Sequence record: ON286972
Length of the DNA stretch: 64,000 bases
Direction: 5' to 3' (one strand)
Source of the DNA: Escherichia phage A4
The position numbers and the translations under genes are program-made. Shown here one piece after another: positions 1 through 64,000 of this stretch (positions are counted from its first letter, which is position 1; the number at the start of each line of letters is the position of its first letter). The notes beneath the pieces were generated by a model that made no database searches, had not been told where the DNA came from, and saw only the letters and a program-made list of their open reading frames with translations.

Positions 1-226
1 CTACTATAGTTACATATGGAATCATTGTTCTTTTATCAGTGATTATGGCAAATGATTTTAAGAGTGGTTTTCTTGAAGAAAATGGTGAGTTTTCTTCTAA
101 AACTGAAAAGTACTTTTATTATTTCTTTAAAATTTCGTATACAATTTTACTCATAATTTTGGGTTTACTATTGTATTTCATGTACACAATCTTAGATGTA
201 ATGCATCTTTTATAACGGAGATAACA

Positions 227-829
227 ATGACTTGTATTATTGCTTACACTGATGGTAACACATCTTTTATCGCGGGTGACAAACTGGGTAGTAATGGTTT
301 CACTAAAGCAATTCAAACTGAACCAAAAGTGTTTGAAAAAGAATTCATCAAAATCGATGAAAGTGGATTGAATCGCACCAAAGAAGTTATGGCAATGGGA
401 TACACGTCGAGCTTCCGCATGGGACAATTGCTGACGTATAAACTTGATTTACCTGAACAGCAATCAAACCAAACATTCTCACAGTACTTAGTACTTGAGG
501 TAATCCCACGTATTCGCACACTATTCAAAGAAGAATGGGGTGCTCGTGATACAACTCAAGATGTGGGTGGTGGTCAATTTATCATTCTTCATAATCATAC
601 AATTTATGAAGTGCAAGAGGACTTTTCAGTACTCCAGCCTAAGACTCAAATTACGTCAGTAGGTAGTGGGACATATCATGCAATTGCAGCTATGCAAGCA
701 TATATTGAAGTTCAAAAAGAAACAGGTGTTAAGATGGTTGATCGCACCGATTCTATCTTCAAAATTGTAAGTGATAATGTTACCAGCGTTAGTGCTGAGT
801 ATGATTTACTAAGCTATCCTAAGCTGTAA
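227..829 (+). CDS. HslV/proteasome-beta-like Ntn-hydrolase peptidase
   Basis: N-terminus MTCIIAYTDGNTSFIAGD resembles HslV MTTIVSV..VIAGD (Thr2 nucleophile present); later ITSVGSGTYHAIAAMQAY resembles HslV GSGGPYAQAAARAL. Confidence 0.5.
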   Translation: MTCIIAYTDGNTSFIAGDKLGSNGFTKAIQTEPKVFEKEFIKIDESGLNRTKEVMAMGYTSSFRMGQLLTYKLDLPEQQSNQTFSQYLVLEVIPRIRTLFKEEWGARDTTQDVGGGQFIILHNHTIYEVQEDFSVLQPKTQITSVGSGTYHAIAAMQAYIEVQKETGVKMVDRTDSIFKIVSDNVTSVSAEYDLLSYPKL

Positions 830-889
830 TACAAAAAAGGGGATTCTTATAATCCCCTATATTAATTTAATAAGGAGAGTATTATAACT

Positions 890-1102
890 ATGATAACTAT
901 CAATTACTTTTCACTATGCTTTGTTTATTTTGTTGTTGTATTTCTAGCAGTTGTAGCGTACAATAATATTAAATGTATATATAAAATTATCAAAAACAAA
1001 GAGAAATTCAATGGATGGATGATATATCACATTGTCATCTCGGTTGTGTGTATCTTATTTGTATACGATTTGAGTTCATTAGGTACAGTAGGTAAGCTAT
1101 GA
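890..1102 (+). CDS. small hydrophobic membrane protein
   Basis: 70-aa ORF, two hydrophobic segments; stop overlaps next start. Confidence 0.35.
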   Translation: MITINYFSLCFVYFVVVFLAVVAYNNIKCIYKIIKNKEKFNGWMIYHIVISVVCILFVYDLSSLGTVGKL

Positions 1103-1851
1103 TTTCTGACTCTTTTATAAAAAATAAAGGTAATAAACGTGTATTGGTTATTTCCGGTGCAGGTCTATCCGTTGAAAGTGGGATGGAACCGTTTCGCATG
1201 GACGATGGCCTATGGGATCAATTTCAAATAAATGATGTATGTAACATTGCACGTCTTAGTACTAAGTATCATTTAGTACACACTTTCTATAATACATTAC
1301 GTGTTAAAATGAAAGATTGTGTTCCTAATGATATGCATTATTATATCAAATCTCTAGAAGATACATACGGTGATAACTTTTTACATATGACTTCGAATAT
1401 GGATGATCTCTATACTCGTATTGGTGGTAATGAATTAAAGTTACATGGTAATTTAAAAGAAGTTATTGAGAATTTTACAATTGGTGGTGACGATTATAGT
1501 ATTGTGGATTGTGGTTATGAACCGTACATTCCGAAAGAAGGTGTCTTTGCGAAACCAAACGTAGTGTTCATTGGTGAATATTATCGTTATGTTGATGGTG
1601 AAAAACTCCCAATATACGATGAGCGTAATTTAATATTGCAATCCTTAACAGAAGATGATACAGTTGTAGTCATTGGTAGCAGTGACACAGTACTGAAATG
1701 GTCACATCTGGTTGCTTGTTTACCATGCTTTAGTGTTAATATCAACATCAGAAAAAATGATAACGATTTCATGTTCAATGAAAAAATTATAAAACCAGCT
1801 ACAAAAGCGATTCCAGTACTGGAAACTATCATTAAGGATAGAATGAAATGA
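1099..1851 (+). CDS. Sir2-family (sirtuin-like) NAD-dependent protein
   Basis: VLVISGAGLSVESGMEPFR..DGLW matches sirtuin NAD-binding motif GAGxSxxSGIPxFR..GLW; KLHGN candidate catalytic His; ATGA overlap with downstream Nudix. Confidence 0.6.
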   Translation: MISDSFIKNKGNKRVLVISGAGLSVESGMEPFRMDDGLWDQFQINDVCNIARLSTKYHLVHTFYNTLRVKMKDCVPNDMHYYIKSLEDTYGDNFLHMTSNMDDLYTRIGGNELKLHGNLKEVIENFTIGGDDYSIVDCGYEPYIPKEGVFAKPNVVFIGEYYRYVDGEKLPIYDERNLILQSLTEDDTVVVIGSSDTVLKWSHLVACLPCFSVNINIRKNDNDFMFNEKIIKPATKAIPVLETIIKDRMK

Positions 1852-2396
1852 TTCGAGAAGTACCTCTAGGTGAGTATGGTAAACGAGCAAACTTTGTATT
1901 CTGTTACTTCTTTGCTCGAAATTGTAACCCATATAAAGGTTATGAATTAAATGATATCCCTGTTGTGAATCTGGTATTACTCCAGCTTCGTTGGGATGGT
2001 TTACTGGGTGGTTGTGGTGGAACAGTCGAAGATACCGATGCCACCTTAGAAGATGCACTATTCCGTGAAATTCAGGAAGAGATGGATTATAATATTTTCA
2101 TCGAACAACTGAAACCATTGAAAACTTACGAACTATATCCTGGAGCACATACCCATAGCTATAGTTATGAAGTTACTTACGAAGAATTGAATGCGATTCG
2201 CGACGGATACAGTACTGCTAAACATGCAAGTGCAGAAGTGGCTGGTGTTAATTTATGTCACATTTCTCGTTATTCAAAGGGACAAAACCGAGAAGCAGGA
2301 TATAATAATCTTATGACACAAAACTTCATAGGAACTGCTAAAATGGAATTAGAACATCTTGTTCAATCCGAGAATTTACTGATTAGTTACTTATAA
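1848..2396 (+). CDS. Nudix-like hydrolase (degenerate Nudix box)
   Basis: GGTVEDTDATLEDALFREIQEE contains REIQEE signature of the Nudix box; start overlaps Sir2 stop. Confidence 0.45.
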   Translation: MIREVPLGEYGKRANFVFCYFFARNCNPYKGYELNDIPVVNLVLLQLRWDGLLGGCGGTVEDTDATLEDALFREIQEEMDYNIFIEQLKPLKTYELYPGAHTHSYSYEVTYEELNAIRDGYSTAKHASAEVAGVNLCHISRYSKGQNREAGYNNLMTQNFIGTAKMELEHLVQSENLLISYL

Positions 2397-2407
2397 GGTG
2401 AATTATA

Positions 2408-2740
2408 ATGTCTTACTCAATGTTTCTGGATGATATTCGTGATCCTGAAAAGTATTATCCAAATCAAAACATGGTTTTATGTCGTGATTATGAAAGTGCA
2501 TGTGCTTATGTAAATGAACATGGTTTACCACAATTTATTAGCTTCGATCATGACTTAGGTGATGTTGGGGAGGATGAAAAAACAGGGTATTCATTTGCAA
2601 AATTTCTAATTGATTATATGGTCGAAAACAATATCAGTACTGAATTCGATTATATCATCCATAGCAGTAATCCTGTAGGGAAGGTCAACATTGACACATA
2701 CTTACAGAATGGTTTTAGATTTTTGAGAGGGGACAATTGA
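2408..2740 (+). CDS. hypothetical protein
   Basis: 110-aa ORF with upstream AGGTGA; acidic motifs FLDDIRDP / SFDHDLGD; fold not assigned. Confidence 0.4.
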   Translation: MSYSMFLDDIRDPEKYYPNQNMVLCRDYESACAYVNEHGLPQFISFDHDLGDVGEDEKTGYSFAKFLIDYMVENNISTEFDYIIHSSNPVGKVNIDTYLQNGFRFLRGDN

Positions 2741-3036
2741 CAAAACATCATATACAAAGCTTTATAATCACAAGTGTTATATTTCTTGTTGTGTTTTGGT
2801 TCTTCTATCATCAAGATCAAACCAAGCACAGAAATATATACTACCGTACTGCTGTTGTTACTGACATAGGGCAGTGTGAAGAAAATACATGTTCATTTAC
2901 TTATAAGACTGAAGATGGGTCTATTAAGTATGGAGCATCAAGTAAACCAGTTTCAGTTGGGCAAATTGTTTACAATGAATGCTGGACAGAAAAGGCTCGC
3001 GGTCACCGCTGCTACGTTGACTATGAGCCACAATAA
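2737..3036 (+). CDS. hypothetical membrane-anchored protein
   Basis: N-terminal hydrophobic segment; TTG start in track, start uncertain. Confidence 0.3.
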   Translation: MTKHHIQSFIITSVIFLVVFWFFYHQDQTKHRNIYYRTAVVTDIGQCEENTCSFTYKTEDGSIKYGASSKPVSVGQIVYNECWTEKARGHRCYVDYEPQ

Positions 3037-3100
3037 GAAGTGTCTGAGTCTATAATCTACCGTAGAGCACAAGGATGTGCTCATAACTCAAGGATGTTTT

Positions 3101-4540
3101 ATGAAAAAATACACAATTGACACAAACGTACTACTATCCGATCCAAATGCAACTGTAGCATTTGATGGGGCAGCAGTGATTCTACCATTCACTGTTCTTG
3201 AAGAACTTGATTCAATCAAGAGCCGTAATGTTGACGTATCACGTGATGCACGTTTCGCAATCCGTAACATCGATGCAATTCTGAAAGATGCTACTCATGA
3301 AGAAATCAGCAGTACTGGTGTTAATATTGCCAATATCCACAAAAATATGGATGCATCCAGTAAGCTATTCGTTATGACGAATGAAGAAGCTGAAGCACTT
3401 ATTCGTATGGGCGGCAGTGAAGATAAAGTAGAAACTCTACTTAAAAGTACTGTACCAGATGACAAAATCATTCTAGTGGCTTTGGCATCACAATCAGTAC
3501 TGGTAACTCGCGACATTAACATGCGTATCAAAGCAATGAGCTACGGTGTTGAGGTACAAGATTACCGTCATGACGTTGCAATCGAAGATAGTGAGTTGAT
3601 TCATATTGGTCAGCACCACCTTGATATTGATTTCTGGAAAACATTCAGTGAAGTTAATAATGCTGAAATTAAATCCCAACAAGAAGGTCGCCGTCTATAT
3701 CACTATATTCCAACCGCATTGATTCAAGATGTTCTACCAGATAATCTATGTATTGGTGATTATCTATATGATAATGCTGATGTACTATTCGTATACGAAG
3801 GTCAATCTGCTATCGAAGAAGAAGACGGTTCACTAACACCTGAAGATATTTTGGTATTCCAGGATATTGGTCAAAGTATCGCTCTTCGTGCTAAAGTTTG
3901 GGATATTAAAGCAAAGAATATTCAACAGGCACTAGCAATTAACAGTATTCTTGACCCTGATGTACATTTGACAGTACTACTCGGTTCAGCAGGTACTGGT
4001 AAAACATTGATTACTGTTGCTACTTCACTCGAATTAGTGCTGGAAAAACGTAAATACGATCGTATAATCTTCTCCAAAACACAAGATTCTCAATTTGAAG
4101 AAATTGGTTTCTTGCCTGGTTCTGAAGCTGAGAAGGTCATCCCATTCTGTGGGGCTGCAATTGATGCACTAGAGTATCTACACAAAGACGATGCTAACCC
4201 ACAAGGTAGTATTGAAGAGATTCTCAAACGTAACGTAATGCAGTTTAAAGCATTGAACTTTATTCGTGGTCGTTCTTTTACTAATACAATTCTAATTGTT
4301 GATGAATTCCAGAACATCACCCCTGCACAGGCAAAAACTATTCTTACCCGTGCAGGTCAAAACTGTAAGGTTATCATTATGGGTAACTTAGCACAGATTG
4401 ATAGTAAGTTTATTAGTCCAGTTAATAGTGGTTTGACATATGTAACTGAAAAATTCAAAGATTGGGAAGGGTGTCGTATCATTGAATTGGAAGGTGTTGT
4501 ACGTTCTGCACTTGCAGAGTTTGCAGAAGAAAATATGTAA
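3101..4540 (+). CDS. phoH: PhoH-like ATPase with N-terminal PIN-like domain
   Basis: Walker A GSAGTGKT, Walker B IVDEFQN; N-terminal ~130 aa PIN-like; start moved to ATG 3101 (MKKYTIDTN) with AAGGA upstream. Confidence 0.7.
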   Translation: MKKYTIDTNVLLSDPNATVAFDGAAVILPFTVLEELDSIKSRNVDVSRDARFAIRNIDAILKDATHEEISSTGVNIANIHKNMDASSKLFVMTNEEAEALIRMGGSEDKVETLLKSTVPDDKIILVALASQSVLVTRDINMRIKAMSYGVEVQDYRHDVAIEDSELIHIGQHHLDIDFWKTFSEVNNAEIKSQQEGRRLYHYIPTALIQDVLPDNLCIGDYLYDNADVLFVYEGQSAIEEEDGSLTPEDILVFQDIGQSIALRAKVWDIKAKNIQQALAINSILDPDVHLTVLLGSAGTGKTLITVATSLELVLEKRKYDRIIFSKTQDSQFEEIGFLPGSEAEKVIPFCGAAIDALEYLHKDDANPQGSIEEILKRNVMQFKALNFIRGRSFTNTILIVDEFQNITPAQAKTILTRAGQNCKVIIMGNLAQIDSKFISPVNSGLTYVTEKFKDWEGCRIIELEGVVRSALAEFAEENM

Positions 4541-4547
4541 TCTATTA

Positions 4548-4576
4548 TTGACATTAAATGTGTTCATTGCTATAAT
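4548..4576 (+). promoter_or_regulatory. sigma70-type promoter (TTGACA-17-TATAAT)
   Basis: TTGACA 4548-4553, 17-bp spacer, TATAAT 4571-4576, ~30 bp upstream of ORF 4609. Confidence 0.55.
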
Positions 4577-4608
4577 GAACACACCATTATCGAAGAAGGA
4601 AGTAAATC

Positions 4609-4797
4609 ATGGCTAAACAACCTAAGAAAAAAGAACCAGAAGTTAAAGTTAAAAAAGTGAAAGTTATTCAATCCAAAGAACAACGCACTTATGAGCTACG
4701 TAAAGCTGAAACTTTAAGTGGGCTTCAGTCTCTACGTAAGCAAGGTGTACTAACACGTGCACAATATCGTGAACTGGTTGCACAAAAAGGTTTTTGA
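4609..4797 (+). CDS. small basic protein
   Basis: 62-aa Lys/Arg-rich ORF, GAAGGAAG ribosome-binding site, consensus promoter upstream. Confidence 0.5.
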   Translation: MAKQPKKKEPEVKVKKVKVIQSKEQRTYELRKAETLSGLQSLRKQGVLTRAQYRELVAQKGF

Positions 4798-4900
4798 TTT
4801 AACGCGTTTTTTTGGAGTTCTTAATAAATACTTTCATAAGAATAATAATACTTTTTATGAATTTAAAAAGAACTCCATGTGTTATTTCAGTAAGTTTTTC

Positions 4901-4927
4901 ATCCCTGTCAATTGGCAGGGATTTTTT
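4901..4927 (+). terminator. rho-independent terminator
   Basis: hairpin ATCCCTG-loop-CAGGGAT followed by TTTTT. Confidence 0.5.
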
Positions 4928-4941
4928 ATTGGTGGTAAACT

Positions 4942-5688
4942 ATGGATCTTGAAAAACAAACCGAAGCAATCATCACCGAACTAATCAAAATTGGTTATAA
5001 ATGCCCATTTATCTATGGTTCGTGGAATACTTTTTGTTTGTATAAGTATGATGACAAATTACCAAATGATATTGATGTTATTAATATAGTACCAGAAGAG
5101 TTTGAAGAAGGTGAGTTCTCTGTAAAATTAGATTGTATTGATATACCTGTCAATATTGAATGTATGACTCTCAATCATCTTCGTGTCGAATTAATGCGTG
5201 GTGATGTTAAATACTATACCATCGGTTTTGGTACTATTGTACCGAAATGTGCAAATCATCTTTTGATGTACCTTGGTCATATCGGTTCGGTTATGATGAC
5301 ACGCCGTAACAGTGAGATTCGTAAAATTTGCAGTACTGCATCAGATAAAGCCTTTAATAAAGGAAAAAAGAAGTTGACAGTACTGGAAGATTACGATAAG
5401 ATGTTAGGACTAAAGAACATCTGGCATAGCATTCACTTCATCTATATCATTACGCATTATTACAATCTGTACAGATCTAACACTGAACATGAAATGAATA
5501 TTGCGTCGATGAAACAAGAGTTTGATGTGCTTGAAATGCTGAACATTCGCGACAACATCTATAAGATATATGATGAAACATATGGTGATTATCATGTAAA
5601 AGCACAAGCTGTTATTGATTACGCGAAACCGATTCGTAACAAACTGATGACTGAATTTAGAAAATTATACCCCAAGGAGGATGTATGA
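4942..5688 (+). CDS. hypothetical protein (possible minimal nucleotidyltransferase fold)
   Basis: 248-aa ORF; YGSW..(17)..DIDV resembles GS..DxD nucleotidyltransferase signature, weak. Confidence 0.4.
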   Translation: MDLEKQTEAIITELIKIGYKCPFIYGSWNTFCLYKYDDKLPNDIDVINIVPEEFEEGEFSVKLDCIDIPVNIECMTLNHLRVELMRGDVKYYTIGFGTIVPKCANHLLMYLGHIGSVMMTRRNSEIRKICSTASDKAFNKGKKKLTVLEDYDKMLGLKNIWHSIHFIYIITHYYNLYRSNTEHEMNIASMKQEFDVLEMLNIRDNIYKIYDETYGDYHVKAQAVIDYAKPIRNKLMTEFRKLYPKEDV

Positions 5689-5751
5689 AAGATACTTTCA
5701 GAGGTCGCATGACTTTCCATTAAGGAACTTTAACTTAATGGAGAAAATAAT

Positions 5752-6309
5752 ATGTTCTTTGACCAAACATTTACGTTGTACCATGATTCTGGAAAAGTAG
5801 AGATTGTTGATAATCTTCTACAATATATTGCTGACCACGAAGGGGTTGAACGATTTCACAGCAAAATGAAATTTGATTTATCCGAGTTCAACAAGAAGAA
5901 TCGTGAATCATTCTGGAAAAATCGTTTCTATTATGAAATGTATCCTGAAAAGTTTGTCAGTTATTATCTCTGTACTGAAAAAGGTTTACTTGTATCGCCT
6001 GATTTACTTATGGGTGAATACATGGTTCTCTATAATGAGTACTGGGAACATAAACGTAAGGCCCGTGACACCGAATGGCGACACAAACGCTCTTACATGT
6101 ACAAGCATAACCATTTTCGCTACAAACGTCCTAAGACCCAACAAGAGCGTCGTATGGCGTGTGCAGTACTGAAGGATGATGGTGAACCTGATATTCGTGG
6201 AAAACGCAAGATGCGTTCACTACCGACATATTGGGACGATTTTAGAACAAGACACAGTACTGGCTGGAAATACAGTACTAAACGTAAACATCAATACAAA
6301 GGGAGCTAA
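5752..6309 (+). CDS. hypothetical protein, basic Arg/Lys/Tyr-rich C-terminus
   Basis: 185-aa ORF, AATGGAG ribosome-binding site. Confidence 0.45.
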   Translation: MFFDQTFTLYHDSGKVEIVDNLLQYIADHEGVERFHSKMKFDLSEFNKKNRESFWKNRFYYEMYPEKFVSYYLCTEKGLLVSPDLLMGEYMVLYNEYWEHKRKARDTEWRHKRSYMYKHNHFRYKRPKTQQERRMACAVLKDDGEPDIRGKRKMRSLPTYWDDFRTRHSTGWKYSTKRKHQYKGS

Positions 6310-6336
6310 TGCTCCCTATTTTTATATAGGTATATT

Positions 6337-6666
6337 ATGAACAAAATTGACGTTGAAGTTGTTATTGGCTATATTGAAATTGAACAGTGTGGTATTGATA
6401 CATTTATTGACACTCTTAATAAGTACCGTGCAGAGTACAAGGGGCACATTAGTCTTTCACCAGACGGTGGTTACGGCGGGTTCGATGGATACAATGTAAT
6501 TTGGACACGAGAAGAAACGGATGAAGAATACAATATCCGTTTGCAGTTAGAATCACAACGTCGCGAAGAAATTGAACGTCAAGAAATGAAACATTTAATG
6601 AACAAGAAATCATTAAGTGCTGAAGAGAAATCTAAACTTCTAAAATATATCAAGGATTACATGTAA
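6337..6666 (+). CDS. hypothetical protein
   Basis: 109-aa ORF; ATGTAATG junction with next gene. Confidence 0.45.
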   Translation: MNKIDVEVVIGYIEIEQCGIDTFIDTLNKYRAEYKGHISLSPDGGYGGFDGYNVIWTREETDEEYNIRLQLESQRREEIERQEMKHLMNKKSLSAEEKSKLLKYIKDYM

Positions 6667-7316
6667 TGAAAAATGTAACTCAAGAAAAGATTCTGTATCA
6701 CGCTAAACATAACGGTTCTTTCAATATTATTAGTCGAGAATACGTTGGTCATATGGCTAAGTTGATTGATAATTTATTGGAATTTGATTTCCTGAAATGG
6801 GAAACTAATAATCTTTGGTATGAATACGCTGGACAGCAATGGGAAAGTGATTATGATAATGCAACACATTCATATACTATCACCAAAGCAGGTGAAGTTC
6901 GTTTAGCCATTATGCGTTGTGCATATGCTTACAAAAATCACAAAGGTGAAGAAAAACATACTCGCAGAAATGAAGAGCTATTGCTTCTCATGGAATCAGC
7001 GAAAGTTACAATGTATGATTTGTTCAACCATCCGCGTTGGTATGAAAATCTAACCAAAGCAGAGTACAAAGCGTTGCGTTACATTGATGAACAGACCAAA
7101 ACGCCAATTTTAGTAGATGATGTAAGTGACGGTGAACTAAGCCTCAAATGTGTATTTGACAATTCCAGTACTGAGAGCATTGCTGACATTTCAGTACAAA
7201 TGGCACTTAAAGCTATGGAACTATTCAAGACGCAATACCAAGGTACAAATGCCGATGAAATTGAACGTGAGTTCATTACACGCGTACAGATTGCATTAGC
7301 TAAGACCAAAACTTAA
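6666..7316 (+). CDS. hypothetical protein
   Basis: 216-aa ORF. Confidence 0.45.
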   Translation: MKNVTQEKILYHAKHNGSFNIISREYVGHMAKLIDNLLEFDFLKWETNNLWYEYAGQQWESDYDNATHSYTITKAGEVRLAIMRCAYAYKNHKGEEKHTRRNEELLLLMESAKVTMYDLFNHPRWYENLTKAEYKALRYIDEQTKTPILVDDVSDGELSLKCVFDNSSTESIADISVQMALKAMELFKTQYQGTNADEIEREFITRVQIALAKTKT

Positions 7317-7334
7317 AAACATTGGAAAATAATC

Positions 7335-7520
7335 ATGAAAAGACTTGCATATGTATTAGTATTAATGTTAATATCATCTTGTTCACTAATGGACTTTAAA
7401 TACAGTACACAATACTATTCAGTGTTTGAAGAAGCACCAGATAACTGTTTACTAGAAAGTAATCAGATGTATGTCATTAATGGTGAAACAAAATTACAAT
7501 ACATTTGCAAAGAGGATTAA
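7335..7520 (+). CDS. putative small lipoprotein
   Basis: signal peptide with lipobox-like LISSC. Confidence 0.4.
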   Translation: MKRLAYVLVLMLISSCSLMDFKYSTQYYSVFEEAPDNCLLESNQMYVINGETKLQYICKED

Positions 7521-7523
7521 TTC

Positions 7524-7757
7524 ATGAAAAAGATTATCATTTCTTGTTTAGTTGCTGGGGCAACCTTACTCGTAGGCTGTGCACCTAAAGTTAACGAGAT
7601 GGATGCAGAAATGATCCGTAAGGACTTAACTAAACTGAATCATAATGGCACACTCTATGCCTGTCATGAGATGCGTCACGGACAGGATCTAAATCTTATG
7701 TGTCGCAAAATTGTTAACCGCAAACGCTTAACAACAGTTCCAAAGGATGCTCAATGA
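7524..7757 (+). CDS. putative small lipoprotein
   Basis: MKKIIISCLVAGATLLVGC: canonical lipobox LVGC. Confidence 0.5.
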   Translation: MKKIIISCLVAGATLLVGCAPKVNEMDAEMIRKDLTKLNHNGTLYACHEMRHGQDLNLMCRKIVNRKRLTTVPKDAQ

Positions 7758-7779
7758 AAGACGTAATGGGATATAAACT

Positions 7780-8139
7780 ATGAGTGATTATGTTGCATTC
7801 CTACATCGTTTTGGTAAAGCTGAAGAAAAGCACATCATTCGTCTACCAGCTTATGGTGAGAAAGACTGGTACAAAAGTACTATCAGCGTAGGTGCATTCC
7901 GTGACCGTGAAGCTGAATTCTTTCTCGGTAAGCAACATGAACGAGCAGTACTTTGCTCCCTTTGGCGTTTAGACGAATGGGATGAAGAGAATGCAAGAAC
8001 TGCGGTATCAATGCTTAAAATTGTTGGCATTGCAAACTATCAGCACCCATATGATCTATTACCTACGTTTACCCATGCTTCATTGTTTGACTTTTATAAA
8101 GCAATCGGGTATGATTATAAAAAGAAACGTTATATCTGA
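7780..8139 (+). CDS. hypothetical protein
   Basis: 119-aa ORF. Confidence 0.45.
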   Translation: MSDYVAFLHRFGKAEEKHIIRLPAYGEKDWYKSTISVGAFRDREAEFFLGKQHERAVLCSLWRLDEWDEENARTAVSMLKIVGIANYQHPYDLLPTFTHASLFDFYKAIGYDYKKKRYI

Positions 8140-8149
8140 GGATCAATCC

Positions 8150-8953
8150 ATGTCGAATCCAATCTGTAAGCATTGTTCAAAAACTAAATTCTACCATGAA
8201 CCACATACATTGAAATGTCCTAAACCTTCTCGTTCTCTTCTCGTCACTTATGAAGATGTTAATGTATATGATGAAGTAGTTTCTGAACCAAACGTTTTAG
8301 TTATTCCAGAAATCAATCAAACCGTAAGTACATTACTAGATTGGAAAGAACAGATTACCAATGTAGATGATTTTGTTATTCCGTTACATGACAAACAATG
8401 GGTTTTTGATACGATTTATAAAAATGCCGATGTTGATTGTGAAGAAGAAGCAGATGACCTAAAATGTGCATTAAACAATTGTGATGGAACTGTCGTTTTA
8501 GGTAAACCGGATACTGCAAATGATGGAACTTATCTAATGTTTGGTATGAAAACCAATATCGGTGAACTTGAAGATGATTATTGCCTTCTTGATAATATTA
8601 CATTAATAGAATGGAGTAAGCTTTCTAATTTAGAATTGATTGAAATTGGCACTTTTGAAAGTCATATGGATATTGATGAAAGTAAGAATAAAGGTATTAA
8701 TGCCTTTATGTCTGAAGTTATTGGGCGTTCATTGTATAGTCCCGATTCCGTTGATATCAAAACGACTGCTGATTGTAAAGCATTCCTAAAGCAAGAATAT
8801 GATGTTGAAAAAGCAAAACGCATTAAAAAAGAAAAATGGGGTCAAATCGAATACCGCTTATTTGAATCAGATGAAGGTAGACATTACACCTTAGTATCGT
8901 ATAACGATAAACTAATTTCTCATTACGCTTTTGCATATAACGAAGACTACTAA
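8150..8953 (+). CDS. hypothetical protein with N-terminal Cys-rich segment
   Basis: start moved to ATG 8150 (MSNPICKHCSK) with GAGGA 7 nt upstream; track ORF from 7982 overlaps previous gene. Confidence 0.5.
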   Translation: MSNPICKHCSKTKFYHEPHTLKCPKPSRSLLVTYEDVNVYDEVVSEPNVLVIPEINQTVSTLLDWKEQITNVDDFVIPLHDKQWVFDTIYKNADVDCEEEADDLKCALNNCDGTVVLGKPDTANDGTYLMFGMKTNIGELEDDYCLLDNITLIEWSKLSNLELIEIGTFESHMDIDESKNKGINAFMSEVIGRSLYSPDSVDIKTTADCKAFLKQEYDVEKAKRIKKEKWGQIEYRLFESDEGRHYTLVSYNDKLISHYAFAYNEDY

Positions 8954-8997
8954 TAGTTCAGTACTGTCCATGTGGCAGTACTTTTTATGGAGACTAT

Positions 8998-9615
8998 ATG
9001 ACTACATCACAAAAGTACTGGTGGATTTTGGGACACCCTGAATTTATCAATAAAGACTACGTTGATGCTCGCATTGATGTTGAGCCACACGATGTATGTC
9101 CCATCACAAATCGAATTGAAGATTATCCGGCCCTGAATACAAAAACACAGTACTGGATCGAAATGCTAACTCCGTTTTTCGATGAAGACGAAGGGAAGTT
9201 CGTTCGTGGACATGAGTACGAGTTGGATTGTGGTGGTGATACATATGAAGAAGCAATTGATAATTTATACACCAAGATCCTAGAAAAGTACGGTGATTAC
9301 ACACAAGAAGAAGCGGAAGCTAAGTATGATGCTGTACATCAGCGTGTAGTGACGAAAAGTGCTTTTCCTTCATCAATGTTCCAACCAGAAGAACTTCGTA
9401 ACACATGGGAGAACTCAAAATTATCTGAAATTGAACGTGATTATATTCCAGGTGATATTGAAAACATTAAAGGTACAATAAAAGCCTTGAAAGAATTCCT
9501 CAAAACTTGTACAATAGAAGAACAAGAAGAGGCAAACAAACATTTACAATCCGAGGAATGTAAACTATGGGTGCTTGAGGAATCACTTAGAAAAGGCATA
9601 GACTACAACATATGA
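8998..9615 (+). CDS. hypothetical acidic protein
   Basis: 205-aa ORF; followed by hairpin using AGTACTG arms at ~8958-8990 upstream. Confidence 0.45.
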   Translation: MTTSQKYWWILGHPEFINKDYVDARIDVEPHDVCPITNRIEDYPALNTKTQYWIEMLTPFFDEDEGKFVRGHEYELDCGGDTYEEAIDNLYTKILEKYGDYTQEEAEAKYDAVHQRVVTKSAFPSSMFQPEELRNTWENSKLSEIERDYIPGDIENIKGTIKALKEFLKTCTIEEQEEANKHLQSEECKLWVLEESLRKGIDYNI

Positions 9616-9980
9616 ACCCGAAATTGCTTAAACTGGTAGAAGAACTCCGTGAGATGCCGCCGATTGAACAAGTTGGCAATTACAAACGGTATAGAGTAAT
9701 TGCTCGTGCACTGGATAAGAAAGGTCGAGTACTGGCTACTCGTACCAACTCTTACACACAGACTCACCCTAAGCAGAAAGGCTTTGCAATTCGTGCGGGT
9801 CGCCCTCAAGGGGAATTTTTACACGCTGAAATTTCGTGTCTTCTTGCTGCTCGTGCTGAAGTACATACTCTTCTTATCGCTCGTGTAAGTAAAGATGGAA
9901 TTCCAGTTCCAGCAAAACCTTGTGAGATTTGTACATTAGCAATTCAGGAGTACGGGGTAAAAGAGATTATCCATACATGA
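9612..9980 (+). CDS. cytidine/deoxycytidylate deaminase-fold zinc enzyme
   Basis: HAE ... PCEIC zinc-binding signature (H[AC]E and PCxxC). Confidence 0.5.
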   Translation: MNPKLLKLVEELREMPPIEQVGNYKRYRVIARALDKKGRVLATRTNSYTQTHPKQKGFAIRAGRPQGEFLHAEISCLLAARAEVHTLLIARVSKDGIPVPAKPCEICTLAIQEYGVKEIIHT

Positions 9981-10198
9981 AAATTGAACGATATCAGCAC
10001 CATACTGTACTGTTTGGTGAATCAATAATGTACTATTATATTTTTGAGCCAAAACATTCGTTACAAATAACTATATACGAAAATGGTAAATTTAAAGATA
10101 CCAATTTCCCATTACATGAATTGGCATTATATTCCAGTACTGATCACTTTAAGCATTTAGTATTTGTATATTGTATTCCAAATGAAAACGAGGAATAA
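9977..10198 (+). CDS. hypothetical protein
   Basis: start set at ATG 9977 overlapping previous stop; track ORF from 9929 overlaps. Confidence 0.3.
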   Translation: MKIERYQHHTVLFGESIMYYYIFEPKHSLQITIYENGKFKDTNFPLHELALYSSTDHFKHLVFVYCIPNENEE

Positions 10199-10200
10199 CT

Positions 10201-10611
10201 ATGTTAGAAGATGAGTTTCTAAAATTAAGTAGAAAGATATTTGATATACTAGGTGATGAAACAGATTTCAATCTAAGCGATAAAGATATCCCATTGGAAG
10301 ATGGTGGTTTCTTTTTCGCATTTGGATCTACGTATAATCTGGATATTTCAAAGCCTATCAGTGATGATAGTGATTATACTGCAACAACATATTTTGATTT
10401 CCAGCTTAATGGACACAAAGAGCGTTTACTAACGTACAGACGTAAAGGTAGTTTCAATAGAACCGAGATTACATTAATGGATTTTGAGAAACGCATCGAA
10501 CTCGCGAAGAAACATCCATTCATCAGTACTCATGCGTTTAATAGGCTAATCGATCTATTAGACAGTTATCCAGAGACAATACGAGGGTCATTACGTTTAA
10601 ATGCAGATTGA
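10201..10611 (+). CDS. hypothetical protein
   Basis: 136-aa ORF. Confidence 0.45.
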   Translation: MLEDEFLKLSRKIFDILGDETDFNLSDKDIPLEDGGFFFAFGSTYNLDISKPISDDSDYTATTYFDFQLNGHKERLLTYRRKGSFNRTEITLMDFEKRIELAKKHPFISTHAFNRLIDLLDSYPETIRGSLRLNAD

Positions 10612-10786
10612 AATTTTTAAAAAAGAATATGATGGTGAAAGTATCTGTGATATCCAACGTGATGTACATGAAGCGTTTAATTCCAGATTCAATCCATTAG
10701 TTGCTCAAATTCCACAAGATGAGTATGGATTCCAGGAAGGTACATTTACTGTAACTATTACATGGAGTCCAGATGAGACTAATTAA
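10601..10786 (+). CDS. hypothetical small protein
   Basis: 61-aa ORF overlapping previous gene end. Confidence 0.3.
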   Translation: MQIEIFKKEYDGESICDIQRDVHEAFNSRFNPLVAQIPQDEYGFQEGTFTVTITWSPDETN

Positions 10787-10863
10787 ACTATTCATTGGTT
10801 GCAGTGCAATTGCAATTTATATGTTATGCTAATCTGGTCAGTTGTTATTTTGTCTATTCTATA

Positions 10864-10888
10864 AAGCACCCAAGTGGTGCTTTTTGTG
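10864..10888 (+). terminator. rho-independent terminator
   Basis: AAGCACC-CAAGT-GGTGCTT hairpin then TTTTT. Confidence 0.55.
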
Positions 10889-11019
10889 TTTGTACAGTAC
10901 TTAATCAATTGCACTTTTCCTTGATTTAGGTCAAGAGAAAAAGGCCAATATGAGGCTATAATGCTCTTTGTTGAAGTTAAATAAATTCACCCAAACGAAT
11001 AACATACAAGGAATGTGAA

Positions 11020-12825
11020 ATGCAAATAGATAAATTATATACGGACGTAACTAACTTCCTCAACCAGAGTAACGCTGATTTAACAAACGAAAATGCAAAT
11101 AAAGACGCTAAATGTGTTAATACACATCGTGATTTATTGGCAGGTATTCTTTCTAAACATTATTCCCAAGATGTGATTCCTGATGAATTGATGAAGTGGC
11201 ATAATGAAGGTTACGGTCATATTCATGATTTAGACTATTACATTAGCCCATTAACAAACTGTTGTTTAGTTAATTATCCTGATATGCTTGCTAATGGCTT
11301 CATGATTGGTTGTGCCAAGATTGAAGAACCAAAAAGCTTTGGGGTAGCTTGTACAGTACTAACACAGATTGTTCAGGCTGTTGCAAGCTCACAGTACGGT
11401 GGTCAGTCGTTGGCTCACATTGACACTGGCCTTGCACCATATGTACAAAAGTCATGGAATAAACTTCTAGAAAAACAAAAGAAATACAATCTTAGTACTG
11501 AATTCATTGAAGATGAGTTGCGTAAGGAAGTTTATGACGGTTGTCAAACAATTCTATATCAAACAAACTCAATGATCAGTACTAATGGTCAGGCTGCGTT
11601 CATTTCTTTAAGTTTAGGATTAGGTACATCTAAATTTGAAAAACTAATCACTGAACAATATTTGAAAGTACATGAAAATGGACTAGGTAAAGATAAGATT
11701 ACTCCAGTATTCCCTAAAGTAATATTCTTTCTTCAGGATGGAATTAATATGAACAGTACTGATTGTAATTATGACTTAAAACAATTAGCTATGCGTTGTG
11801 CAGCTAAACGCATCTATCCTGATTTTGTATCAGTACCTTTGAATCAAAAAGTTACTGGAAGCACAACTATTCCTGTTACTCCGATGGGATGCAGAAGTTT
11901 CTTAGGGAAATGGGAAAATACACAAGGAGAAGAAAAATACAATGGTAGATTCAACCTTGGCGTTGTGTCTATCAACTTACCACTAATTGCTCTTGAGAGT
12001 GAGTCTGATGGTGATTTCTTTGATAAGATTGACGAGCACATGAATATTGCTTACAGAGCACAGATGAACCGTGTAGAACGTTTAAAAGGTACAAAGGCAA
12101 AACAAAACCCTATACTTTTCGCTGAAGGTGCGATTGCACGTCTTGATCCTGAAGACACTATTGACCATTTATTTTATAATGGTTATGCTAGTATCAGTAT
12201 TGGTTATGTTGGGTTATCTGAGTGTTCAGAGATCCTCACTGGTTCAATTAGTAAAGAGTTCTGTATGAGTATTTTGAACTACATGAAAGCAAAATGTGAT
12301 GAATTCAAAAAAGAGAGTAACATTGCATTTAGTCTTTACGGTACACCAGCAGAATCACTATGTTATAAATTTGCACGTTGTATTGAGGCAAAACATCCTT
12401 CAGTACTGAAACGTGACTTTATCACTAACTCATTCCATCAACCAGTATGGGTTGAAAGTACACCTTTTGCTAAATGGGATTATGAGGAAAACTTTGCTTA
12501 TCTAAGCAATGGTGGTAATATTAGCTATGTCGAAACACCAAATCTAGCTAATAATATACAAGCACTAGAAACATTAATAAATTTTGCTTATACTAAAATT
12601 CCATATTTTGGTATTAATCAGAAGGTCGATAAGTGTTTTGAATGTGATTTTGAGGGTGAATTTAGTGTAGATAAAAATGGTTTCCATTGTCCGGTATGTG
12701 ACAACCGCAATGAACGCACAATGTCGGTTATTCGCAGAGTATCAGGATATCTTAGTGCACCAAATAGTCGCCCGTTCAATAAAGGTAAACAAGCTGAAGT
12801 TATTCAACGTATACAACACATGTAA
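11020..12825 (+). CDS. nrdD: anaerobic ribonucleoside-triphosphate reductase (class III)
   Basis: 601-aa; C-terminal Cys cluster CFECDFEG..CPVCDN and glycyl-radical-like RRVSGYL; adjacent nrdG. Confidence 0.8.
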   Translation: MQIDKLYTDVTNFLNQSNADLTNENANKDAKCVNTHRDLLAGILSKHYSQDVIPDELMKWHNEGYGHIHDLDYYISPLTNCCLVNYPDMLANGFMIGCAKIEEPKSFGVACTVLTQIVQAVASSQYGGQSLAHIDTGLAPYVQKSWNKLLEKQKKYNLSTEFIEDELRKEVYDGCQTILYQTNSMISTNGQAAFISLSLGLGTSKFEKLITEQYLKVHENGLGKDKITPVFPKVIFFLQDGINMNSTDCNYDLKQLAMRCAAKRIYPDFVSVPLNQKVTGSTTIPVTPMGCRSFLGKWENTQGEEKYNGRFNLGVVSINLPLIALESESDGDFFDKIDEHMNIAYRAQMNRVERLKGTKAKQNPILFAEGAIARLDPEDTIDHLFYNGYASISIGYVGLSECSEILTGSISKEFCMSILNYMKAKCDEFKKESNIAFSLYGTPAESLCYKFARCIEAKHPSVLKRDFITNSFHQPVWVESTPFAKWDYEENFAYLSNGGNISYVETPNLANNIQALETLINFAYTKIPYFGINQKVDKCFECDFEGEFSVDKNGFHCPVCDNRNERTMSVIRRVSGYLSAPNSRPFNKGKQAEVIQRIQHM

Positions 12826-12834
12826 GGAGATATT

Positions 12835-13197
12835 ATGTCAATTCAAGGTAAACAAGTCATGTCTGGTGAGCACCGTGGAACTATCATGCTAATAGAAAAT
12901 GATATTGCACGTATTATTGTATCAAAGACCTTTTCTGAAGATGATGAAGTACTTTTGAGTACTTTTGATGGTGAGGTACTGCGTGATGTGGAAATTCAAC
13001 ACGCACCGAATATTGAAGGTGGGCAGCACTTGAATGTAAATGTTCTATCTAAAGAACAACTCATTGATGCACAAAATAATCCAGAAAAGTATCCGCAACT
13101 TACAATTCGTGTTAGTGGTTATGCAGTTCGTTTCAATTCACTAACAAAAGAACAACAAGATGATGTAATCAATCGTACTTTTACTAAAGGTCTATGA
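12835..13197 (+). CDS. grcA: GrcA/YfiD-like autonomous glycyl-radical cofactor protein
   Basis: [37 protein letters not shown] closely matches E. coli YfiD glycyl-radical domain (from memory). Confidence 0.75.
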
Positions 13198-13529
13198 TGG
13201 ACTTAAAACCAATTGTAGTTAACAAATATAAAGAACCATATGATGTGTATATTGGTCGTGGGTCTAAATGGGGAAATCCATTTACCCACATTAATGACAA
13301 ACAAACAAAGGCAGAGTTTATAGTTCCGACACGAGAAGAGTCGATTGAGAAGTTCAGAGAGTATCTTATCCAAAGAATTGAAAATGGTGAGGTTACTATC
13401 GAAGAACTACTTGAATTGGCTGGGAAGCGTCTTGGGTGCTTTTGTAAGCCAAAATCATGTCATGGTGATGTTCTTGTAGAAATAGTGAGTGCAATATTAG
13501 ATGAATTACCAGACGATAATCAAGGATGA
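13194..13529 (+). CDS. DUF4326-like protein
   Basis: [12 protein letters not shown] ... [11 protein letters not shown] pattern. Confidence 0.45.
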
Positions 13530-13980
13530 TTTAGTTAATGGGGAGGGAGTTAGATGCTCCCTTTTTGTTTCAGGGTGTAGCCACGGATGTGAAGAATGCT
13601 TCAACGAAAAAGCATGGGATTATCGCAGTGGTTCAGAATTCAGTACTGAAACAGTTGAAATCATCCTGAATGAACTTAACAAGCCATATGTACAAGGATT
13701 ATCCCTTTTAGGTGGTGATCCATTGATGCCAAAGAATATCAGTACTGTTATTGAGTTATGTAAAGTAGTAAAAGAAAAATATCCAAATAAAGATATTTGG
13801 TGCTGGAGTGGTTATACTTTAGAGGAAATAATAAATAATCATGCCTCCGCAATACTAGAGTACATTGATGTATTAGTTGATGGTAAATTTATTCTTGAAG
13901 AAAAGAATTTAGAATTACCATTTAGAGGCTCTAATAATCAACGTATTCTTCGTAAAGGAGTAGATTATGCGTTATCTTGA
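13501..13980 (+). CDS. nrdG: anaerobic ribonucleotide reductase activating protein (radical SAM)
   Basis: GEGVRCSLFVSGCSHGCEEC radical-SAM CxxxCxxC-like cluster; next to nrdD. Confidence 0.75.
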   Translation: MNYQTIIKDDLVNGEGVRCSLFVSGCSHGCEECFNEKAWDYRSGSEFSTETVEIILNELNKPYVQGLSLLGGDPLMPKNISTVIELCKVVKEKYPNKDIWCWSGYTLEEIINNHASAILEYIDVLVDGKFILEEKNLELPFRGSNNQRILRKGVDYALS

Positions 13981-14125
13981 TATTATTTCTGAAAAGATAC
14001 AGAAACGTGGAAATGAGTGGGTTGTTACTGACCACACAGGGAAGAAAGTTCTCGGTCGTCACCCAACCAGAAAAGAAGCACTTAAACAATTAAGAGCAGT
14101 TGAATTTTCTAAACACGGCGGTTAA
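13967..14125 (+). CDS. small hypothetical protein (52 aa)
   Basis: ORF below track cutoff; AAAGGAG 8 nt upstream; followed by terminator. Confidence 0.3.
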   Translation: MRYLDIISEKIQKRGNEWVVTDHTGKKVLGRHPTRKEALKQLRAVEFSKHGG

Positions 14126-14131
14126 TATGAA

Positions 14132-14156
14132 GAAGCACCCTTTGGGTGCTTTTTTT
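14132..14156 (+). terminator. rho-independent terminator
   Basis: AAGCACCC-TTTG-GGTGCTT then TTTTTT. Confidence 0.6.
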
Positions 14157-14163
14157 ATACTAT

Positions 14164-14171
14164 TATAAATA
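14164..14171 (+). promoter_or_regulatory. T4-type late promoter-like TATAAATA
   Basis: exact TATAAATA ~30 bp upstream of tail-fibre gene start. Confidence 0.35.
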
Positions 14172-14202
14172 CACTATGGATATCTAGATAAAAGGGATAT
14201 AT

Positions 14203-16887
14203 ATGGCAAAGAAAATATATGGTGGCATTGATGTTACACATAATGTAACAGTCAAAGGTAAGAGAAGTGTTCAGAGCATCAATGATAACGTATTTGATGA
14301 AAATGGCAATCTCACAATAGATGCATATACACAAGATGATATGCTGGAAATGGTTGGTATGTTACCCATTTCTCGTTATGGTACACAAAACTATCTACCT
14401 GCTGGTGTCAATGGTACAACAGTTGGTTCTTCAGAAAATACTAAATCCAGAAATACAAAATTATTTTTGGAAGATGATAACACTTTAGTAATGCTACGTC
14501 CTGGTACAAATGGGAGTACACAAGGGGTTTATTATAGTTATATGACCCAGGCGGTTGGTACAACAAATACAAGTCGTATGGTTAATACTACTCGTGCATA
14601 TAAACCAAATTATTTTGGTGATTATTATGCATACCATTTATATTCATGTAGTGATGATATTACATGTGGTATGGCAAGTAATGGTTCAATTAATAAACTT
14701 TTTGTATCCGTTAATAATGGCACAATGAACGATGCAATGCATACCGGAATTTTAATTGATGACTATGCTTCAGTTAGGCCAATTGGTGAAGTACAATTTG
14801 TTATTCGTGCAGAAGATGGTGCATTATACTTTTTCAGTTTAGATACACCAAGCAATACTCTTAAAATATCAGTGGTTAAAGTTACTTTTAGTCCAAGTAA
14901 TAACCCAGGTGGTGGTACTTATAGTGTTACTAGAATTACTGGTTGGGCCACAAGAACTTTTTATAATGCAATGGTATATGATGACAATATTGTTCCAACT
15001 ATGAAAATAAATTCAACAAATACCAATGATAATCCATACGTTTTAATTCCAAGTGGTATTATTGGGTTTGGTATTTATATGACAGACCCAGATTTATATG
15101 TTGCACAGAAATCAGGTACAACTACATTTAAATTTAGATTATGTGGCGATATGTGGATGACTAACGGCAGATATGATATACGACCACAACACAGTTTTAG
15201 TATGACTTTTGATATTGCTACTAAGCAATGTGCATTGGATAATATGACAACTACTACACCAGTTGCTGTTTATGATAATGGTACAAGCATGAATGAATCT
15301 GGTCCATGTTTAACAACTGACCCGTTTTATCTTCACGCAGGTGGACGTAACATTTTCAGTAATTATTGCTATGTTCCATCAACTGGGGATGCGTTTTGCT
15401 CATTTTCACCAAACCTTGCAGAAGCATTGAATATATCATATGCAAAATACCCACCCAAATCATTATTTGATTTAATGGATGTTAGAAGTGTATCGGCAAC
15501 TGATTTTATTAATGGTGTCGTATCACCAAGATTTGGTTCAGCAGTTGGTTCATTCCAAGTGGGTGTGGAGTTATTACCAAATAACAGTACTAAGCAATAT
15601 TCAAGACGTTCAGGTGATGGTCGTTTTTATCCATCCTATGCTGTACATAAAGCTACCCCGAACTTTACATTTAAGTCTCTAGACTATGGTAATGTTCTTG
15701 GCTATGAACCAACACCAGACCGAGCGTTTATAACTACACCAGAATCTAGAATTTTTATAAGTTCAATTTCTGGTTCAACGGTAACGACTAATGGTGGTGT
15801 TTTGGTGGCTGATAATAGAACATCAACGCCAATTAGTTTTGATTATAAAGGTAATGTACTGAATAATGGTACAATCAGTATGTCACAAGATATAATGAAT
15901 TCCATTAGAAATTCCGAATTTGCTAAAGTTGCTAGTTCATGGAATATATCACCAGCATCAATAAAAACATTATCTGTATTTGTTCCACAACAAACTGATA
16001 TTCCTGTTTTTGGTGTTCTTGCAGCATCTACTACAGCCCGTGGTCTATATATTCGAGTTGTTGAATTGAATGTCAATACAAGAACTGGTGATATTACAAC
16101 ATGGTCGTTCAAACGTTTAGTACATGAAAGTGTTCAAGCTGGGGATTACAAAACAGATACCGCATATCATCTTGATAGTGGAAGTATTGGTATTACTATA
16201 TATGATGCGGGTTCTTTCTACTTCATTGGTGGTGGTATTCCTGGTTTCTTTAATACAGTTGGTAATACAAACTCTCCATTTTTCCGTGCTACAGTGGATA
16301 AAGCGACAGCCCAATTTAATAATTTCCATATAGCTGGTGCACGTCCGATCTATGCATTAGATGGTCAACCATTCGCTTTACCTAACATTGGGTTTGGTAT
16401 TCTTCAAAGTATAGATAATAATAACAAAACAATTTTTAGAACATATGGTACAACATTAGCGGATTATAATGCATGGACTGATAAAGGAAATCCATTTATA
16501 TGTCTTGTTTCCCAAGATGTTGCTCAAGGTTTTATTATATACTTCACCGAAGAGACACCAGTACTGATATCCGGTAAACACTATACATTACCAATATCAA
16601 ATATAGATTTAACAACTGTGAAAGCAAATCCTGCCAATACTACATTTTATGTGTATATTAAATTAGTACAGGGTATTGCAAACTATCATATATCAACAAC
16701 TGAATTAGCTGAAACTCATTCAATATTCTGGATTGGTACAGTGAAAACTGATAATTTACAAATAACCGAAATTAATATAGAAAAACGTTCTCGTTTAGAC
16801 CTGTTTGGTTCATCATTCAACGCTGCCGGAAGTTCCTTCCCAGTAAGTTCTGGGTTCCCTTCAAGTTCTGGTAATGTGAATTGGTAA
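14203..16887 (+). CDS. tail fibre protein
   Basis: 894-aa Ser/Thr/Asn/Gly-rich; C-terminal module shared with 16898-17488 and 17499-20240. Confidence 0.55.
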   Translation: MAKKIYGGIDVTHNVTVKGKRSVQSINDNVFDENGNLTIDAYTQDDMLEMVGMLPISRYGTQNYLPAGVNGTTVGSSENTKSRNTKLFLEDDNTLVMLRPGTNGSTQGVYYSYMTQAVGTTNTSRMVNTTRAYKPNYFGDYYAYHLYSCSDDITCGMASNGSINKLFVSVNNGTMNDAMHTGILIDDYASVRPIGEVQFVIRAEDGALYFFSLDTPSNTLKISVVKVTFSPSNNPGGGTYSVTRITGWATRTFYNAMVYDDNIVPTMKINSTNTNDNPYVLIPSGIIGFGIYMTDPDLYVAQKSGTTTFKFRLCGDMWMTNGRYDIRPQHSFSMTFDIATKQCALDNMTTTTPVAVYDNGTSMNESGPCLTTDPFYLHAGGRNIFSNYCYVPSTGDAFCSFSPNLAEALNISYAKYPPKSLFDLMDVRSVSATDFINGVVSPRFGSAVGSFQVGVELLPNNSTKQYSRRSGDGRFYPSYAVHKATPNFTFKSLDYGNVLGYEPTPDRAFITTPESRIFISSISGSTVTTNGGVLVADNRTSTPISFDYKGNVLNNGTISMSQDIMNSIRNSEFAKVASSWNISPASIKTLSVFVPQQTDIPVFGVLAASTTARGLYIRVVELNVNTRTGDITTWSFKRLVHESVQAGDYKTDTAYHLDSGSIGITIYDAGSFYFIGGGIPGFFNTVGNTNSPFFRATVDKATAQFNNFHIAGARPIYALDGQPFALPNIGFGILQSIDNNNKTIFRTYGTTLADYNAWTDKGNPFICLVSQDVAQGFIIYFTEETPVLISGKHYTLPISNIDLTTVKANPANTTFYVYIKLVQGIANYHISTTELAETHSIFWIGTVKTDNLQITEINIEKRSRLDLFGSSFNAAGSSFPVSSGFPSSSGNVNW

Positions 16888-16897
16888 TGGAGATAAT

Positions 16898-17488
16898 ATG
16901 GCTTATAAATTTAGATCTGATGTGGAAGCGTATGCTTCCGTTAAATCACAAGGAAAAAATACTGGGACCACGATAACTGATCGTTCTGGTAATGTGTATC
17001 AAGCTGATGCTAATGGGAATGTTGATGTACCACTCATGAGTACAGATGATGTGAATTACATTACCAGTTCCTTTCCGTTATCACAATTTGGTTCACTTTA
17101 CAGTACTGAACCATTGGGTATTTCTGCTGCTGGTTTCAATTTAACTTTCAGTAAAGAATTACCATTGTTCATGGCGGGAGCGGTTTATACCCTCCCTGCT
17201 AAAACAATAACGGACCCAGGAGTTACTGGAACTAATATTGAAACACATTATGTATATGTTATATTAGATGTTGGGGTAGCTGACTACCTCATTTCTAAAA
17301 CTCAACGCCCTGAAAGTAGTGTTAATATGTACATAGGACAACTGACAGTTTTCCCAGATGGCATTACAGGGGTCAGTATAAATAAAGTGTCAAGATTTGA
17401 CGACTTCAGAGTAAGTGCTACAAAAATTGGTTCAGCTATCCCTATCAGTTCTGGTACACCAGATGTGAATAGTGGGACAGAATGGTAA
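16898..17488 (+). CDS. tail fibre-related protein (shares fibre C-terminal module)
   Basis: 196 aa; C-terminus ..SRFDDFR..AIPISSGTPDVNSGTEW parallels the two large fibre proteins. Confidence 0.5.
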   Translation: MAYKFRSDVEAYASVKSQGKNTGTTITDRSGNVYQADANGNVDVPLMSTDDVNYITSSFPLSQFGSLYSTEPLGISAAGFNLTFSKELPLFMAGAVYTLPAKTITDPGVTGTNIETHYVYVILDVGVADYLISKTQRPESSVNMYIGQLTVFPDGITGVSINKVSRFDDFRVSATKIGSAIPISSGTPDVNSGTEW

Positions 17489-17498
17489 AGGAATATAT

Positions 17499-20240
17499 AT
17501 GGCTTCGAGACGAATTATAGGAAACGCAGAAATACTAGGGAATTTGAAAATTAATGGAAAGTATGCATTACGTTCCTTTAATGGATTCCCTGCTGATTCT
17601 GCTGGTAATATCACTTACCAATATTATGACAAAGCGGAAGTGGATCAAATGTTTGATATGCTTCCTGTTTCAAGGGTAGGTGATCAAGATTACCTACCGA
17701 TGAGTATTAACGGTACATTTGAAGGTGCTTCTTCCTTTTCATTTGCAAAAATAATGCAACCTTGTATCATTGAAAATGATGGTACTGGTGTAATTTTACG
17801 TGCAGGTACAAATGGAAGTTCTTATGGTTTCTATTATGCTTATATAAAAAATATAAGAGATATAGAAACATTAACTCAAGATAATATAATTACAACCAAC
17901 ACGATGTATAGACCTTCTGTGCTACCAAGTACTGATTACATTTATGAATTTTATGGGTCAAATGCATATGAATTACTATTTTGGGAATCAACTGATAGAG
18001 CATCATACTACCTTACATTAACAAATGAAACATTAAATGAATCAGCACACAAACATTGCAGAATTCCAAAAACAGCAATAACAAATAAACCAATCTATGC
18101 ACACATCGTAAATGATTCAGTTTATATATGGTGTATGGATTCAAGTGTATTGAGTAGTGTTCGCGGGTGTGCATTTATCATATACACAGTACCTTTAACT
18201 GCATTTAATACTGGTTCAGTTTCGACAGTAACACAGATTAGTGGTTATTCAGGAAGAACTATAAGAAATGTAACATACACTGCATCTAATAATATTCGTG
18301 TTTATGATAGTTATTCAGCGTTGGGTTCAGGTGGTGATGCACTAATAGCATATGATAATGGTGTTTCCAGAATAGATTATTGGGAAAATAACGCATTTAA
18401 TACCCAAGCAGTTCTTAGTCCAGATGGTACAAAAATAAGAGTAGCGATATATCCAGGGTTTCGTGTCTTAACCGCAACAAAAACATCTGGTGTATATGCA
18501 CTTGGTATCAGCTTTACATATGATATCAGTACTAAAACAATGACACTTGACGGTTCTGAACGTGGTCCAATCAGAGTATCAGCTAATGCATCAACTGGTA
18601 GTATAACAGTGAGTAACCCGTTTTCAATCAATATGGAAAACTTTACAGGGTTTTATGATGGTGCACTTGGTAACTATGGTTCAATCTGTCAAACTTCTGA
18701 TGGTTTTGTTTTCACTACCAAAGCAAGATGGTCATCCATGCCGACCTATGCAGTACAAACATACAAAGTTTCTGGTACACCTTATGATAGTTGGGTTGCT
18801 AAAACACGTACTGGTAGTAATTTAAAACGCGTAGAAGTAATGCCCGTTTATGGTTCACCTGTAGGTGAAAACTTAATAGGTGTTCGTTTCGTTGATAAAC
18901 GTAAGATACTTGTTGCATGTTCTGGTACTGCTGATGGAATTTCTTATGGTTATGATAGTACAGTTTTTACTGAAATAGGTGAGAATCCAACTTATAGTTA
19001 TAAAAACTTGGAACAAAATACCACAATGAATGGTTTTGCACCATCAGGTAATAGACACTATTTAAGTACTGATTACAAATATGCAGGTATGGTAACATTG
19101 GTTGATGCCAATGGAAATGTCAGCACTTATGGATCTTCTTTAATAGAAGGTATCGATAAACCAGCTTATGGAAAATTCGACCCTGTTACAATGGACTTTA
19201 ACAGTGATAGATATGAAATTTCAGGAACTACATTATCAGGTATAGGTTATAATGCCGTTGCTAAAGCTGGATTGACTGGAATAACTGAACATAAAACTGT
19301 TTTTTATTATGTACCTGATACTACATATTCTAAATCTATTGCAGTCACTTCTGCACTAAACGGTACTACCAACGTGTGTTATATTATTTTTTCCGAAATA
19401 TCATGTAGTGCACTGGGTACAAGTGGTACTATAATTTTACGTGGTATTAGTGTTGATACAGCAAGATATACATCAATCACGAATACATTCCAAATTTCAC
19501 CAAATGAAATGATCAAACGTTGGGCTGGTATGACTGTTGCTAAGTTTAGTGGTTTTAACTACTTAGGTGTGAACATTTTATATGGCATTGATACCCCAGG
19601 TTGGACTCGTTATCCTAACATGATTGCTAAAGTGAAAAATGGTATTATTTCAAGTCAACGATATATGGAAACAACTTATATTTCAAACGCACAATTTGAT
19701 ATAGGTACAATTCCAGGGATTGGGTTTGGATATTACCAAATGAACAAAAACGATTATCAAACTAAATCAGTTTTTGCTGTATGTGGTACTACTGAAGCAG
19801 ATATGGATAAACTAATATCTGGTAATGAAACGATATCACAGTACTTAGTTGTTGCTTCACAGGATGTGGCACAAGGGTTCAACGTGTACTTTTCACAAGA
19901 AGTACCAGTTTTCTTGGGTGGAAAGTTTGCAAAGATACCACCGACTATGATAGACTTATCTACCATAAGTACTACACCAGATAATTCAACATTCTACATA
20001 TATGCGGTTATGGATAGAGGTACATCTACAGCTTCGTATCAGATATCACTATATCAATTATCAGAAACTATGACATCAACCTACATTGGTAAGATAGTAA
20101 CTGATGCTAATGGTATTGCATCAATCGAGTCTGAAAAAGTGTCCAGATTCTTGCTATACCGCCCAAGTACCTACAATCGTGGTTCTGCTATCCCAGCTAG
20201 TTCTGGGTTACCATCACAATCTGGTACTCGTTGGAGTTAA
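17499..20240 (+). CDS. tail fibre protein
   Basis: start moved to ATG 17499 with AAAGGAATATATATGG, same context as 14203; C-terminal VAQGF..SRF..AIPASSGLPSQSGTRWS. Confidence 0.55.
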   Translation: MASRRIIGNAEILGNLKINGKYALRSFNGFPADSAGNITYQYYDKAEVDQMFDMLPVSRVGDQDYLPMSINGTFEGASSFSFAKIMQPCIIENDGTGVILRAGTNGSSYGFYYAYIKNIRDIETLTQDNIITTNTMYRPSVLPSTDYIYEFYGSNAYELLFWESTDRASYYLTLTNETLNESAHKHCRIPKTAITNKPIYAHIVNDSVYIWCMDSSVLSSVRGCAFIIYTVPLTAFNTGSVSTVTQISGYSGRTIRNVTYTASNNIRVYDSYSALGSGGDALIAYDNGVSRIDYWENNAFNTQAVLSPDGTKIRVAIYPGFRVLTATKTSGVYALGISFTYDISTKTMTLDGSERGPIRVSANASTGSITVSNPFSINMENFTGFYDGALGNYGSICQTSDGFVFTTKARWSSMPTYAVQTYKVSGTPYDSWVAKTRTGSNLKRVEVMPVYGSPVGENLIGVRFVDKRKILVACSGTADGISYGYDSTVFTEIGENPTYSYKNLEQNTTMNGFAPSGNRHYLSTDYKYAGMVTLVDANGNVSTYGSSLIEGIDKPAYGKFDPVTMDFNSDRYEISGTTLSGIGYNAVAKAGLTGITEHKTVFYYVPDTTYSKSIAVTSALNGTTNVCYIIFSEISCSALGTSGTIILRGISVDTARYTSITNTFQISPNEMIKRWAGMTVAKFSGFNYLGVNILYGIDTPGWTRYPNMIAKVKNGIISSQRYMETTYISNAQFDIGTIPGIGFGYYQMNKNDYQTKSVFAVCGTTEADMDKLISGNETISQYLVVASQDVAQGFNVYFSQEVPVFLGGKFAKIPPTMIDLSTISTTPDNSTFYIYAVMDRGTSTASYQISLYQLSETMTSTYIGKIVTDANGIASIESEKVSRFLLYRPSTYNRGSAIPASSGLPSQSGTRWS

Positions 20241-20246
20241 AAAATT

Positions 20247-20276
20247 AAGCCTGTCTATTGACAGGCTTTTCTTTTA
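20247..20276 (+). terminator. rho-independent terminator
   Basis: 9-bp stem AAGCCTGTC/GACAGGCTT, 4-nt loop, T-rich tail. Confidence 0.55.
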
Positions 20277-20286
20277 TCCGTATAAT
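20258..20286 (+). promoter_or_regulatory. sigma70-type promoter (TTGACA-17-TATAAT) overlapping terminator hairpin
   Basis: TTGACA 20258-20263, 17-bp spacer, TATAAT 20281-20286. Confidence 0.5.
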
Positions 20287-20308
20287 GCTAAAAAACTAGG
20301 AGGAAACT

Positions 20309-20869
20309 ATGGTACAATCACGTTTTAGACCACCGCTGTCACCAGCACAGTTACAACGTTTAAAAGAAAAAGAGCAGCACTTTCAGAATACCCTAGTAGT
20401 TCGTTTGCTATGCAAAAGTGTAACTCTTAAAGATTTTGTGAAAACCGATAATGATCGTAAATCACTTATCGAACTTAAGTACAAGTTAAGTAAGCATAAA
20501 CTATATGGATTACTGGCAGAATACACCCAAAATCCATTCAGTGATCGTTGGTCTATGGTTCAAAAAAAACTGTGGGGTGGTGATGAAGAATTCATACTAC
20601 GCGATTTAAAAAATGCAATCATGTTTAAGGTTGAGTATACACCAGCAGGGATTGAACACAGAACCGAAGAAACTATCATTCAATCAAGAGATTTGTCATG
20701 TGTTGTTTCTTCAAACTTCGGTGTTCATTATGATATGCTTGATGATGATGAGTTAATGATTCTGTTCCATGTCATTATTGGTGCTGAAGATATTAAAGAA
20801 AAGTTATCACAAATTGAAGAAGAACAGCGTAAATTCAAAATCCAAAAGAGAATAACTGATTTATATTAA
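20309..20869 (+). CDS. hypothetical protein, paralog family member 1
   Basis: shares K[ST]D[NE]DR[KR]..L..K..LS[KS]H motif and C-terminal L.LFH with next two genes. Confidence 0.5.
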   Translation: MVQSRFRPPLSPAQLQRLKEKEQHFQNTLVVRLLCKSVTLKDFVKTDNDRKSLIELKYKLSKHKLYGLLAEYTQNPFSDRWSMVQKKLWGGDEEFILRDLKNAIMFKVEYTPAGIEHRTEETIIQSRDLSCVVSSNFGVHYDMLDDDELMILFHVIIGAEDIKEKLSQIEEEQRKFKIQKRITDLY

Positions 20870-20878
20870 GAGGTTACT

Positions 20879-21379
20879 ATGTTTTTCAAAAAGAAAAATA
20901 ATGATCACAAAAGAGAAAATGTAGAGTGGTGTACATTAATTCTTCCAGTACTGATGAAAAGCTATTCTTTAAAAGAAATTATCCGTACTGATGAAGATCG
21001 TAGAACTATACTTAAAATTAAAGAAATGTTAAGTTCTCATTCTCTAATGAAACTAATCACAGACCTAGTTAAAGAACCATACGGTGAACGTTGGTTATAT
21101 GAACCAGTATTCATATATGGTAATCATATCAACCGTGTAAAATTGTTTGATACCGAAACTAAGGTTGATTTTAATGCAGTAACATATTCATCTAAAGATT
21201 ATGATGAAAAACATACATTTGTTTATATTAACGGAGATGCGAATATTCTACCTAAACATGAACAAATGTTTTTGTTTCATTTACTCGTTGCACTTCGTGA
21301 GCTTGAAACAAAGTACAAGAAGTTAGAATACGAGCAGCATAAACTTAATGAATTTAATAAATTAAAAGGATTATACTAA
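20879..21379 (+). CDS. hypothetical protein, paralog family member 2
   Basis: RTDEDRRTILKIKEMLSSH motif; tandem to paralogs. Confidence 0.5.
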   Translation: MFFKKKNNDHKRENVEWCTLILPVLMKSYSLKEIIRTDEDRRTILKIKEMLSSHSLMKLITDLVKEPYGERWLYEPVFIYGNHINRVKLFDTETKVDFNAVTYSSKDYDEKHTFVYINGDANILPKHEQMFLFHLLVALRELETKYKKLEYEQHKLNEFNKLKGLY

Positions 21380-21882
21380 TGTTCTTCGGTAAACATAAAG
21401 TAAAAGATGATGGTATTCTTCAGTACTTAGTTGCGTTGATTTTAAACAAAAGTACTTTATTAGTACCTAATATTAAATCAGACAAAGATCGCAGAGAAAT
21501 TATTCAAAACAAATATCTTCTTTCAAAATGTGATCCTGTTATCTATGCATTTTGTAAGTACTGTTCAAAAAACTTGTTCAGTATTCATGTAGATTTTGAA
21601 AGACACGAGAGTAGAACAGATTCTAGGATCAACGTGTATATAATTAATGATTTAAATCGAGGGAATCGAGGGTTCATGTTCTGGATGGACGGACGTGATA
21701 TACGTGTGCGTATTAAAATGTCGGTTGGGTGGAAGGATTTTTCAACTTCTGTATCTGATTATCTTGTACTTCACGCACTATATAACAGTATTACTAACGT
21801 GAAAGATATCGACAAGAAAATTCAGGAACAAAAAGAACTGGATGATGCAAAGAACGAATACTTACAATATTACAGGAGTTAA
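21379..21882 (+). CDS. hypothetical protein, paralog family member 3
   Basis: KSDKDRREIIQNKYLLSKC motif; tandem to paralogs. Confidence 0.5.
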   Translation: MFFGKHKVKDDGILQYLVALILNKSTLLVPNIKSDKDRREIIQNKYLLSKCDPVIYAFCKYCSKNLFSIHVDFERHESRTDSRINVYIINDLNRGNRGFMFWMDGRDIRVRIKMSVGWKDFSTSVSDYLVLHALYNSITNVKDIDKKIQEQKELDDAKNEYLQYYRS

Positions 21883-21885
21883 TAT

Positions 21886-22287
21886 ATGGATCTTGATGAT
21901 GTGTATAGCACCATAAGACAGATGGATTCGTATAAAAAAGTATATAGTGGTTACAAGAGTGATAAACAATTTTATGGAATCGGGGAGTATGATGTAATAT
22001 CATTCGAATACGATGATACTGGTGAAAGTTCCATTAATATTGTTTGCCCTCGTGACCGTGAAAATAACTTCATGTACGTTGAAATCAATAATGATGGTTT
22101 ACACTTTACTAAAATATTAAATGGTGGCAAACAATCTATTTCTCTGGATTTATCCGAAGAAGAAAAGTTCTTTCAAGAAGATACTATAATCAATCTTGGT
22201 TTTAGTTTATCAGAATACAAAGTTCTTCATAAAGATTTCATGAAGTACTATAATGGGTTTCTTAAGGAGCTAACATTACATCTATGA
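21886..22287 (+). CDS. hypothetical protein
   Basis: 133-aa ORF. Confidence 0.45.
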   Translation: MDLDDVYSTIRQMDSYKKVYSGYKSDKQFYGIGEYDVISFEYDDTGESSINIVCPRDRENNFMYVEINNDGLHFTKILNGGKQSISLDLSEEEKFFQEDTIINLGFSLSEYKVLHKDFMKYYNGFLKELTLHL

Positions 22288-23525
22288 ATAATAACAAATT
22301 TCTTGAACAAACAATTGTGAAGCACTTAGCAGGTTCACAAGCGTATGGAACCAGTACACCTGAAAGTGATACGGATTATCGTGGTATTTTTCTTGCTAAC
22401 AAAGAATTCATCCTTACGCCTTTTTATAATGTAAAGGAAGTTTCTGATTCAAGAGAAGAAGATACTAAATTCTATGAACTAAACCAGTACTTAAGACTAT
22501 ACACAGAGGCTAACCCAAATATCCTTGAATCACTATGGGTCGATCCTGAACACATCGTAGAAAGTACTGAGATCTATGATTATCTACGCACTTTCAATCA
22601 ACAATTGCTTAGCTCAAAGATTGCACACTCTTATACTGGTTATGCCTATAATCAGGTTAAGCGTATGTCTAATCACCACGGGTGGATGGATAAAGAGCGT
22701 ATTGCTGAAAAACGTCTAAATGAAATCTTAGAAGATTTTCCAGTAGATGAAACTTTAGCATGGATGTATGAAAACTTCCCACACTATTTGGTAGAACGTT
22801 TAGATACTTCTAAACTACATCCATTTAATGCTAAGAAAATAGATTTTGAAAAATACATGCGTGATACTTCATTGCAGTTAGTTTCAACTAATCCGTTGAA
22901 ACAGTATCATTTTGTACGTTTAGTACATAATTACAGTACTGATAAAGTACTAGACCGTGATTTCAACTTATTGGATTATAACAATGGGTACGAATTAATT
23001 CATTACGGTGAAAATATCTTTGGTGTTATTATCAATCCTAATGAAAGTACAGTTAACGCGGATGGTTCTTTACGTTATTTCAACAAAGAACGCAGTACTG
23101 AAGAATTGAAAGTACGACCTGAACTCATTGTTAAATTCAATGAAAAAGAATACAGTGAGAACAGTGAGAACCGTAAAAGTTATCACAAATGGAAAGAGAA
23201 TCGTAATGCTAAACGTGCAATTCTTGAATCCAAACACGGCTACGATTGCAAACATGCTATGCATACGATCAGACTTTTGAATACAGCCGAAGAAGCATTA
23301 CAAAGCGGTATTATTCTGGTGAAACGTCCTGATGCTGATATGCTAATGGATATTCGCAACGGTAAGTGGAAATATGAAGAAGTCATGGAGTACTTTAACG
23401 ATAAGGTAAAATATATTCGTGAAGTACTTTATCCTAAGTCAGTACTCCCGAAGAAACCAGATATTGCATTAGCTGCGAAAGTACTGTTAGATATTCGCGA
23501 AATGCAGTGGTACGGTAAGAAATAG
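22284..23525 (+). CDS. Pol-beta-superfamily nucleotidyltransferase-domain protein
   Basis: N-terminal GSQAYGTSTPESDTDYRG fits GS-x(9-13)-DxD nucleotidyltransferase signature; 413 aa. Confidence 0.45.
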   Translation: MNNNKFLEQTIVKHLAGSQAYGTSTPESDTDYRGIFLANKEFILTPFYNVKEVSDSREEDTKFYELNQYLRLYTEANPNILESLWVDPEHIVESTEIYDYLRTFNQQLLSSKIAHSYTGYAYNQVKRMSNHHGWMDKERIAEKRLNEILEDFPVDETLAWMYENFPHYLVERLDTSKLHPFNAKKIDFEKYMRDTSLQLVSTNPLKQYHFVRLVHNYSTDKVLDRDFNLLDYNNGYELIHYGENIFGVIINPNESTVNADGSLRYFNKERSTEELKVRPELIVKFNEKEYSENSENRKSYHKWKENRNAKRAILESKHGYDCKHAMHTIRLLNTAEEALQSGIILVKRPDADMLMDIRNGKWKYEEVMEYFNDKVKYIREVLYPKSVLPKKPDIALAAKVLLDIREMQWYGKK

Positions 23526-23609
23526 TATTATTGAATATTGGTCTAAATGGGTCTAAAAAATCCACTTAGACCAATAAATACCCAATAATAACTAATTTAA
23601 GGATGGATT

Positions 23610-24239
23610 ATGGCTATTTCCTTTTACACCACAATGGAAGTTACTGGTGTTGTTAAATTCTCGAAAGCTGAATTTAAAAAACCAATATTAACATTTGATA
23701 CATCGTCTTTTAATATTATCAGAACACACGAAATTTCTGGTGCAGATAATCATTTAAGTAATTCAGTGATTACAACACTAGGAACAGATAGCAACCAATC
23801 GTTACAGATTGCTGCGTGGGCTGGGATGACAGAGACTAATAACGGTGTTAAAATACAAGCACGCACAACAAATGACACAAACAGTACTGAATGGGTTACA
23901 TTATATGATAGCTCCAACAGTACTGTGACAGTATTACCACAAGCTGATAGTTACGATATAGATACCAGTACTGGTAATAAAGTTTTTAATTTAACTCTAA
24001 ACAAACCAAACACTACAATTAATATCCTTCCTAATGCTAAAACTCAAGTATATGATTGCACTGTTATCATAGAACAAGGCACAGGTTCAAATCTTGTAAG
24101 CTGGAGTTCTAATGTGAAATGGTCATTCAATCGTCAAGTTCTTCTTTCATATGAACAATCCCAAAAAGATATAATTTCCCTAGAAACCTATGATGGTGGT
24201 ATTACATGGTACGGTGCTCTTATTCGAGCAGGGGTATAA
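23610..24239 (+). CDS. hypothetical protein (Ser/Thr/Asn-rich, possibly virion-associated)
   Basis: 209-aa ORF, composition like fibre proteins. Confidence 0.4.
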   Translation: MAISFYTTMEVTGVVKFSKAEFKKPILTFDTSSFNIIRTHEISGADNHLSNSVITTLGTDSNQSLQIAAWAGMTETNNGVKIQARTTNDTNSTEWVTLYDSSNSTVTVLPQADSYDIDTSTGNKVFNLTLNKPNTTINILPNAKTQVYDCTVIIEQGTGSNLVSWSSNVKWSFNRQVLLSYEQSQKDIISLETYDGGITWYGALIRAGV

Positions 24240-24240
24240 A

Positions 24241-27024
24241 ATGACAAAATATAACATAGATAACGTTATACAATTACTTTATGGTCATCATAGATTTTTA
24301 GAAAGAAATACAGGTGATACAGTAGATCCAACAAAACAGCATTACGTAATAAACGATCAAGGTGTATTAGCAAATAACCGTCATTTTATTAATTTCAGTG
24401 CAATGGAAGGTCAACCAAATGGTGACGGGACAACTGAGGGTCAAAGTCTTTTGATCATTGGTTATATCTATGCTTATCTTGCAACTAATGATGAAATGTT
24501 TTTGGATAAAGCTAAGTATTATTGGGACGCATATCACAAATATTTTTATGCTAATAGACAGTTTCCAGATCCACCACGTCCATTACAATGTAACTGGATT
24601 GTGAATGCTAAAGAACCAATACTCGCCAACTGGCCTTTGTCAGATGATGATTGGCCTACTCACGGTGGATTCAAAGGCGTAGAATTTAATTTCATAGATG
24701 GTCAATGTCGTATTCCACATGATGAGCCGTATTATGGACAATTCCTTGATAAAGTTACTTTTGCATTCAAAGGTGCACTTGCATGGAATCAGATTAACGC
24801 GTCAGTACAGGCAATATTACCAGATGGTAGTACTGACTGGGATAACCCTGGTGAACAATATGATGTTGATTGGGTAATTGATTACTTAGGACGTAAAGTA
24901 GATTATAATGGGGATATTATCAGTACTGGACACTATGAGTCAGAAAAAGGAACAGTACAGGTAAAAGACAGAACATTAAATGGTGTTTATAAATTAAACT
25001 TCGCTAATAGACAACCTGTTGAATTTGGTGGTACGTACATCGCACGTAATCAGATGCAACACAACCGTCCATTACATGTTCCTATTACTCTTGACTTTGC
25101 TGATAACGCATCTGATGCTGAATTATGGTTCAGTGATGCTTCTTACTTGTTATATAAAATAACAAAGGAAAGAAAACATTATCTTGGATGGAAATGTTCT
25201 TTACTTACTTGTTATGCATATGGTGACATTGATGCATTTGATAAATTCTTCAGACAAAGTACTAAAGTATCTTCGCCATTTACTGATGGTATTTCATATG
25301 ATTATTTTTATCCAAGTGATGCGATTGCTACATATTCCCGCAACGTTGATGGTTATATCAGAATACGTCAGGAACAAAGTGCACAAAGTACTCTTGAACA
25401 GCAAGCAATATGGTTCAGACTAAATTCTGATTCGAAATTGGTTGTTGATTATGGTGGAATATGTGATGATGGTTCTCCATTAACATTTAAGCCAGTACTT
25501 GACTTATCAAAAACAAAAAGTGATAATGATGCTATAAGATACCGTTGTGGTTTACCACTGAGTACCAGTACTGAAATTAAACACTCTGAAACTCCATTAA
25601 GTGTTTTTGTCCGTGAGAAGAAAGATGATGGTAGCTCTTATATTATGGCTGACAGCCGTTCAGTTGTTGATTATGGGGGAGCCGTATATAAAATGGAATA
25701 TAGTACTGATATTCTTGGTTCCAGAGTTGATACTATATGCGATATCAGTACTGGTGAAGACGGTGGTATAGTTGTAGGATTTTGGTTATTAGATTCAGAA
25801 AAAGCACCTATTAATTCTTTTACATATCGTTCATATGAAGATGATTTTAATATCAGAATCGAAGATGATAATGGATGGCGTTGGTGGTGGATGATTCCTG
25901 CAACACATGGTGAATGGACCACAATAGAATTGAAACCAGAGGATTTACATCTTTCTGGATATCAGCCAAATCACAGCGATGATCCTGACCCAGAAGCCCC
26001 AGTATATAGTGAATTGGAAGATTTCACTCTATTACCCGATACAACACCAATCAATGGAACTGCTAAAATCCAATGGTATTGTATAAATGATATTCCACCA
26101 CTATATACATCCGAAAATGGCGATGACTATACAATGACATTCTCTATTACTGTTTCTGGAACAGCAGCATATTCGGCGTATTTGGGGGATTGTGTAATTA
26201 AAGATTATGAATTAAATTCGTTACGTTACACTCCTGGTACTATTCCATTTTCAAATATTACTGATCCATATGCAAATCAGTACGGTGGGTGGCGTGGACT
26301 ACCATATCCTGGATACCAATACCCAGTAATTTACTGCTTTAAAGACGAACCAGTAGACCATACAAGAATGGGTAATATGTTGGATTTTATGAAAGATTCA
26401 CAAGAATGGTTTACAAACCAATTCGGTACAGTTGGTCCTTGTGCACAGGCATATGTATGGAACCGCTGGGACAACCTCAAATATGGTGAACCTGATACGT
26501 TTACAATGTTACACTGGGGTGATGAAGCATGGAGTGGATATGAACCACGTGCATTCTTTGGTGCGGCTCGTTGCTGGCAAGAATTAGCAGAGCGTGGTGA
26601 AGAACCACCAGTTGAATTGGTTGAGTTCTGTGAGAACTGGATTAACTTTTTAATTCAATTCCAGGATGAAAATGAAGGTCGTTCACCAACAATCTTTAAT
26701 AAAGATGGAACAGTTGAAGGCCCAGCATGGGATTTCACAGGACATATGTGTGGATTGTGGTTGGCAGGTGGTAGTGCATGTGGCTTAGCTGGGTGCAAGA
26801 TTGAACGCTTACCAGAAATGGTTGACAGATTGGTTGATGAATTGCAAAATAACTATGTAATAACAAAACCAGGTTCACCGATGAACGGCTCATGGAGTCC
26901 AGCAGTTCGAGAAGATTCAGACAATGGGATGTTCTTTGGATTTTGGGCTGGTGAAATCATGCGTGGTCTTGGTTTGTACTCAATGTACAGACTGAACTCA
27001 CACAATCGTTATAGTGAATTATAA
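24241..27024 (+). CDS. large hypothetical protein (927 aa), Trp/Tyr/Asp-rich
   Basis: start set at ATG 24241 (MTKYNIDN) rather than overlapping track start 24190. Confidence 0.45.
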   Translation: MTKYNIDNVIQLLYGHHRFLERNTGDTVDPTKQHYVINDQGVLANNRHFINFSAMEGQPNGDGTTEGQSLLIIGYIYAYLATNDEMFLDKAKYYWDAYHKYFYANRQFPDPPRPLQCNWIVNAKEPILANWPLSDDDWPTHGGFKGVEFNFIDGQCRIPHDEPYYGQFLDKVTFAFKGALAWNQINASVQAILPDGSTDWDNPGEQYDVDWVIDYLGRKVDYNGDIISTGHYESEKGTVQVKDRTLNGVYKLNFANRQPVEFGGTYIARNQMQHNRPLHVPITLDFADNASDAELWFSDASYLLYKITKERKHYLGWKCSLLTCYAYGDIDAFDKFFRQSTKVSSPFTDGISYDYFYPSDAIATYSRNVDGYIRIRQEQSAQSTLEQQAIWFRLNSDSKLVVDYGGICDDGSPLTFKPVLDLSKTKSDNDAIRYRCGLPLSTSTEIKHSETPLSVFVREKKDDGSSYIMADSRSVVDYGGAVYKMEYSTDILGSRVDTICDISTGEDGGIVVGFWLLDSEKAPINSFTYRSYEDDFNIRIEDDNGWRWWWMIPATHGEWTTIELKPEDLHLSGYQPNHSDDPDPEAPVYSELEDFTLLPDTTPINGTAKIQWYCINDIPPLYTSENGDDYTMTFSITVSGTAAYSAYLGDCVIKDYELNSLRYTPGTIPFSNITDPYANQYGGWRGLPYPGYQYPVIYCFKDEPVDHTRMGNMLDFMKDSQEWFTNQFGTVGPCAQAYVWNRWDNLKYGEPDTFTMLHWGDEAWSGYEPRAFFGAARCWQELAERGEEPPVELVEFCENWINFLIQFQDENEGRSPTIFNKDGTVEGPAWDFTGHMCGLWLAGGSACGLAGCKIERLPEMVDRLVDELQNNYVITKPGSPMNGSWSPAVREDSDNGMFFGFWAGEIMRGLGLYSMYRLNSHNRYSEL

Positions 27025-27055
27025 GTTGACAACCAACAAACAGTGATATAAACTA

Positions 27056-27087
27056 AGAGAACTTCATGAGAGGTTCTCTTTTTTTTA
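27056..27087 (+). terminator. hairpin + T8 run (terminator or 5' leader structure)
   Basis: AGAGAAC..GTTCTCT stem then TTTTTTTT; a TTGACA-15-TGaTATAAA promoter-like site lies just upstream (27026-27052). Confidence 0.4.
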
Positions 27088-27099
27088 TAAGGTGAAAAA

Positions 27100-27525
27100 A
27101 TGCTAAACGAACAAATCAAAGACGCACTACGTGTACTGAATCGCGAAGTTAGCCGTATCCATAAAAGTACTGATCGTTATAAAGTAATGCATGAAATTAA
27201 ACTAGAATTAGAAGCTATCAATAAGGGTGAATGGTTCCTTGAACCAGAATACCGTACACGTGAACCATCTGACGTTGAAAAAGCAATTGCAAAATTCATT
27301 TCTGGTCGTTATAGTGATGTATCAGAGAAAGATGTACTGATGAATTTACATTTAACCTCCTTAGAAATTGAAGAAAAATTCAAATTTGATTCACTGGACT
27401 GGGTAGAAATGATCATGGAACTTGAAGATGAATTTAAGGTTGAGATCGAAGATAAGTATGAATCAGGTGATACCAGAATCGTACATCTCGTAGCACATGT
27501 ACAAACAATGATCGATAAACGATAA
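27100..27525 (+). CDS. acyl carrier protein-like protein with N-terminal extension
   Basis: FDSLDWVEMIMELEDEFKVEIED closely parallels ACP [23 protein letters not shown] incl. phosphopantetheine Ser. Confidence 0.5.
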   Translation: MLNEQIKDALRVLNREVSRIHKSTDRYKVMHEIKLELEAINKGEWFLEPEYRTREPSDVEKAIAKFISGRYSDVSEKDVLMNLHLTSLEIEEKFKFDSLDWVEMIMELEDEFKVEIEDKYESGDTRIVHLVAHVQTMIDKR

Positions 27526-27570
27526 TTTTCAGCACTCTAAATAATATCATCATCTATAGGAGATATTATT

Positions 27571-27945
27571 ATGAGTGTACTAGATATTATTGTTTCAAAA
27601 GTACTGATACCGTTCTGGAAACCAATTGCGTTTGTTCTCCTGATGGCATCATGTACTTTTGGAGGCTGGAAGGCTAATACTTTTTATACTGGGTATAAAG
27701 AAAGTATTGAATTAAAAATAGAGAAGAAAGTAGATGCGGCTTTAAGTAAAATTGAAAGCCAAAATACCAAAAACTATGTAGAAACTAAACAGATAATGCA
27801 AAATAATGCAAAGGTAATAGAAACTAAAGTACCAGTTATTATTGAGCGTGAAGTGTATAGAAATGTATGTTTAGATGAAGAAGGGGTAAAACTTTTGAAT
27901 GATCTAAAACAAAATTCACTTGCAGCTAGAGAGAAATTTAAATGA
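27571..27945 (+). CDS. putative i-spanin (Rz-like)
   Basis: N-terminal TM segment, predicted coiled-coil remainder; overlaps downstream lipoprotein gene. Confidence 0.4.
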   Translation: MSVLDIIVSKVLIPFWKPIAFVLLMASCTFGGWKANTFYTGYKESIELKIEKKVDAALSKIESQNTKNYVETKQIMQNNAKVIETKVPVIIEREVYRNVCLDEEGVKLLNDLKQNSLAAREKFK

Positions 27946-28256
27946 AATACATATTAACATTCTTGATTACTTTTATGTTTATCACTGGGTGTTCTAATAA
28001 GGTTCCAGTTCAAGCGTCACCAATAATCACCCAGGAAATATTATTAGAACGATGCGAAGAAGATACACCAATTCCTAAAAAAATTGTTGTTGACTCACAT
28101 GGTAATAGAGGATATGCTGGTGATGAAATTCTTAACGTTCTGACGCGTTGGGATTCCATGTACAATGATTGTGCACTGAGATATGATGCACTAATTGATA
28201 CAATTCGCAAACTCCAAGACCAAAATATTCGTGTTAACATAAAAGTTAAGGAATAG
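27942..28256 (+). CDS. putative o-spanin (Rz1-like outer-membrane lipoprotein)
   Basis: signal peptide with lipobox ITGC; start overlaps upstream TM gene. Confidence 0.45.
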   Translation: MKYILTFLITFMFITGCSNKVPVQASPIITQEILLERCEEDTPIPKKIVVDSHGNRGYAGDEILNVLTRWDSMYNDCALRYDALIDTIRKLQDQNIRVNIKVKE

Positions 28257-28257
28257 T

Positions 28258-28869
28258 ATGTCTAAATATCATGTTTATTATGTAACCAAATTGAGTTTAC
28301 TAGATGAACTCAATCATACTAGTACCAAAATGAAACGTTATACTTATAATGGTATTACTTTCAGATACTTTCCACAAAAAGTACTAACATTCGTTAAGAA
28401 TTGTAAGTGCATTGCTTGTGGCATCGAGGCTACAGAAGTTCGAATCGAACGTTCCAACTGTAGTGATCCGGTATATGGTAAACCGCATTTAAATGTGTAT
28501 GCAGTATGTGGTCTTTATGAAGTTATGATGACTGTAGATCATAATCATCTTGCATCTAAAGGTGGTGCTGATTTGGAGTCAAACTTTAATACAATGTGTG
28601 CGAGATGTAATCAGTTGCGTTCAAATAAAACTGAAACGGTTGATGAATTCCTTGAGAAAGTCAAAAACCGAAATCTACTTGAAGAACATATGAATCGTTA
28701 TTTCAATAAGATTGAGAAGGAAAGTAAACGTCCTACACCAGAAATGCTCGAAGAACGTAGATTGCGTCAAGAGCTATGGGATAACGATCATCTGTGGCAT
28801 GTTCGTGAGTACGGGCGACACATGAAAGCATTAAAAAAGGCACAAAAGCTGTTGGATAAACATGAGTAA
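28258..28869 (+). CDS. HNH endonuclease
   Basis: VDHNHLASKGGADLESNFNTMCARCNQLRSNK (HNH core) plus upstream CxxC. Confidence 0.6.
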   Translation: MSKYHVYYVTKLSLLDELNHTSTKMKRYTYNGITFRYFPQKVLTFVKNCKCIACGIEATEVRIERSNCSDPVYGKPHLNVYAVCGLYEVMMTVDHNHLASKGGADLESNFNTMCARCNQLRSNKTETVDEFLEKVKNRNLLEEHMNRYFNKIEKESKRPTPEMLEERRLRQELWDNDHLWHVREYGRHMKALKKAQKLLDKHE

Positions 28870-28882
28870 TATGTTATAATAG

Positions 28883-28908
28883 GGACTTGAGAAATCAAGT
28901 CCTTTTTT
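28883..28908 (+). terminator. rho-independent terminator
   Basis: GGACTTGA-GAAA-TCAAGTCC then TTTTTT. Confidence 0.55.
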
Positions 28909-28922
28909 AATGGAGAAAATAA

Positions 28923-29279
28923 ATGAAATCAAAAATCTTTTTACCACAGTTAATGTGGCATCTTGCAGAGTTAGATGAAGATGATGTGTATACAGACTAT
29001 GGTGCATGGGATGACAGTACTGAAACCGTTGGTCCAGATGTGCAGTACAAAATCATTTGCAATGAAAGTAAAGGGCATAGACGATTTACTGAAGAATTTG
29101 ATCTTGTTTTTCTTGACATAAACGAGAACAAGTATTATCATTGTACGTATGAACGAGGTTTAACAGAATATCGACCACAACGACCATTCGAGTATGAAAC
29201 GGATGGTGTTAAGTGCAATGAAGTTTCTGTTACCAGAGAAGAAATTATCACTTATAGAACTTTGTGGAAATATGTGTAA
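28923..29279 (+). CDS. hypothetical protein
   Basis: 118-aa ORF. Confidence 0.45.
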   Translation: MKSKIFLPQLMWHLAELDEDDVYTDYGAWDDSTETVGPDVQYKIICNESKGHRRFTEEFDLVFLDINENKYYHCTYERGLTEYRPQRPFEYETDGVKCNEVSVTREEIITYRTLWKYV

Positions 29280-29677
29280 TGCTTAAAGATTTAGATTTTT
29301 CAAACTTAGAAATTGTTAGTGCTGTGAAAAATATCTCTGACATGGGAGACGAAAAGACAGTACTGTTAACTATTACATTTGTCAAAGAAGAAGATAGTTA
29401 TTTACATCTTACAGGTATTGAAGAACTAATTCATAAAACTAATCTACAAGATAATAGGAAGTATATTAAGCTTCAGGCTTCCTATACGAAAAAAACGTCA
29501 AATTTTGTAGACCTAAATAGTGTAGTCAAGGTGGTATTCAATCACCCTGAACAAAAGTACAGAAATGTGTCACGCAATGAGACAGATGCCAGTACTCTAC
29601 AGCTTCTTCAGGATATTGAGTTCATTGAAACAGTATTTGAACGAAGCAGCAAAGAATTGAAAAAAGTTTATATGTAA
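29279..29677 (+). CDS. hypothetical protein
   Basis: start ambiguous (track 29264; ATG 29279 overlaps previous stop). Confidence 0.4.
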   Translation: MLKDLDFSNLEIVSAVKNISDMGDEKTVLLTITFVKEEDSYLHLTGIEELIHKTNLQDNRKYIKLQASYTKKTSNFVDLNSVVKVVFNHPEQKYRNVSRNETDASTLQLLQDIEFIETVFERSSKELKKVYM

Positions 29678-29679
29678 TT

Positions 29680-29707
29680 GGGACAATACTTTATATTGTG
29701 CTATAAT
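29680..29707 (+). promoter_or_regulatory. promoter (GGGACA-16-TGcTATAAT, extended -10)
   Basis: same AATTGGGACAA..TGnTATAAT architecture as promoter at 60668-60695. Confidence 0.45.
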
Positions 29708-29713
29708 TATATT

Positions 29714-30253
29714 GTAATGGAAAATGTCAGTGGACGTTTTAACAACGGACAAGAAGAACCTACTTCTCTTGAAAATGTAAAGGATAGATGAGCCTTCCCA
29801 CTGAGGCGATGAGCAAAAGAAACCCGTTAGTACCATCCAAGTGCATTCATACAAACGCGAAATAAGACACGGATCACACGGCGACACGGCTCAATAAAGA
29901 ACTCCGATAAGCATACAGAGAGTTCCTCGATAGATGTATAAGGATCGCACCTTACCAGATTTGCTAAGGGAGTTTTACTTAAAACAAGCGGTCAATTTTT
30001 CTACGGGAAAGTTGCACCCAAAATTTGAGTAAAACGAGTACTGAATTGATCGAATAGTTCCAGTACTTTAGTGCAGGGGATGAAAATACCTGCGACCGTT
30101 GCATATGACTGCGATAGAGAGAAACAGAGCAACCCGCTTTCGTTCTCCAAAAATTGGACACCCTTGATCCGTCCAAAATATGGAGAAATTCGCAATTCGA
30201 TAAATTCCGATGCCATCAGCGTCAAAATCAAGAACCTTAATTGGTTCTTTTTT
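29714..30253 (+). ncRNA. candidate ~540-nt non-coding transcript (unclassified)
   Basis: no ORF >60 aa with a ribosome-binding site; only short overlapping ORFs in several frames; bounded by promoter 29680-29707 and terminator 30230-30253; locally GC-richer. Confidence 0.3.
30230..30253 (+). terminator. rho-independent terminator
   Basis: AAGAACC-TTAATT-GGTTCTT then TTTTTT. Confidence 0.55.
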
Positions 30254-30397
30254 AATATCATTCCCCTGCGGGGGGATGAAAATGTCCTCAACAAATCCCG
30301 TCAATCTTTAAAAGTACAATACAATATTAATTAATATGAATGAGTGAGTTATCGTAGATAACGAAACGAATTCTTGAGTTACGAGAGAACGAAGTGA

Positions 30398-30814
30398 ATG
30401 AGTAACGCAACGAATATTAAAAATTCATCTGATTTAACCAAAGAATTGTTTAAAAAGTTTTTTGAGTATCAAATCAATGAAGAGCATGGAATTAAACAGA
30501 ATTACATAAGTACAATAAAAACCAATAATATCCGAACTGAAATCTATGATAGTGTAATCGAATTTATTAATGCATTGAGTACTGAAAGACCTATAGTAGT
30601 TTTGTTTTTTAAACGAGATTATCCAGTACAAGTCAACAGGAATGTTCATTTCATTACAGAAAATGATTTAAGTACTTACACAACGAGTTCTCTTAGGAAT
30701 TGTATACTGATAGTATGTGATGACTCCGAGTATTATAGTAAAGTTGTATGGGATAGAAGACGTAATTCAGTAATAAGAGATATGAATCCCGAATTTACAT
30801 TTCTGATCAAATAA
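30398..30814 (+). CDS. hypothetical protein
   Basis: 138-aa ORF. Confidence 0.4.
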   Translation: MSNATNIKNSSDLTKELFKKFFEYQINEEHGIKQNYISTIKTNNIRTEIYDSVIEFINALSTERPIVVLFFKRDYPVQVNRNVHFITENDLSTYTTSSLRNCILIVCDDSEYYSKVVWDRRRNSVIRDMNPEFTFLIK

Positions 30815-30825
30815 ATAGACATAGA

Positions 30826-31287
30826 ATGACTCCCTGGAGAGATTTTATGGAAAATATTAACGACTTGCGACATGTTATGGACTTCATTGGCTGTACTGAA
30901 GAAGACAGTGCTTATGATGAAGTACTATTGACATTTATTGAAAACAGCATTATACTACCAGCAATTGCACATAGCTGGCATTTACAAAGTAAACACTACA
31001 CAAAACATCTACAATTAGATGAGTTGTATAAAGAGTTACCAGAATATGTCGATGCGTTCATTGAAGGCATTATGAACACTCGTGGTGCTTTACAAATTGG
31101 TACTGGACACAGTTATAAGTTCACACCAATTGAACAGTGTATTCCGATTCTTGAAGAATACTGTGAACAATGTAAGTACGTTCATGCTATGCTTGAAGAA
31201 GCTGAAGACTATGGCAGTACTAATACCCTTGAAGATATAATGAGTTTCATTGAGGGTACTTTATATAAACTTAAGTATCTTGAATAA
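30826..31287 (+). CDS. hypothetical protein
   Basis: 153-aa ORF. Confidence 0.45.
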   Translation: MTPWRDFMENINDLRHVMDFIGCTEEDSAYDEVLLTFIENSIILPAIAHSWHLQSKHYTKHLQLDELYKELPEYVDAFIEGIMNTRGALQIGTGHSYKFTPIEQCIPILEEYCEQCKYVHAMLEEAEDYGSTNTLEDIMSFIEGTLYKLKYLE

Positions 31288-31296
31288 TATAAACAT

Positions 31297-31326
31297 GGAG
31301 AGTCATTTTGACTCTCCTTTTCTTTT
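31297..31326 (+). terminator. rho-independent terminator
   Basis: GGAGAGTC-loop-GACTCTCC then T-rich run. Confidence 0.55.
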
Positions 31327-31347
31327 ACTATAAAAAAGAGGTTGACT

Positions 31348-31701
31348 ATGAGTGATTATCGCATAACAGCAGGTCTTATTGCACGTTTAGTAGATCCAGT
31401 ACCACGAGAAGATTGGGAATCTATCACTGACCGTCTGTTTCAAGCAGATGTAAACCTTCATATTTCTTATGATGGTATGCTAGTATATAGTACTGATAAA
31501 GATGTTACAATGTACGAGTTTGATATTCTCATTGGAGAACCAAGTGACAGTACAGAATTCAGTACTAAATGTGAACGAGAAGGTCTTTGCATTGATACTT
31601 CTTCTATTAAGCCTTATGTATCTTTATGGTATGATGGTGCTGATAGTCCAATGTCAACTACTGAAATCGGTGATTTCCTGAATGCAAATCAAAAAAATTA
31701 A
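31348..31701 (+). CDS. hypothetical protein
   Basis: start set at ATG 31348 with AAGAGG 7 nt upstream (track uses TTG 31342). Confidence 0.45.
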   Translation: MSDYRITAGLIARLVDPVPREDWESITDRLFQADVNLHISYDGMLVYSTDKDVTMYEFDILIGEPSDSTEFSTKCEREGLCIDTSSIKPYVSLWYDGADSPMSTTEIGDFLNANQKN

Positions 31702-32074
31702 ATTCCATCAGCATTGCTCAATTCATGAATGTGATGACTGTGGTATGTGTATGAGTGATATTTTTACAGTTTCCTGTAAAGGATTCAAATTCACACATGG
31801 TGAACCTGCGTATTGTTATGGTACAGAAGAAGGTGATATTGAAGTAGTACTGAAAGAGTTGTTCCAGTACTTGCAAAGTGCAGGGCATGATGTTACAATG
31901 CCCACATATTATGAAGATGAATATGACACTCATGTGGAAGAAAACATTTACTATAATCAATTCGTTTATGGTAATGGTTTTATCACATACCTTCACGAGA
32001 ATGGTATTGAGGTAAAAACTAAGTACACAAGTGACGATTATGATGATGATAATTCTATGGAGATTGAAGATTGA
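31682..32074 (+). CDS. hypothetical Cys/His-rich acidic protein
   Basis: HQHCSIHECDDCGMCMSD cluster. Confidence 0.4.
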   Translation: MQIKKIKFHQHCSIHECDDCGMCMSDIFTVSCKGFKFTHGEPAYCYGTEEGDIEVVLKELFQYLQSAGHDVTMPTYYEDEYDTHVEENIYYNQFVYGNGFITYLHENGIEVKTKYTSDDYDDDNSMEIED

Positions 32075-32640
32075 AAGCAAAAGACTTAGCAGCACTGTTG
32101 ATGCAGAATCCTGAAATGGAAGTGTATCATGAGCACATGCACATTGATGATATGTGTGAGGTTTACTATTCTGCTGAAAATGTCACTGGTATTGAAATTA
32201 CTCCAAGTGGTGTATTCATCAGTACTGAACGTGTTGATTTCAATTCCCAGCAAGAAATCAAAACTCCACATAATAAACCTCGCATTGGTGCTATTGACCT
32301 AGTATTTCATCAGGACCGTTTGGTAGAATATGATGAAGACGATGGTACTACCAGAACTGATGTTGAGAATGTTGTTTTTCGTTTTTATAATGCATACGAA
32401 GACCCAACTACTGGGGAAGACTTCTTCCGTGAGCTATTCGAGGATGGTCAAGTTTATGGTCAGGATGGAACAGTTTTTGTTCTGGACCCTAACTATGAGC
32501 CAGATCACAATACATGGCAATTCTATACACCACAAGATGTAATGGAAGTTAAAGTACTGACTTCTGTTGACGATGCGTGGAATCCAGTATATACTTCAAT
32601 GACCTTTGAAGAAGCACGTAATTTCTTTGTAAACAAATAA
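32071..32640 (+). CDS. hypothetical protein
   Basis: 189-aa ORF. Confidence 0.45.
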   Translation: MKAKDLAALLMQNPEMEVYHEHMHIDDMCEVYYSAENVTGIEITPSGVFISTERVDFNSQQEIKTPHNKPRIGAIDLVFHQDRLVEYDEDDGTTRTDVENVVFRFYNAYEDPTTGEDFFRELFEDGQVYGQDGTVFVLDPNYEPDHNTWQFYTPQDVMEVKVLTSVDDAWNPVYTSMTFEEARNFFVNK

Positions 32641-32655
32641 TAAGGATTCAAATAT

Positions 32656-32937
32656 ATGAAAATTGTTGGCGTAGCATGGATGTTGATGAATGATGGTACT
32701 AAAGGCTTTGAAGAATATGCAATCCTTGAAAATGTAAATGATTTAAAGCATTTCAAGAAAACCACTGACGATGATACATTCGATATCGTCTATACGTACC
32801 AGCTTATCCCTAATGACACAGACTACGAAGCATTTGAGTATGATTCTGATTTGTTTAACTCTGTAATTATGGATTCAGCAGAGTCCCTTGATGAAAATGC
32901 AGTACTTCTAATGTTGAGTACAGTACCAGCAATGTAG
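32656..32937 (+). CDS. hypothetical protein
   Basis: 93-aa ORF. Confidence 0.4.
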   Translation: MKIVGVAWMLMNDGTKGFEEYAILENVNDLKHFKKTTDDDTFDIVYTYQLIPNDTDYEAFEYDSDLFNSVIMDSAESLDENAVLLMLSTVPAM

Positions 32938-32944
32938 AGGTTTT

Positions 32945-33442
32945 ATGTATACAATTATATTATTGCGTAGTTCATATGGTGAATCTGATGGTGCAACTGA
33001 TGGTATAATGAGTTTTGATTACGCACATAGTACATCAGATGCGATTGATACCATTAAAGAGATTGTACGAACTGAACATTACCGTGTACGTTCTGAACCA
33101 TCGAATGCATTTGCCGATATTGCAATCACTGCATTGTATAATGGTAAAGTTTTTAGTACGTACCCACAATATTCTGAAGATATCTATATAGTTGCTGAAG
33201 CACCAGAATTCAGTACTGAAGAAGAAAAGTACATTTTCAATGTTGGTGATATAATGTTTTCAGAAAGTAAGAAAATCACAAAAAATCATGCTTTCTGTGA
33301 ACGAATTAAAAACGAAGAAAATGCATTAGGTAAAAAGTTAAAACCACTATACGCTAGTATGTTACGTGAAGAACAAGAACGCAAACATCTGGAGGAACTA
33401 ATGAAAAAGTATCCTGATATGGTGAAAAATTATGGCACTTAG
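32945..33442 (+). CDS. hypothetical protein
   Basis: 165-aa ORF. Confidence 0.45.
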   Translation: MYTIILLRSSYGESDGATDGIMSFDYAHSTSDAIDTIKEIVRTEHYRVRSEPSNAFADIAITALYNGKVFSTYPQYSEDIYIVAEAPEFSTEEEKYIFNVGDIMFSESKKITKNHAFCERIKNEENALGKKLKPLYASMLREEQERKHLEELMKKYPDMVKNYGT

Positions 33443-33767
33443 AGGTAGTAAGAAATATAATGCTTTTGAAACATACGTTTCGAAAGATGGAAAACTACAC
33501 CGAGATTTAAAGCCTGAGTGTAAGGTATTACTTGATACAGTGCGTGATGCACCTTATGGTGGTAAACGCCGCAAATTGATTTATGAAATTCTGAAAAGCG
33601 GTGCAGAATTACAGGTTAATGGAAAACATTGTGTCCAAACGAAGAATGATCCTGATATCTTACGTCTTCTTAAAGAAGGTAAGATTGAAATGTTCAATGA
33701 AGGTGTTTCTTATTACGGACAAAGAGTAAAATGTAAACATACTTTTTTGAGAATTAAAAATGGATGA
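33432..33767 (+). CDS. hypothetical protein
   Basis: 111-aa ORF. Confidence 0.45.
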   Translation: MALRGSKKYNAFETYVSKDGKLHRDLKPECKVLLDTVRDAPYGGKRRKLIYEILKSGAELQVNGKHCVQTKNDPDILRLLKEGKIEMFNEGVSYYGQRVKCKHTFLRIKNG

Positions 33768-33930
33768 AACAGATATAGAATTACTAATTCAAAATAATCT
33801 TAGTGTAGAAATAGAATCAGAAGATGTAGAACTGTGGAATAGTGATGGTAGTACTTCACCACATAAACGCATTACTGTAAAATTACTATACGGAGGTAGT
33901 GTAATTAGTACAACAGAAACAAGTTTATAA
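33760..33930 (+). CDS. small hypothetical acidic protein (56 aa)
   Basis: below track cutoff; ATG overlaps previous stop. Confidence 0.25.
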   Translation: MDETDIELLIQNNLSVEIESEDVELWNSDGSTSPHKRITVKLLYGGSVISTTETSL

Positions 33931-33938
33931 ACTAAGGA

Positions 33939-34529
33939 TTGGTTATGGGTAAACTTATTTTCTTTAGTGGGAGTATGTCATCAGGAAAGAGTACACATCT
34001 TTTACAGAACGCATATAACCACAAGAAGAACGGGATGAAAGTCATCTACTTAACGAGTGCATTAGATGATCGTTATGGTACTGGTAAAATAACATCGAGA
34101 ATCGGTATAGAATCTGAAGCTCAAGTTATTCCAAAAGATGACCTAAGCGTTATTCATGACGTAATAAAACTATTACAGGTTGACAATGATTATAATAGTA
34201 TCTACGTTGATGAATGTCAGTTTTTAAATCGAAAACAAATTGATTTATTAGCCGATATTGCTGATGAGCATATGGTTGATGTATATTGTTATGGTATTAA
34301 AACCGATTTTGAATCAAATACATTTGAAGGTTCTCAAAGGTTATTTGAAATAGCAGATGAGATCCATGAATTAAAGAACGTATGTGAAAATCAAAAGTGC
34401 GGAAGAAATGCCATAATGAATGCTCGCATCGTAGATAGTACTGATAAAGTGTTTATTGGTGGTGATGAATCATATAAGAGCCTGTGTAGAAAATGTTATA
34501 AAAACTATATGAGGAATAAAAATGGTTGA
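33939..34529 (+). CDS. tdk: thymidine kinase
   Basis: P-loop FFSGSMSSGKST, ~195 aa, C-terminal CRKC pair typical of type II TK. Confidence 0.75.
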   Translation: MVMGKLIFFSGSMSSGKSTHLLQNAYNHKKNGMKVIYLTSALDDRYGTGKITSRIGIESEAQVIPKDDLSVIHDVIKLLQVDNDYNSIYVDECQFLNRKQIDLLADIADEHMVDVYCYGIKTDFESNTFEGSQRLFEIADEIHELKNVCENQKCGRNAIMNARIVDSTDKVFIGGDESYKSLCRKCYKNYMRNKNG

Positions 34530-34755
34530 TAAACTACTTAAAAATATTGCAGTACGCTTGTTGGATGGTTTTGTTGATACAGTGAAACTACTATTCAGTA
34601 CTGCAATGAGCATTTTAGTAATATTGATGTTCGCATTAGTATTACATTTTGTACCAGTATGGATTGTAATTACTGCAATTGTCGTTCTACTTATCATCAT
34701 CTCGTACTTCACATATCGTGAAGATTTGCAAGAGTTGCTTGATAAAGATGACTAA
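34522..34755 (+). CDS. small membrane protein
   Basis: two hydrophobic helices. Confidence 0.4.
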   Translation: MVDKLLKNIAVRLLDGFVDTVKLLFSTAMSILVILMFALVLHFVPVWIVITAIVVLLIIISYFTYREDLQELLDKDD

Positions 34756-34801
34756 AACTTTATATTCCTCACTATGTGGGGAATATTTTTAAGGTAATAT
34801 T

Positions 34802-35263
34802 ATGATTAATCGTGAAATATTGCAATGCTTGTATCGTTTGGTTGATGTTTGTAAAGATACTAATCTATTGAAAATGGATTTTTATGAACACAAAGCTAAT
34901 ATATTAGCTGAAATTCTTGGATATACAAATCCTCAATTCCGATACTATGACGGTGCGATGTTTAGTGCATTTGATGGTAATTATTCAGTCCAATGCGTAG
35001 CACAAGAGTTATTTTATGTGTGGGATGACACAACGAATTGTCAGGTTATGATCGAAGTTAGATATCCAGATGGGAGTAATACACCAATGGGTGAATATAA
35101 TAGATTAGATACATTTTATGCATTACAACCATCCACACCTACACCTGTTCCATATCCTAATATTGAATCTGAAATTATCCATTATGAGATGATTCAGAAA
35201 TGTAAATCACTCTCAACTTATGATGAGATATATTTTCCATTAGTTTTTATAGGATCTAAATGA
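34802..35263 (+). CDS. hypothetical protein
   Basis: 153-aa ORF. Confidence 0.45.
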   Translation: MINREILQCLYRLVDVCKDTNLLKMDFYEHKANILAEILGYTNPQFRYYDGAMFSAFDGNYSVQCVAQELFYVWDDTTNCQVMIEVRYPDGSNTPMGEYNRLDTFYALQPSTPTPVPYPNIESEIIHYEMIQKCKSLSTYDEIYFPLVFIGSK

Positions 35264-35646
35264 TGAGATGGAAAAAGAGACATACTAAACGATTTACTGA
35301 GATCGTCAAAAAGTATTATAATTCTAAAGATAGTTTTGCATCTATGTTGTATGAAAGTATTACACCTAGACGTTATCCACAATGCTATGTTAATGTAAGA
35401 AACAAAAGTAAGAACCGATATACAGTAGAGTTATATGGGGAAGGTACTACATTTCTTGGGACTCGTATTTCAGTACCTTCTTACCTGTACTCACGAGTTA
35501 AACGCAGTCGTGTTCAGGGTGTACTAGTCGGATATCAAATGTTGTCCATTGATGAAGTTAATGATAAGCTCACACGAAACTTTTCTTACACAGATTTCGA
35601 AATTCATGATATAATCTTAGATATCTTATCAGATTTGGGGAATTGA
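35260..35646 (+). CDS. hypothetical protein
   Basis: 128-aa ORF, ATGA overlap. Confidence 0.45.
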   Translation: MMRWKKRHTKRFTEIVKKYYNSKDSFASMLYESITPRRYPQCYVNVRNKSKNRYTVELYGEGTTFLGTRISVPSYLYSRVKRSRVQGVLVGYQMLSIDEVNDKLTRNFSYTDFEIHDIILDILSDLGN

Positions 35647-35695
35647 CCGTGGTATACGTAGAAGTCTTTATGTTTGATGTTAAAAAAGGAAAAAA

Positions 35696-35830
35696 ATGAT
35701 GAAAGGATTAAAGAAATTTGGATCGGATTTTGTTAAGTGTATTCGCTACACTTATGATGCAAATCCAGAAATGACCGCCATTGTCGGTGTGTTTATTACA
35801 TTAGTTGTGTTAAGCTTTGTAGTGGTGTAA
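35696..35830 (+). CDS. small membrane protein (44 aa)
   Basis: below track cutoff; C-terminal hydrophobic helix; AAAGGAAAAAAATG. Confidence 0.25.
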   Translation: MMKGLKKFGSDFVKCIRYTYDANPEMTAIVGVFITLVVLSFVVV

Positions 35831-35833
35831 AAT

Positions 35834-36037
35834 ATGATTGAAATTAATGCTGATATATATTGTAGTGCATCACCCAATTACTTCATTTATGCACTAAGTA
35901 CATTTGGTGAAACTGAAGGTGAAACTTTTGTTTTAGTAGATAATACTACATGGTACAAAACAAGTAATAAAATTCCAAAAGATGTTTTGGAAACATATGT
36001 TCGTATTGAAAATAAAAACATATATGTACATTTATAG
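35834..36037 (+). CDS. hypothetical protein
   Basis: 67-aa ORF. Confidence 0.35.
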   Translation: MIEINADIYCSASPNYFIYALSTFGETEGETFVLVDNTTWYKTSNKIPKDVLETYVRIENKNIYVHL

Positions 36038-36044
36038 GTAAAAT

Positions 36045-36455
36045 ATGATTGAAATGGAAGGAACTCTGGTGTATGATCCAGACCGTGGCACTATGAAAAA
36101 GAAGAAGGACTTCTGGTTAGTACTGCAACTTCCATTACAGTTGGTTAGATACTACCAGTACTTCATCAGAACTGATCTACACATTGATGTTAAAGACCCA
36201 CAATGGGGAGCACACGTCAGTATTGTTCGTGGTGAAGTGCCACCAAATCCAGAGTACTGGAAAAAGTACGATGGTCAAAAAATTAAAATAAAATTCAATC
36301 CTGATATTGTTCAAGTGAAAGATAAAAAGAAACCAGGCTCGTTCTTTATCATAGAGTTCGATGATGAATTCATTGGACACATTCGCAATGAACTAGGATT
36401 ACAATCAAAGTACTTACGTTATCACCTCACAGTAGGGAGAACGTACTACGACTAA
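36045..36455 (+). CDS. 2H-phosphoesterase-fold protein (LigT/cyclic phosphodiesterase-like)
   Basis: two H-x-[ST]-x motifs: AHVSIV and YHLTVG, spaced as in 2H phosphoesterases; 136 aa. Confidence 0.45.
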   Translation: MIEMEGTLVYDPDRGTMKKKKDFWLVLQLPLQLVRYYQYFIRTDLHIDVKDPQWGAHVSIVRGEVPPNPEYWKKYDGQKIKIKFNPDIVQVKDKKKPGSFFIIEFDDEFIGHIRNELGLQSKYLRYHLTVGRTYYD

Positions 36456-36540
36456 CCTATAGGTTTGTCATACAATTGGCTAAATAAAATGGGTATTAAT
36501 ATACCCATAATTATAACCAAAAGAAATATCAAGATTTTAC

Positions 36541-36568
36541 TTGATATGAAATTGAAAGATGCTATACT
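36541..36568 (+). promoter_or_regulatory. putative sigma70-like promoter (TTGATA-16-TATACT)
   Basis: upstream of endolysin; followed by 14-bp perfect palindrome TTTCAGTACTGAAA at 36597-36610. Confidence 0.3.
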
Positions 36569-36702
36569 ACTTACATGTACAGAATGAAAGTTACCTTTTC
36601 AGTACTGAAAGTATTGTAGAAAGTCCGATGAGGCTTTTGCAAATGGCCTCATAAGCCCTCTTTGTAATTGCTCATCATAACACGCAAACAAAGGAGGCGT
36701 TT

Positions 36703-37629
36703 TTGACAATAGCGATACAAACACCTAAAACTAAGACAGCTATAGGCTTATTAGTTTCACTTGTTATCATCGCTGCGTTTGGATTTTATGGTTTTTCTCA
36801 ACATGATCGTGCATCATCATCGGGCGAAAGTCAGGTGCACAATTTAAAACCGCAAGTTACACAAATTCAAAAGCAGGAATTACCTAAAGGGTATACACCT
36901 AAAGTAGTTCCAGGCAGCGAGAAACATTATACTGTTGAATACGGTGATAGTTATCATTCGATAGCTAAGAAGTTTAAACCGCATAATGTGTTGTTTGAAG
37001 ATTACGTTACAGTATTGAAGAATATCAATCTTAATGCTAAACTTCATACATCGCAGGGTATCTTTATCCCAACAAAAGAGGATTTGAAAGACGTACTGTT
37101 ACCTGATGTGGTAGTACTTTTCGATTATAATGATCCTGAAATAGTTGCACACATCAAAGAAGCTGAAGGTTCAATTGAATTTCAGTCCAAGAACAAAAGA
37201 CGTTTACTTGGGGGAAAAGTTGGAGTTCCTTTCTACAATTCAAAATTTCATCCTTATAAGGATATGAAAGGTAATTATACAATAGGTTATGGACATTACT
37301 TAGGTAAGAACGAATCTGATGCAATTAAGTACAGAAACGGTATTACCAAAGCACAAGCACATAAACTATTACTTCAAGATTTGAAAAGGACATATAATGA
37401 CTTTACAACTCTAATGAAGAAAAAAAATGCAGTAAATCTTACAAAAGACCAACAACGTATTCTCTTTGACATGGCTTACACGATGGGTGTTGATAAGTTG
37501 GCCTCATTTAATAAACTATGGAGAAGTGCTGAAGCTGAAAATCATAAGAAGTTTAAAAGAGAAATCAAAAATTCCTTATGGTATAGGCAAGTAACAAACA
37601 GAGCGGATACTTTGTTAAGCTCAATCTAA
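36703..37629 (+). CDS. endolysin: signal-anchor + LysM-like + lysozyme domain
   Basis: TTG start after AAAGGAGG; N-terminal TM; YTVEYGDSYHSIAKKF LysM-like; NYTIGYGHYLG resembles T4-lysozyme TIGIGH core. Confidence 0.65.
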   Translation: MTIAIQTPKTKTAIGLLVSLVIIAAFGFYGFSQHDRASSSGESQVHNLKPQVTQIQKQELPKGYTPKVVPGSEKHYTVEYGDSYHSIAKKFKPHNVLFEDYVTVLKNINLNAKLHTSQGIFIPTKEDLKDVLLPDVVVLFDYNDPEIVAHIKEAEGSIEFQSKNKRRLLGGKVGVPFYNSKFHPYKDMKGNYTIGYGHYLGKNESDAIKYRNGITKAQAHKLLLQDLKRTYNDFTTLMKKKNAVNLTKDQQRILFDMAYTMGVDKLASFNKLWRSAEAENHKKFKREIKNSLWYRQVTNRADTLLSSI

Positions 37630-37643
37630 AAGGAAGGTGAAGT

Positions 37644-37976
37644 ATGCTAAATCTAGTTATTCAAGGTAATGTTGATATTACTCCAGCAATCCATGACGCA
37701 ATTCATCAAGAAGCAAACACTCTAAATAAATTTAGTGATTCTTCAGTACTGAATATTGGTGTTCATGTGAAAAAAGAGCATAAGACACAGTACGCAGTAA
37801 CTTTAACATCAGGTGGTAAGTCTGTTACTGCCGATGATGCAGATTTATACAAGGCGATTGTCGATTCATTCGAAAAAATGGAAACTGTATTCAGTAAAGA
37901 CAAAAGCATTAAATTGCACCGCCGAAACCATCCAGACCGTCCAGTTGTAGTTGATGTAACTGACGAAGAAGAGTAA
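37644..37976 (+). CDS. hypothetical protein
   Basis: 110-aa ORF, AAGGAAGGTGA ribosome-binding site. Confidence 0.45.
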   Translation: MLNLVIQGNVDITPAIHDAIHQEANTLNKFSDSSVLNIGVHVKKEHKTQYAVTLTSGGKSVTADDADLYKAIVDSFEKMETVFSKDKSIKLHRRNHPDRPVVVDVTDEEE

Positions 37977-37982
37977 TATAAT

Positions 37983-38012
37983 AAAGGGACAGATTAATTC
38001 TGTCCCTTTTCT
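37983..38012 (+). terminator. rho-independent terminator
   Basis: GGGACAG-loop-CTGTCCC then TTTT. Confidence 0.55.
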
Positions 38013-38027
38013 TATGGAGTTTTAATT

Positions 38028-38441
38028 ATGAATTATGCTTGGATGGAAATTGTAAAATCTCTCGTATCAACACATGATGTTGATTTACCAGATAGTCTAG
38101 TGTTTAATAGATGGTACTATCCAAATCCAGAGGACTGTAGGGTTGGAATTGGATTTTTTATTAATGATAAATCTAATTTGATTGGATTAATTGAAGATAT
38201 GAAATCCAACGCAGTATCAATCTCTATTGAGTTTAATGAAGACCACATAAAATACTACGACAATAAAATGGCAGAAGATGATGATGTTATAATCCCTGTA
38301 GATATAGACGAAGCTTCATTTTTTCAGTTATCATTGATTTATGATCTATCTAACATTACTTATGATAATGTGAAAGACCTTTTTATATTGTACAATAAAA
38401 TGTATAATTACTTTTTAAGACCTTTTTATATTGTACAATAA
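38028..38441 (+). CDS. hypothetical protein (C-terminus encoded by tandem repeat)
   Basis: 137-aa ORF; last ~20 codons lie inside the 43-bp tandem duplication. Confidence 0.4.
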   Translation: MNYAWMEIVKSLVSTHDVDLPDSLVFNRWYYPNPEDCRVGIGFFINDKSNLIGLIEDMKSNAVSISIEFNEDHIKYYDNKMAEDDDVIIPVDIDEASFFQLSLIYDLSNITYDNVKDLFILYNKMYNYFLRPFYIVQ

Positions 38442-38460
38442 AATGTATAATTACTTTTTA
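38375..38460 (+). repeat. perfect 43-bp tandem direct repeat (2 copies)
   Basis: AGACCTTTTTATATTGTACAATAAAATGTATAATTACTTTTTA at 38375-38417 and again at 38418-38460. Confidence 0.85.
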
Positions 38461-38476
38461 TAATGGAGGTATTGTA

Positions 38477-38662
38477 ATGGAATATACAATAGGTGCAATA
38501 GTATGTATCGCAGCATTATTAGGTGGCATTGGTGTGATGATTTACTTTGATGCAGAACCCAGTACTGAAATGGGTACAACCCTGGAACTCAAACCTGGCA
38601 TTAAGGTGAACGACTCTTACTGTTACGATCCACATAGTAATAAGTATGTGATTTGTTTATGA
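38477..38662 (+). CDS. small membrane protein
   Basis: N-terminal hydrophobic helix. Confidence 0.35.
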   Translation: MEYTIGAIVCIAALLGGIGVMIYFDAEPSTEMGTTLELKPGIKVNDSYCYDPHSNKYVICL

Positions 38663-39069
38663 AAAAGTTTAATATTAAACCGATATTTGATGCTATCGAA
38701 ATTAAATTGAAAGACCAACGAAAACCCGATGGTACTGGTTTATTCTTTAGTTTAGATAGAACCTACGTTGAAACACATGTATCAAGTTTTGATAGAACTG
38801 GTAATCTTTTCATCCGTTCATATAACATGTTTTATAGTGAAGATGTTTTTATGATAGATATCACTTTAGATGAAAGTATAGGTTTGATGTACATTGAAGA
38901 TGTTCAATCAAACGATCAACGAAACGGCACACTTCCTATTGGTGCTACCGAGGAAGAGTTTATGCAATATCAGTTCATTGATGATACCTTTGGTATTGAC
39001 TTTGTGACATATCAGAGTATAATGCGTGTATACGAACAGTATGAGGATTACGTAATTGGACGTTACTAA
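38653..39069 (+). CDS. hypothetical protein, paralog A
   Basis: C-terminal ..EEEFMQYQFIDDTFGIDFVTYQSIMRVYEQYE parallels next gene. Confidence 0.45.
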   Translation: MFMKKFNIKPIFDAIEIKLKDQRKPDGTGLFFSLDRTYVETHVSSFDRTGNLFIRSYNMFYSEDVFMIDITLDESIGLMYIEDVQSNDQRNGTLPIGATEEEFMQYQFIDDTFGIDFVTYQSIMRVYEQYEDYVIGRY

Positions 39070-39478
39070 AATACCCAAATTCAACGAAACGTTAAAGTAC
39101 TTTTCTGAACAAGAGTTCAGTACTGAAAGACGTGGTTTAGTCACATACAACCAATATCGCGTAATGTATACTAACCAGTTACAAGGAACAGTACGTATTA
39201 AAATCCGTAATGCATATGATGATGGTGATGAATTATTAATTATACTAAGAAAAAGTAAGATAGAACTACAATACCATAGATTTGATACTTCCGATGAGTT
39301 TGCATGGAATGTGTTAGAAAAGAAAGTAGGTTCATTGCCTGTAGTTGATGATGGACCTGAAACACTTGATCAGTACATGTTCATTGATGATACATTTAGT
39401 ATTGACTATTCTTCATTTCAGTATATACTATCTATACATAAACAATATGAATCCCGCTTGCGTGACAGATTAATTTAA
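39056..39478 (+). CDS. hypothetical protein, paralog B
   Basis: C-terminal ..LDQYMFIDDTFSIDYSSFQYILSIHKQYE parallels previous gene. Confidence 0.45.
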   Translation: MDVTKIPKFNETLKYFSEQEFSTERRGLVTYNQYRVMYTNQLQGTVRIKIRNAYDDGDELLIILRKSKIELQYHRFDTSDEFAWNVLEKKVGSLPVVDDGPETLDQYMFIDDTFSIDYSSFQYILSIHKQYESRLRDRLI

Positions 39479-39489
39479 TTGGAGGCTTT

Positions 39490-39612
39490 ATGATTGCAAT
39501 GTTAGAAGAAGATTGGGGTGTTTCTGAACAAGGAACCGACGAATATCAAGTTCCAGAATACAAGCCAAAAGGCTTCTGGGAAAGTCTGCGTGATTGGTTG
39601 ATGGGAGAATAA
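39490..39612 (+). CDS. small hypothetical protein (40 aa)
   Basis: GGAGG 5 nt upstream; below track cutoff. Confidence 0.2.
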   Translation: MIAMLEEDWGVSEQGTDEYQVPEYKPKGFWESLRDWLMGE

Positions 39613-39621
39613 GATTAGAAA

Positions 39622-40689
39622 ATGTATAAATTTTATTTTAATGAAAATAACGAGAAGGTATATTTCCATGAAGAATTAGGTATGCGTTTCGAATGGATGC
39701 GTCCCGAAGATTTATCACCAAAATTAATTAAAACATCAAAAACACCTAAAGAACATTTTGATGAAATAATAGAAAAAGGATATAATATTTTAGGATTTGC
39801 TATAACATCAAGTGATGAATGGAAATCTAGTTTTACAAGAACTGTTGTTGAAAAAGATGGTATTATATATACAAAAAGAAATATAAATGATATAAAAACG
39901 AAAGGTATGAAATATATCATTGGGAAATATGACAATGAAAATTATAGATATTATCTTTATAAGACTTCAAAAAGTCTAATGACTGGTGAATGTGAATTAC
40001 TTTTAGAACAACCAATAATTAAAGATAAAAGAACCAAATTAACTTATAAATGCTTAAAATGTGGTCACGTTGATGAAATGGAAATTAGTAATATACAAAG
40101 TGGTCAGGGTTGCTCTATTTGTCGATTTGAAAAAACCAGATTAGCACACGCATTCACCACCGCTGAATTTGTTGAACGAGCAAAAGAAATTCATGGTAAT
40201 GTATATAACTATTCAAAAGTCATCTACATTAATAGTAGCACTCATGTTGAAATAATTTGTAAAAAACATAATAATTCTTTTTATATCATTCCAAATTTTC
40301 ATATAGCAAAAAATAAAAATCAAGGTTGCCCAATATGCTCATCTGAACATACTGAATCCAGAGCTAGTAGAGAAATAACACGTTTTTTAATTGAAAATGG
40401 TATAAAATTTAATAAAGAACAAACATTTAGTGACTGTAAAAATAAAATGTTATTAAGATTTGATTTTTATTTGGTTGATTATGATATTTGTATTGAGTAT
40501 GATGGTAAACAACATTTTGAGAAATCACCTCATTGGGGTGGAGAAGATAAATTGAAAAACATCAAGGATAACGATACTATAAAGACACAATATTGTGAAA
40601 AGAATTTTATTAAATTAATACGTGTAACATATTATGAAGACCACTTAACTGTATTAAAAAAACATCTTTCAGAGGAAGGTATATTATGA
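39622..40689 (+). CDS. Zn-ribbon protein with C-terminal endonuclease-like domain (possible free-standing homing endonuclease)
   Basis: multiple CxxC pairs; C-terminal RFDFYLVDYDICIEYDGKQHF resembles PD-(D/E)xK/DUF559-type motif; gene markedly more AT-rich than neighbours. Confidence 0.35.
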   Translation: MYKFYFNENNEKVYFHEELGMRFEWMRPEDLSPKLIKTSKTPKEHFDEIIEKGYNILGFAITSSDEWKSSFTRTVVEKDGIIYTKRNINDIKTKGMKYIIGKYDNENYRYYLYKTSKSLMTGECELLLEQPIIKDKRTKLTYKCLKCGHVDEMEISNIQSGQGCSICRFEKTRLAHAFTTAEFVERAKEIHGNVYNYSKVIYINSSTHVEIICKKHNNSFYIIPNFHIAKNKNQGCPICSSEHTESRASREITRFLIENGIKFNKEQTFSDCKNKMLLRFDFYLVDYDICIEYDGKQHFEKSPHWGGEDKLKNIKDNDTIKTQYCEKNFIKLIRVTYYEDHLTVLKKHLSEEGIL

Positions 40690-41798
40690 AAAAGTATTTG
40701 GTGGGCGGCTATGTGAGGGACCGTTTAATGGGTATTCGTACAAAAGACAAAGATTATGTCATTGTCGGTGCTACCGAATCCGATATTAAGTACTTACAAA
40801 GTATTGGCTATAAGCAAGTAGGTAAGGATTTTCCCGTGTATCTAAGTCCAGAGGGTAATGAGCACGCATTGGCCCGTACCGAACGTAAAACTGGTACTGG
40901 TTACGGTGGCTTCGAAGTGAATACTAAAGGCGTGACACTAGAGCAAGATCTATACAGAAGGGATATTACGGTAAATAGCATAGCGTATGATCCAGTACTG
41001 CAAATTCACATCGACCCATACGGTGGTAAAGCTGATATCAAGAATAAAGTACTACGCCATGTATCCGAGCACTTCAAAGAAGATCCATTACGTGTATTAC
41101 GTCTAGCTCGCTTTGCTACGCGTTATTCTGATTTCTCTATACACGAGACTACTGAAGCACTTGCAATCGATATGGTAGCGTCTGGTGAGCTAAATCACCT
41201 TGTTCCAGACCGTGTTTATGTTGAATTTGAAAAAGCACTGTCAGAAGAAAAGCCAGCTAAGTTCCTTAAAACACTAAGTAAGTTGGGTTACTATGAAAAA
41301 GCATTTAATGCAACATTAACCAAAAAGTCATTGGAACTCATTGATCATATCTCTGATAATTGTACTGAAGCATATAAGCCATATTTCTTATGGTCTGTGC
41401 TTCTTGAGAAAGAAGAAGTTGGTGAGGATTCAGTACTGAATGGTGCTATTAAAATGCCCGTTAAGTACGTTAAATTCAGTAATTACATCAAACGTTTCCG
41501 TGATGATATCAAGGCATTCCGTAAAAAGACCCCAAATGAAATGGGACAATTATTACTGGATATGAATATCAAGAATAACGGCGGTGAAGAATTCCTTTAC
41601 AAAGTACTGGAATATTTTATTCTACGTAAAGAGATTGATTTAGACCTTGAAGATTTAATCATTAAGGTATATGATCGTTACACTGATGTAGTACTTCCAG
41701 ATATTCAACAACTGGTAAAAGACGGTGAGTTAGAAGCATCTGAAATCCGTGATTTTGTTTCAGATTTACGTTGTGAAGCAATTCAACAAATGTTTTAA
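40686..41798 (+). CDS. tRNA nucleotidyltransferase (CCA-adding enzyme) family protein
   Basis: N-terminal GGYVRDRLMG..DKDYV head-domain motif. Confidence 0.65.
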   Translation: MKKYLVGGYVRDRLMGIRTKDKDYVIVGATESDIKYLQSIGYKQVGKDFPVYLSPEGNEHALARTERKTGTGYGGFEVNTKGVTLEQDLYRRDITVNSIAYDPVLQIHIDPYGGKADIKNKVLRHVSEHFKEDPLRVLRLARFATRYSDFSIHETTEALAIDMVASGELNHLVPDRVYVEFEKALSEEKPAKFLKTLSKLGYYEKAFNATLTKKSLELIDHISDNCTEAYKPYFLWSVLLEKEEVGEDSVLNGAIKMPVKYVKFSNYIKRFRDDIKAFRKKTPNEMGQLLLDMNIKNNGGEEFLYKVLEYFILRKEIDLDLEDLIIKVYDRYTDVVLPDIQQLVKDGELEASEIRDFVSDLRCEAIQQMF

Positions 41799-41884
41799 AA
41801 CTCTGGGACAAGAGAACGACTTCTGATATAATAATTGTATCTGGGCATCATTGCTATTAAGAGATAAGATTATGCGTTATAGTT

Positions 41885-42301
41885 GTGGCATTATATTTTA
41901 TCGTGATGGTCAGATACTTGTTGGACACACAACACGGACAGAAGCATTGGGATTTACCAAAAGGTAAAACCGAGGGCAATGAAACATTTGCTGAAGCTGC
42001 TGTTCGTGAGTGCTATGAAGAAACAGGATTTGAGATTGATGAAAAGGATCTTCTCTTATTAGGTGATGTATCATACAGGAAAGGGAAAAGATTAGTTTTA
42101 TTTTTCTATACAGCTAAATACAAACCCGAACCGGATGAACTGAAGTGTAACAGTACTTATACCAATCGATATGGTAAAAGCCATCCAGAATTGGATAAAT
42201 TCATGTACATTGATGTTCAAGATTGTCAAAAGTATTTGACCGAACGAATGTGTAACAGTATAATTAAAGCTGTTAAATTGTTTCAAAAAAATAAAGGATA
42301 G
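41885..42301 (+). CDS. Nudix hydrolase (apparent frameshift at 5' end)
   Basis: perfect Nudix box GKTEGNETFAEAAVRECYEETGF; expected N-terminal strand MRYSCGIIFYRDGQILVGH is in the -1 frame starting ATG 41872. Confidence 0.5.
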   Translation: MALYFIVMVRYLLDTQHGQKHWDLPKGKTEGNETFAEAAVRECYEETGFEIDEKDLLLLGDVSYRKGKRLVLFFYTAKYKPEPDELKCNSTYTNRYGKSHPELDKFMYIDVQDCQKYLTERMCNSIIKAVKLFQKNKG

Positions 42302-42305
42302 TTAT

Positions 42306-42554
42306 ATGAAAGTGAAAATTTATGGTCGCACGACTGGTTGTAATTTCTGTGATACAGCAAAAGCAATTTGTGAGAACAATTCATTTGAAATGGATTTTAT
42401 CGATGTGGTTTCTGAAGGTATTGATGGTGCTAAACTATCAGAAATTTGCGGTGAGCCAGTTCGTCAAGTTCCACAAATTTTCGTAAATGATGAGTATGTT
42501 CCTGGTGGATGTACTGGTTTTGTTAACGGGCTAAAAGAAGGTCGCTGGAACTAA
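42306..42554 (+). CDS. glutaredoxin/thioredoxin-fold protein (NrdC-like)
   Basis: CNFC active-site motif near N-terminus, ~82 aa. Confidence 0.55.
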   Translation: MKVKIYGRTTGCNFCDTAKAICENNSFEMDFIDVVSEGIDGAKLSEICGEPVRQVPQIFVNDEYVPGGCTGFVNGLKEGRWN

Positions 42555-42793
42555 TGAATATCGATAAGGTATCATCACGAGCACGTGCATTGGCTGACAG
42601 TTTGGGAGTTAAATTTGAAACTCCAGATATCAACCAATCAAAACAAAAAGCTCAAAAGAAAATTCATGAAATGAAAGAATACACATCAAGACGTGAAGAA
42701 TACGATGCTGCTATTTCTCACATTATTGAAGTGTTTAGTAAAGATGATATTTTAGCATTTATTGCTTCACATGAGGTTGTAAAAAACCCCTAA
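42554..42793 (+). CDS. hypothetical protein
   Basis: 79-aa ORF, ATGA overlap. Confidence 0.4.
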   Translation: MNIDKVSSRARALADSLGVKFETPDINQSKQKAQKKIHEMKEYTSRREEYDAAISHIIEVFSKDDILAFIASHEVVKNP

Positions 42794-42828
42794 ATAATAT
42801 TGAAGAACAACAAGTTCTTCTTAACAAT

Positions 42829-43086
42829 TTGGGAGATACTATTATGCTCAGTTTTCGTGAACAATTAGCAAAAGGTCAATTTCAGACTAAAGCTCAAACA
42901 AATATTCCTAAAAAATCTGCATTCTTAGGAACAATTACGGAAGATGGTTATTGTGACTTCAATCCACCAGAAGATAGCTGGTATATTGAAAAAGACACAA
43001 AACGTAGTAATAGACTTCACAAAAGTACAATAGCAAGAAAGCATCGAAAAGAATTGAAGAAAATTCGTTTCGGTGAAGAAGAATAA
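42829..43086 (+). CDS. hypothetical basic protein
   Basis: 85-aa ORF. Confidence 0.4.
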   Translation: MGDTIMLSFREQLAKGQFQTKAQTNIPKKSAFLGTITEDGYCDFNPPEDSWYIEKDTKRSNRLHKSTIARKHRKELKKIRFGEEE

Positions 43087-43100
43087 CCTAATAATATAAA

Positions 43101-43130
43101 GGACTTGAGATTATCGAGTCCTTTTCTTTT
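43101..43130 (+). terminator. rho-independent terminator
   Basis: GGACTTGA-GATTA-TCGAGTCC (one wobble) then T-rich run. Confidence 0.5.
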
Positions 43131-43140
43131 CGGAGAACAC

Positions 43141-43617
43141 ATGATACATGAACATCACGGAAATCTGTTTGAATTATTCAGTACTGTAACTGATGATCAT
43201 ACTGCATTACATATTATAGCTCATGGTTGTAATGCTCAAGGTAAAATGGGTTCTGGTTTTGCAAAAGAACTCAGAATGCAGTACCCAAAGGCATATGATG
43301 ATTATAAAGAATATGAAAAGAGAATGGGTTTTCTAAGAACCGGACAAATTGCATATTCAGCAATTAATGATGATTTGATTATCGCAAACTGCATTACTCA
43401 AAAATGGTACGGAACTGATGGTGCAAAATACGTAAGCTATGATGCCATTGATGACGTTTTCATGCATTTGAATTTTTTCTGTAAAATTGAACGAAATGTT
43501 CATGTACACTTTCCGAAAATTGGAGCCGATTTGGGCGGTGGTAACTGGAACGTTATCAAAGAAATCATTGACCACAGGCTGGTTAATGCTGAAAAACATT
43601 TATATATTCTCAAATAA
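43141..43617 (+). CDS. macro-domain-like protein (ADP-ribose binding/processing)
   Basis: IIAHGCNAQGKMGSGFAKEL resembles macro motif NAAN..GGGV..AI; start set at ATG 43141. Confidence 0.4.
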   Translation: MIHEHHGNLFELFSTVTDDHTALHIIAHGCNAQGKMGSGFAKELRMQYPKAYDDYKEYEKRMGFLRTGQIAYSAINDDLIIANCITQKWYGTDGAKYVSYDAIDDVFMHLNFFCKIERNVHVHFPKIGADLGGGNWNVIKEIIDHRLVNAEKHLYILK

Positions 43618-43636
43618 ACAAAAGGACTTGACAAAA

Positions 43637-43945
43637 ATGACTATTACCGTTAAACTACTAAACATCAACAACGTTGGCCCAGTACTAGCAGTTCTACAAA
43701 CCGATGCTCCAGAAGCAGTAGTAGTTAACTACCCAGCACAGCTAGGTACTGACGAAAAAGGTGAAATCATTCTACGTGATTATCTAGAATTTATTAGTTC
43801 AGAAAAAGGTGTTATTTTCTTCAAATCTAACATCATCAGTATCAGTGATGCAAACCCTGCACTGGTTGATGCTTATGTTGAAGCAATTAAGACTCTAGAA
43901 GATAAGCCAGCGTTGATTGTCCCTGACAACAAAATCATCCTATAA
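43637..43945 (+). CDS. hypothetical protein
   Basis: start set at ATG 43637 (MTITVKLL); track ORF from 43487 overlaps previous gene. Confidence 0.45.
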   Translation: MTITVKLLNINNVGPVLAVLQTDAPEAVVVNYPAQLGTDEKGEIILRDYLEFISSEKGVIFFKSNIISISDANPALVDAYVEAIKTLEDKPALIVPDNKIIL

Positions 43946-43957
43946 TAGAGGTATAAA

Positions 43958-44335
43958 ATGGCTGCTAATGAAGTGAAAGCAAAAACTATTCAAGCTATCG
44001 TAGTACTGAAAGGTAAAACCCCATCACCAAAAGAATTGGTTATGGCTGGCATGACTATGCTACATCAGTACAACCCAGCATCCCCTAACTATGTTCAAGA
44101 ATATGAAGCCAAACAGTTTAAAGCTCATTGGGATTCATGGATTAAAGACAATGAACTGGAACAAGTTGTCTATGAAGCAGATGACATGGATGAAATGATG
44201 CAGATTGAATATCTTGCGAATCAGCAGTCAGTACCACTAAGTATGTTTGGTAATGGGGAAGAGGTTCTAGTACTCGGCCCCTTCACTAAAAAAGATATTG
44301 AACACATTGTCACTAACTGTACAAAGATAAGTTAG
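43958..44335 (+). CDS. hypothetical protein
   Basis: 125-aa ORF. Confidence 0.45.
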   Translation: MAANEVKAKTIQAIVVLKGKTPSPKELVMAGMTMLHQYNPASPNYVQEYEAKQFKAHWDSWIKDNELEQVVYEADDMDEMMQIEYLANQQSVPLSMFGNGEEVLVLGPFTKKDIEHIVTNCTKIS

Positions 44336-44547
44336 TGAGCGATCATCTTTTAACAGGTGTTTATAATCATAAATTAATAGTCGGGAATACTCATTACTGG
44401 ATTGAGCCAAATCAAGACTATATAATATACTATCATGATGGGAAACATATATATTCAGTTAGTATATTTGGTTTCCTTGATATGATAGATACTGAACACT
44501 TTGTTAACTTAGTTTATTTGCGTTGTTGGTACGATAGACTAAGCTAA
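44335..44547 (+). CDS. hypothetical protein
   Basis: 70-aa ORF. Confidence 0.35.
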   Translation: MSDHLLTGVYNHKLIVGNTHYWIEPNQDYIIYYHDGKHIYSVSIFGFLDMIDTEHFVNLVYLRCWYDRLS

Positions 44548-44598
44548 ATCAATAGCACCTCTAAATAATGTATATAAACATTAAAGAGGTGCTTTTTT

Positions 44599-45390
44599 AT
44601 GTCATATGACTATATGGGTGGAAATCCAGATGCCCCAAATTACGATCACCGTGAAAAATTAAAAGATGTGATTACACAAATGTTGGGTGCTGGTGCTGTT
44701 GAAGTTGAAATTACTGATGGACAATTAGAAATCGCAATCGATAATGCGGTATCAAACTACAGAGCATGGAGTTCTGCATCAAAAGAAGAAGCTTTTTTAA
44801 GCATGAAATTCTATGATTCTCAATCAGTTTACATGCTACCAACTGAAGTAGAAATTGTTAAGAAAATTTATCGTTATGGTAATGGTTATTTGAGTTCTGG
44901 TAGTGGTAACTCGGTTGACCCATTTTCAATTGCATTTACAAACACATATCTACTAACGTCTGCTCGCAACGCTGGTGGTTATGATTTAACAACCTATGAC
45001 TTCAGTTTCCAGTTTCAGGAATTAGTAGGTCGTATGTTTGGACGTGAGATTATTTTCCAGTTTAATCCCATGACTAAGAAACTGGTTATTGACCGTGATA
45101 TTCGCGGCACAGAAGAAGTACTGGTTCATGTGTATCATAACATCCCAGAACCACTACTATTCCAACGTCAAATGAGTTATCCGTGGCTTCGTGATTGGGC
45201 TTTATCGGAAGCGATGATTATGTTAGGTCGCAACCGTGCTAAGTTTGCTTCTTTGCCTGGACCACAAGGAACATTTTCAATGGATGGTGATACACTTCGT
45301 AATGAAGGTATGCAACTCCAGGAACAACTTAAAGAACAGTTGAAGAGATACAAAGATGGTGGTGAACCACTTGGTATGATTATTGGTTAA
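44599..45390 (+). CDS. hypothetical protein (possibly tail/neck-associated)
   Basis: 263-aa ORF upstream of sheath gene. Confidence 0.4.
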   Translation: MSYDYMGGNPDAPNYDHREKLKDVITQMLGAGAVEVEITDGQLEIAIDNAVSNYRAWSSASKEEAFLSMKFYDSQSVYMLPTEVEIVKKIYRYGNGYLSSGSGNSVDPFSIAFTNTYLLTSARNAGGYDLTTYDFSFQFQELVGRMFGREIIFQFNPMTKKLVIDRDIRGTEEVLVHVYHNIPEPLLFQRQMSYPWLRDWALSEAMIMLGRNRAKFASLPGPQGTFSMDGDTLRNEGMQLQEQLKEQLKRYKDGGEPLGMIIG

Positions 45391-45400
45391 AATAAAAAAA

Positions 45401-45424
45401 AGACTCCATGTTGGGGTCTTTTTT
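45401..45424 (+). terminator. rho-independent terminator
   Basis: AGACTCC-loop-GGGGTCT then TTTTTT, A-run upstream. Confidence 0.5.
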
Positions 45425-45440
45425 CATATACGGTGATATA

Positions 45441-45698
45441 ATGACAATTGAATATGCAAAATTCAGATGTGGAAAATTAAGCGACAATTATTTCGAATCA
45501 GAACAGTACTGGCGATTTATCAAAAATGCATTAGTAGATGTATTCACCAGGGATGTAATTAACGCATGGGCAAGTATATGCAGGGATGATAATGGAAAAA
45601 CATTTTATGTTGTATATGTGTCAGTATACAACGGTAATGAAACTATTATTGATATAGTTAGAAGCTTAGTTGGTGATGAATATATGAAGGAAGTGTAA
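45441..45698 (+). CDS. hypothetical protein
   Basis: start uncertain (ATG 45441 vs track 45408 inside terminator hairpin). Confidence 0.3.
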   Translation: MTIEYAKFRCGKLSDNYFESEQYWRFIKNALVDVFTRDVINAWASICRDDNGKTFYVVYVSVYNGNETIIDIVRSLVGDEYMKEV

Positions 45699-45700
45699 CT

Positions 45701-46327
45701 ATGGAAAGAAAAATCGTAGCCATCAATGGCTCAATAGGAAGTGGTAAAGATACATACGCTAAAACATTCATCGATAATGGATATACCCGTATGTCGTTTG
45801 CAAAGAACCTGAAAGATTCAGTTGCAGCTATTTTTGGCTGGGACAGGGAAATGCTAGAAGGAACTACTAAAGAAGGTCGTGCTATTCGTGAACAACCGGA
45901 TCAGTACTGGTGTAATAAATTAGGACGTGATGATGTTTCACCACGTTGGGTACTGCAAAATTACGGTACTAATGTAGTTCGTCGTTATTTGCATAATGAC
46001 ATTTGGGTATTCAGTTTAGAACGTTCTATGATGGAAATAGAAGGTAACATTATCATTACTGATTGTCGTTTTCCAAATGAATTGAAAATGATTCGTGAAA
46101 ATAACGGTATCATCATTGAAGTTCAACGCAATTTACCATTCTGGTATGGTCTAGCAGCATCATACAATAAAGGTGATATCCAAATGAAACCAGTTGAACT
46201 GGAATCAGTACATGAATCTGAATGGGCATGGATTGGTATTAACAACCCACATTATATTATCAAGAATAATGGAACTATAAAAGACCTAGAAAACAAAGCA
46301 CTGGATATTATTTATACGAAAAACTGA
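45701..46327 (+). CDS. P-loop kinase, deoxynucleoside-monophosphate-kinase-like
   Basis: INGSIGSGKDT resembles T4 gp1 SGVKRSGKDT P-loop; ~208 aa. Confidence 0.45.
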   Translation: MERKIVAINGSIGSGKDTYAKTFIDNGYTRMSFAKNLKDSVAAIFGWDREMLEGTTKEGRAIREQPDQYWCNKLGRDDVSPRWVLQNYGTNVVRRYLHNDIWVFSLERSMMEIEGNIIITDCRFPNELKMIRENNGIIIEVQRNLPFWYGLAASYNKGDIQMKPVELESVHESEWAWIGINNPHYIIKNNGTIKDLENKALDIIYTKN

Positions 46328-46421
46328 TAAAAAATCAATTAGCTCAAGTCAATTAAATCCACCAATAAATAAGACTATACGAAATATATTCGAATAACCA
46401 ATTATTTTTGGAGGATTTAAT

Positions 46422-49085
46422 ATGGCAGGAGAACTCCTATCGCCTGGCGTTTCCATTTCAGTTACTGATGAAAGTATGAGCACTGCTTCCGCACCTGGAA
46501 CAGTACCACTATTCATCATTGCTACCGCAGAAGATAAATTAGTACCAGGTAGCAACACAATCGCTGCTGGAACCACAAAAGCAAATGCTGGTAAGTTGCA
46601 ACTTCTAACTTCTCAGAAAAGTTCACTAGACACTTACGGCACACCGATTTTTCAATCAAGTAATGGTTCAGTTGTTCAAGGTGACGAACTAAACGAATAC
46701 GGCCTACATGCTGCTTATTCTTACCTTGGTATTACTAACCGTGCTTATGTTGTACGTGCAGATATCGACTTGGCACAACTATCACCTTCTGCTACTGCTC
46801 CAACTGGTCCAGTACCAAACGGTACATTGTGGCTAGATGTTGCTCAATCACAAGTTGAAGCATATGTTTCTAAAGTGGATTCACCAACCAGTTTCTATGA
46901 CTGGCAACTAAAACCAGTAACTATTGTTAGTGCTGAAGAAGTTAGTGATGTTAGCCTAGTTGGTATCAACGTTGACGATCTAGTACTACGTTATAAGCCA
47001 AGCAATGGTCAAATGCTAATGTACAAACGTGCAGCATCTGGTCTAGTTCAAGTTGAAACTTACCTTTCACCAATCAACAAAGTACCAGTAGGTAATACAG
47101 TTGAGAAAGGTAATATCTGGATTCGTGATGGATACACTCAAAATGGTGCTAATTACTTCGGTACTCGTTTTGTTATTAAACGTTATGCATCCCTAACTCA
47201 AGTTTGGAATCAAGTACAAGCATTCACTGGTAACAGTTTCCAAGAAATTGAATCCAAAAGTGGTGTTCTAAATAACAGCTTCATCGCTACTCGTTTTGAC
47301 TGGGATAGTAAGAGTTTCTCTTTCTATATTCAAAGTGCAAAACTACCAGCACTAAGTGCTCCAGCGATTCCAGTTGGTGAAACTGTAGTTGTTCAAGCAG
47401 ACCAAGATTCTTACTTGACTTTCTCTTATTTGACCAAAACTGTTAAAGTACTAGCAGTTGCACTAGGTGGTGTTATTAACACTCAAACTATTCTTGACAA
47501 TCTAAATGCTTCATCTGAACTAATCAATGATGGCTTTAAATTTAAAAGAGAAAGTAATGGTGGCCTAGTAATTAATAGTTCTAAAGGTTATAGTTTCAAA
47601 ACTGCACAAAGTGGTAGTGTACTATTTGATGAAGATGAATTTGCAAAACTAACTGTTGATAGTAATAACTATGCTTTGATTAACGTTAACAATTTCCGTG
47701 TTGATAGTAACGTTCCACGTAGTATCGCTAAAGAAGGTACTCTATGGTATGATTTCAGTAATTCTGATAATCTAAATGTTACCATGTATCTAGCTGATGT
47801 TGCTAATGACAAATGGGTTGAAGTTGACGAAGCTAACAAATATGTGCAAGTTGACGAACCTGCTGCTGACCGTACAATCTGGGTTTCTCCTAAATCACAA
47901 GGTATTGATGGCTACGATTTCTATCGTAATGTTAATGGTGAGTGGGTTAAACTTGACAGTACTGATCAAAGTACACTAAACGGTATGATCTTCAAGGACT
48001 TTAACTTCCCTGAACAAGTTCCAGCGGCTGCTCTATACCAAAACGGTATGCTCGCAATCGACCTTGGAAATACTGAAGGTGTGGTTAAGAAAATGATCGA
48101 TGGATTTTGGCATGTTGTCAGTGGTGTTGGTCTTGATGGGAATGGCTTGTTTGGTCGTGCTGCTCAACGCCAATTGGTTGTAGAAGCACTAAATGCAGTT
48201 ATCGTTGGAAACGATGATATCCGTTCTGAATTCATTGACTTTAACCTAATTTCTGTTCCTGGTTATGTTGAATGTTTAGATGAGTGTGTGACCCTAAACA
48301 CCGACCGTAAAGAAACTGCTTTCATCGTAACTGATGTTCCAGCACGTTTGAACCCAACTGGTAACGGTAATGCTGTTCAACAATGGGCAACTAACGCAAA
48401 TAACGCACCAAGTAATGGTGATGTTGGTCGTACTACTGCATATGATTATGCTGCTCAATATATGGGCTGGTGCTTAAGTACTAACGTTGATGGTGAAGAA
48501 GTTGCAGTTCCTGGCAGTACTATTGCAATGCGTACCTATGCATACAGCGACAGCGTAAGTTATGTATGGTATCCACCTGCTGGTACTACTCGTGGTGTTG
48601 TAACAAACGCTGCATCTGTAGGCTTCATCAATGATGAAGGTGAATATCAGCCAGTGGTTTATAACCAAGGTCAACGTGATGTAATGTACACCAACAACAT
48701 TAACCCAATTGCAATGCGTCCAAATCGTGGTTTGCTAGTATATGGTGATAAAACACTATCTCCTAACCAAACTTCCGCATTAAGCCGTGTTAACGTTGCA
48801 CGTTTAGTTGTTTATATTCGTCGTCAACTAGAAATTATTTCTGAACCATTCCTATTCCGTTTGAATACTCCAAGTACTCGTCAGGAATTCAGTGGTGTAG
48901 TTAATAGCTTCCTAGCTGAAATCGTTCAACAACAAGGTCTATATAACTTCGCAGTTGTTTGTGATGAAAGTAACAACACCTCCGAGCGAATTGACCGTAA
49001 CGAACTTTGGATGGATATCGCAATCCAACCTACTAAGTCTATCAACTTCATTTACGTACCGATTCGTATTGAAAAGACTCAATAA
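46422..49085 (+). CDS. tail sheath protein
   Basis: 887 aa; N-terminus MAGELLSPGVSISVTDES resembles T4 gp18 MTLLSPGIEL; followed by tube-like genes. Confidence 0.6.
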   Translation: MAGELLSPGVSISVTDESMSTASAPGTVPLFIIATAEDKLVPGSNTIAAGTTKANAGKLQLLTSQKSSLDTYGTPIFQSSNGSVVQGDELNEYGLHAAYSYLGITNRAYVVRADIDLAQLSPSATAPTGPVPNGTLWLDVAQSQVEAYVSKVDSPTSFYDWQLKPVTIVSAEEVSDVSLVGINVDDLVLRYKPSNGQMLMYKRAASGLVQVETYLSPINKVPVGNTVEKGNIWIRDGYTQNGANYFGTRFVIKRYASLTQVWNQVQAFTGNSFQEIESKSGVLNNSFIATRFDWDSKSFSFYIQSAKLPALSAPAIPVGETVVVQADQDSYLTFSYLTKTVKVLAVALGGVINTQTILDNLNASSELINDGFKFKRESNGGLVINSSKGYSFKTAQSGSVLFDEDEFAKLTVDSNNYALINVNNFRVDSNVPRSIAKEGTLWYDFSNSDNLNVTMYLADVANDKWVEVDEANKYVQVDEPAADRTIWVSPKSQGIDGYDFYRNVNGEWVKLDSTDQSTLNGMIFKDFNFPEQVPAAALYQNGMLAIDLGNTEGVVKKMIDGFWHVVSGVGLDGNGLFGRAAQRQLVVEALNAVIVGNDDIRSEFIDFNLISVPGYVECLDECVTLNTDRKETAFIVTDVPARLNPTGNGNAVQQWATNANNAPSNGDVGRTTAYDYAAQYMGWCLSTNVDGEEVAVPGSTIAMRTYAYSDSVSYVWYPPAGTTRGVVTNAASVGFINDEGEYQPVVYNQGQRDVMYTNNINPIAMRPNRGLLVYGDKTLSPNQTSALSRVNVARLVVYIRRQLEIISEPFLFRLNTPSTRQEFSGVVNSFLAEIVQQQGLYNFAVVCDESNNTSERIDRNELWMDIAIQPTKSINFIYVPIRIEKTQ

Positions 49086-49092
49086 CACACTA

Positions 49093-49118
49093 AGGGAACC
49101 ATATGGTTCCCTTTTTTA
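49093..49118 (+). terminator. rho-independent terminator
   Basis: AGGGAACC-ATAT-GGTTCCCT then TTTTT. Confidence 0.6.
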
Positions 49119-49163
49119 TTGTTTAAATTAAATACCATATATTCAGTAAGGTGAGAGGGATAT

Positions 49164-49334
49164 ATGGACGAAATAATTAAAAGTATCCTACAAGAATTGG
49201 CCTTTAATTCAGAATCACAAGAAGAAGCCCAAAATCTTATAGAAGCCTTAATGGAAGTATTAAAAGATGTGGGTATTGTGAGTGATTTTTCTGCTTATAC
49301 AAATGGTAGATGGTCAGTTCGGTGTAAGGTTTAA
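49164..49334 (+). CDS. small hypothetical protein (56 aa)
   Basis: below track cutoff; GAGAGGGA upstream. Confidence 0.25.
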   Translation: MDEIIKSILQELAFNSESQEEAQNLIEALMEVLKDVGIVSDFSAYTNGRWSVRCKV

Positions 49335-49435
49335 GCTATATACTGGTGAATTCCAGTACACATATTGTATTAATATGGATTGGTTCCCTATAGATAAAAC
49401 ATATCATTAAGTACTACATAAAGTATGTTAATTTT

Positions 49436-49443
49436 TATAAATA
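49436..49443 (+). promoter_or_regulatory. T4-type late promoter-like TATAAATA
   Basis: exact TATAAATA ~38 bp upstream of tail-tube-like gene. Confidence 0.35.
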
Positions 49444-49480
49444 ATATAAAGATCTCATTTCCTAATAGGAGAATTAATTA

Positions 49481-50164
49481 ATGGCTACTATGCTAGATCG
49501 ATATGGCGTTCCGCTTGCTGGTGGTGGTCGTATTTCAATGAAACAACCAAAAGCAAAATATAAATTCCGTGTAATTTTCTTTGGTTTTGGTGCCAATGAT
49601 GATGGCAACATGATTACACTAGATACAAACACTGTTGGTGCAGTATCTGTATCGCATGAAAACGTAACTGTTCATAGTTATAACAGTTCCGCACACTATA
49701 AAGGCAAATATACTTGGGATGCGATTGAAGTTGCTTTCCGTGATTCAGTTGGTAATGCTTCAGCAAAAGCACTTTACAACCAAATGCGTAAAGAATTCAA
49801 CTACTATAGTCAAGAATCTCGTATGACTGATTCCCAGTTTAAATTTGAAATGTGGATTCAAGAACTAGATGGTTCTAACAGCGAAAATGCAACAAACCTT
49901 TTTGAAGGTACTCTAAGTACTTGGGTTTGTCAGGGTTGCTTTATTGAATCCAGCAACTTTGGTGATTGGGATTACTCTTCAAGCGAAGCACAAGTTATTA
50001 CAATGAGTGTTCAACCAGATGGTTGTGCTAAGTTGGGTCCAAACGGTGAAGCATTCGGTGATGAAGTTACTGGTTTCGGTAACCCAAGTACTGCATCTTC
50101 TATTAGTGGTGCACAAACCAACATTAGTAGTACTACACTACCTGATACAAACTTCTTTGATTAA
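49481..50164 (+). CDS. tail tube-like protein, paralog 1
   Basis: YGVPLAGGGRISMKQPKAKYKFRVIFFGFG parallels next gene; position after sheath. Confidence 0.45.
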   Translation: MATMLDRYGVPLAGGGRISMKQPKAKYKFRVIFFGFGANDDGNMITLDTNTVGAVSVSHENVTVHSYNSSAHYKGKYTWDAIEVAFRDSVGNASAKALYNQMRKEFNYYSQESRMTDSQFKFEMWIQELDGSNSENATNLFEGTLSTWVCQGCFIESSNFGDWDYSSSEAQVITMSVQPDGCAKLGPNGEAFGDEVTGFGNPSTASSISGAQTNISSTTLPDTNFFD

Positions 50165-50181
50165 TTAAAGATACTTCTAAA

Positions 50182-50209
50182 GCCTCGAAACTATTTCGGG
50201 GCTTTTTTT
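50182..50209 (+). terminator. rho-independent terminator
   Basis: GCCTCGAAA-CTA-TTTCGGGGC then TTTTTTT. Confidence 0.55.
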
Positions 50210-50251
50210 ATGCTAAATAAAGTATAATACCTTAAATTAAAAGAGGTTGCT

Positions 50252-51028
50252 ATGGCAAAAAACATGATTAGTAAATATGGCGTTCCATTACCATCGGGAA
50301 GAAATAAAACAATGCTACAACCTAAAGCTAAGTATAAATTTAGAGTTATTGTTTATAATTTCGGTACTGATATTGATGAGCGTGATCACATCGCATTAGA
50401 TGTTGATAAAGTTGATAGACCAACAGTAACATTCAGTACTCATAAGTTGAACCATTTTACTACCAATACTACATATATTGGTAATCATAACTGGGAACCC
50501 ATCACACTAACAATTCGTGATTCAATCGGTAATGAAAGTGCTAAAGCATTGTCTAGACAGTTACAAAAACAATTAGATTTTCAAAGACGTATTACCTCCA
50601 GAAGTGAACAAGACTATGGTTCGTATAAATTTGGTATGGTTATTCAAATGCTAAATGGACGTAACACAGATGATAGTATTGAAGATTTGGCAAGAAATAC
50701 GGCTGTTTCTGCTGCAACCGCAGTGACAAATAATGGTGGGTTAGTTAACGCAGTAGATCAATTCATCGGCGGCTCCAACTATAATAGTGCTGGTGTAATG
50801 GAATACTTTGTTCTTACAGGGTGTATCATCACCAATATTAGTTACGATTCATTGGAATATAGCTCCAGTGCACCAGTAACTATGGATATTACAATTAAGC
50901 CTGATAATTGTATTCAATTTGATAATATTGAAGAAATGTATAGTACTCGCATTAATTCATTACTACCAGAAAAAGTTAATCAGGGACTAGATATCATTGA
51001 CCGTGTATTCGGTAATATAGGTTTTTAA
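50252..51028 (+). CDS. tail tube-like protein, paralog 2
   Basis: YGVPLPSGRNKTMLQPKAKYKFRVIVYNFG. Confidence 0.45.
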   Translation: MAKNMISKYGVPLPSGRNKTMLQPKAKYKFRVIVYNFGTDIDERDHIALDVDKVDRPTVTFSTHKLNHFTTNTTYIGNHNWEPITLTIRDSIGNESAKALSRQLQKQLDFQRRITSRSEQDYGSYKFGMVIQMLNGRNTDDSIEDLARNTAVSAATAVTNNGGLVNAVDQFIGGSNYNSAGVMEYFVLTGCIITNISYDSLEYSSSAPVTMDITIKPDNCIQFDNIEEMYSTRINSLLPEKVNQGLDIIDRVFGNIGF

Positions 51029-51038
51029 GGAGAGTACT

Positions 51039-53152
<2,114 letters not shown>

Positions 53153-53180
53153 CTTAAACGACCATTAATGGAGTTATTAA

Positions 53181-53711
53181 ATGAACAAACTACAACAAAT
53201 TCTAACAGAAAATAAACCTGTATATGAATATCGTGTCAAATTTGCATTTGAACCTAGTACTGAACAATTGAGTAAAGTTACCCAACGTCTAGTAGATCGC
53301 TATGATGCTTTCGAAGTTGGTGCTCTGAAGAAAACTATTTTCATGGAAAAACCACTAGACTTTTATGAACTAGATTGTGGTGAAATCTGGATGTTTGATT
53401 TCAAATGCAATCGTGGCGTACAGTCTAATGTACTAATGTATGAAATTGGAAACCTTCTATCTGTTACTGAAGCACTTATTCGTGTTCGCGGTAAAGATGA
53501 ACCACGTCAAATTGAAATGTCCATCAGTGAAGATGACGTTGATTTTGACGAAATTCGTGTTATCGGAAAAGATTTCGGTGATGCAGTAGATAGTACTGGT
53601 ATTTCTGGTCAAGAACGTGCTGATAAAGCAGTTGAAGACGCAAAAGAAGAGATTAAACGTGATAATAAATACTCTCAATATATGAGTGCTGGTTTTGGTA
53701 AAAAGGAATAA
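53181..53711 (+). CDS. hypothetical protein
   Basis: 176-aa ORF. Confidence 0.45.
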   Translation: MNKLQQILTENKPVYEYRVKFAFEPSTEQLSKVTQRLVDRYDAFEVGALKKTIFMEKPLDFYELDCGEIWMFDFKCNRGVQSNVLMYEIGNLLSVTEALIRVRGKDEPRQIEMSISEDDVDFDEIRVIGKDFGDAVDSTGISGQERADKAVEDAKEEIKRDNKYSQYMSAGFGKKE

Positions 53712-53714
53712 ACG

Positions 53715-54266
53715 ATGAGTATACTTAATGAAATGTTTGAGTATGAGGACAATGAACTGAATGAAGCTCGTCCTTATAGTCGTTCTCAAAGTGCTATTGA
53801 TAGTGCTAAAGGGAAAGTAAAAGGTATGTTCGGTAGTGGGCAGATTGAGCAAGGTGCACAGGAAGTTGGTGCAGAAGCTAACCGCCTATGGGCTGAATTT
53901 AAACGATATATTGGTAAAAAATATGGTAAAGCACAAAGCTCTGTTCCATATGCTGATGTTGCACAATTCTTCAAAGGTAATCAATTGGATGTGAAATTCC
54001 TCGGTAATAATCAACGCCGTTCTTTTACACCAAAAGATGTTGGTAACGCTCTATTACAGGCTGCTCGTGAATACATGAACACATATCGTGATCAAGAAGA
54101 GCCAGCACCAGCTAAACCACAAAGTGAACCAGCAGCAGCACCACAAGCTTCAAATGAACCACCACAACCAGCGGCGAATCCATCTACCCAATCACAAGGT
54201 ATTGCTGGTATTCTACAAGGTCTAAGTCCTGCTGAACGTGAGCAACTACTTCGAATGATTTCGTAA
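53715..54266 (+). CDS. hypothetical protein with Pro/Ala/Gln-rich C-terminus
   Basis: 183-aa ORF. Confidence 0.45.
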   Translation: MSILNEMFEYEDNELNEARPYSRSQSAIDSAKGKVKGMFGSGQIEQGAQEVGAEANRLWAEFKRYIGKKYGKAQSSVPYADVAQFFKGNQLDVKFLGNNQRRSFTPKDVGNALLQAAREYMNTYRDQEEPAPAKPQSEPAAAPQASNEPPQPAANPSTQSQGIAGILQGLSPAEREQLLRMIS

Positions 54267-54278
54267 GGGGATAATACA

Positions 54279-55751
54279 ATGCTTAAATTATTCAGTACTG
54301 AAAGTACGGTAGTTCCTAATGGGTATATCTATACTTCCCATACTGGAGCAAAATATGTCTTCTTAGAAGGTATGTGGTTCAATGATAGTAATATGATGAT
54401 GGTTGATCCACAAAAATATCCAAATATGTATGCTTGTGCTCGACAACAAATTGTTGAGCACAACAATAAATCAAACACTGCATTTAAAATTGGCGAAAAC
54501 TATCTTCACAATGGAAAAGAGTGTACGTTCATCGGTGAAAGCCGCTTCCATAGTGATGACGGTACTATTCTTTCTGAAAGTGAAGTGATTACAGAACTAA
54601 TGGGTGATGAACAACGTGTATATCAAGTTTCCAAAGAAACTCTACAAAAAGAGTGGAGTACTTTGAAATTTTATATTCTACCCCCACATGCACAAGATAT
54701 TTCTATCCCAGCAGGTATGGTAGTTCAAGGATATAAGTTTATTCCTAACAGTCATCGCTTTGTTGAACTAAAAAGCGGTCGCCCTGTAAGCCCAGAAATG
54801 ACACGTAAACTAAGTGAAGAAGGTCTTCGCATTGCTCGCCAATTATCTACAAACAATAAACTAATCCCATTGAAATCTGTATTGATTCAAGGTAATGTTC
54901 GTTCTGAATGGAACGGTAAAGAATTTTGCGATAATGACGGTAATGTGGTAGTATCTGAACAAGGCTCGAAAGCTATTTTCCAAGCATATTCACAGTTCGT
55001 TAAGGCAAATCCTGAAGATTTTCCTTCTTTAACTGGTGCTAGTACTGGTGAAGAACAACGTTTTGGTTCTGTACCGAAGCCAGAAAAAGTTACCGAAGCT
55101 GAAGATGAACCAGCAGTTGGTGTACCAGATGGATACCGTTTTACTTCTGGTAAAAACAAAACTTATGCTAAACAACGTGGTGCTTGGTTTGATGTTGAAA
55201 CTAAAAAACAACTAAATTCAGGTGCTGCACAAAGTATTGAGCGTGCTGCACAACAAGCTATTCTTAAACATAACGAATCCGGTGCAATGAAAATCGGAAC
55301 AAAAGTTACTTCTAAGAAAGGCAAAGAATATGTATACGTTGGTGGTGATCGATTCATTGGTCCAGATGGTAAAATGATTCCAAAAAGTGCTGCACAAGCT
55401 ATTCTGGATCGTTTTGAATCTTCTAAATCAGAGAATGAACCTAAACCAAATGACGCACCACAAGAAGAACCAAAAGCACAAGAAGAACCTAAACCTGAAG
55501 CACAGGCTGAACCGAAAGAAGAACCAAAGGAAGAGCCTAAACCAGAACCGACCCCTGAACCAGAAGTTGAGCAAGGGAATGGTATGGAAGCACTTGCATC
55601 ACAAATTAAATCTTCTCCTTATGCGAAAAAGATTACAGTACTGCTAACCCGTGGTGATAAGGTTTCTTTACTAGCCGCTGACATTCTATTAGCTGGTAAT
55701 AAAGATGAAGTAGTGCAGATTTTAAAATCATTAAATAATAATGATGAATAA
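54279..55751 (+). CDS. hypothetical protein with internal duplicated segments and EPK-rich linker
   Basis: 490 aa; recurring G.KY.F.EG / KIGTKVTSKKGKEYVYVGGDRF-like blocks. Confidence 0.45.
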   Translation: MLKLFSTESTVVPNGYIYTSHTGAKYVFLEGMWFNDSNMMMVDPQKYPNMYACARQQIVEHNNKSNTAFKIGENYLHNGKECTFIGESRFHSDDGTILSESEVITELMGDEQRVYQVSKETLQKEWSTLKFYILPPHAQDISIPAGMVVQGYKFIPNSHRFVELKSGRPVSPEMTRKLSEEGLRIARQLSTNNKLIPLKSVLIQGNVRSEWNGKEFCDNDGNVVVSEQGSKAIFQAYSQFVKANPEDFPSLTGASTGEEQRFGSVPKPEKVTEAEDEPAVGVPDGYRFTSGKNKTYAKQRGAWFDVETKKQLNSGAAQSIERAAQQAILKHNESGAMKIGTKVTSKKGKEYVYVGGDRFIGPDGKMIPKSAAQAILDRFESSKSENEPKPNDAPQEEPKAQEEPKPEAQAEPKEEPKEEPKPEPTPEPEVEQGNGMEALASQIKSSPYAKKITVLLTRGDKVSLLAADILLAGNKDEVVQILKSLNNNDE

Positions 55752-55764
55752 CTAAAAGGATTTA

Positions 55765-56715
55765 TTGAAAATGGCAAAAAAAATTAATGAAGCACAGGTT
55801 AAAATTGATATTGCTGGTCTAGAATCTGATGATCTAGAAGCACTATCCCGTATGCTTGCACTAGCTGGTCAAGCTGAAAAGCAATCATCCGTAGCACCTA
55901 CTGTTTCTCCAATCGCTCCACTTGACTTCGGTTCTTTTGGTGGTTCAGCGGAAGAACCAGAAGTTGTTGCTCCAGAAATGGGTGCTGATGTAGCACCTGT
56001 TCCAGAAATTGGTGAAGAAGACCCACTAGCACAAGCTGTTGATGATCTATCTGGTTCAGTAACTGATTTCGGTGCTGATGCAGAAGGTGAAGCTGACATT
56101 CCAGTTATCGATGTTGAAGCTCCTGGTGAAGAAGATGAACTTTCTCTTGACATGAGTGGTCAACCTAAGCTAGAATCTACTCTATCAGATGAAGACGAAG
56201 AAGTTATTGAAGAAGAATTCGATTTCGGTCGTATGATGTCTCTAGCTGGTCTTCCTGTTACTGAAGCAGTAGATGAAGATGAAGAAGAAATTGAAGAAGA
56301 AGTTACTGAATCTCAAATCCTTCCTGACCTAAGTCTAGAAGAAGAGAGTCCAGCACTTGACACAACTGATTTTGGTCCTTTCCGTTCTGAATACGATGCT
56401 GTTCAAGATGGTCAAGCTAAAACCAATGGTGTTGAAGGTGATAACTTCATCGTAGTTCCTAAAGGAAACCAATTCTACTGGAGACGTGTTGTTCAAGAAG
56501 AACTTGACAATGTTCCAAATCCAGAAGAATATGATAATGAAGGCAATGTACATCGTGTACATGAATTCAAGCCAAAAGCACCTGGTACTGCTCTAGGTGA
56601 TAACCCACTTAATGTTTACGAAGCTGAAGAAGAAGAGTCTGAAGAAGACGAATCTGTAGAAGACATTTTTGAAAGTCTCCAAAGTAAGTACAATAAGTTT
56701 CTAGGAGATAAGTAA
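55765..56715 (+). CDS. highly acidic protein
   Basis: 316 aa, Asp/Glu-rich. Confidence 0.45.
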   Translation: MKMAKKINEAQVKIDIAGLESDDLEALSRMLALAGQAEKQSSVAPTVSPIAPLDFGSFGGSAEEPEVVAPEMGADVAPVPEIGEEDPLAQAVDDLSGSVTDFGADAEGEADIPVIDVEAPGEEDELSLDMSGQPKLESTLSDEDEEVIEEEFDFGRMMSLAGLPVTEAVDEDEEEIEEEVTESQILPDLSLEEESPALDTTDFGPFRSEYDAVQDGQAKTNGVEGDNFIVVPKGNQFYWRRVVQEELDNVPNPEEYDNEGNVHRVHEFKPKAPGTALGDNPLNVYEAEEEESEEDESVEDIFESLQSKYNKFLGDK

Positions 56716-56716
56716 T

Positions 56717-57118
56717 ATGTCATACAGCTATCGTGAACTAGTGGAATCACTAGATGCGATTATGGCAGAAGAAGAAGTTCCTCAAGAAGAAAATGGTATC
56801 GTTGTCCAAGAAGATTCGGACAACGTTATCGTTGATTTACTAAAGGAAATCACTACATCTTTAGTTGCTTTAGTTGATAAAGCAAAAGAAGAAGGTTCTG
56901 ACCATAAAGAAATCGCAGAAAAACTTAAAAAAGCATGTGACATTTTGGCAGATGTGGAATATAATGATGACTTAGAAGCGAAAGACAGTACTAAAGAAAT
57001 TGAAGAAGATTTCGGTACTGAAGATATGGCTCCTAAAGTTGACAGTGAAGGTCATCGTAGCTATAAAGTTAAAGATGCTCCTTCTTATGCTGCCAGACAA
57101 GGTTTTGTGGGGATGTAA
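56717..57118 (+). CDS. acidic hypothetical protein
   Basis: 133-aa ORF, ATGTAATATG junction. Confidence 0.45.
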   Translation: MSYSYRELVESLDAIMAEEEVPQEENGIVVQEDSDNVIVDLLKEITTSLVALVDKAKEEGSDHKEIAEKLKKACDILADVEYNDDLEAKDSTKEIEEDFGTEDMAPKVDSEGHRSYKVKDAPSYAARQGFVGM

Positions 57119-57120
57119 TT

Positions 57121-57465
57121 ATGATACCACAACCCACTAACAGCACTGAATTTCAAAATGAAGTACTTATAAAAGTTAAAGAAGTACATGAATCGGACGC
57201 TGAAATCACTGACAGAATGCTTCTGATGTCTATTTTTGAAAACTTCAGAACTGGTGGTGGTTTGAGGCTTAGTAAGTATGGATTTATGATTTGTGAAGAA
57301 AATAATCTTTATGAATTTACAAAAATCCCCTTGCTAAGAGAGTTCAAAAGCTCTATAATATTTACATCGCTTGATAGAATATGTAGAAGTCCTTATTATG
57401 TTGATGGCTACTACATATATCTCTCCGACGCAATGATAGTTACTGAATTAACATTGTGTCGGTGA
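57121..57465 (+). CDS. hypothetical protein
   Basis: 114-aa ORF. Confidence 0.4.
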   Translation: MIPQPTNSTEFQNEVLIKVKEVHESDAEITDRMLLMSIFENFRTGGGLRLSKYGFMICEENNLYEFTKIPLLREFKSSIIFTSLDRICRSPYYVDGYYIYLSDAMIVTELTLCR

Positions 57466-57529
57466 TGATTTCAAGCAGTTATTTTCGATGCATATGTAGA
57501 ACGCTTCGAAAATAAAAATGAAAAAGATG

Positions 57530-57557
57530 TTGACAGTACAGATTAACGTGATATAAT
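57530..57557 (+). promoter_or_regulatory. sigma70-type promoter P1 (TTGACA-16-TGaTATAAT)
   Basis: TTGACA 57530-57535, extended -10 GTGATATAAT ending 57557, A-tract upstream. Confidence 0.55.
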
Positions 57558-57622
57558 GAACGTCACGAAGCAAGATTTCAAAATCACAAGATGTGAGATT
57601 GAAAAAGAAAGAAAAAAAGTTG

Positions 57623-57650
57623 TTGACAAGCCTGAACGATGTGATATAAT
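57623..57650 (+). promoter_or_regulatory. sigma70-type promoter P2 (TTGACA-16-TGaTATAAT)
   Basis: near-identical to P1, 93 bp downstream; A-tract upstream. Confidence 0.55.
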
Positions 57651-57817
57651 GACCACATCAAGACGGCAAACAAGATTGACCTTTTTAAACACACGGATGA
57701 TTCACTGAAGATAAGGAACTGATAAGTTAAAATACTTTTAACACAGTTCCTTTACTTTTGCCAACGGATTGGTTATAATATAAACCTAGTTTTTTATCCA
57801 ACAAAAGGAAAATACAC

Positions 57818-59143
57818 ATGAGCGAACAACAAGATATCCTGAACGTAAAACTGACTCCTAAGAAAGCAAAAATGGCTATGGCTCTGGCAGATAAAATTCA
57901 GGATAGTCTGATGATTTGGGGTAGCCCTGGTATCGGTAAGTCTGCGATTGCACGTCAATACGCTGACGAGAACTATCCTCTTCGTAAGGATAACTTGGCT
58001 AAAATCGAGTTCATGAAACAACAAATTGAAGTTGATACTGAAAATGCTGATGCACTTCGCCGCGAACTGGCAGCGTTTGAAGCAAAACTGATTGACCAAG
58101 ACACTAACTTCATCGACTTCCGTCTGTCACAGATTGAACCAAGTGACCTACGTGGTATCCCAGTCCCTGAAAAAGTGTTCCTGGATATGGATGGCAAACA
58201 ACTGATTGAATCTGAACTGGAAACAGCTAAAGATTACATTGCTGAAACAGCAGTTGTATGGGCAGCACCTAAAGTACTGAAACTGTCTCCAGATTGGAAA
58301 GGTGTTATCCTGTTTGACGAAATTAACTCTGCTATGCCGATTGTACAGGCAGCGTCTTATCAGCTAATCCTCGACCGTTGTGTTGGTGAGATGAAGCTAC
58401 CTAAGACTGCACTGATTCTCGCAGCAGGTAACCGTGAAACTGATGGCGGCGTAACGTTCTCTCTGGCAACGCCACTACGTGACCGTATGACCCACATCGA
58501 AATGGTTCCTTACCATCAAGATTGGATTGACGATTACGCGATTGCTAAGCGTTTGAACCCAGGTACTGTTGCGTTCATCAACAACACTGGTGCTAAGTAC
58601 TTCAACACCCTTAGCCCACAAGATCCTTCTCACAGTGGTGGTACTTCTCCACGTTCATGGGAAGCAGTAGCACGCTACGAAGACCTGAAGAAAGGCAACA
58701 ACATTGATAAAGAAGTGTTCCGTGCTCTAATCGCTGGTCGTGTTGGTGAAGGTGTAGCAACTGAATATATCGAATACGTAGAAAACGTATCTAAACTACC
58801 AGATACTATGTCCATCCTACAGGGTGAGATTAAAGAGATTGATGCAACGCTGGATATTTCTGCGAACTACTTCATCTCTCTGAATCTGGTTTATAAAATT
58901 ATCGACCTGTACAATGAGAAGCAAGAACAACGTCTTCCAGTTGAAGAGTGGGGCAAGCTGTGCAACAACTTCATCACCTTCCTGGACCGTAACTTCTCCG
59001 AAACTCAGGCAGAACTGGCAGTACTAGCAATTCGTACCATCACTCAACATAAGGTAGCGATTGCGTACAAAGATGTTCCAGCGTTCAAAGACTTCGTTAT
59101 GAAGTACTCTGACCTAGTACGCAAAGCACGTTCTCTTGGTTAA
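57818..59143 (+). CDS. AAA+ ATPase (MoxR/CobS-like)
   Basis: Walker A WGSPGIGKS, Walker B ILFDEINSA; CTG/CGT-rich codon usage unlike neighbours. Confidence 0.65.
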   Translation: MSEQQDILNVKLTPKKAKMAMALADKIQDSLMIWGSPGIGKSAIARQYADENYPLRKDNLAKIEFMKQQIEVDTENADALRRELAAFEAKLIDQDTNFIDFRLSQIEPSDLRGIPVPEKVFLDMDGKQLIESELETAKDYIAETAVVWAAPKVLKLSPDWKGVILFDEINSAMPIVQAASYQLILDRCVGEMKLPKTALILAAGNRETDGGVTFSLATPLRDRMTHIEMVPYHQDWIDDYAIAKRLNPGTVAFINNTGAKYFNTLSPQDPSHSGGTSPRSWEAVARYEDLKKGNNIDKEVFRALIAGRVGEGVATEYIEYVENVSKLPDTMSILQGEIKEIDATLDISANYFISLNLVYKIIDLYNEKQEQRLPVEEWGKLCNNFITFLDRNFSETQAELAVLAIRTITQHKVAIAYKDVPAFKDFVMKYSDLVRKARSLG

Positions 59144-59217
59144 TAACTAAAAGAATGTTTGACAAGAAGGATGCCACATGGTATCCTTCTTTTATCTTAA
59201 CTAAACGAGGAAATATC

Positions 59218-60621
59218 ATGTCCGATAAGAAATTTAGCGACGTAACACCACAACTCCAGAAAGAATGCCAAGACCGTTTGATTCTTGCTCGTACTTCTCT
59301 GATGTTAACTGCTCCATTCTTTGGTGTACTGGCTTCACGTCTGCGTCCAGTTGCAAACAATACATGGTGTCGTACCTTAGCAGTAGATGGTAAACATTTA
59401 TTCTATAACGTAGAATTTATCATGGGTATTCAAGACCCAAGCAAGAAAGAAGCATACGAAGAAGCAATTCGTGAGAAGCATCCTGAAGTAACTGAAGAAC
59501 AATTGAAAGAAATGACCGAAGGTTTGACTGATGAAAACCTGATTGCAGTTATCTGTCATGAAATTCTTCACTGTGCATACGATCACTTCCTTCGTCGTGG
59601 TATGCGTGACCCACAACGCTACAACCGTGCAGCAGACTACGCAATCAACCAAATTATTGTTCGTGAAAAAATTGGTAAGATTCAAAGTCAATGGTTGTAT
59701 GATAAGAAGTATGATGGTATGACCGCCGAAGAGATTTATATTCTTCTAGAAGAAGAAGATAAACAAGATCAAGATGAAGGTGAAGGACAACCACAATCTG
59801 GTAGTGGTGAAGGTGAAGGTAAATCACGCGGTACTTTTGGTGATATCCAAAATGGTAAAGGCAAAGGCACTACCATTGACCAACACGATGTACCACAAGA
59901 TGGTGAAGGTGGTGCATCTGAAGCACAAAAACGTGAATACATGGACGATTTCAAAACAGCAATGATGAATGCTGCTCGTGCAGGTGGTACTCCTGCTGAA
60001 ATCGCTCGTATGATCAATAACTTTAAAGAACCAAAAATTGACTGGCGTTCTAAACTTCAACGTACTCTTCGTAGCTGGTTGAAGTCCGATGCGACCTATC
60101 AAAGCCCAAGCCGCCGTTCGTGGGGTGCTGGTTTTGGTTCTAACGGTTCATTCTACGGGAATCCAATCTTCCCAGGTATGAAACCAGATGACGATATTGA
60201 TATTGCAATTGCACTCGATGCATCAGGCTCTATCAGTGAAGATATGCTTCGTGATTTCATCAGTGAAGTACTAGGCATCACTAAACAATTCAAGCAGTTT
60301 AAAATTCGTATCATGACATTTGATACTGAAGTTTATACTGTGATGGATTATAAAACTGGTGAAGAACGTAAGATTCTTGAATATCCAGTTAAAGGTGGTG
60401 GCGGTACTGACTTTGAAGCAGTTTGGGTTCACATGAAGCATGACAATTATAAGCCTAAACAGCTTATCATGTTTACCGATGGTGAACCGTGGCAGTCATG
60501 GGGTGATCCTAACTACTGTAAAACACTGTTTGTGATTCACAGTAACCCGAACAAAGTAGCACCATTTGGTGAAACTGTTCACTACGAATATGAAGCGGAC
60601 AAAAAACGCCAACGTTCGTAA
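59218..60621 (+). CDS. vWA-domain protein with N-terminal HExxH metallopeptidase-like motif (CobT/DUF2201-like)
   Basis: HEILH motif; MIDAS-like DASGS; start set at ATG 59218 with GAGGAAATATC upstream. Confidence 0.6.
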   Translation: MSDKKFSDVTPQLQKECQDRLILARTSLMLTAPFFGVLASRLRPVANNTWCRTLAVDGKHLFYNVEFIMGIQDPSKKEAYEEAIREKHPEVTEEQLKEMTEGLTDENLIAVICHEILHCAYDHFLRRGMRDPQRYNRAADYAINQIIVREKIGKIQSQWLYDKKYDGMTAEEIYILLEEEDKQDQDEGEGQPQSGSGEGEGKSRGTFGDIQNGKGKGTTIDQHDVPQDGEGGASEAQKREYMDDFKTAMMNAARAGGTPAEIARMINNFKEPKIDWRSKLQRTLRSWLKSDATYQSPSRRSWGAGFGSNGSFYGNPIFPGMKPDDDIDIAIALDASGSISEDMLRDFISEVLGITKQFKQFKIRIMTFDTEVYTVMDYKTGEERKILEYPVKGGGGTDFEAVWVHMKHDNYKPKQLIMFTDGEPWQSWGDPNYCKTLFVIHSNPNKVAPFGETVHYEYEADKKRQRS

Positions 60622-60641
60622 AAATAAATATAGAGAACGAT

Positions 60642-60670
60642 TCGTCGTTCTCTTTTATTTTATAATTGGG
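60642..60670 (+). terminator. rho-independent terminator
   Basis: AGAGAACG-loop-CGTTCTCT then TTTTATTTT. Confidence 0.55.
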
Positions 60671-60695
60671 ACAACCCAATTAACTATGATATAAT
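60668..60695 (+). promoter_or_regulatory. promoter (GGGACA-16-TGaTATAAT)
   Basis: AATTGGGACAA..ATGATATAAT, same architecture as 29680-29707. Confidence 0.45.
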
Positions 60696-60728
60696 GGAAA
60701 TCGTAATAACATACATGGAGAGTAATAT

Positions 60729-60971
60729 ATGAGTACTGAAAACAATGCACAAGACGAAGTAATCCTAGACCTAGTTGACCTAATCAACGCTGCTCGTATT
60801 ATGGAATCTGCGGTTGCACGTAATGCGTTTCAAGTTGATGAACTAGTGAACGTAGCACCAATTGTTTCCAAGTTCGTTAAATTTGCTGATAAAGCACTTG
60901 CTGATATCAAAGAACGTGAAGAAGCTGCTGCTCAAGCACAAGATACCGCTGGTACAGAAGGGGAAGAATAA
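60729..60971 (+). CDS. hypothetical acidic protein
   Basis: 80-aa ORF, GGAGAG upstream. Confidence 0.4.
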   Translation: MSTENNAQDEVILDLVDLINAARIMESAVARNAFQVDELVNVAPIVSKFVKFADKALADIKEREEAAAQAQDTAGTEGEE

Positions 60972-61627
60972 TGGCTGCTATTCGTCACACAGGTGTAATT
61001 CGTAATACTGGTTCTCGTGTTTTCGTTGTTTGGCGTTCACTTCCAGATGATCATGATCATTGTCTAGTTGTGTATCGTGACTCACTTCCAGAAGCATATG
61101 TATCTGCTGTAACCGATTTAGTTATGGGTCGTGGACAAGCTTCTGTTGAACTTTGGGAAGTTATGCATCAAGTAGGTTATCTCGATGGTCGTAAAATGCT
61201 AGATGTTCTTCACAATCTACAATATCTACGTAAAGTCCGTACTTGTGATATTGACATGCACACTGGCGGTAACAACAAGATTTCACTTGATGTACTGAAT
61301 GATGCAATCGACGGTAATGAAAGTAAAAAACATGAAGATGGTAAAGTAAAAGATTACAACCCATTCAATCCACAAGTTCAAGATACAAAAGTCGAAGATG
61401 AAACTATTGTTGATGAACTACTAAAAACTGCTGCAAAATATGATCAACTAGCTAAAGAGCATTATGAGCGTGCTTATAACCTAGAACCTTCTCTTCGTCC
61501 CAACGAAACGAATGTGAAAACTGATTCTGATAAGAAAGTTTTTTACATTGAACTTCCAGAAGGTATTTCTCAAACCAAAGCAATTGAGAAACTAAAACTT
61601 GTTTTTGCAGAGCGTAAGAATGGCTAA
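60971..61627 (+). CDS. hypothetical protein
   Basis: 218-aa ORF. Confidence 0.45.
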   Translation: MAAIRHTGVIRNTGSRVFVVWRSLPDDHDHCLVVYRDSLPEAYVSAVTDLVMGRGQASVELWEVMHQVGYLDGRKMLDVLHNLQYLRKVRTCDIDMHTGGNNKISLDVLNDAIDGNESKKHEDGKVKDYNPFNPQVQDTKVEDETIVDELLKTAAKYDQLAKEHYERAYNLEPSLRPNETNVKTDSDKKVFYIELPEGISQTKAIEKLKLVFAERKNG

Positions 61628-61925
61628 AGTTACTAGAGAAGATATCATTCTCAAAATAACTGAAGAAAGACAGAAACAAATAGATAATCCAAATACATTA
61701 TCTGATACACTTAAAACAAAGAATGATTGGGCTTCCTTATGTGCCTATTATCTCTTCGAAGGGGCAACTCGCCCCGATAAGCATGTATCATTCGATGAAT
61801 TTAGAGAGTCCTTAATCAAAGCTGGTGCTGTCATTTTGGCAGCCCTTGAAACCAGTTTCGCATTAGAGGATGAGAAATTACAAGAATTAATGTCTGCTTT
61901 GGAACATAAGAATGACGATAAATGA
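61620..61925 (+). CDS. hypothetical protein
   Basis: start set at ATG 61620 overlapping previous stop. Confidence 0.4.
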   Translation: MAKVTREDIILKITEERQKQIDNPNTLSDTLKTKNDWASLCAYYLFEGATRPDKHVSFDEFRESLIKAGAVILAALETSFALEDEKLQELMSALEHKNDDK

Positions 61926-62502
61926 ACTTGATGAAGCAATCAAGGGATTAACTAATACATTTTATAGCGGTGGTGCACAAGGTGCAGACCGCTTTTTCAC
62001 TTTATATGCTATGGAAAATGGTTTTAATGTAATTAACTTTTCATTCAAAAATCATAATCATAGTGTTGATGAAAGTACTATATTAGAAATCCCATCTTAT
62101 ATTTTGAATGATAGTTCTATTCTACATCAACTAAACATGGCATGTTATTCATTACAACGCCGTGTACCTAAACCTGGCTCGTATGTTTATAATCTATTAG
62201 CTCGTAATAGATATCAAATTTTAAACACAGAGAGAGTTTATTGTATGGCTTCACTTGTTTCACCTACTCAAGTTAGTGGTGGTACTGCATGGGCTGTACA
62301 AATGTATATTGACAGTACTGATAATCCTGAAATATACTGCTATGACATTAATGACAGAAAAGTATATTCATATAATCCAGTACTAAAAGAATTCGAAGAA
62401 ACCGCATCAGTACCTAAGCCGCATGGAAATTGGACGGGAATAGGCTCAAGAAATGCACAAGAAAAGCATATGATGCACTTTACAACATTTTTTCAAGGAT
62501 GA
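61912..62502 (+). CDS. Rossmann-like nucleotide-binding protein with GGAxGxD motif (SLOG/DprA-like?)
   Basis: FYSGGAQGADRF near N-terminus; assignment tentative. Confidence 0.3.
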   Translation: MTINELDEAIKGLTNTFYSGGAQGADRFFTLYAMENGFNVINFSFKNHNHSVDESTILEIPSYILNDSSILHQLNMACYSLQRRVPKPGSYVYNLLARNRYQILNTERVYCMASLVSPTQVSGGTAWAVQMYIDSTDNPEIYCYDINDRKVYSYNPVLKEFEETASVPKPHGNWTGIGSRNAQEKHMMHFTTFFQG

Positions 62503-62505
62503 ACA

Positions 62506-63435
62506 ATGAAACAACTACAAGAACTATATCAAAAAATTCTGGATGAAGGCGTAGAAAGTACTGATCGTACAGGTGTAGGTACTATCAAACTAATCGGTCA
62601 ACAAATGCGTTTTGACCTTCAACAAGGCTTTCCAGCAGTGACAACCAAACGTTTAGCTTGGAAAGCAATGACTTCAGAATTATTATGGTTCATTGAAGGT
62701 TCTCATGATGAGCGTCGCTTGTGTGAAATTCTACACGGCACTCGTGATTGGGAAAAGAAAACAATTTGGACAGACAACTACCTTAATCAAGGTGTAGCTC
62801 TTGGATATTCTAATGGTGAGCTTGGACCAGTTTATGGTAAGCAATGGCGTGAATGGGAAGATTATAAATTCAGTGCCAGTACTGTAGAAATTCAGGAATT
62901 GAAAGATAAAGGTTATAAAGTAATTGATTATACTGGTTCACATGGTGTTGTTATGCGTCGTGTTACTGACCAACTAAAACAAGTCATTGAAGGTATCAAA
63001 GCAGATCCATACGGTCGTCGTCACATTCTAAGTGCCTGGAACGTTGGTGAGCTTGATGATATGACTTTACCACCCTGTCATAGCTTCGTACAGTTTTGTG
63101 TCGTACAGGGTAAGCTAAGCTGTATTCTGCATCAACGTTCAGCAGATCTATTTTTGGGCGTACCATTTAACATTAGTAGCTATTCACTACTAACACATAT
63201 GATTGCTCAAATTACAGGTTTAGATGTTGGTGAGTTTATTTGGAATGGTGGTGATTGTCACATTTACAAAAACCACGTTGAACAAGTAAAAGAACAACTT
63301 CAACGTGAACCACGTGAATTACCAGAACTATGGCTAGATCCTTCAATTACCGATATTGAAGATTTTACAATGGATTCTTTCAAACTTTTGAATTACAATC
63401 CAATGCCAACAATTAAAGCACCAATGGCTGTATAA
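62506..63435 (+). CDS. thyA: thymidylate synthase
   Basis: ThyA-like N-terminus, active-site LPPCH, 309 aa uninterrupted. Confidence 0.8.
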   Translation: MKQLQELYQKILDEGVESTDRTGVGTIKLIGQQMRFDLQQGFPAVTTKRLAWKAMTSELLWFIEGSHDERRLCEILHGTRDWEKKTIWTDNYLNQGVALGYSNGELGPVYGKQWREWEDYKFSASTVEIQELKDKGYKVIDYTGSHGVVMRRVTDQLKQVIEGIKADPYGRRHILSAWNVGELDDMTLPPCHSFVQFCVVQGKLSCILHQRSADLFLGVPFNISSYSLLTHMIAQITGLDVGEFIWNGGDCHIYKNHVEQVKEQLQREPRELPELWLDPSITDIEDFTMDSFKLLNYNPMPTIKAPMAV

Positions 63436-63442
63436 TAGAAAA

Positions 63443-63467
63443 GGGAGACAAATGTCTCCCTTTTTTT
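63443..63467. terminator. bidirectional rho-independent terminator
   Basis: GGGAGAC-AAAT-GTCTCCC flanked by A-run upstream and T7 downstream, between convergent genes. Confidence 0.6.
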
Positions 63468-63930
63468 ATTTCACGGTTACTAATGTTCTTCCTGCAAAAC
63501 GAACATCAGGAGAAGAAGGAATACTATAAACTACACCAGTTAATGTAAACTTAACACTATCAACATCAACTTTAACAAATTCATCAGTTGTTACTTGTTC
63601 TTGAATTTCAGCATTAACTATATCAGTTTCTGGAACTGTCAGTCTGTAATATGCACCATCAAGTACCCAATTATCAACAGTGAATAATGTAGTTCTTACT
63701 GTACCAGAACCAATCGGAACCCATTTACCATCAACTTTCTGCATTGATGTTCTATTCTGTTCAGAGTACGCAATCATACCATCAACACCTTCACTGTCAT
63801 TAACAGTTGTTAGTACTGGCAATTGGATACCATAACGGTTAATACGTGTACGCAACACATTACTGTCATATACAGATAAATCCGCATAACCACGAACATC
63901 CATACGCAATTCACCGTTTAGTAGTTTCAT
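63466..63930 (-). CDS. hypothetical protein (only clear minus-strand gene; N-terminus may extend)
   Basis: 154-aa ORF convergent with thyA, ends at the shared terminator. Confidence 0.45.
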   Translation of the reverse strand: MKLLNGELRMDVRGYADLSVYDSNVLRTRINRYGIQLPVLTTVNDSEGVDGMIAYSEQNRTSMQKVDGKWVPIGSGTVRTTLFTVDNWVLDGAYYRLTVPETDIVNAEIQEQVTTDEFVKVDVDSVKFTLTGVVYSIPSSPDVRFAGRTLVTVK

Positions 63931-64000
63931 ATTAATATCGTTGGTAACGTGTGCAAATCTAAATGAATTACCACTGGTTAGCAGGATTCCATTAAAATTA

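What the first reader, a model, noticed from the sequence alone, without database searches (positions are those of the whole stretch)
36541..37629. TTG-initiated signal-anchor endolysin with LysM, and a 14-bp palindrome in its leader
The only long ORF starts at TTG just after a strong AAAGGAGG. The protein has an N-terminal TM anchor, a LysM-like segment and a lysozyme-like TIGYGH core. The perfect palindrome TTTCAGTACTGAAA (36597-36610) sits between a putative promoter and the gene, as an operator would, and contains the genome-wide iterated motif. The spanin pair is ~9 kb away (27571-28256) and no holin is evident.
Basis: partly seen in the sequence, partly recalled or inferred. Interest (0 to 1): 0.4.

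Follow-up and report, generated by a model that had tools for sequence, protein, structure and literature searches.

The report
Exported LysM lysozyme of a jumbo phage
This is the membrane-targeted, cell-wall-binding lysozyme already described in RaK2-like jumbo phages (probably their endolysin); the TTG start is real and conserved, but the palindrome is one copy of a genome-wide motif, not a demonstrable operator.

Summary
ORF 36703-37629 (+) starts at TTG, 5 nt after AAAGGAGG. It encodes 308 aa: an N-terminal hydrophobic anchor, a disordered linker, a divergent LysM domain and a T4-lysozyme-type (GH24) domain with invariant E155/D187/T193. It is the ortholog of 121Q gp532, CBB_187 and RaK2 gp506. 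That architecture and the endolysin/SAR suggestion were published in 2017, so the protein is a new member of a known kind.

New here:
- The start codon is non-ATG in 17 of 18 lineages, against about 5% of neighbouring genes.
- All three genera checked (four loci) carry a near-consensus sigma-70 promoter.
- A single-copy, almost invariant leader hairpin (GTAGAAAGTCC...GRCTTTGTGC) is conserved across genera.
- The gene is co-transcribed with an hpf-like gene.

The 14-bp palindrome is real, but it lies in a 15-bp insertion missing from the nearest Asteriusvirus genomes. It is one of 49 CAGTACTG copies (0.7 expected) and one of 11 perfect 14-bp palindromes in the window (5.8 expected). An operator role is unsupported; it more plausibly forms the first leader hairpin.

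Predicted Shine-Dalgarno masking did not beat shuffled controls. Stable anchor, SAR and cleaved signal peptide cannot be told apart here. Spanins at 27571-28256 are confirmed. No holin is identifiable.

The parts
36541..36568 (+). Sigma-70-type promoter, TTGATA-16 nt-TATACT, with a TG extended -10
   Evidence: scores it 10 of 12 matches with TG. It is conserved in Asteriusvirus relatives. RaK2 and Yersinia phage fHe-Yen9-04 carry TTGACA-17-TAAAAT upstream of their orthologs.
36597..36610 (.). Perfect 14-bp palindrome TTTCAGTACTGAAA, the consensus copy of the genome-wide CAGTACTG motif; it could form leader hairpin HP1 (UUUUCA-GUAC-UGAAAG)
   Evidence: It lies in a 15-bp insertion relative to vB_Ec-M-J and G17. 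It is identical in two closer relatives, L056 and L057. Hairpins with different sequences occupy the same position in other genera.
36616..36640 (+). Almost invariant leader element GUAGAAAGUC...GGCUUUUGC (hairpin A), one copy per genome
   Evidence: In one search, 100% of 134 cells pair, against 27-58% when the partner columns are slid. It is unique in the window. Twelve exact matches in IMG/VR all fall in contigs that carry the lysozyme gene.
36628..36652 (+). Alternative leader hairpin B (AUGAGGC-loop-GCCUCAU), mutually exclusive with hairpin A
   Evidence: Compensatory changes occur at two stem positions (CG/AU and GC/AU). The covariation score is 0.309 against 0.233 for shuffles, reached by 8 of 500 shuffles.
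36655..36664 (+). Pyrimidine-rich stretch GCCCUCUUUG, predicted to pair with the Shine-Dalgarno sequence
   Evidence: MFE structures pair it with the SD. The pairing is not significant against shuffled leaders for this locus: 21 of 60 shuffles do as well.
36690..36697 (+). Shine-Dalgarno sequence AAAGGAGG
   Evidence: Conserved as AAGGAGG or AAGGAGA across all orthologous loci.
36703..37629 (+). CDS, TTG start, 308 aa: exported LysM-GH24 lysozyme (ortholog of 121Q gp532, CBB_187, RaK2 gp506)
   Evidence: Full-length match to phrog_15410, E = 2.9e-154. Orthology and synteny.
36739..36795 (+). Hydrophobic N-terminal segment, aa 13-31 (AIGLLVSLVIIAAFGFYGF): signal anchor, possible SAR domain or signal-peptide core
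36919..37071 (+). Divergent LysM domain, aa 73-123
37129..37626 (+). GH24 T4-lysozyme-like catalytic domain, aa 143-308; E155, D187 and T193 invariant; about 23 extra residues between Glu and Asp compared with T4 lysozyme
   Evidence: Foldseek TM-score 0.69 relative to T4 lysozyme.
37644..37976 (+). Co-transcribed hpf/RaiA-like gene (Ribosomal_S30AE)
   Evidence: Pfam E = 3.8e-10. Synteny.
37983..38009 (+). Stem-loop AAAGGGACAG-N7-CTGTCCCTTT followed by TCTT: the likely end of the lysozyme-hpf operon
   Evidence: A terminator is annotated at the same place in G17.
27571..27945 (+). i-spanin (Rz-like)
   Evidence: phrog_1152, E = 7.9e-26. N-terminal transmembrane segment.
27942..28256 (+). o-spanin candidate (lipobox ITGC); overlaps the i-spanin stop by 4 nt
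   Evidence: Pfam LysC/Rz1-like hit, E = 0.0022, below the cut-off.
34522..34755 (+). 77-aa protein with two transmembrane segments and a charged C-terminus: the only holin-shaped ORF near the lysozyme (candidate only)
   Evidence: Its PHROG family has no known function.

Best explanation
Identity (shown). The ORF encodes the conserved exported muramidase of RaK2-like jumbo phages.

Export and action (inferred).
- The positively charged N-terminus and the hydrophobic segment (aa 13-31) send it through the Sec pathway with the C-terminus in the periplasm.
- A disordered Ser/Thr/Gln-rich linker of about 40 residues, followed by a LysM domain, places a GH24 T4-lysozyme-type domain (E155/D187/T193) on the peptidoglycan.
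- It therefore reaches its substrate without a large-hole holin.
- It most likely acts as the phage endolysin, together with the spanin pair 9 kb upstream. Some unidentified membrane-depolarising event presumably triggers lysis.

Expression (anatomy shown, consequences inferred).
- The gene is transcribed with an hpf-like gene from a near-consensus sigma-70 promoter.
- The leader is about 130 nt long and structured.
- Output of this toxic protein is probably held low by a non-AUG start codon. The conserved leader hairpin may add further control.

Palindrome (inferred). It is the local copy of the genome-wide CAGTACTG motif. At most it supplies the first hairpin of the leader RNA. It is not a dedicated operator.
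For: Identity and domains.
- Searches give the family hits, the model and the structural match.
- E155, G156, D187 and T193 are invariant in 36-37 homologs.

Orthology and literature.
- The protein is orthologous to 121Q gp532 and phAPEC6 gp293c.
- gp293 was not detected in the virion proteome (PMC7247149).
- CBB_187 was reported as toxic on induction in E. coli (data not shown there) and was predicted to be the endolysin (PMC5259590).
- The other small GH24 paralog (162 aa) sits between the gp5-like hub gene and the gp25-like baseplate gene in 121Q. That points to a baseplate role for the paralog.

Topology. The N-terminus carries 2-7 K/R and 0-2 D/E, and the sequence after the segment is polar or acidic.

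Start codon. TTG or GTG is used in 17 of 18 lineages. Only 5 of 102 annotated neighbouring genes use a non-ATG start.

Promoter and operon. Promoters are; the terminator is.

Leader hairpins..

Palindrome status..

Promoter class. The spanin genes also lie downstream of a sigma-70-like site at 27026. That promoter type therefore does not argue against a lysis role.
Against: - No enzymatic, export or timing data exist for this protein or any ortholog.
- Asteriusvirus genomes carry a soluble 162-aa T4-type lysozyme that is lytic in vitro (LysUE1, PMC12805682). It could be the true endolysin.
- A strong sigma-70 promoter suggests early transcription, which is odd for an endolysin.
- No holin or pinholin was identified.
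- Predicted Shine-Dalgarno masking is no better than in shuffled leaders for most loci. The translational-damping idea therefore rests mainly on the start codon.
- The leader element could act at the DNA level rather than the RNA level.
Confidence: 0.6

Rival explanations
1. True SAR endolysin. The N-terminal segment first tethers an inactive enzyme to the inner membrane. It then leaves the bilayer when a pinholin collapses the proton-motive force, as in P1 Lyz and phage 21 R.
For: The protein has an uncleaved-looking N-terminal hydrophobic segment. The same suggestion was made for CBB_187, which was reported as toxic on induction (data not shown). Several homologs have Glu or Asp inside or just after the segment, which shortens the hydrophobic run to 13-15 residues and would weaken anchoring.
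Against: Gly/Ala/Ser/Thr content is 37% (family mean 35%). The Kyte-Doolittle mean of 2.3 is that of a solid transmembrane helix. About 110 residues (aa 32-142: linker plus LysM) separate the segment from the catalytic domain, so the segment cannot refold into the active site as in R21. No pinholin was identified.
Confidence: 0.2
2. Secreted endolysin with a cleaved Sec signal peptide. Signal peptidase I would cut after the conserved LLAAA (IAA in this window), releasing a soluble periplasmic LysM-lysozyme. Activity would be held back until the membrane is de-energised, as in Lys44 of phage fOg44 or LysTP712.
For: A basic n-region of about 12 residues is followed by a hydrophobic run ending in a nearly invariant Ala-Ala(-Ala). 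In several homologs an acidic residue follows within 1-3 positions. The combination of an N-terminal transmembrane segment with a signal peptidase site, a muramidase and LysM domains is documented in lactococcal phages (PMC9371310).
Against: In this window and most homologs the hydrophobic stretch continues past the Ala run (FGFYGF, IGFIGF). There is no polar c-region or helix breaker. No signal-peptide predictor could be run here.
Confidence: 0.15
3. Not the endolysin. This would be an early-expressed, membrane-tethered peptidoglycan-remodelling enzyme (for example cell-wall loosening or superinfection-related), while the 162-aa soluble T4-type lysozyme performs lysis.
For: A near-consensus sigma-70 promoter is present in all three genera checked. 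The neighbours are metabolic or host-takeover genes (hpf, CCA-adding enzyme, nudix hydrolase, glutaredoxin). LysUE1 is active in vitro.
Against: The 162-aa paralog is embedded between the gp5-like and gp25-like baseplate genes. A possibly related 159-aa lysozyme-like protein of PA5oct is virion-associated (homology not checked). Lysis genes are also scattered in T4-like phages (my own knowledge). The spanin genes also follow a sigma-70-like site.
Confidence: 0.2
4. The palindrome is an operator. A dimeric DNA-binding protein would sit on TTTCAGTACTGAAA and block transcription from the upstream promoter.
For: It has perfect dyad symmetry and lies between the promoter and the gene. A dyad-symmetric element of varying sequence occupies the same position in other genera.
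Against: It is absent from the closest Asteriusvirus genomes. There are 49 CAGTACTG and 158 AGTACT sites, present in all reading frames and in proportion to coding fraction. It starts about 20 nt downstream of the predicted transcription start. The arms change sequence between lineages while staying complementary, which is what an RNA stem does, not a protein-binding site. No regulator was found.
Confidence: 0.08
5. T4 gene-e-style translational masking. Early transcripts would hide the ribosome-binding site in a hairpin, and a later transcript or processing event would expose it.
For: MFE structures of all six leaders tested pair the Shine-Dalgarno sequence. Whole-leader z-scores reach -4.6.
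Against: With the SD held fixed and the upstream leader shuffled, the SD is still 42-76% paired. Only 5 of 15 loci beat 90% of shuffles. No TATAAATA or ATAAATA late-promoter motif lies in or near the leader.
Confidence: 0.15

Closest known systems
CBB_187 / 121Q gp532 / RaK2 gp506 / GAP32 gp180, the predicted endolysin of RaK2-like jumbo phages (Buttimer et al. 2017, PMC5259590); phrog_15410
   Same: The length is about the same (300-311 aa). The three-part architecture matches: transmembrane segment, weak LysM, lysozyme. Synteny with the hpf-like and CCA-adding-enzyme genes is shared. Identity is 46-81% in tblastn and 86-94% to unnamed database proteins.
   Different: Nothing essential differs. 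This window's phage has a 79-bp and a 15-bp insertion in the upstream intergenic region. The 15-bp insertion creates the palindrome.
T4 lysozyme (gene e product, GH24, PF00959)
   Same: The fold matches (Foldseek TM-score 0.69 over all of T4 lysozyme). The catalytic Glu, Asp and Thr and the YTIGYGH core are present.
   Different: About 23 extra residues lie between the catalytic Glu and Asp. This insertion is shared with the phage's own tail lysozyme and its 162-aa paralog. The protein also has an N-terminal export segment and a LysM domain, whereas T4 lysozyme is cytoplasmic and holin-dependent.
SAR endolysins (P1 Lyz, phage 21 R, phiKMV gp45)
   Same: Both have an N-terminal hydrophobic segment on a GH24-type muramidase. 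Sec-dependent, holin-independent export is the expected consequence.
   Different: The segment is more hydrophobic (37% Gly/Ala/Ser/Thr). About 110 residues separate it from the catalytic domain. No partner pinholin is known.
Secretory or anchored modular endolysins of Gram-positive phages (fOg44 Lys44; lactococcal P335/TP712 group: transmembrane segment + signal peptidase site + GH25 + 2 LysM; PMC9371310)
   Same: One polypeptide combines an N-terminal export signal, a muramidase and LysM wall binding.
   Different: The host is Gram-negative. The catalytic domain is GH24 rather than GH25. There is a single LysM, placed N-terminal to the catalytic domain.
Translational control of T4 gene e (McPheeters et al. 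1986; cited from my own knowledge)
   Same: A lysozyme gene is transcribed from a host-type promoter. Its ribosome-binding site is predicted to be base-paired.
   Different: There is no internal late promoter. The pairing is not better than in shuffled controls. Here the conserved weak start codon looks like the main damping device.

Membership tests
GH24 / T4-type phage lysozyme (PF00959) | Profile match above the curated threshold | tested here: met
   48.2 bits against a cut-off of 22.3. All 36 homologs match. hhalign to T4 lysozyme gives probability 97.6%.
GH24 / T4-type phage lysozyme (PF00959) | Catalytic Glu, Asp and Thr (T4 lysozyme E11, D20, T26) | tested here: met
   D187 and T193 align to D20 and T26. 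E155-G156 sits at the end of the first helix of the AF2 model, as E11-G12 does in T4 lysozyme, and is invariant. The Glu assignment is structural inference, not a direct alignment.
GH24 / T4-type phage lysozyme (PF00959) | Two-lobed lysozyme fold | tested here: met
   AF2 pLDDT is above 90 for aa 80-299. Foldseek against the PDB puts T4 lysozyme first, with TM-score 0.69 relative to the target.
GH24 / T4-type phage lysozyme (PF00959) | Muramidase activity | not testable with these tools
   No assay exists for this protein or any ortholog. CBB_187 could not be expressed.
LysM domain (PF01476) | Profile match above the curated threshold | tested here: not met
   15.0 bits against 20.9, covering 17 of 43 profile positions for this protein. 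At family level, 29 of 36 homologs match at E <= 0.05, best 1.3e-6.
LysM domain (PF01476) | Beta-alpha-alpha-beta fold of about 45 residues | tested here: met
   The AF2 model has strand 75-77, helix 84-91, helix 98-108 and strand 119-121, with pLDDT 90-94.
SAR endolysin | N-terminal transmembrane segment on a muralytic enzyme | tested here: met
   aa 13-31, Kyte-Doolittle mean 2.31.
SAR endolysin | Segment rich in weakly hydrophobic residues (Gly/Ala/Ser/Thr about 50% or more) | tested here: not met
   37% here and 35% as the family mean.
SAR endolysin | Release from the membrane on depolarisation, which activates the enzyme | not testable with these tools
   Needs fractionation with and without an uncoupler.
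SAR endolysin | Partner pinholin | tested here: inconclusive
   The only candidate is an unannotated 77-aa protein with two transmembrane segments at 34522-34755. Both segments are strongly hydrophobic. Most of the genome lies outside the window.
RaK2-like phage TM-LysM-lysozyme orthogroup (phrog_15410) | Full-length match and conserved gene neighbourhood | tested here: met
   E = 2.9e-154 over 2-308 of 311 profile positions. The hpf-like gene lies downstream, followed by the CCA-adding enzyme, nudix and glutaredoxin genes in relatives.
Repressor operator | Dyad-symmetric site specific to the regulated promoter and conserved with it | tested here: not met
   It is absent from the nearest relatives. 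The motif occurs 49 to 158 times in 64 kb regardless of coding status. It lies downstream of the promoter.
T4 gene-e-type translational masking | Ribosome-binding-site sequestration beyond chance, plus an internal late promoter | tested here: not met
   Shuffle control. No late-promoter motif.

The most novel reading that the evidence does not exclude
Four features together could form a dedicated post-transcriptional timing device: the near-consensus host-type promoter, the single-copy almost invariant leader element (GUAGAAAGUC...GRCUUUGUGC), its mutually exclusive alternative hairpin, and the conserved non-AUG start. Such a device would let an early-transcribed, Sec-exported and toxic endolysin be made only in small amounts or only late. 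That is the logic of T4 gene e reached by a different mechanism, possibly through a phage protein that binds the invariant hairpin.
Probability: 0.25. Interest if true: 0.55.

Novelty: new member of a known kind. Interest (0 to 1): 0.27.

Why it matters
How jumbo phages time lysis is largely unknown. No holin has been defined for the RaK2-like group, and two different GH24 enzymes compete for the endolysin role. If the 308-aa protein is the endolysin, its export does not need a holin, and control must lie elsewhere. The conserved weak start codon and the invariant leader hairpin are concrete, mutable handles for testing that. For phage-derived enzybiotics, the LysM-GH24 part (aa 73-308) is a natural modular lysin that binds Gram-negative peptidoglycan. 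As an annotation, however, the finding repeats what was published for the orthologs in 2017.

Tried and rejected
1. Shine-Dalgarno sequestration as a conserved switch. MFE folds looked convincing. With the SD fixed and the upstream leader shuffled, the SD is still 42-76% paired. Only the CBB/Eneladus-type leaders stand out. Downgraded.
2. Late promoter inside the leader, T4 e style. No TATAAATA or ATAAATA lies near the gene.
3. Known RNA family. Rfam gave nothing at gathering thresholds in the whole window and only noise in the leader.
4. Literature on AGTACT or CAGTACTG in phages. Two searches returned only primers and unrelated papers.
5. The palindrome as a statistically exceptional object. 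Rejected, because the window holds 11 perfect 14-bp palindromes.
6. The leader element as a repeated regulatory signal. Rejected, because it is unique in the window and single-copy per genome.
7. A whole-leader consensus structure by RNAalifold. Only hairpin A survives the alignment. Hairpin B and HP1 had to be examined by hand, and MAFFT misaligns two rows by one column.
It was repeated without that row.
9. The 210-aa ORF inserted after the lysozyme gene in L056 and L057. It has no Pfam hit and is unrelated to the window's HNH gene.
10. Transcript-timing data. None was found for this phage group. The PA5oct paper lists no ortholog of this gene among its peptidoglycan-degrading proteins.
Full report
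**What the window is.** The region is about 85% identical at the DNA level to Asteriusvirus jumbo coliphages (121Q, PBECO4-like, G17, vB_Ec-M-J, fEgEco12). More distant orthologous loci exist in Eneladusvirus (Yersinia fHe-Yen9-04, Erwinia pEa_SNUABM_12), in CBB and GAP32, and in Klebsiella phage RaK2.

**The ORF and its start.**
- ORF 36703-37629 (+) is the only long ORF in the region.
- Its frame opens after a TAA at 36652, and the first possible start is TTG at 36703. AAAGGAGG (36690-36697) lies 5 nt upstream.
- There is no in-frame ATG for 187 codons. The next in-frame start, GTG at codon 45, would remove the conserved N-terminus.
- Annotated orthologs have the same length of 927 nt.
- Across the 18 loci examined, including the window, the codon at this position is TTG in 13 loci (Asteriusvirus, Eneladusvirus, CBB, GAP32 and metagenomic relatives), GTG in 4 loci and ATG only in RaK2.
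- Among 102 annotated neighbouring genes in two relatives, 97 start with ATG.
- The TTG is therefore real, and a weak start codon appears to be selected in this gene family.
- Some database entries (317-319 aa) extend to an upstream TTG that has no Shine-Dalgarno sequence. That is a gene-caller artefact.

**The protein.**
- *Catalytic domain.* Pfam gives Phage_lysozyme at 48.2 bits. PDB sequence search and hhalign align aa 183-307 to T4 lysozyme residues 16-152, with D187 matching D20 and T193 matching T26.
- *Model.* An AlphaFold2 model built on 36 homologs has pLDDT above 90 over most of aa 80-299. Foldseek places T4 lysozyme first, with TM-score 0.69 over the whole of T4 lysozyme.
- *Catalytic Glu.* The first helix of the domain (aa 145-156) ends in the invariant E155-G156, the counterpart of E11-G12 in T4 lysozyme. 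About 23 extra residues lie between this Glu and D187.
- *Shared insertion.* The same insertion is visible in the phage group's 887-aa tail lysozyme and in its 162-aa lysozyme. All three are therefore paralogs of one GH24 subtype.
- *LysM domain.* Residues 75-121 form a beta-alpha-alpha-beta unit. LysM is below threshold for this protein, but 29 of 36 homologs match it, best E = 1.3e-6.
- *Linker.* Residues 32-72 are low-confidence and Ser/Thr/Gln-rich, consistent with a flexible linker.
- *N-terminal segment.* Residues 13-31 are hydrophobic (Kyte-Doolittle 2.31). Lys residues precede them and polar or acidic residues follow, so the C-terminus should be periplasmic.

**What is already known.** Buttimer et al. 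(2017) described CBB_187 and its homologs in GAP32, 121Q (gp532) and RaK2 (gp506). They reported a three-part protein: an N-terminal transmembrane domain, a weak LysM domain and a lysozyme domain. They predicted it to be the endolysin, pointed to SAR endolysins, and noted apparent toxicity on induction in E. coli. I confirmed that 121Q gp532 and phAPEC6 gp293c are the orthologs. gp293 was not found in the phAPEC6 virion proteome, whereas the 96-kDa tail lysozyme was.

**Is it the endolysin?**
- Asteriusviruses also carry a 162-aa soluble T4-type lysozyme. Its UE-S1 version, LysUE1, was purified and lyses cells in vitro with EDTA.
- I located its 121Q copy from the published primer. It sits between the gp5-like hub-lysozyme gene and the gp25-like baseplate gene, which suggests a tail-associated role.
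- The 308-aa protein remains the better endolysin candidate, but this is inference. I put it at about 0.6.
- The lysozyme gene is not in a lysis cassette. Its neighbours are hpf-like, CCA-adding enzyme, nudix and glutaredoxin genes.
- The Rz-like i-spanin (27571-27945) and the lipoprotein o-spanin candidate (27942-28256) are 9 kb upstream. Scattered lysis genes are normal in T4-like phages (my own knowledge).
- No holin is annotated in the window or within +/-20 kb in fEgEco12.
- Small membrane proteins nearby are only candidates: 34522-34755 (two transmembrane segments), 35696-35830 and 38477-38662.

**Export mode.** Three models all give holin-independent export.
- *Stable signal anchor.* This is favoured by the length and hydrophobicity of the segment. 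A disordered linker of about 40 residues could plausibly let the LysM and catalytic domains reach the wall while tethered (inference).
It is about 110 residues from the catalytic domain, so the defining compositional feature is not met. Several homologs do have an acidic residue inside the segment.
- *Cleaved signal peptide.* The nearly invariant LLAAA (IAA here) could be a signal peptidase I site, and some homologs have only 13-15 hydrophobic residues before an acidic one.
- I could not run a signal-peptide predictor, so the three models remain open.

**Expression signals.**
- A TTGATA-16-TGcTATACT site (36541-36568) is conserved in Asteriusvirus.
- RaK2 and fHe-Yen9-04 have perfect TTGACA-17-TAAAAT sites upstream of their orthologs. 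The -10 hexamer aligns at the left edge of the CBB/GAP32 group leaders.
- A stem-loop after the hpf-like gene (37983-38009) matches a terminator annotated in G17. Lysozyme and hpf are therefore probably one operon.
- The spanin genes also follow a sigma-70-like site at 27026, so this promoter class is not restricted to non-lysis genes.

**The leader.**
- *Length.* The leader is roughly 130 nt long.
- *Hairpin A sequence.* The core, GTAGAAAGTCC-N(7-10)-GRCTTTGTGC (36616-36640), is almost invariant in 15 leaders whose proteins are only 47-55% identical to the query.
- *Hairpin A pairing.* It folds as a 9-bp hairpin in which all 134 cells pair. When the partner columns are slid, only 27-58% pair. 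The changes seen are U-G to U-A.
- *Copy number.* The element occurs once in the window. Twelve exact matches in IMG/VR all lie in contigs that carry the lysozyme gene, one per contig.
- *Hairpin B.* An overlapping alternative hairpin (36628-36652) shows compensatory changes at two positions. Its covariation score is 0.309 against 0.233 for shuffles, reached by 8 of 500 shuffles.
- *RNA or DNA?* Whether these elements act as RNA or as a dyad-symmetric DNA site cannot be decided here.
- *SD masking.* MFE folds pair the Shine-Dalgarno sequence in all six leaders tested. With the SD fixed and the upstream leader shuffled, it is still 42-76% paired, and only 5 of 15 loci beat 90% of shuffles. I do not claim SD masking as a finding.

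**The palindrome.**
- TTTCAGTACTGAAA (36597-36610) is exact.
- It lies in a 15-bp insertion relative to vB_Ec-M-J and G17, which have only gAGTACTG or tTGTACTG at that place.
- It is identical in two closer relatives, whose whole leaders are 98-100% identical to the window. That is too little divergence to say anything about selection.
- It is the full consensus of a genome-wide motif. AGTACT occurs 158 times (21 expected) and CAGTACTG 49 times (about 0.7 expected), with flanks favouring ttC...Gaaa.
- Four of the window's 11 perfect 14-bp palindromes are built on this motif.
- Sites occur in all three reading frames, and intergenic sites occur in proportion to intergenic length. The motif is therefore not a promoter-linked operator.
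- A short hairpin directly upstream of the GTAGAAAGTCC anchor is present in most lineages, with different but still complementary arms: AGTAGTA/TACTATT, AGTAGTC/GACTATT, TTAACTC/GAGTTAA and ATAGTACT/AGTACTAT. The window has TTTTCA/TGAAAG.
- Each of these hairpins alone is only weakly significant. Between 1 and 211 of 500 shuffles do as well.
- The most economical reading is that the palindrome supplies this leader hairpin in the window's lineage. An operator role has no support.

**Verdict.** The endolysin-type reading is reasonable but already published for the orthologs, and it remains untested. The SAR mechanism is not established, and its compositional criterion is not met. The operator reading is not supported. 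The modestly new points are the conserved non-AUG start, the conserved host-type promoter, and the invariant single-copy leader hairpin.

Noticed in passing
whole window (e.g. 1811, 12398, 13638, 23963, 36597, 39115, 41428, 54290); also L001, L003: AGTACT is 7.4-fold over-represented (158 against 21 expected) and CAGTACTG about 70-fold (49 against 0.7), spread evenly along the window. Of 125 Ser-Thr dipeptides, 73 are written AGTACT (17.9 expected from codon usage), and Ser-Thr itself is enriched (125 against 77). Selection therefore acts on the DNA and even shapes proteins. The same enrichment is seen in vB_Ec-M-J and RaK2. Site positions are conserved at 56%, against 33% for all hexamers. 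No explanation or publication was found.
   Followed up: partly
window 37644-37976: A phage-encoded hpf/RaiA-like ribosome-associated factor (Ribosomal_S30AE, E = 3.8e-10) lies 14 nt after the lysozyme stop. It is apparently in the same operon, and the pairing is conserved in Asteriusvirus and Eneladusvirus.
   Followed up: partly
L056 1254-3448 and L057 (relatives of window 36456-37976): The intergenic leader of L056 is 100% identical to the window, yet the lysozyme protein is only 86% identical, with divergence confined to the C-terminal third. A 210-aa ORF with no Pfam match is inserted between the lysozyme and hpf genes. This looks like a recombination mosaic, possibly left by a mobile endonuclease-like gene.
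   Followed up: partly
window 37093-37117: A terminator-like hairpin, GTACTGTTAC...GTGGTAGTAC followed by TTTTCGATT, lies inside the lysozyme CDS between the LysM and catalytic domains. Its arms are GTAC-motif sequences. It may be chance.
   Followed up: no
window 36457-36535: A 79-bp stretch is absent from vB_Ec-M-J and G17. It holds a perfect 8-bp-stem hairpin, ATGGGTAT-taat-ATACCCAT (36489-36508), just after the upstream gene. It could be a terminator or insulator ahead of the lysozyme promoter.
   Followed up: no
window 27026-28869: A sigma-70-like site (TTGACA-17-TAAACT at 27026) precedes an acyl-carrier-protein-like gene (27100-27525). The two spanin genes and an HNH endonuclease gene (28258-28869) follow. 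This is an unusual company for spanins.
   Followed up: no
L058 3184-6783 (phage 121Q): The 162-aa T4-type lysozyme (the LysUE1 homolog) lies between the 887-aa gp5-like hub-lysozyme gene and a gp25-like gene. All three GH24 paralogs of these phages share the insertion between the catalytic Glu and Asp (EG-x3-Q...KF-x-x-Y-x-D).
   Followed up: partly
window 34522-34755, 35696-35830, 38477-38662: Three small conserved membrane proteins of unknown function (77 aa with two transmembrane segments; 44 aa; 61 aa) flank the lysozyme gene. Any of them could be a holin or antiholin-type partner.
   Followed up: partly

What the first reader, a model, noticed from the sequence alone, without database searches (positions are those of the whole stretch)
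38375..38460. Perfect 43-bp tandem duplication forming the 3' end of a gene
Two identical back-to-back copies of AGACCTTTTTATATTGTACAATAAAATGTATAATTACTTTTTA. The ORF 38028-38441 reads through copy 1 into copy 2, so its last residues come from the duplication. Zero divergence implies a very recent event or a slippage hot spot, and the repeat includes a TATAAT that could serve the downstream gene.
Basis: seen in the sequence. Interest (0 to 1): 0.45.

Follow-up and report, generated by a model that had tools for sequence, protein, structure and literature searches.

The report
Inherited 43-bp duplication at gene end
A perfect back-to-back 43-base duplication that adds seven residues to a small jumbo-phage protein of unknown function is real, but it is an inherited allele shared by at least 12 other phage sequences, with no sign of being a promoter.

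Summary
There are two perfect 43-bp copies at 38374-38459 (87 nt of periodicity), and ORF 38028-38441 ends inside copy 2. The window is Escherichia phage A4, an Asteriusvirus-like jumbo phage.

The duplication is neither an assembly artefact nor private to this genome. The same junction occurs in 12 other sequences from other phages (BF17, vB_Ec-M-J, WPEC5, EC.P1, five phage contigs in E. coli assemblies, two metagenome contigs, one Logan contig) plus a second assembly of A4. About 30 other relatives have one copy and end the protein at ...YNYFL*.

Because 43 = 3x14+1, copy 2 is read in the +1 frame. This adds RPFYIVQ and moves the stop 25 nt upstream of the next gene's ribosome-binding site.

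The duplication sits on four ORF backgrounds and at least six downstream contexts. The 160-nt block that contains it is the longest perfect match between A4 and BF17 in 64 kb, so it spreads by homologous recombination. It also decays: point changes, a 12-nt deletion, and possible collapse to one copy.

The promoter idea is weak. The best -35 match is 3/6, TATAAT is simply the codons M-Y-N, and it occurs 71 times on this strand.

An ordinary polymorphism with a modest open question about selection.

The parts
38374..38416 (+). Copy 1 of the 43-bp unit AAGACCTTTTTATATTGTACAATAAAATGTATAATTACTTTTT. It encodes the last 14 codons of the ancestral ORF (K-D-L-F-I-L-Y-N-K-M-Y-N-Y-F and the first two bases of L).
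   Evidence: Single-copy relatives end ...YNYFL* directly after this unit.
38417..38459 (+). Copy 2, identical to copy 1. Its first 25 nt are read in the +1 frame (last base of L130, then RPFYIVQ, then the stop). Its last 18 nt are untranslated.
38028..38441 (+). ORF A4_530 (137 aa), a hypothetical protein of family phrog_36582. The family profile ends at residue 130, so residues 131-137 are the add-on from the duplication.
38439..38441 (+). New stop codon TAA, formed by CAATAA of copy 2 read in the shifted frame.
38461..38463 (+). Relic of the ancestral stop codon (TTA TAA after the unit). It is now downstream of the new stop and is not used.
   Evidence: Comparison with the single-copy relatives UE-S1, slurp01 and PBECO4.
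38403..38408 (+). TATAAT in copy 1. It is the codons (A)TG-TAT-AAT, M-Y-N. The best -35 match is 3/6 (TTTTTA).
   Evidence: Not listed by the promoter scan.
38446..38451 (+). TATAAT in copy 2, with the same poor -35. It is deleted in the SRR30543657 relative.
38386..38397 (.). 12-bp perfect palindrome TATTGTACAATA in copy 1, with a second one at 38429-38440 in copy 2. It is not conserved in JNE01 or Turkey5, so it is probably incidental to the codons I-L-Y-N.
38304..38463 (+). 160-nt block 100% identical to phage BF17. It is the longest perfect match between the window and the syntenic 72 kb of BF17, and a probable recombination patch carrying the duplication.
38465..38469 (+). GGAGG ribosome-binding site of the downstream gene. 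It lies 1 nt after the ancestral stop and 23 nt after the new stop.
38477..38662 (+). Downstream 61-aa ORF (phrog_4189). It has a hydrophobic N-terminus and is probably a small membrane protein.
37983..38009 (.). GC-rich hairpin terminator between the HPF gene and ORF A4_530. It is annotated as a terminator in UE-S1 and G17.

Best explanation
This is a genuine, heritable 43-bp tandem duplication of the 3' end of a conserved gene of unknown function (A4_530, phrog_36582) in Escherichia phage A4.

Origin (inferred). It most likely arose once, by an illegitimate replication or recombination slip, because the junction shares only 1 nt of microhomology.

Effect on the protein (shown). Because 43 = 3x14+1, the ribosome leaves copy 1 and reads copy 2 in the +1 frame. 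This replaces the ancestral ...YNYFL-stop by ...YNYFL-RPFYIVQ-stop. It leaves 18 nt of copy 2 plus the old stop as untranslated spacer before the GGAGG of the next gene.

Spread and decay (shown by comparison). The allele circulates among Asteriusvirus-like jumbo phages. The 43-bp unit and the ORF's conserved 3' end give enough homology for crossovers, so the duplication has been moved onto several upstream and downstream haplotypes. It decays by point changes, small deletions and, probably, collapse to one copy.

Function (inferred). The duplication is most likely neutral or nearly so. It is not a promoter, terminator, RNA structure or mobile cassette.
For: Repeat and reading frame.

Ancestral single-copy state ending ...YNYFL*:
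- About 30 of 34 database relatives.
- The family profile ends at residue 130.

Same junction elsewhere:
- BF17, vB_Ec-M-J, WPEC5 and EC.P1.
- GCA_011911785, GCA_025677605, GCA_012813795, GCA_036253495, GCA_973721985, ERZ27302919 and ERZ28616714.
- Partly, Logan SRR30543657, which has a truncated copy 2.
- ERZ14213602, a separate assembly identical to the window over 5.4 kb.

The window is phage A4, sequenced at 98x coverage.

Mosaicism:
- The duplication lies on four ORF backgrounds that are at most 90% identical to each other. There are 10 distinct 40-nt downstream sequences among 13 alleles, against 2 distinct versions of copy 1 and 4 of copy 2.
- fEgEco12 and TH47 are recombinants around or inside the ORF.
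- 38304-38463 is the longest perfect match to BF17 in 64 kb; the aligned 52 kb averages 78% identity.

Decay:
- EC.P1 copy 1 has A>G.
- ERZ28616714 copy 2 has T>G, giving RPFYIGQ.
- WPEC5 and EC.P1 lose the last 2 nt of copy 2.
- SRR30543657 has a 12-nt deletion in copy 2.
- Single-copy Logan contigs have 0 substitutions over 5.4 kb and over 1.47 kb against duplication-bearing partners.

No regulatory signature.
Against: - The 160-nt block shows zero differences between phages that differ by about 15-20% around it. Uniform-rate arithmetic gives 0.856^160, about 1e-11. Nine of 13 alleles have a mostly non-coding copy 2 that is identical to copy 1. Both facts could also reflect selection or gene conversion rather than recent neutral exchange.
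- The origin mechanism cannot be reconstructed from a 1-nt microhomology.
- Both apparent collapses to one copy come from one assembler, Logan at k=31. Its graph branches at a perfect duplication.
- No reads, transcripts or proteomics were available.
Confidence: 0.72

Rival explanations
1. The duplication is a positively selected allele. Doubling the element changes expression of the downstream small membrane-protein operon, through tandem weak promoters or a change in spacing and translational coupling. Alternatively, the RPFYIVQ tail changes the protein. The allele has therefore swept across phage lineages by recombination.
For: - The duplication block is the longest perfect match between A4 and BF17 in 64 kb.
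- It is found on four ORF backgrounds and at least six downstream contexts, including a phage only about 80% identical to the others.
- Copy 2 is mostly non-coding, yet unchanged in 9 of 13 alleles, while the 40 nt after it are highly variable.
- The stop-to-RBS distance changes from 1 nt to 23 nt.
Against: - The -35 match is 3/6 and the site fails the promoter scan.
- TATAAT is common, at 71 occurrences on the + strand.
- The phage's consensus promoter sequences are perfect and intergenic.
- SRR30543657 has lost the copy-2 TATAAT yet keeps the 137-aa ORF.
- TH47 carries TACAAT.
- 160 = 117+43, and a 116-nt perfect run also exists elsewhere.
- About 30 relatives have only one copy.
Confidence: 0.15
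2. The site is a duplication/contraction hot spot. The 43-bp duplication arises and collapses recurrently, so copy number varies within populations, in effect a contingency-type switch of the C-terminus.
For: - One-copy and two-copy versions occur in otherwise identical sequence. SRR9693738 versus GCA_011911785 shows 0 substitutions in 5.4 kb. ERR10789687 versus GCA_973721985 shows 0 in 1.47 kb.
- ERZ28616714 (two copies) is 99% identical to TH47 (one copy) upstream of the unit.
Against: - The junction is identical in all alleles with only 1 nt of microhomology, so repeated de novo gain at exactly the same bases is improbable.
- Three of the four backgrounds share the same linked 3' signature, which points to a single origin.
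- No three-copy allele was seen.
- Both clean one-copy cases come from Logan contigs, which cannot represent a perfect duplication.
Confidence: 0.08
3. The second copy is an assembly artefact of this genome.
For: None found. This is only the general fact that short tandem repeats can be mis-assembled.
Against: - The 87-nt array is shorter than an Illumina read.
- The identical array is present in 13 further sequences from different laboratories and pipelines, including a separate assembly of the same phage.
Confidence: 0.02

Closest known systems
Short tandem duplications and indels generated by illegitimate recombination or replication slippage in T4-type phages. These are unstable and segregate by homologous recombination (my own knowledge of the classical T4 rII duplication literature, not checked here).
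   Same: A perfect head-to-tail duplication with almost no junction homology. It is inherited, spread by recombination, and apparently lost by collapse between the copies.
   Different: It is very short, at 43 bp. It sits exactly on a gene's 3' end and so remodels the C-terminus. It has persisted long enough to be shared by phages of different species-level lineages.
PeSL (promoter-early stem-loop) mobile regulatory cassettes of T4-type phages (Arbiol et al. 2010, recalled from memory).
   Same: An AT-rich unit of about 40 bp with a palindrome next to a TATAAT, located at a boundary where gene content differs between relatives. WPEC5, EC.P1 and fEgEco12 have a 2-gene insertion starting at the end of the unit.
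   Different: - It is not dispersed: only these two copies occur in 64 kb.
- There is no copy at the far side of the insertion.
- There is no usable -35.
- The palindrome is not conserved in JNE01 or Turkey5.
- The unit is coding sequence.
Tandem sigma-70 promoters
   Same: Two perfect TATAAT hexamers 43 nt apart, upstream of a gene with a strong RBS.
   Different: The -35 match is 3/6 at every allowed spacing. The phage's consensus promoter sequences are perfect TTGACA-N16/17-TATAAT sites in intergenic gaps. The hexamer is explained by the codons M-Y-N.
Repeat-mediated phase variation (contingency loci)
   Same: A change in copy number shifts the reading frame at the gene's end and changes the protein tail. 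Both states are seen on near-identical backgrounds.
   Different: The unit is 43 nt and there are only one or two copies. There is no array and no plausible fast route from one copy back to two. The evidence for variation comes from one assembler only.

Membership tests
Perfect tandem duplication (real sequence feature) | Two adjacent identical copies, far beyond chance | tested here: met
   TRF score 174 with 100% matches. 0 matches expected in shuffles.
Perfect tandem duplication (real sequence feature) | Reproducible in independent assemblies or isolates | tested here: met
   13 further sequences carry the same junction.
Sigma-70 promoter | -10 hexamer close to TATAAT | tested here: met
   TATAAT at 38403 and 38446. 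There are 71 such hexamers on this strand.
Sigma-70 promoter | -35 hexamer close to TTGACA at 16-18 nt, or an extended -10 TGn | tested here: not met
   The best -35 match is 3/6 (TTTTTA). TG abuts the hexamer without the spacer base. The site is not reported by the scan.
Sigma-70 promoter | Transcription start mapped downstream of the -10 | not testable with these tools
   No transcript data were available for this phage group.
Intrinsic terminator or structured RNA | Stable stem-loop beyond composition, followed by a U-run for a terminator | tested here: not met
   MFE -20.9 kcal/mol, z = -1.1 against shuffles. The single-copy relative gives z = -1.0. No terminator is called at this position.
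PeSL-like mobile regulatory cassette | Many dispersed copies flanking variable ORFs | tested here: not met
   Only the two tandem copies occur in 64 kb at up to 3 mismatches. There is no copy flanking the 2-gene insertion in WPEC5.
Contingency (phase-variable) repeat locus | Copy number varies between near-identical genomes | tested here: inconclusive
   Two pairs differ only by the 43-nt indel. The one-copy members are Logan k=31 contigs, and a perfect duplication creates a branching loop at k=31.
Contingency (phase-variable) repeat locus | Array of several units allowing reversible gain and loss | tested here: not met
   There are never more than two copies in the 14 duplication-bearing sequences.
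Target-site duplication of a mobile element | Inserted element between the two copies | tested here: not met
   The copies are directly adjacent.

The most novel reading that the evidence does not exclude
The roughly 160-nt block carrying the duplication is a positively selected allele. It has recently swept by homologous recombination across jumbo-phage lineages that are only about 80% identical. The driver would be either the seven-residue tail or the 43-nt respacing and duplication in front of the small membrane-protein gene, giving an infection advantage.
Probability: 0.15. Interest if true: 0.45.

Novelty: new member of a known kind. Interest (0 to 1): 0.22.

Why it matters
Mostly as a correction. 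Perfect repeat identity does not imply a recent, private event or an artefact here. The allele is widespread and moves between genomes.

It is a clean small example of how a non-multiple-of-three tandem duplication rewrites a protein C-terminus. It also shows how a short conserved gene end acts as a crossover point in jumbo-phage mosaicism.

It could serve as a lineage and recombination marker for Asteriusvirus-like phages. It is also a caution for k-mer assemblers, because a k=31 graph cannot cross the perfect repeat.

If the allele proved to be selected, it would point to a function for an entirely uncharacterised gene pair.

Tried and rejected
- **RNA structure or terminator.** Folding 38360-38490 gave z = -1.1, and the single-copy relative gave z = -1.0. 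Rejected.
- **Dispersed regulatory motif or PeSL-like cassette.** The unit occurs nowhere else in the window. It does not flank the 2-gene insertion of WPEC5. Rejected.
- **Known Rak2-like promoter motifs from the CBB paper** (TGAAACG...TATA, ATAAATA). None occur at the repeat.
- **Microhomology-mediated origin via the CTTTTTATA 9-mers at both ends of the unit.** These are 32 nt apart, not 43, so they cannot give this junction (read). Rejected.
- **IMG/VR, metagenome and GTDB scans**. These found only 121Q itself, one single-copy metagenome contig, and unrelated Clostridia/hare contigs that share a 24-nt string.
- **E. coli complete genomes and plasmids.** No match.
- **AlphaFold2 of the ORF.** Mean pLDDT was 49, too poor for a fold search, so none was run.
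- **Pfam.** No family for the ORF or its neighbours.
- **Literature.** I found no description of this repeat and no promoter mapping for the genus.

Full report
**1. Observation**

The window holds a perfect tandem array at 38374-38460: period 43, 2.0 copies, 100% matches, TRF score 174. It is the only long perfect array in 64 kb. A 23-nt core of the unit occurs only at these two positions, with none expected by chance. Periodicity extends only one base beyond two full units, so the junction (…CTTTTT|AAGACC…) has 1 nt of microhomology (read). ORF 38028-38441 (137 aa) reads through copy 1 into copy 2 and ends …YNYFLRPFYIVQ*.

**2. Which genome this is**

- The ORF product is 100% identical to hypothetical protein A4_530 (USL83606.1) of Escherichia phage A4. 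This is a 355,528-bp Rak2-like jumbo phage sequenced at 98x (PMC9355613).
- A4 is only about 81-82% identical over 21 kb to every deposited Asteriusvirus.
- The local gene order is LysM-lysozyme, an HPF/RaiA ribosome-hibernation homologue, a terminator hairpin, this ORF (phrog_36582, function unknown), a 61-aa ORF (phrog_4189), and two paralogous 136-140-aa ORFs (phrog_20693).
- Almost all genes are on the + strand.

**3. Ancestral state and the direct consequence of the duplication**

About 30 of the 34 database phages that have this gene carry one copy of the unit. In those phages the ORF ends …TAC TTT TTA TAA, that is …YNYFL*. The PHROG profile also ends at residue 130 of the A4 protein.

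The unit covers the last 14 codons minus the final base of the Leu codon. Because 43 = 3x14+1, copy 2 is translated in the +1 frame. This gives RPFYIVQ and a new TAA at 38439-38441. The remaining 18 nt of copy 2 and the old stop (38461-38463) become untranslated spacer. The distance from the stop to the GGAGG of the next gene (38465-38469) grows from 1 nt to 23 nt. These steps follow directly from the sequence.

**4. Not an artefact and not private to A4**

The identical duplication junction is present in these sequences:

- Phage isolates: BF17 (Poland), vB_Ec-M-J, WPEC5 (Thailand) and EC.P1 (China).
- Five roughly 350-kb phage contigs deposited within E. coli assemblies: GCA_011911785, GCA_025677605, GCA_012813795, GCA_036253495 and GCA_973721985.
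- Metagenome contigs ERZ27302919 and ERZ28616714.
- A second assembly identical to A4 over 5.4 kb (ERZ14213602).
- A Logan contig (SRR30543657), with a truncated copy 2.

Lytic phage genomes inside bacterial assemblies are a described phenomenon (PMC12768965, listed). The array is 87 nt, shorter than a read. An assembly artefact is therefore very unlikely.

**5. The copies are not always identical**

Among 13 non-redundant duplication alleles, copy 1 has 2 versions and copy 2 has 4:

- EC.P1 copy 1 carries A>G.
- ERZ28616714 copy 2 carries T>G, giving RPFYIGQ.
- WPEC5 and EC.P1 lose the last 2 nt of copy 2, at the junction with a 2-gene insertion.
- SRR30543657 has a 12-nt deletion that removes the copy-2 TATAAT but keeps the 137-aa ORF.
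- vB_Ec-M-J has one extra T after copy 2.

So the duplication is old enough to have started to decay. 'Zero divergence' is a property of A4, not of the allele.

**6. Mosaic distribution**

- Upstream of the unit, the duplication sits on four ORF backgrounds that are at most 90% identical to one another: A4-type, GCA_973721985-type, BF17-type and a TH47-like type.
- Downstream, the 40 nt after copy 2 have 10 distinct versions among 13 alleles. One of these contexts is the 2-gene insertion shared with the single-copy phage fEgEco12.
- fEgEco12 has BF17-type lysozyme and HPF genes and the insertion-type downstream region, but a slurp01-type single-copy ORF. TH47 switches allele type inside the ORF.
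- Recombination in and around this gene is therefore demonstrated.
- Between A4 and BF17 the last mismatch is at 38303. The 160-nt perfect run 38304-38463 is the longest in the whole window against 72 kb of syntenic BF17. The next longest runs are 116 and 75 nt, and mean identity of the aligned 52 kb is 78%.
- At the local 85.6% identity, a uniform-rate expectation for 160 identical bases is about 1e-11 (my arithmetic).
- Two caveats apply. First, 160 = 117+43, so the repeat inflates the run. Second, the C-terminal 40 residues are the most conserved part of the protein.
- The same 70 nt upstream of the unit differ at 5 positions between duplication-type and slurp01-type alleles. Constraint alone therefore does not explain the identity, and recent exchange of the block is the simplest reading (inference).

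**7. Copy-number change**

Two Logan contigs carry one copy in sequence otherwise identical to two-copy genomes. SRR9693738 versus GCA_011911785 shows 0 substitutions in 5.4 kb. ERR10789687 versus GCA_973721985 shows 0 substitutions over 1.47 kb around the locus. This would fit collapse by recombination between the copies.

However, none of the three Logan contigs shows the full duplication, whereas all 13 non-Logan duplication-type sequences do. A k=31 de Bruijn graph of the perfect duplication has two branching nodes. The one-copy and SRR30543657-type alleles have none. Logan contigs that cross the locus are therefore either an ascertainment-biased sample of real non-perfect alleles or the result of loop removal. 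I treat collapse as likely but unproven.

**8. Function tests**

*Promoter*
- The unit's TATAAT is the codons M-Y-N.
- TATAAT occurs 71 times on the + strand of this 35.6% GC window.
- The best -35 match is 3/6 at spacings of 16-18 nt, and the scan does not list the site.
- By contrast, the window has perfect TTGACA-N16/17-TATAAT sites in intergenic gaps at 4548, 20258, 57530 and 57623.
- TH47 has a synonymous TAC (TACAAT), and the 12-bp palindrome is lost in JNE01 and Turkey5 through amino-acid changes.
- The promoter motifs predicted for related Rak2-like phages (PMC5259590) are absent at the repeat.

*Other readings*
- RNA structure is not significant (z = -1.1).
- The unit is not dispersed, and no copy flanks the variable insertion.
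- The structure prediction of the protein was too poor to use (pLDDT 49). It places residues 131-137 after a C-terminal helix, at low confidence.

**9. Verdict**

This is a real, inherited, recombinationally mobile and slowly decaying 43-bp tandem duplication. It lengthens a conserved protein of unknown function by seven residues and respaces the junction with the next gene. The kind of event is well known, although I found no description of this instance in the papers I searched.

The one open point is whether the unusually long perfect block, and the conservation of the mostly non-coding copy 2, reflect selection rather than recent neutral exchange. I put that at about 15%.

Noticed in passing
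window 39622-40689 (+): A 355-aa HNH/homing-endonuclease-like ORF (phrog_559, E = 9e-51; treble-clef zinc finger DUF4379). It is inserted between a 40-aa ORF and the CCA tRNA nucleotidyltransferase gene, which starts at 40686. It is absent at this position in BF17, UE-S1, slurp01, PBECO4, GCA_011911785 and others. GCA_012813795 has a different 208-aa ORF there. This looks like a free-standing homing endonuclease polymorphism.
   Followed up: partly
window 38653-39069 and 39056-39478 (+): Two adjacent paralogous ORFs (both phrog_20693) share a 72-nt stretch at 74% identity. The ORF carrying the duplication aligns only weakly with their C-terminal halves (25-27% identity). In WPEC5, EC.P1, fEgEco12 and JNE01 an extra 2-gene module is inserted right after the 43-bp unit. 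Its 41-aa ORF is a paralogue of window 39490-39612. This region grows by gene-level duplication.
   Followed up: partly
window 37644-37976 (+) and 37983-38009: A phage-encoded HPF/RaiA ribosome-hibernation-factor homologue (PF02482, E = 4e-10). It is followed by an 11-bp-stem, GC-rich hairpin that reads as a terminator on both strands.
   Followed up: no
window 4548, 20258, 57530, 57623 (+): Four perfect sigma-70 consensus promoter sequences (TTGACA-N16/17-TATAAT). Each lies in an intergenic gap just upstream of a + strand ORF. They are probably host-RNA-polymerase early promoters of this phage.
   Followed up: partly
L014 5900-5940 (European hare metagenome) and L018 2327-2350 (Clostridia MAG from rabbit): Unrelated bacterial contigs share the 24-nt string TTGTACAATAAACTGTATAATTAC with the single-copy phage allele. 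In the hare contig (L014, the only one read) it is part of a perfect 16-bp palindrome TTTATTGTACAATAAA abutting a TATAAT, downstream of a TTGACA. This looks like an operator overlapping a promoter. It is probably coincidence.
   Followed up: no
window 55459-55551 and 56263-56664 (+): Imperfect in-frame tandem repeats (periods 12, 15, 18 and 24; 64-94% matches). They are rich in GAA/AAG/CCA codons and lie inside ORFs 54279-55751 and 55765-56715. These are low-complexity acidic/lysine-rich repeat regions in two adjacent proteins.
   Followed up: no
window 23526-24189, 29678-30397 and 43618-43957: Gaps of 340-720 nt without a long + strand ORF in an otherwise tightly packed region. Two of them hold only short - strand ORFs. 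No tRNA genes were found anywhere in the window.
   Followed up: no
L009 (Salmonella phage SD-1_S14) about 3106 onward: In the Salmonella SD-series records the sequence directly after the single unit jumps into the middle of the 61-aa gene, and later into a paralogue. This suggests deletions or mis-assemblies in these 310-326-kb records.
   Followed up: no

What the first reader, a model, noticed from the sequence alone, without database searches (positions are those of the whole stretch)
39622..40689. AT-rich Zn-ribbon/endonuclease-like gene, possible free-standing homing endonuclease
This gene is conspicuously richer in A/T (AAA, ATA, AAT codons) than its neighbours. It has several CxxC pairs and a C-terminal ..DFYL..DICIEYDGKQHF block like PD-(D/E)xK/DUF559-type endonuclease cores. 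It is inserted just upstream of the CCA-adding enzyme gene. With the HNH gene (28258-28869) and a TnsA-like ORF in the tail block (52133-52588), the window holds three candidate selfish nucleases.
Basis: partly seen in the sequence, partly recalled or inferred. Interest (0 to 1): 0.4.

Follow-up and report, generated by a model that had tools for sequence, protein, structure and literature searches.

The report
Mobile homing endonuclease gene beside cca
This is a selfish nuclease gene that has recently copied itself into the same spot, just in front of the tRNA CCA-adding enzyme gene, in several otherwise diverged jumbo E. coli phages; it is a clear example of a known kind of element, not a new one.

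Summary
The ORF 39622-40689 (+, 355 aa) is real. At 26% G+C it is the most AT-rich of 75 ORFs in the window. It has two zinc-binding modules and a C-terminal Vsr-like PD-(D/E)xK nuclease domain with an intact E-D-x-H-D residue set.

The window is an Asteriusvirus (121Q/PBECO4-like jumbo coliphage), and the protein is identical to phage A4 gp535. About 34 of 35 related phage genomes lack the gene. In them the small upstream gene is separated from cca by 0-1 nt. Four diverged genomic backgrounds carry a 1073-bp insert with identical boundaries.

The gene is 97-100% identical between backgrounds whose flanks are about 55-88% identical. Its dS is 0.016-0.076, against 0.8-1.1 for the adjacent cca. 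In three backgrounds the near-identical tract extends about 315 bp into cca, which looks like co-conversion. A 59%-identical homologue sits at the same position before cca in a far more distant phage.

The architecture, CapR/DUF4379/DUF723-like Zn modules plus an EDxHD/Vsr-like domain, was described in 2025 as a large outgroup of EDxHD homing endonucleases. The two other "selfish nucleases" it cites are conserved core genes. This is a new member of a known kind, of modest interest. No cleavage activity or target site has been shown.

The parts
39613..40685 (+). Inserted segment of 1073 bp that is absent from HEG-less relatives. It replaces the 0-1 nt spacer between the stop of the 121Q-gp538 homologue and the cca ATG.
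   Evidence: Junction alignment with 121Q, UE-S1, WPEC5 and Ecwhy_1 (empty) and with TH47, L011 and L015 (filled). The boundaries GGAATAA|GATTAGAAAATG ... GGTATATT|ATGAAAAAG are identical in all filled sites.
39622..40689 (+). Homing endonuclease ORF, 355 aa. It is 100% identical to 'hypothetical protein A4_535', Escherichia phage A4.
   Evidence: All six sampled alleles are intact ORFs with unchanged catalytic and zinc ligands.
39622..40011 (+). N-terminal region (aa 1-130) of unassigned fold. It is shared only with close homologues and Asteriusvirus paralogues, and is presumed to be an extra DNA-binding region.
   Evidence: Low model confidence (pLDDT 42-66). No Pfam hit and no repeat-module match. 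It is covered by PHROG 559 and by 33%-identical paralogues in JP4, Sharanji and G17.
40018..40125 (+). Zinc module 1 (aa 133-168): C144-x2-C147 ... C164-x2-C167. It is a partial CapR/DUF4379-like treble-clef module.
   Evidence: Pfam DUF4379 E 2e-7, 31.6 bits against a cut-off of 24.5; CapR E 0.002. Module HMM i-E 0.011. C144, C164 and C167 are invariant or nearly invariant in 109 homologues.
40156..40338 (+). Zinc module 2 (aa 179-239): a full DUF723/CapR-like module of about 60 aa, FVERAKEIHGNVYNYSKV...C213-x2-H216...C236-x2-C239.
   Evidence: Module HMM built from the family alignment gives E 2.6e-25. C213, C236 and C239 are invariant and H216 is at least 90% conserved. DUF723 is precomputed for this protein.
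40354..40656 (+). Vsr-like (EDxHD-type) PD-(D/E)xK nuclease domain (aa 245-345). Putative catalytic residues are E249, D281, (E292) D294, H298, D318 and K321.
   Evidence: AF2 pLDDT 92, pTM 0.84. Foldseek gives Vsr prob 0.99. The residues are at least 90% conserved in 109 homologues. The alignment to I-Bth0305I E170/D196/N208/H213/D222 is collinear, with the His offset by one residue.
40672..40679 (+). Shine-Dalgarno-like GAGGAAGG inside the 3' end of the endonuclease ORF. It replaces the GGGGGA that precedes cca in empty sites. Its role in keeping cca translated after insertion is an inference.
   Evidence: Sequence read directly. The equivalent GAGGG is conserved in the distant homologue's locus L007.
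40686..41000 (+). The 5' part of cca, about 315 bp, that travels with the endonuclease gene (co-conversion tract) in the window, TH47 and L015 backgrounds.
   Evidence: Window versus TH47 shows 8 mismatches in 1393 bp over 39607-40999, against about 15-45% divergence outside that span. The same tract appears with L015 but not with L011.
39490..39612 (+). Small upstream gene (40 aa, homologue of 121Q gp538). Its last codons form the left half of the presumed homing site.

Best explanation
The gene is a free-standing homing endonuclease gene. It is not inside an intron or intein. It has recently spread among 121Q/PBECO4-like jumbo coliphages into one fixed site, the junction between a 40-codon gene and the CCA-adding enzyme gene.

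The protein has an uncharacterised N-terminal region and two CapR/DUF4379/DUF723-type zinc-finger modules. These presumably read the DNA target. A C-terminal Vsr-like (EDxHD-type) PD-(D/E)xK nuclease domain presumably cuts it.

The inferred mechanism is as follows. When a phage carrying the gene co-infects a cell with one that lacks it, the enzyme cuts the empty allele at or near the gp538/cca junction. The break is repaired by recombination using the gene-carrying genome as template. This copies in the 1073-bp insert together with a variable stretch of the neighbouring cca gene.

The insert ends with its own ribosome-binding sequence, and its stop codon overlaps the cca start. So cca expression is probably preserved and the insertion is close to neutral.

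The following are shown: the ORF, the domain content, the conserved catalytic residues, the insertion polymorphism with identical boundaries, the far younger age of the gene than its flanks, and the co-conversion-like tract. The following are inferred: DNA cleavage activity, the position of the cut, dimerisation to make a double-strand break, and the role of the zinc modules in recognition.
For: Distribution: in megablast of 38000-43000, only TH47 covers 100%. About 34 other Asteriusvirus and Salmonella relatives cover 79% or less and lack the 1.07-kb segment. In tblastn, one phage record has at least 95% identity and all others are below 60% and lie at other loci.

Junctions: empty sites read ...GGGGGAATAA[C/T]ATGAAAAAG or ...GGAATGATATGAAAAAG. 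Filled sites share identical boundaries in four backgrounds: the window (= A4), TH47, L011-L014 and L015.

Age: identity is 97-100% over the gene against about 55-88% in the flanks. dS for the gene is 0.016-0.076, against 0.82-1.10 for cca. dN/dS is 0.25-0.5, and all alleles are intact.

Co-conversion: the near-identical tract 39607-40999 between the window and TH47 starts within 7 nt of the insertion point and runs about 315 bp into cca.

Foreign composition: G+C is 26.3%, the lowest of 75 ORFs.

Same site in a distant lineage: a 59%-identical homologue (P0002) lies directly before cca with the same ATGA overlap. There the upstream neighbour is HPF plus a terminator, and the locus is about 67% identical at the nucleotide level.

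Fold and residues.

Family: PHROG 559, 9084 and 7140. There are 291 BFVD structural matches at E<=1e-3, including proteins named 'Homing endonuclease' and 'Group I intron protein'. This architecture is described as a large outgroup of EDxHD/Vsr homing endonucleases in PMC12350094.
Against: No cleavage activity, target site or mobility has been measured for this protein or for any member of its subfamily.

Foldseek E-values against the PDB are only about 0.02, although probabilities are 0.99. The I-Bth0305I structure 3R3P is not among the top 50 matches. Sequence and profile searches of the PDB gave nothing at E<=10. hhalign to I-Bth0305I gives E 0.0038 but a probability of only 8.8%.

The four differences between the window and TH47 alleles are all non-synonymous, so constraint on this young clade is weak.

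The gene has no obvious ribosome-binding site at normal spacing (read). No promoter or terminator signal exceeds the shuffled controls.

The cluster of silent changes in cca codons 6-11 is not statistically above background. It is also absent from the L011-type carrier. So the cut position remains open.
Confidence: 0.85

Rival explanations
1. The gene is a co-opted or domesticated relative of homing endonucleases. For example, it could be a nuclease used to exclude or degrade competing phages or satellites, or a CapR-like DNA-binding regulator. It would move between phages as an accessory gene by ordinary recombination, not by its own cutting of the empty site.
For: The zinc modules are of the CapR/DUF723 type. 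CapR itself is a satellite-encoded repressor derived from homing endonuclease DNA-binding domains, and ICP1 Odn is a nuclease co-opted against a satellite (PMC10055350). No activity data exist. The very recent alleles differ only by non-synonymous changes.
Against: The full catalytic residue set is conserved. The insertion point is identical to the nucleotide in four backgrounds, and is the same relative to cca in a lineage only about 67% identical. The near-identity tract extends from the insertion point into the adjacent conserved gene, as expected for break repair. There is no PADLOC defence-family match.
Confidence: 0.08
2. The gene is ancestral and was deleted in most relatives. On this reading the polymorphism reflects loss, not gain.
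For: A homologue occupies the same position before cca in a distant phage. So the association of this gene family with cca is old.
Against: Alleles in backgrounds whose cca genes differ by dS 0.8-1.1 differ among themselves by dS of only 0.016-0.076. The G+C content is 9 points below the genome mean. Empty sites are clean, with no remnants. Loss would have to be independent and exact in about 34 genomes.
Confidence: 0.03
3. The gene encodes a Vsr-type DNA mismatch-repair or other housekeeping nuclease of the phage.
For: The best solved-structure matches include E. coli Vsr. JGI names many homologues 'very-short-patch-repair endonuclease'.
Against: The gene is absent from almost all close relatives. 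Its multi-zinc-finger architecture is unlike Vsr. [quoted passage not shown]
Confidence: 0.01

Closest known systems
[quoted passage not shown]
   Same: Both have modules of about 60 aa related to Pfam CapR, DUF4379 and DUF723, followed by a C-terminal Vsr/EDxHD-like nuclease domain of about 100 aa. Both are phage-borne, and many members are annotated only as hypothetical proteins.
   Different: The published examples sit inside group II (and group I) introns, whereas this one is free-standing and intergenic. This protein has only one full and one partial module, not three to five, plus a 130-aa N-terminal region with no assignable domain. No member of the group has been characterised biochemically.
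I-Bth0305I, prototype of the EDxHD family (PDB 3R3P; PMC3239194)
   Same: Both have a C-terminal Vsr-like nuclease domain with the composite E...D...x...H...D motif. The alignment is collinear, with the His offset by one residue: E170~E249, D196 (DFYL)~D281 (DFYL), IEVNG~IEYDG, H213~H298, D222~D318. Both are phage-encoded mobile nucleases with an N-terminal DNA-binding region and a C-terminal catalytic domain.
   Different: I-Bth0305I is encoded in a group I intron in recA. It uses NUMOD/helix-turn-helix motifs and has no zinc. Sequence similarity to this protein is marginal (hhalign E 0.004, prob 8.8%; no HMMER hit to the PDB). 3R3P is not among the top Foldseek matches.
Free-standing homing endonucleases of T4-type phages (for example Hef, which Taylor et al. 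place in the Vsr-like family; SegG and MobE, from my own knowledge)
   Same: All are intergenic genes next to a conserved gene and are polymorphic between related phages. They spread by cutting the allele that lacks them, with co-conversion of flanking markers. The Hef assignment is from PMC3239194; the rest is established knowledge of T4 Seg/Mob genes.
   Different: Seg and Mob enzymes use GIY-YIG or HNH catalytic domains. Relatedness to Hef was not tested here because no Hef sequence was at hand. Mobility here is inferred from comparative genomics only.
T5orf172/GIY-YIG-type homing endonucleases with CapR/DUF723 zinc-finger arrays (vibriophage ICP1 and others; PMC10055350)
   Same: Both use the same class of repeated zinc-finger DNA-binding modules. 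Both are located beside essential or conserved genes and bound regions of genetic exchange between phages.
   Different: The nuclease domain is different: T5orf172 there, Vsr-like here.

Membership tests
CapR-like Zn-finger + EDxHD/Vsr-like HEG outgroup (PMC12350094) | N-terminal array of modules of about 60 aa related to CapR/DUF4379/DUF723 | tested here: met
   DUF4379 E 2e-7, above the Pfam cut-off, at aa 133-168. A full module at aa 179-239 has E 2.6e-25 against a family-derived HMM. Among 109 homologues, 103 match DUF4379, 88 DUF723 and 24 CapR. There are only about 1.5-2 modules here, against 3-5 in the published examples.
CapR-like Zn-finger + EDxHD/Vsr-like HEG outgroup (PMC12350094) | C-terminal Vsr/EDxHD-like nuclease domain of about 100 aa | tested here: met
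   AF2 domain model with pLDDT 92. Foldseek gives Vsr 1vsr/1cw0 prob 0.99, TMq 0.50-0.55, and also PvuRts1I, AbaSI, RAP-domain proteins and the R2 RLE. The E-values of about 0.02 are weak.
EDxHD homing endonucleases (I-Bth0305I) | Composite catalytic motif E...D...x...H...D, equivalent to Vsr E25, D51, H64, H69, D97 | tested here: met
   E249, D281, D294 (x), H298 and D318 are each at least 90% conserved in 109 homologues. They are collinear with I-Bth0305I E170, D196, N208, H213 and D222 in hhalign, with the His offset by one residue.
EDxHD homing endonucleases (I-Bth0305I) | Detectable sequence homology to the prototype's catalytic domain | tested here: inconclusive
   hhalign of the family profile against I-Bth0305I gives E 0.0038 and probability 8.8%. 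phmmer and hmmsearch against PDB sequences (which include 3R3P) gave no hit at E<=10. 3R3P is not in the Foldseek top 50.
EDxHD homing endonucleases (I-Bth0305I) | N-terminal NUMOD / helix-turn-helix DNA-binding region, no zinc | tested here: not met
   This protein has Cys4 and Cys3His zinc modules instead. The prototype is described.
EDxHD homing endonucleases (I-Bth0305I) | Homodimer that makes a double-strand break next to the insertion site | not testable with these tools
   This needs biochemistry. Comparative data only bound the likely cut region.
Homing endonuclease gene (functional definition) | Presence/absence polymorphism at one precise site among related genomes | tested here: met
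   four filled backgrounds with identical boundaries, and about 34 empty ones.
Homing endonuclease gene (functional definition) | The gene is much younger than its flanks, and adjacent markers are co-converted | tested here: met
   dS is 0.016-0.076 for the gene against 0.82-1.10 for cca. A 99.4%-identical tract spans 39607-40999 within about 83%-identical genomes.
Homing endonuclease gene (functional definition) | Site-specific cleavage of the allele that lacks the gene | not testable with these tools
HNH endonucleases (the label given to homologues by PHROG 559 and RefSeq) | HNH / beta-beta-alpha-metal catalytic motif | tested here: not met
   No HNH family appears among the Pfam hits at E<=1. 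The catalytic domain is Vsr-like. The 'HNH endonuclease' name on homologues is a mislabel.
DUF559 / DUF2726 (Vsr-like PD-(D/E)xK Pfam families) | Pfam model match above the gathering score | tested here: inconclusive
   DUF2726 gives 13.9-17 bits against a cut-off of 24.7 for this protein. Of 109 homologues, 15 match DUF2726, 5 PvuRts1I-like_N and 4 DUF559 at E<=0.01.

The most novel reading that the evidence does not exclude
This locus may be the most tractable natural example of the still uncharacterised clade of CapR-like zinc-finger / Vsr-like homing endonucleases. The enzyme would be currently active. Its homing site would be the translational stop/start junction in front of cca. It would have tracked that one site through phage lineages as far apart as about 67% nucleotide identity. 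Its homing would drag up to a third of the cca gene between jumbo phages, creating mosaic cca alleles. If so, it would give the first defined target and mobility system for this large clade, and a test of whether the modular zinc-finger arrays set target specificity.
Probability: 0.55. Interest if true: 0.4.

Novelty: new member of a known kind. Interest (0 to 1): 0.3.

Why it matters
The result gives a function to a protein deposited as 'hypothetical' (phage A4 gp535). It also corrects the 'HNH endonuclease' label carried by many homologues.

It documents, with clear comparative evidence, recent horizontal spread of a Vsr-like homing endonuclease gene among jumbo coliphages. That spread exchanges part of the adjacent cca gene. 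This is relevant to how mosaicism arises in phages that are being considered for therapy.

The subfamily is large: thousands of proteins according to PMC12350094, and 291 BFVD structural matches here. None has been characterised biochemically. A member with a defined empty and filled site is therefore a practical entry point for experiments. The finding does not change any concept.

Tried and rejected
PDB sequence searches found nothing at E<=10, either with the single protein or with a 109-sequence profile.

The IMG/VR viral contigs gave no close relative by back-translated peptide patterns. They also gave no exact match to the filled left junction.

Rfam found nothing in 38500-42500, so there is no intron or other known RNA around the gene.

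The promoter/terminator scan gave 21 promoter-like sites against 16.1 +/- 4.3 in shuffles, and one terminator-like site against 1.4. This is uninformative.

PADLOC gave no defence-family match.

I first thought the six silent substitutions in cca codons 6-11 of the window and TH47 marked the protected target. They destroy the best local pseudo-palindrome, CGGTTACG-TC-CGTGACCG at cca +21..+38. However, the substitution density there (5 of 18) is not clearly above the about 15% background. Gene-less alleles also vary in these codons. And the L011-type carrier keeps the gene-less-like sequence. I therefore treat it as a hypothesis only.

No paralogue of the gene exists elsewhere in the 64-kb window.

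The supplementary sequences of the I-Bth0305I paper are not held. I recovered the protein from the phage 0305phi8-36 record instead; the first 50-kb slice did not contain it.

My positional dN/dS values for TH47 cca are invalid, because a 3-nt indel shifts the register. I do not use them.
Full report
**1. The observation**

The ORF is at exactly 39622-40689 on the + strand: ATG start, 355 codons. Its G+C content is 26.3% (GC3 15.2%). This is the lowest of the 75 plus-strand ORFs of at least 100 aa in the window (mean 35.4%, sd 3.2, z = -2.8). The gene immediately downstream is 37.8%.

The protein has CxxC at residues 144, 164 and 236, and C213-x2-H216. It carries the block RFDFYLVDYDICIEYDGKQHF at 279-299. 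The downstream ORF 40686-41798 is a CCA-adding enzyme (Pfam PolyA_pol E 1.8e-18). The stop codon of the finding overlaps the cca ATG (ATGA).

**2. Where the window comes from**

Megablast places the window in the genus Asteriusvirus, the 121Q/PBECO4-like jumbo coliphages of about 350 kb. The protein is 100% identical to 'hypothetical protein A4_535 [Escherichia phage A4]'.

**3. Insertion polymorphism**

For the query 38000-43000, only phage TH47 covers 100%. About 34 other relatives cover 79% or less and lack about 1.07 kb. tblastn finds one phage record with at least 95% identity. All others are below 60% and lie at other loci.

In 121Q, UE-S1, WPEC5, Ecwhy_1 and CMSTMSU, the 40-codon gene (121Q gp538) is followed by cca after 0-1 nt. 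The sequence reads ...GGGGGAATAA[C/T]ATGAAAAAG or ...GGAATGATATGAAAAAG. In the window a 1073-bp segment (39613-40685) sits between them.

Exact-protein look-ups gave further carriers. L009 and L010 are the same phage as the window (100% identity). L011-L014 and L015 are different backgrounds. In L011 and L012 the gene order upstream also differs: the gp535-537 block is missing. All filled sites have the same boundaries to the nucleotide.

**4. The gene is far younger than its surroundings**

Between the window and TH47, identity is about 0.5-0.9 in the flanks but 99.4% from 39607 to 40999 (8 mismatches in 1393 bp). That span is the whole insert plus the first 315 bp or so of cca. The tract begins within 7 nt of the left boundary. 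The same pattern holds with L015. With L011 the gene is about 97% identical, and identity drops right after the gene.

By Nei-Gojobori, dS of the gene is 0.016 (window-L015) and 0.076 (window-L011). dS of cca is 0.82 and 1.10 for the same pairs. The gene's dN/dS is 0.25-0.5. All six alleles are intact, and none of the zinc ligands or putative catalytic residues is changed.

This excludes vertical descent with repeated loss. It is the classic signature of homing with co-conversion of flanking markers.

**5. Same site in a distant lineage**

The nearest other homologue is P0002 (59% identity, 353 aa, from two sequencing runs). It also lies directly before a cca gene, with the same ATGA overlap and the same GGTATATT-ATGAAAAAGTA junction. 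There, however, the upstream neighbour is the HPF gene followed by a terminator hairpin, and the whole locus is only about 67% identical to the window. Its G+C is again 26%, against 38% for cca. So the association of this endonuclease lineage with the start of cca is old as well as recently active.

**6. What the protein is**

- **Profile hits.** Pfam gives DUF4379 (treble-clef zinc finger) above its cut-off at aa 133-168, and sub-threshold CapR and DUF2726. PHROGs gives phrog_559 (E 9e-51, named 'HNH endonuclease'), 9084 ('homing endonuclease') and 7140 ('intron encoded nuclease').
- **Family consensus.** A search of 5.8 billion proteins returned 524 homologues. The family consensus is a repeated module of about 60 aa, FIxxAxxIHGxKYDYSxVxYxNxxTKVxIICxxHGxFxQxPxxHLxGxGCPxC. 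It is followed by LPFDFYLPxxNxCIEYDGxQHFE...D.IK...LIRI.
- **Modules in this protein.** There is one full module (aa 179-239, E 2.6e-25), one partial module (aa 135-167) and a 130-aa N-terminal region with no assignable domain and low model confidence.
- **Conserved residues.** E249, D281, E292, D294, H298, D318 and K321 are at least 90% conserved.
- **Structure.** The AF2 model of aa 240-355 has pLDDT 92. Its best PDB matches are E. coli Vsr (prob 0.99, TMq 0.50-0.55), PvuRts1I/AbaSI, RAP-domain mitoribosomal proteins and the R2 restriction-like endonuclease. All of these are Vsr-like PD-(D/E)xK folds. The E-values are only about 0.02.
- **Pfam across homologues.** Of the 109 homologues, 15 match DUF2726, 5 PvuRts1I-like_N and 4 DUF559.
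- **Viral structures.** Against predicted viral structures there are 291 matches at E<=1e-3. They include proteins named 'Homing endonuclease', 'Group I intron protein' and 'DUF2726/DUF559 domain-containing', and many from giant viruses.

**7. Comparison with known families**

Taylor et al. defined the EDxHD family from I-Bth0305I. Its residues E170, D196, N208, H213 and D222 correspond to Vsr E25, D51, H64, H69 and D97. It has N-terminal NUMOD/HTH motifs and no zinc. It is a homodimer with a footprint of about 60 bp, and it cuts next to the intron insertion site. The authors also place phage Hef-type free-standing enzymes in the family (PMC3239194).

I recovered I-Bth0305I from the phage 0305phi8-36 record and aligned it to the family profile. 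hhalign gives E 0.0038 and probability 8.8%. The alignment is collinear at every motif, with the His offset by one residue: E170~E249, DFYL~DFYL (D196~D281), IEVNG~IEYDG, H213~H298, D222~D318. HMMER searches of PDB sequences found nothing.

So the catalytic domain works like an EDxHD/Vsr domain. It is a distant relative, and its DNA-binding part is different.

This exact combination was described in 2025 for endonucleases inside phage group II introns. Those have three to five domains related to CapR, DUF4379 and DUF723, plus a C-terminal domain distantly related to EDxHD/Vsr. [quoted passage not shown] The same zinc-finger modules are known from T5orf172 homing endonucleases and from the satellite repressor CapR (PMC10055350).

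The present gene is therefore a new, free-standing member of a known but biochemically uncharacterised kind. The 'HNH endonuclease' label on homologues is not supported, since there is no HNH domain.

**8. Mechanism and open points**

Shown:
- domain content;
- conserved catalytic residues;
- precise polymorphic insertion;
- recent spread;
- co-conversion-like tract.

Inferred:
- the enzyme cuts the empty gp538/cca junction region;
- the break is repaired from the carrier genome.

The insert brings a GAGGAAGG sequence 6 nt before the cca ATG (40672-40679). This replaces the GGGGGA of empty sites. The equivalent sequence is conserved in the distant locus. It plausibly keeps cca translated.

The cut position is not settled. 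The tract between the window and TH47 starts at the insertion point and runs into cca. This fits a cut at the junction or inside the 5' part of cca.

The best local pseudo-palindrome of the empty allele is CGGTTACG-TC-CGTGACCG at cca +21..+38. Five silent changes destroy it in the window, TH47 and L015. It is kept in the L011-type carrier, and the substitution density there is not significantly above background. A site spanning the junction, which the insertion itself would disrupt, is therefore my preferred reading. I hold it with only moderate confidence.

No RNA family or intron is present. There is no informative promoter or terminator signal, and no defence-system match.

**9.

ORF 28258-28869 has an HNH domain and ORF 52133-52588 a TnsA-like N domain. 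Both regions are covered at 97-100% in essentially all relatives at 77-83% identity (at least 80% coverage in 33 of 35 and in 35 of 50 records). The second is annotated as head completion nuclease or head closure protein. Neither shows the polymorphism expected of a selfish element.

**10. Verdict**

Confidence that this is a homing endonuclease gene of the CapR-like zinc-finger / Vsr-like type that has recently moved between Asteriusviruses is about 0.85. Confidence in the details of cutting is much lower. Novelty: new member of a known kind. Interest: modest (0.3).

Noticed in passing
window 38374-38460: There is a perfect tandem duplication of a 43-bp unit (2.0 copies, 100% match). It spans the 3' end of ORF 38028-38441 and the following spacer. 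The homologous 121Q gene (gp534) is 33 nt shorter, so the duplication may be specific to this phage.
   Followed up: partly
window 28258-28869: This ORF has an HNH domain (Pfam HNH E 5e-5, above its cut-off). It is present in 33 of 35 related records at about 77% identity with full coverage. It behaves as a conserved gene, not as a polymorphic homing endonuclease.
   Followed up: partly
window 52133-52588: This ORF has a TnsA-like N-terminal nuclease domain (E 5e-16). It lies in the tail/head-completion block, is conserved in all relatives at about 82% identity, and is annotated there as head completion nuclease or head closure protein. It is a structural/packaging gene, not a selfish element.
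   Followed up: partly
window 38653-39478: Two adjacent ORFs of 138 and 140 aa (homologues of 121Q gp536 and gp537) look like paralogues of each other, with shared C-terminal ...Q(Y)xFIDDTF(G/S)ID(F/Y)... motifs. Neither has a Pfam hit. This block is unusually variable between relatives (window versus TH47 identity 0.51-0.76), and it is missing altogether from the L011/L012 background.
   Followed up: no
L001 (phage TH47) and other Asteriusvirus records: Related jumbo phages carry several members of this endonuclease family at other loci: 6 places in TH47, and 1-7 in others. One example is a 33%-identical full-length paralogue annotated 'homing endonuclease' among hypothetical genes in JP4. 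The 64-kb window holds only the one copy.
   Followed up: partly
L007 / L008 (Logan SRR19631087, SRR19631088): These contigs come from an unnamed, more distant jumbo phage, about 67% nucleotide identity to the window. The gene order is lysozyme - HPF - terminator hairpin - endonuclease - cca, without the five small genes found in Asteriusviruses between HPF and cca.
   Followed up: partly
window 41123-41182 and 41303-41359 (inside cca): Short stretches of cca are much more divergent than the rest of the gene in all pairwise comparisons (identity 0.55-0.73). There is a 3-nt indel at about 41313 relative to TH47. This suggests a variable surface loop or a mosaic boundary.
   Followed up: no

Follow-up and report, generated by a model that had tools for sequence, protein, structure and literature searches.

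Does a phage gene whose reading frame is broken by a single base still encode a complete enzyme, and if so, by which route? The question is raised by a Nudix gene in Escherichia phage A4. The stretch of its genome analysed here (hereafter the window) is 64,000 nt long, AT-rich (35.6% GC) and has nearly all its genes on the + strand, as are all the features of the Nudix locus described below. In the first-pass annotation the gene had been described as split by a +1 shift, with an ATG at 41872 in frame 0 and the Nudix motif in an overlapping ORF at 41885–42301, and both translation and orthologue alignment confirm these coordinates. Translation from ATG 41872 begins with MRYSCGIIFYRDGQILVGHTT, reads in full MRYSCGIIFYRDGQILVGHTTRTEALGFTKR and ends at the TAA at 41965–41967, which closes a product of 31 amino acids; the remaining split genomes have their zero-frame stop two codons further upstream, and the product there is 29 amino acids long. 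The +1 frame is open from 41885 to the TAG at 42299–42301 and carries the Nudix box, and the third frame contains many stops at this locus. Removal of a single base, C41935, joins the two open frames into one product of 142 amino acids.

The Nudix fold and its genomic setting

Codons 1–21, read in frame 0 from 41872 to 41934, encode the first two beta-strands of the Nudix fold, and the resulting peptide differs little or not at all from the N-terminus of intact orthologues. Alignment with these orthologues, which read ACN ACN GGN at this point, identifies the base at 41935 as the inserted C that splits the gene. Codons 22–142 (GQKHWDLPKGK...KNKG) and the stop codon follow in the +1 frame at 41936–42301, a segment recognised by its Pfam NUDIX match and its dN/dS. 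Within it, GKTEGNETFAEAAVRECYEETGF at 41963–42031 matches the Nudix box consensus G-x5-E-x7-R-E-U-x-E-E-x-G-U, with a Cys at the first U. The Pfam NUDIX profile (PF00293) is matched with an E-value of 3.7e-12 by the +1 ORF and of 2e-13 by the joined product; the match starts at profile position 26 for the +1 ORF alone, and at position 7 both for the joined product and for the intact orthologue P0005. The joined product and P0005 are 90% identical (127 of 141 aligned residues, no gaps), an agreement much greater than chance would give. The AlphaFold model of P0005 (pLDDT 90) places beta-strands at residues 2–8 and 14–20, which is exactly the part that the split gene encodes in frame 0. Judged by this model, the complete alpha/beta/alpha Nudix fold with its N-terminal strands would be obtained only when the two frames are joined.

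Among solved structures, the closest are the Aquifex Ap4A hydrolase 3i7u, E. coli RppH and the Nudix domains of Dcp2. The enzyme is related to RppH and the Ap4A hydrolases; no NCBIfam equivalog was matched by the Nudix product at its cut-off, and our best guess for the putative substrate is RNA 5' ends or dinucleotide polyphosphates. The intact orthologue of Klebsiella phage fENko-Kae01 (L011 466–897, ENKO_223) bears the GenBank note 'identified with LC-MS/MS analysis', and therefore the Nudix protein is made in a related phage with an intact allele. The paper on the mass spectrometry of the phAPEC6 virion makes no mention of Nudix.

Upstream of the gene, a promoter scan predicts a sigma-70-like promoter with an extended -10 element at 41805–41832 (GGGACA, a 16-nt spacer and TG-n-TATAAT). 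It has 10 of 12 consensus matches and a TG before the -10, and its TGATATAA and GGACA are unchanged across the alignment with relatives. By reading of the sequence, a purine-rich, Shine-Dalgarno-like leader (AGAGATAAGA, 41860–41869) lies a few bases 5' of ATG 41872, and its GAGATAAGA is kept in the aligned split-clade relatives.

The gene order CCA-adding enzyme, Nudix, glutaredoxin is also kept in the relatives, and the spacing of the last two genes varies. In the window, the Nudix stop ends at 42301 and the glutaredoxin ATG is at 42306, with 4 nt between them. In Ecwhy_1, BF17 and fEgEco12 (L006, L007 and L018; 507–917), four extra codons at the 3' end bring the Nudix ORF to 136 amino acids, and the ORF overlaps the glutaredoxin gene by 11 nt. 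Nudix and glutaredoxin are fused in several relatives, as single ORFs in Hallingskeid (L012 443–1126) and EJP2 (L013 415–1092) and in the proteins P0009, P0013–P0016 and P0020; the fusions comprise 225–227 amino acids and match PF00293 and PF00462. Furthermore, related jumbo phages encode a homologue of a ribosome hibernation factor (PF02482, Ribosomal_S30AE; L047 877–1194 and L051 1397–1708) a few genes 5' of the CCA enzyme. With a peptidyl-tRNA hydrolase and a macro-domain protein encoded there besides the CCA-adding enzyme, this neighbourhood has many genes that act on translation and RNA ends.

Split and intact alleles among jumbo phages

The closest matches to the window are the Asteriusvirus jumbo coliphages, at about 78–84% nucleotide identity (PBECO4, 121Q, phAPEC6, UE-S1, ph0011, Turkey5, JNE01, Ecwhy_1, BF17, fEgEco12 and others). 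More distant matches are jumbo phages of Salmonella, Klebsiella, Erwinia, Yersinia, Serratia, Cronobacter and Pectobacterium. The first-pass annotation had suggested a comparison with orthologues as a check, and this comparison, of 32 split with 31 intact loci, establishes the split as real and conserved. The same C insertion is found in all 32 PBECO4/121Q-type Asteriusvirus phage and metagenome-contig loci examined, which represent 17 haplotypes. This set consists of 13 GenBank genomes examined directly and at least 19 contigs derived from metagenomes or SRA data; searches of the JGI metagenomes and IMG/VR for split alleles returned 121Q-like copies only, and the additional split haplotypes came from Logan and ENA assemblies. 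By comparison, a single intact ORF of 140–147 amino acids, reading ...IGHTTGQxHWDLPKGK..., is present in 31 of 31 loci from other relatives (Munch, fENko-Kae01, Hallingskeid, EJP2, fHe-Yen9-04, Serratia BF, GAP32, CBB, and contigs from IMG/VR and JGI). The nearest intact alleles are P0005 and P0006, both from SRA assemblies.

Alignment with the 31 intact loci narrows the junction, previously placed at about 41925–41940, to 41929–41938. Here the split loci always read CA(C/T) ACA ACA C GGA CA(G/A), and the intact loci (n=31) show 19 different sequences of the form ACN ACN GGN CAR, with GCA in place of the first Thr codon at one locus. The inserted C stands directly 5' of the codon for Gly-22, a residue that is nearly invariant in the family.

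A sequencing indel had been one of three explanations offered at first, next to a recent pseudogenisation and programmed frameshifting. Single-base indels are indeed a common artefact, but the inserted C lies outside any homopolymer, and the identical insertion recurs across the GenBank genomes and the metagenome or SRA-derived contigs. Since these 32 loci were independently sequenced or assembled, by many laboratories and from metagenomes, a sequencing or assembly error in the window is for all practical purposes excluded.

On balance, the comparison favours a scenario in which a single C was inserted in an ancestor of the PBECO4/121Q-type jumbo coliphages and has been retained ever since, the window being a diverged member of this group. 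One origin of the insertion is the simplest reading. Simple monophyly of the split allele was considered and is contradicted by a neighbour-joining tree of 1 kb, in which the window groups with the intact allele of L047. According to sliding identity, this grouping stems from a mosaic middle of the gene, the flanks being of split-clade type: the window's flanks are nearest to UE-S1 and ph0011, and the middle of its Nudix gene is nearest to L047. Between 41990 and 42170 the window differs from L047 (3120–3300) at 5 positions per 60 nt, as against 12–16 for other split-clade phages, and the genes flanking the window's Nudix gene show the opposite pattern. The mosaic points to recombination within the Nudix gene, 3' of the frameshift site. 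Because the gene is locally mosaic, part of the synonymous variation upstream of the insertion could have been imported from intact alleles, rather than having arisen after the insertion.

A further feature of this region is an ORF of 355 amino acids with a treble-clef zinc-finger domain (PF14311) at 39622–40689 (+) of the window, 5' of the CCA-enzyme gene and overlapping its start by 4 nt. The alignment of the window with UE-S1, ph0011 and L047 collapses upstream of about 40674, and the metagenome contig L054 has a 355-amino-acid ORF of the same kind at the same place. This ORF looks like a mobile, homing-endonuclease-like insertion, and it could drive the local mosaicism.

Selection on both sides of the junction

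Among members of the split clade, the 114 codons 3' of the junction have a dN/dS of 0.04–0.07 at a dS of 0.5–2.1, in the same range as in the intact clades (0.04–0.11), and the variable sites of the +1 segment are distributed 76/23/11 over codon positions 3/1/2. Upstream of the insertion, eight sites vary in this clade: seven occupy the third position of a frame-0 codon, and the remaining one gives a Val/Ile difference; the chance that at least seven of eight sites fall on one stated phase is about 0.003. The dN/dS of this stretch is 0–0.12 when it is read in frame 0, versus 0.55–1.5 in the annotated +1 frame, and all split haplotypes encode the upstream peptide MRYSCGIIFYRDGQIL[VI]GHTT. The last synonymous polymorphism of frame 0 is CAC/CAT at 41926–41928 and the first of the +1 frame is CAG/CAA at 41939–41941, so that the coding phase switches between 41928 and 41941, an interval of 12 nt. 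From these two positions it follows that the frame is handed over within ACA ACA C GGA (41929–41938), the sequence that is invariant in the split loci and that we take as the putative shift site. These are the observations expected of a +1 frameshift: one protein is laid out in two overlapping frames, 0 and then +1, the arrangement is kept in diverged relatives, and purifying selection acts on frame 0 upstream and on frame +1 downstream of one site. Taken together, the comparative data indicate that the +1 frame break in this phage Nudix gene is real, clade-wide and maintained by selection.

An old pseudogene, or a deliberate knock-out of Nudix in the E. coli-infecting lineage, would leave no functional product and would account for a disrupted frame at a site with no known bacterial slippery motif. 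However, dN/dS stays at the level of the intact clades up to a dS of about 2, the constraint is frame-specific on both sides of the junction, and no further stop or indel was found across 16 haplotypes of the split clade, the exception being CMSTMSU, whose record is UNVERIFIED and holds the only extra indel. The dN/dS near 1 and the accumulating lesions that mark a pseudogene were thus not found. We regard such a loss of function as very unlikely, and the same combination of low downstream dN/dS and frame-0-specific constraint upstream speaks strongly against the recent pseudogenisation proposed earlier. In CMSTMSU (L005, MH494197), the +1 ORF is broken by an additional deletion of 1 nt, located in a G run 213 nt downstream of the Nudix ATG. 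The deletion is probably an assembly error rather than a second lesion, since the record is flagged UNVERIFIED_ORG and its annotation is fragmented.

A side observation concerns the rate of synonymous change. In the split clade, dS in the 21 upstream codons (41872–41934) is 0.17–0.67, several-fold below that of the downstream stretch 41936–42276 (about 0.7–2.1). A comparable decrease is seen in two of five intact pairs, and a stretch as short as 21 codons does not allow a decision. The low upstream dS might be a sign of an additional constraint acting 5' of the shift site.

The main rival to recoding is a two-piece or truncated protein made from an internal ATG. Accordingly, there would be a frame-0 peptide of 29–31 amino acids and a separate C-terminal fragment initiated at ATG 41906–41908 (or at GTG 41885), and the two would assemble non-covalently or the fragment would act alone. 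The +1-frame ATG is present in every split genome, and in the Asteriusvirus annotations that we opened, CMSTMSU excepted, it is the annotated start (equivalent to 41906 of the window) of a 'nudix hydrolase' of 132–136 amino acids. The region before this ATG is AU-rich, and selection on both parts would be equally expected for a two-piece enzyme. On the other hand, reading of the sequence found no Shine-Dalgarno element before ATG 41906 comparable to the one before ATG 41872, and the internal ATG sits within the translated frame-0 ORF. The same ATG also occurs in the intact relatives as a by-product of the codons CGT GAT GGT, and it therefore did not evolve for separate initiation. The fragment itself would, on the structural model, lack strand 1 and have strand 2 swapped for the +1 residues MVRYLLDTQH, which are unconstrained (dN/dS about 1). 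The frame-0 tail after the junction (RTEALGFTKR and variants) is likewise not conserved. We therefore consider this possibility unlikely, though still worth weighing.

Orthologues that start at the internal position and have lost the upstream strand would have argued against a split gene. Such starts are annotated, yet all of these genomes keep the strand in frame 0: in each annotated split genome that we examined, the upstream ATG is present, followed by the same 21 codons of frame 0 and by the identical frame break. The GenBank annotations that start from the internal ATG omit two core beta-strands and are probably wrong.

The proposed shift site and its counterparts

If the gene is neither an artefact nor decayed nor made in two pieces, how is the frame restored? 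Our preferred reading, probable though by no means assured, is that of a fixed indel that is compensated by +1 ribosomal frameshifting at ACA_CGG_A. Ribosomes would start at ATG 41872, read 21 codons in frame 0 and pause with peptidyl-tRNA-Thr on ACA (41932–41934) in the P site and CGG (41935–41937) in the A site. A fraction of them would then take Gly-tRNA on GGA (41936–41938) in the +1 frame, skipping C41935, and would complete a full-length Nudix enzyme of 142 amino acids (...GHTT-GQKHW...), as long as its intact orthologues, and the unshifted ribosomes would terminate after 31 codons. The predicted junction peptide of the shifted product is DGQILVGHTTGQK in the window and DGQILIGHTTGQNHWDLPK in PBECO4. 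Programmed frameshifting is, on the comparative evidence, the best supported of the three explanations first proposed, but the slipperiness of the CA repeat that came with it is not conserved. The supposed slippery run, CACACAACAC, is specific to the window, every other split genome reads CATACAACAC, and the conserved element is ACA_CGG_A.

A slow zero-frame codon in the A site is a further property of +1 frameshift sites, and in the window's genes CGG is used less than any other sense codon (5 of 18,780 codons, or 0.27 per thousand; one of the five comes from a questionable ORF on the minus strand). E. coli decodes CGG with a single minor tRNA, tRNA-Arg(CCG). The four-fold codons ACA ACA GGA at the site never vary in the split clade, in which 22 of 37 such columns do; the chance of invariance at the site's synonymous positions is about 0.07, and the result is weakly significant. 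No other CGG-linked 0/+1 split was found on the window's coding strand. In the minimum-free-energy fold, the site itself (CACGGACAG) is base-paired to codons of the Nudix box, CUGUUCGUG (z = -2.8). As a stimulatory RNA helix this candidate was rejected: its pairs are all invariant coding positions without covariation, and it encloses the site instead of following it on the 3' side. At the shift site, folding gave no RNA structure backed by covariation.

The same full-length product could also be reached by other routes, namely a -2 slip on CACACA, slippage of RNA polymerase, excision of the C by mRNA editing, or decoding of a four-base codon by a phage tRNA. In the window alone, the tRNA-Thr on ACA 41929–41931 could re-pair two bases back (41927–41929), and fEgEco12 encodes six tRNAs, two of which are tRNA-Thr(UGU) and read ACA. 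However, CACACA occurs in the window only, the other 16 haplotypes having CATACA, and the junction CA(C/T)ACAACACGGACAG has no homopolymer run of the kind associated with polymerase slippage (usually at least 6–9 A or T). A quadruplet-decoding tRNA was considered and rejected: no tRNA genes were found in the 64-kb window, both tRNA-Thr genes of fEgEco12 have ordinary 7-nt anticodon loops, and the number of tRNA-Thr genes does not track the split (apparently one in PBECO4-type phages, two in fEgEco12-type phages and one in Klebsiella phage RaK2, which has an intact allele). We thus attach little probability to these routes.

How does the proposed ribosomal frameshifting at ACA_CGG_A compare with known systems? 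The programmed +1 site of E. coli prfB (RF2) is CUU_UGA_C. It shares with the Nudix case the bacterial ribosomes, the +1 direction, a slow A-site codon and a shift that is obligatory for the full-length protein. It differs in its stop codon, its Shine-Dalgarno-like stimulator 3 nt upstream and the re-pairing of CUU on UUU, none of which is present at the Nudix site: the A-site CGG is a sense codon, ACA would face CAC without pairing, and reading of the sequence 5' of the shift site found no Shine-Dalgarno-like stimulator, with only the GG of a Gly codon there. Characterised bacterial +1 sites such as prfB depend on re-pairing. Since the tRNA on ACA would have nothing to pair with after a +1 step, we infer, rather than observe, the ribosomal shift, its exact codon, its efficiency and any regulatory use, be it a lower dosage or a dependence on the supply of tRNA-Arg(CCG).

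Yeast provides two programmed +1 frameshift sites, GCG_AGU_U of Ty3 and CUU_AGG_C of Ty1. As at the Nudix site, the A-site codon is a 'hungry' sense codon and the site is short, without the need for a downstream pseudoknot. In Ty3 the P-site tRNA does not re-pair, which is what the step from ACA to CAC would require at the Nudix site. Both yeast systems differ in having eukaryotic ribosomes and a measured efficiency, and Ty3 has a 3' stimulator, while the Nudix shift is deduced from sequence comparison. Ty3 and Ty1 frameshifting is discussed in PMC5009743.

In the mitochondria of glass sponges, accepted +1 sites have a T or C inserted 5' of GGA, which creates the very rare codons UGG_A or CGG_A (PMC5009743; PMC2267718). 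The resemblance between the hexactinellid cox3 and nad6 genes (PMC2267718; PMC5009743) and the Nudix site is close: a single pyrimidine stands before a conserved GGA (here C41935 before GGA 41936–41938), the zero-frame codon is rare, both flanks are conserved in their own frames, and the shift is deduced by the same comparative logic. The sponge system differs in its mitochondrial ribosomes and reduced tRNA set, whereas the Nudix case involves E. coli ribosomes and a phage gene. Moreover, RNA editing was excluded by cDNA sequencing in the sponges, whereas the phage site is known from comparison of genomic DNA, and the sponge genes encode essential respiratory subunits, whereas the phage Nudix protein is an accessory enzyme.

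Compensation of a genomic indel in translation is also known from the CCC_AGG site of rpoB and from the 'savior indel' of herpesvirus thymidine kinase (as described in PMC10861913 and PMC5009743). For the 1-nt rpoB insertion, suppression by E. coli ribosomes through a +1 shift at a rare Arg codon reportedly reaches an efficiency of 5% (as described in PMC10861913). As in the Nudix gene, the rpoB codon is a rare Arg codon, low efficiency can suffice and the unshifted product is useless. However, the rpoB and thymidine kinase cases are mutants from the laboratory or the clinic whose sites, CCC or G runs, are slippery, whereas the Nudix allele is fixed and maintained across a diverged natural phage clade and its P-site codon is not slippery. 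In the mitochondrial nad3 of birds and turtles, PMC7814300 describes an evolutionarily persistent 1-nt insertion that is thought to be corrected by translational frameshifting, as proposed for the Nudix gene. The nad3 case differs in being mitochondrial and in having multiple reported origins; for Nudix, a single origin is simplest.

Literature searches for the frameshift in this gene found no published description. Judging from the alignments, it is most probably a new coliphage example of the corrective type, with a rare codon before GGA, that is known from mitochondria. Should its efficiency be low, the insertion would be a 'savior indel' that lowers dosage and is leakily compensated, and not a tuned signal. 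A more far-reaching version of the proposal is that selection has made ACA_CGG_A an efficient +1 recoding signal like those of Ty3 or mitochondria, which would act without P-site re-pairing on E. coli ribosomes, possibly aided by a phage factor such as the phage-encoded tRNA-Thr(UGU), and which would make the amount of an RppH-like RNA 5'-end or dinucleotide-polyphosphate hydrolase depend, during infection, on how much of the minor tRNA-Arg(CCG) is available. We consider this version doubtful.

To our knowledge, very few natural +1 frameshift sites have been described in bacteria and phages, and the well-studied ones need tRNA re-pairing at a stop codon. If the more far-reaching version is true, we know of no earlier natural +1 frameshift at a 'hungry' sense codon that is conserved in a phage of a model bacterium. 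Until now, yeast Ty3 and mitochondria have been the main cases for which out-of-frame A-site binding at a hungry codon was argued, and the non-slippery ACA_CGG_A would, if the shift is real, allow this model to be tested by E. coli genetics. More generally, apparently broken phage genes can be functional, and gene callers mask such cases by choosing internal starts.
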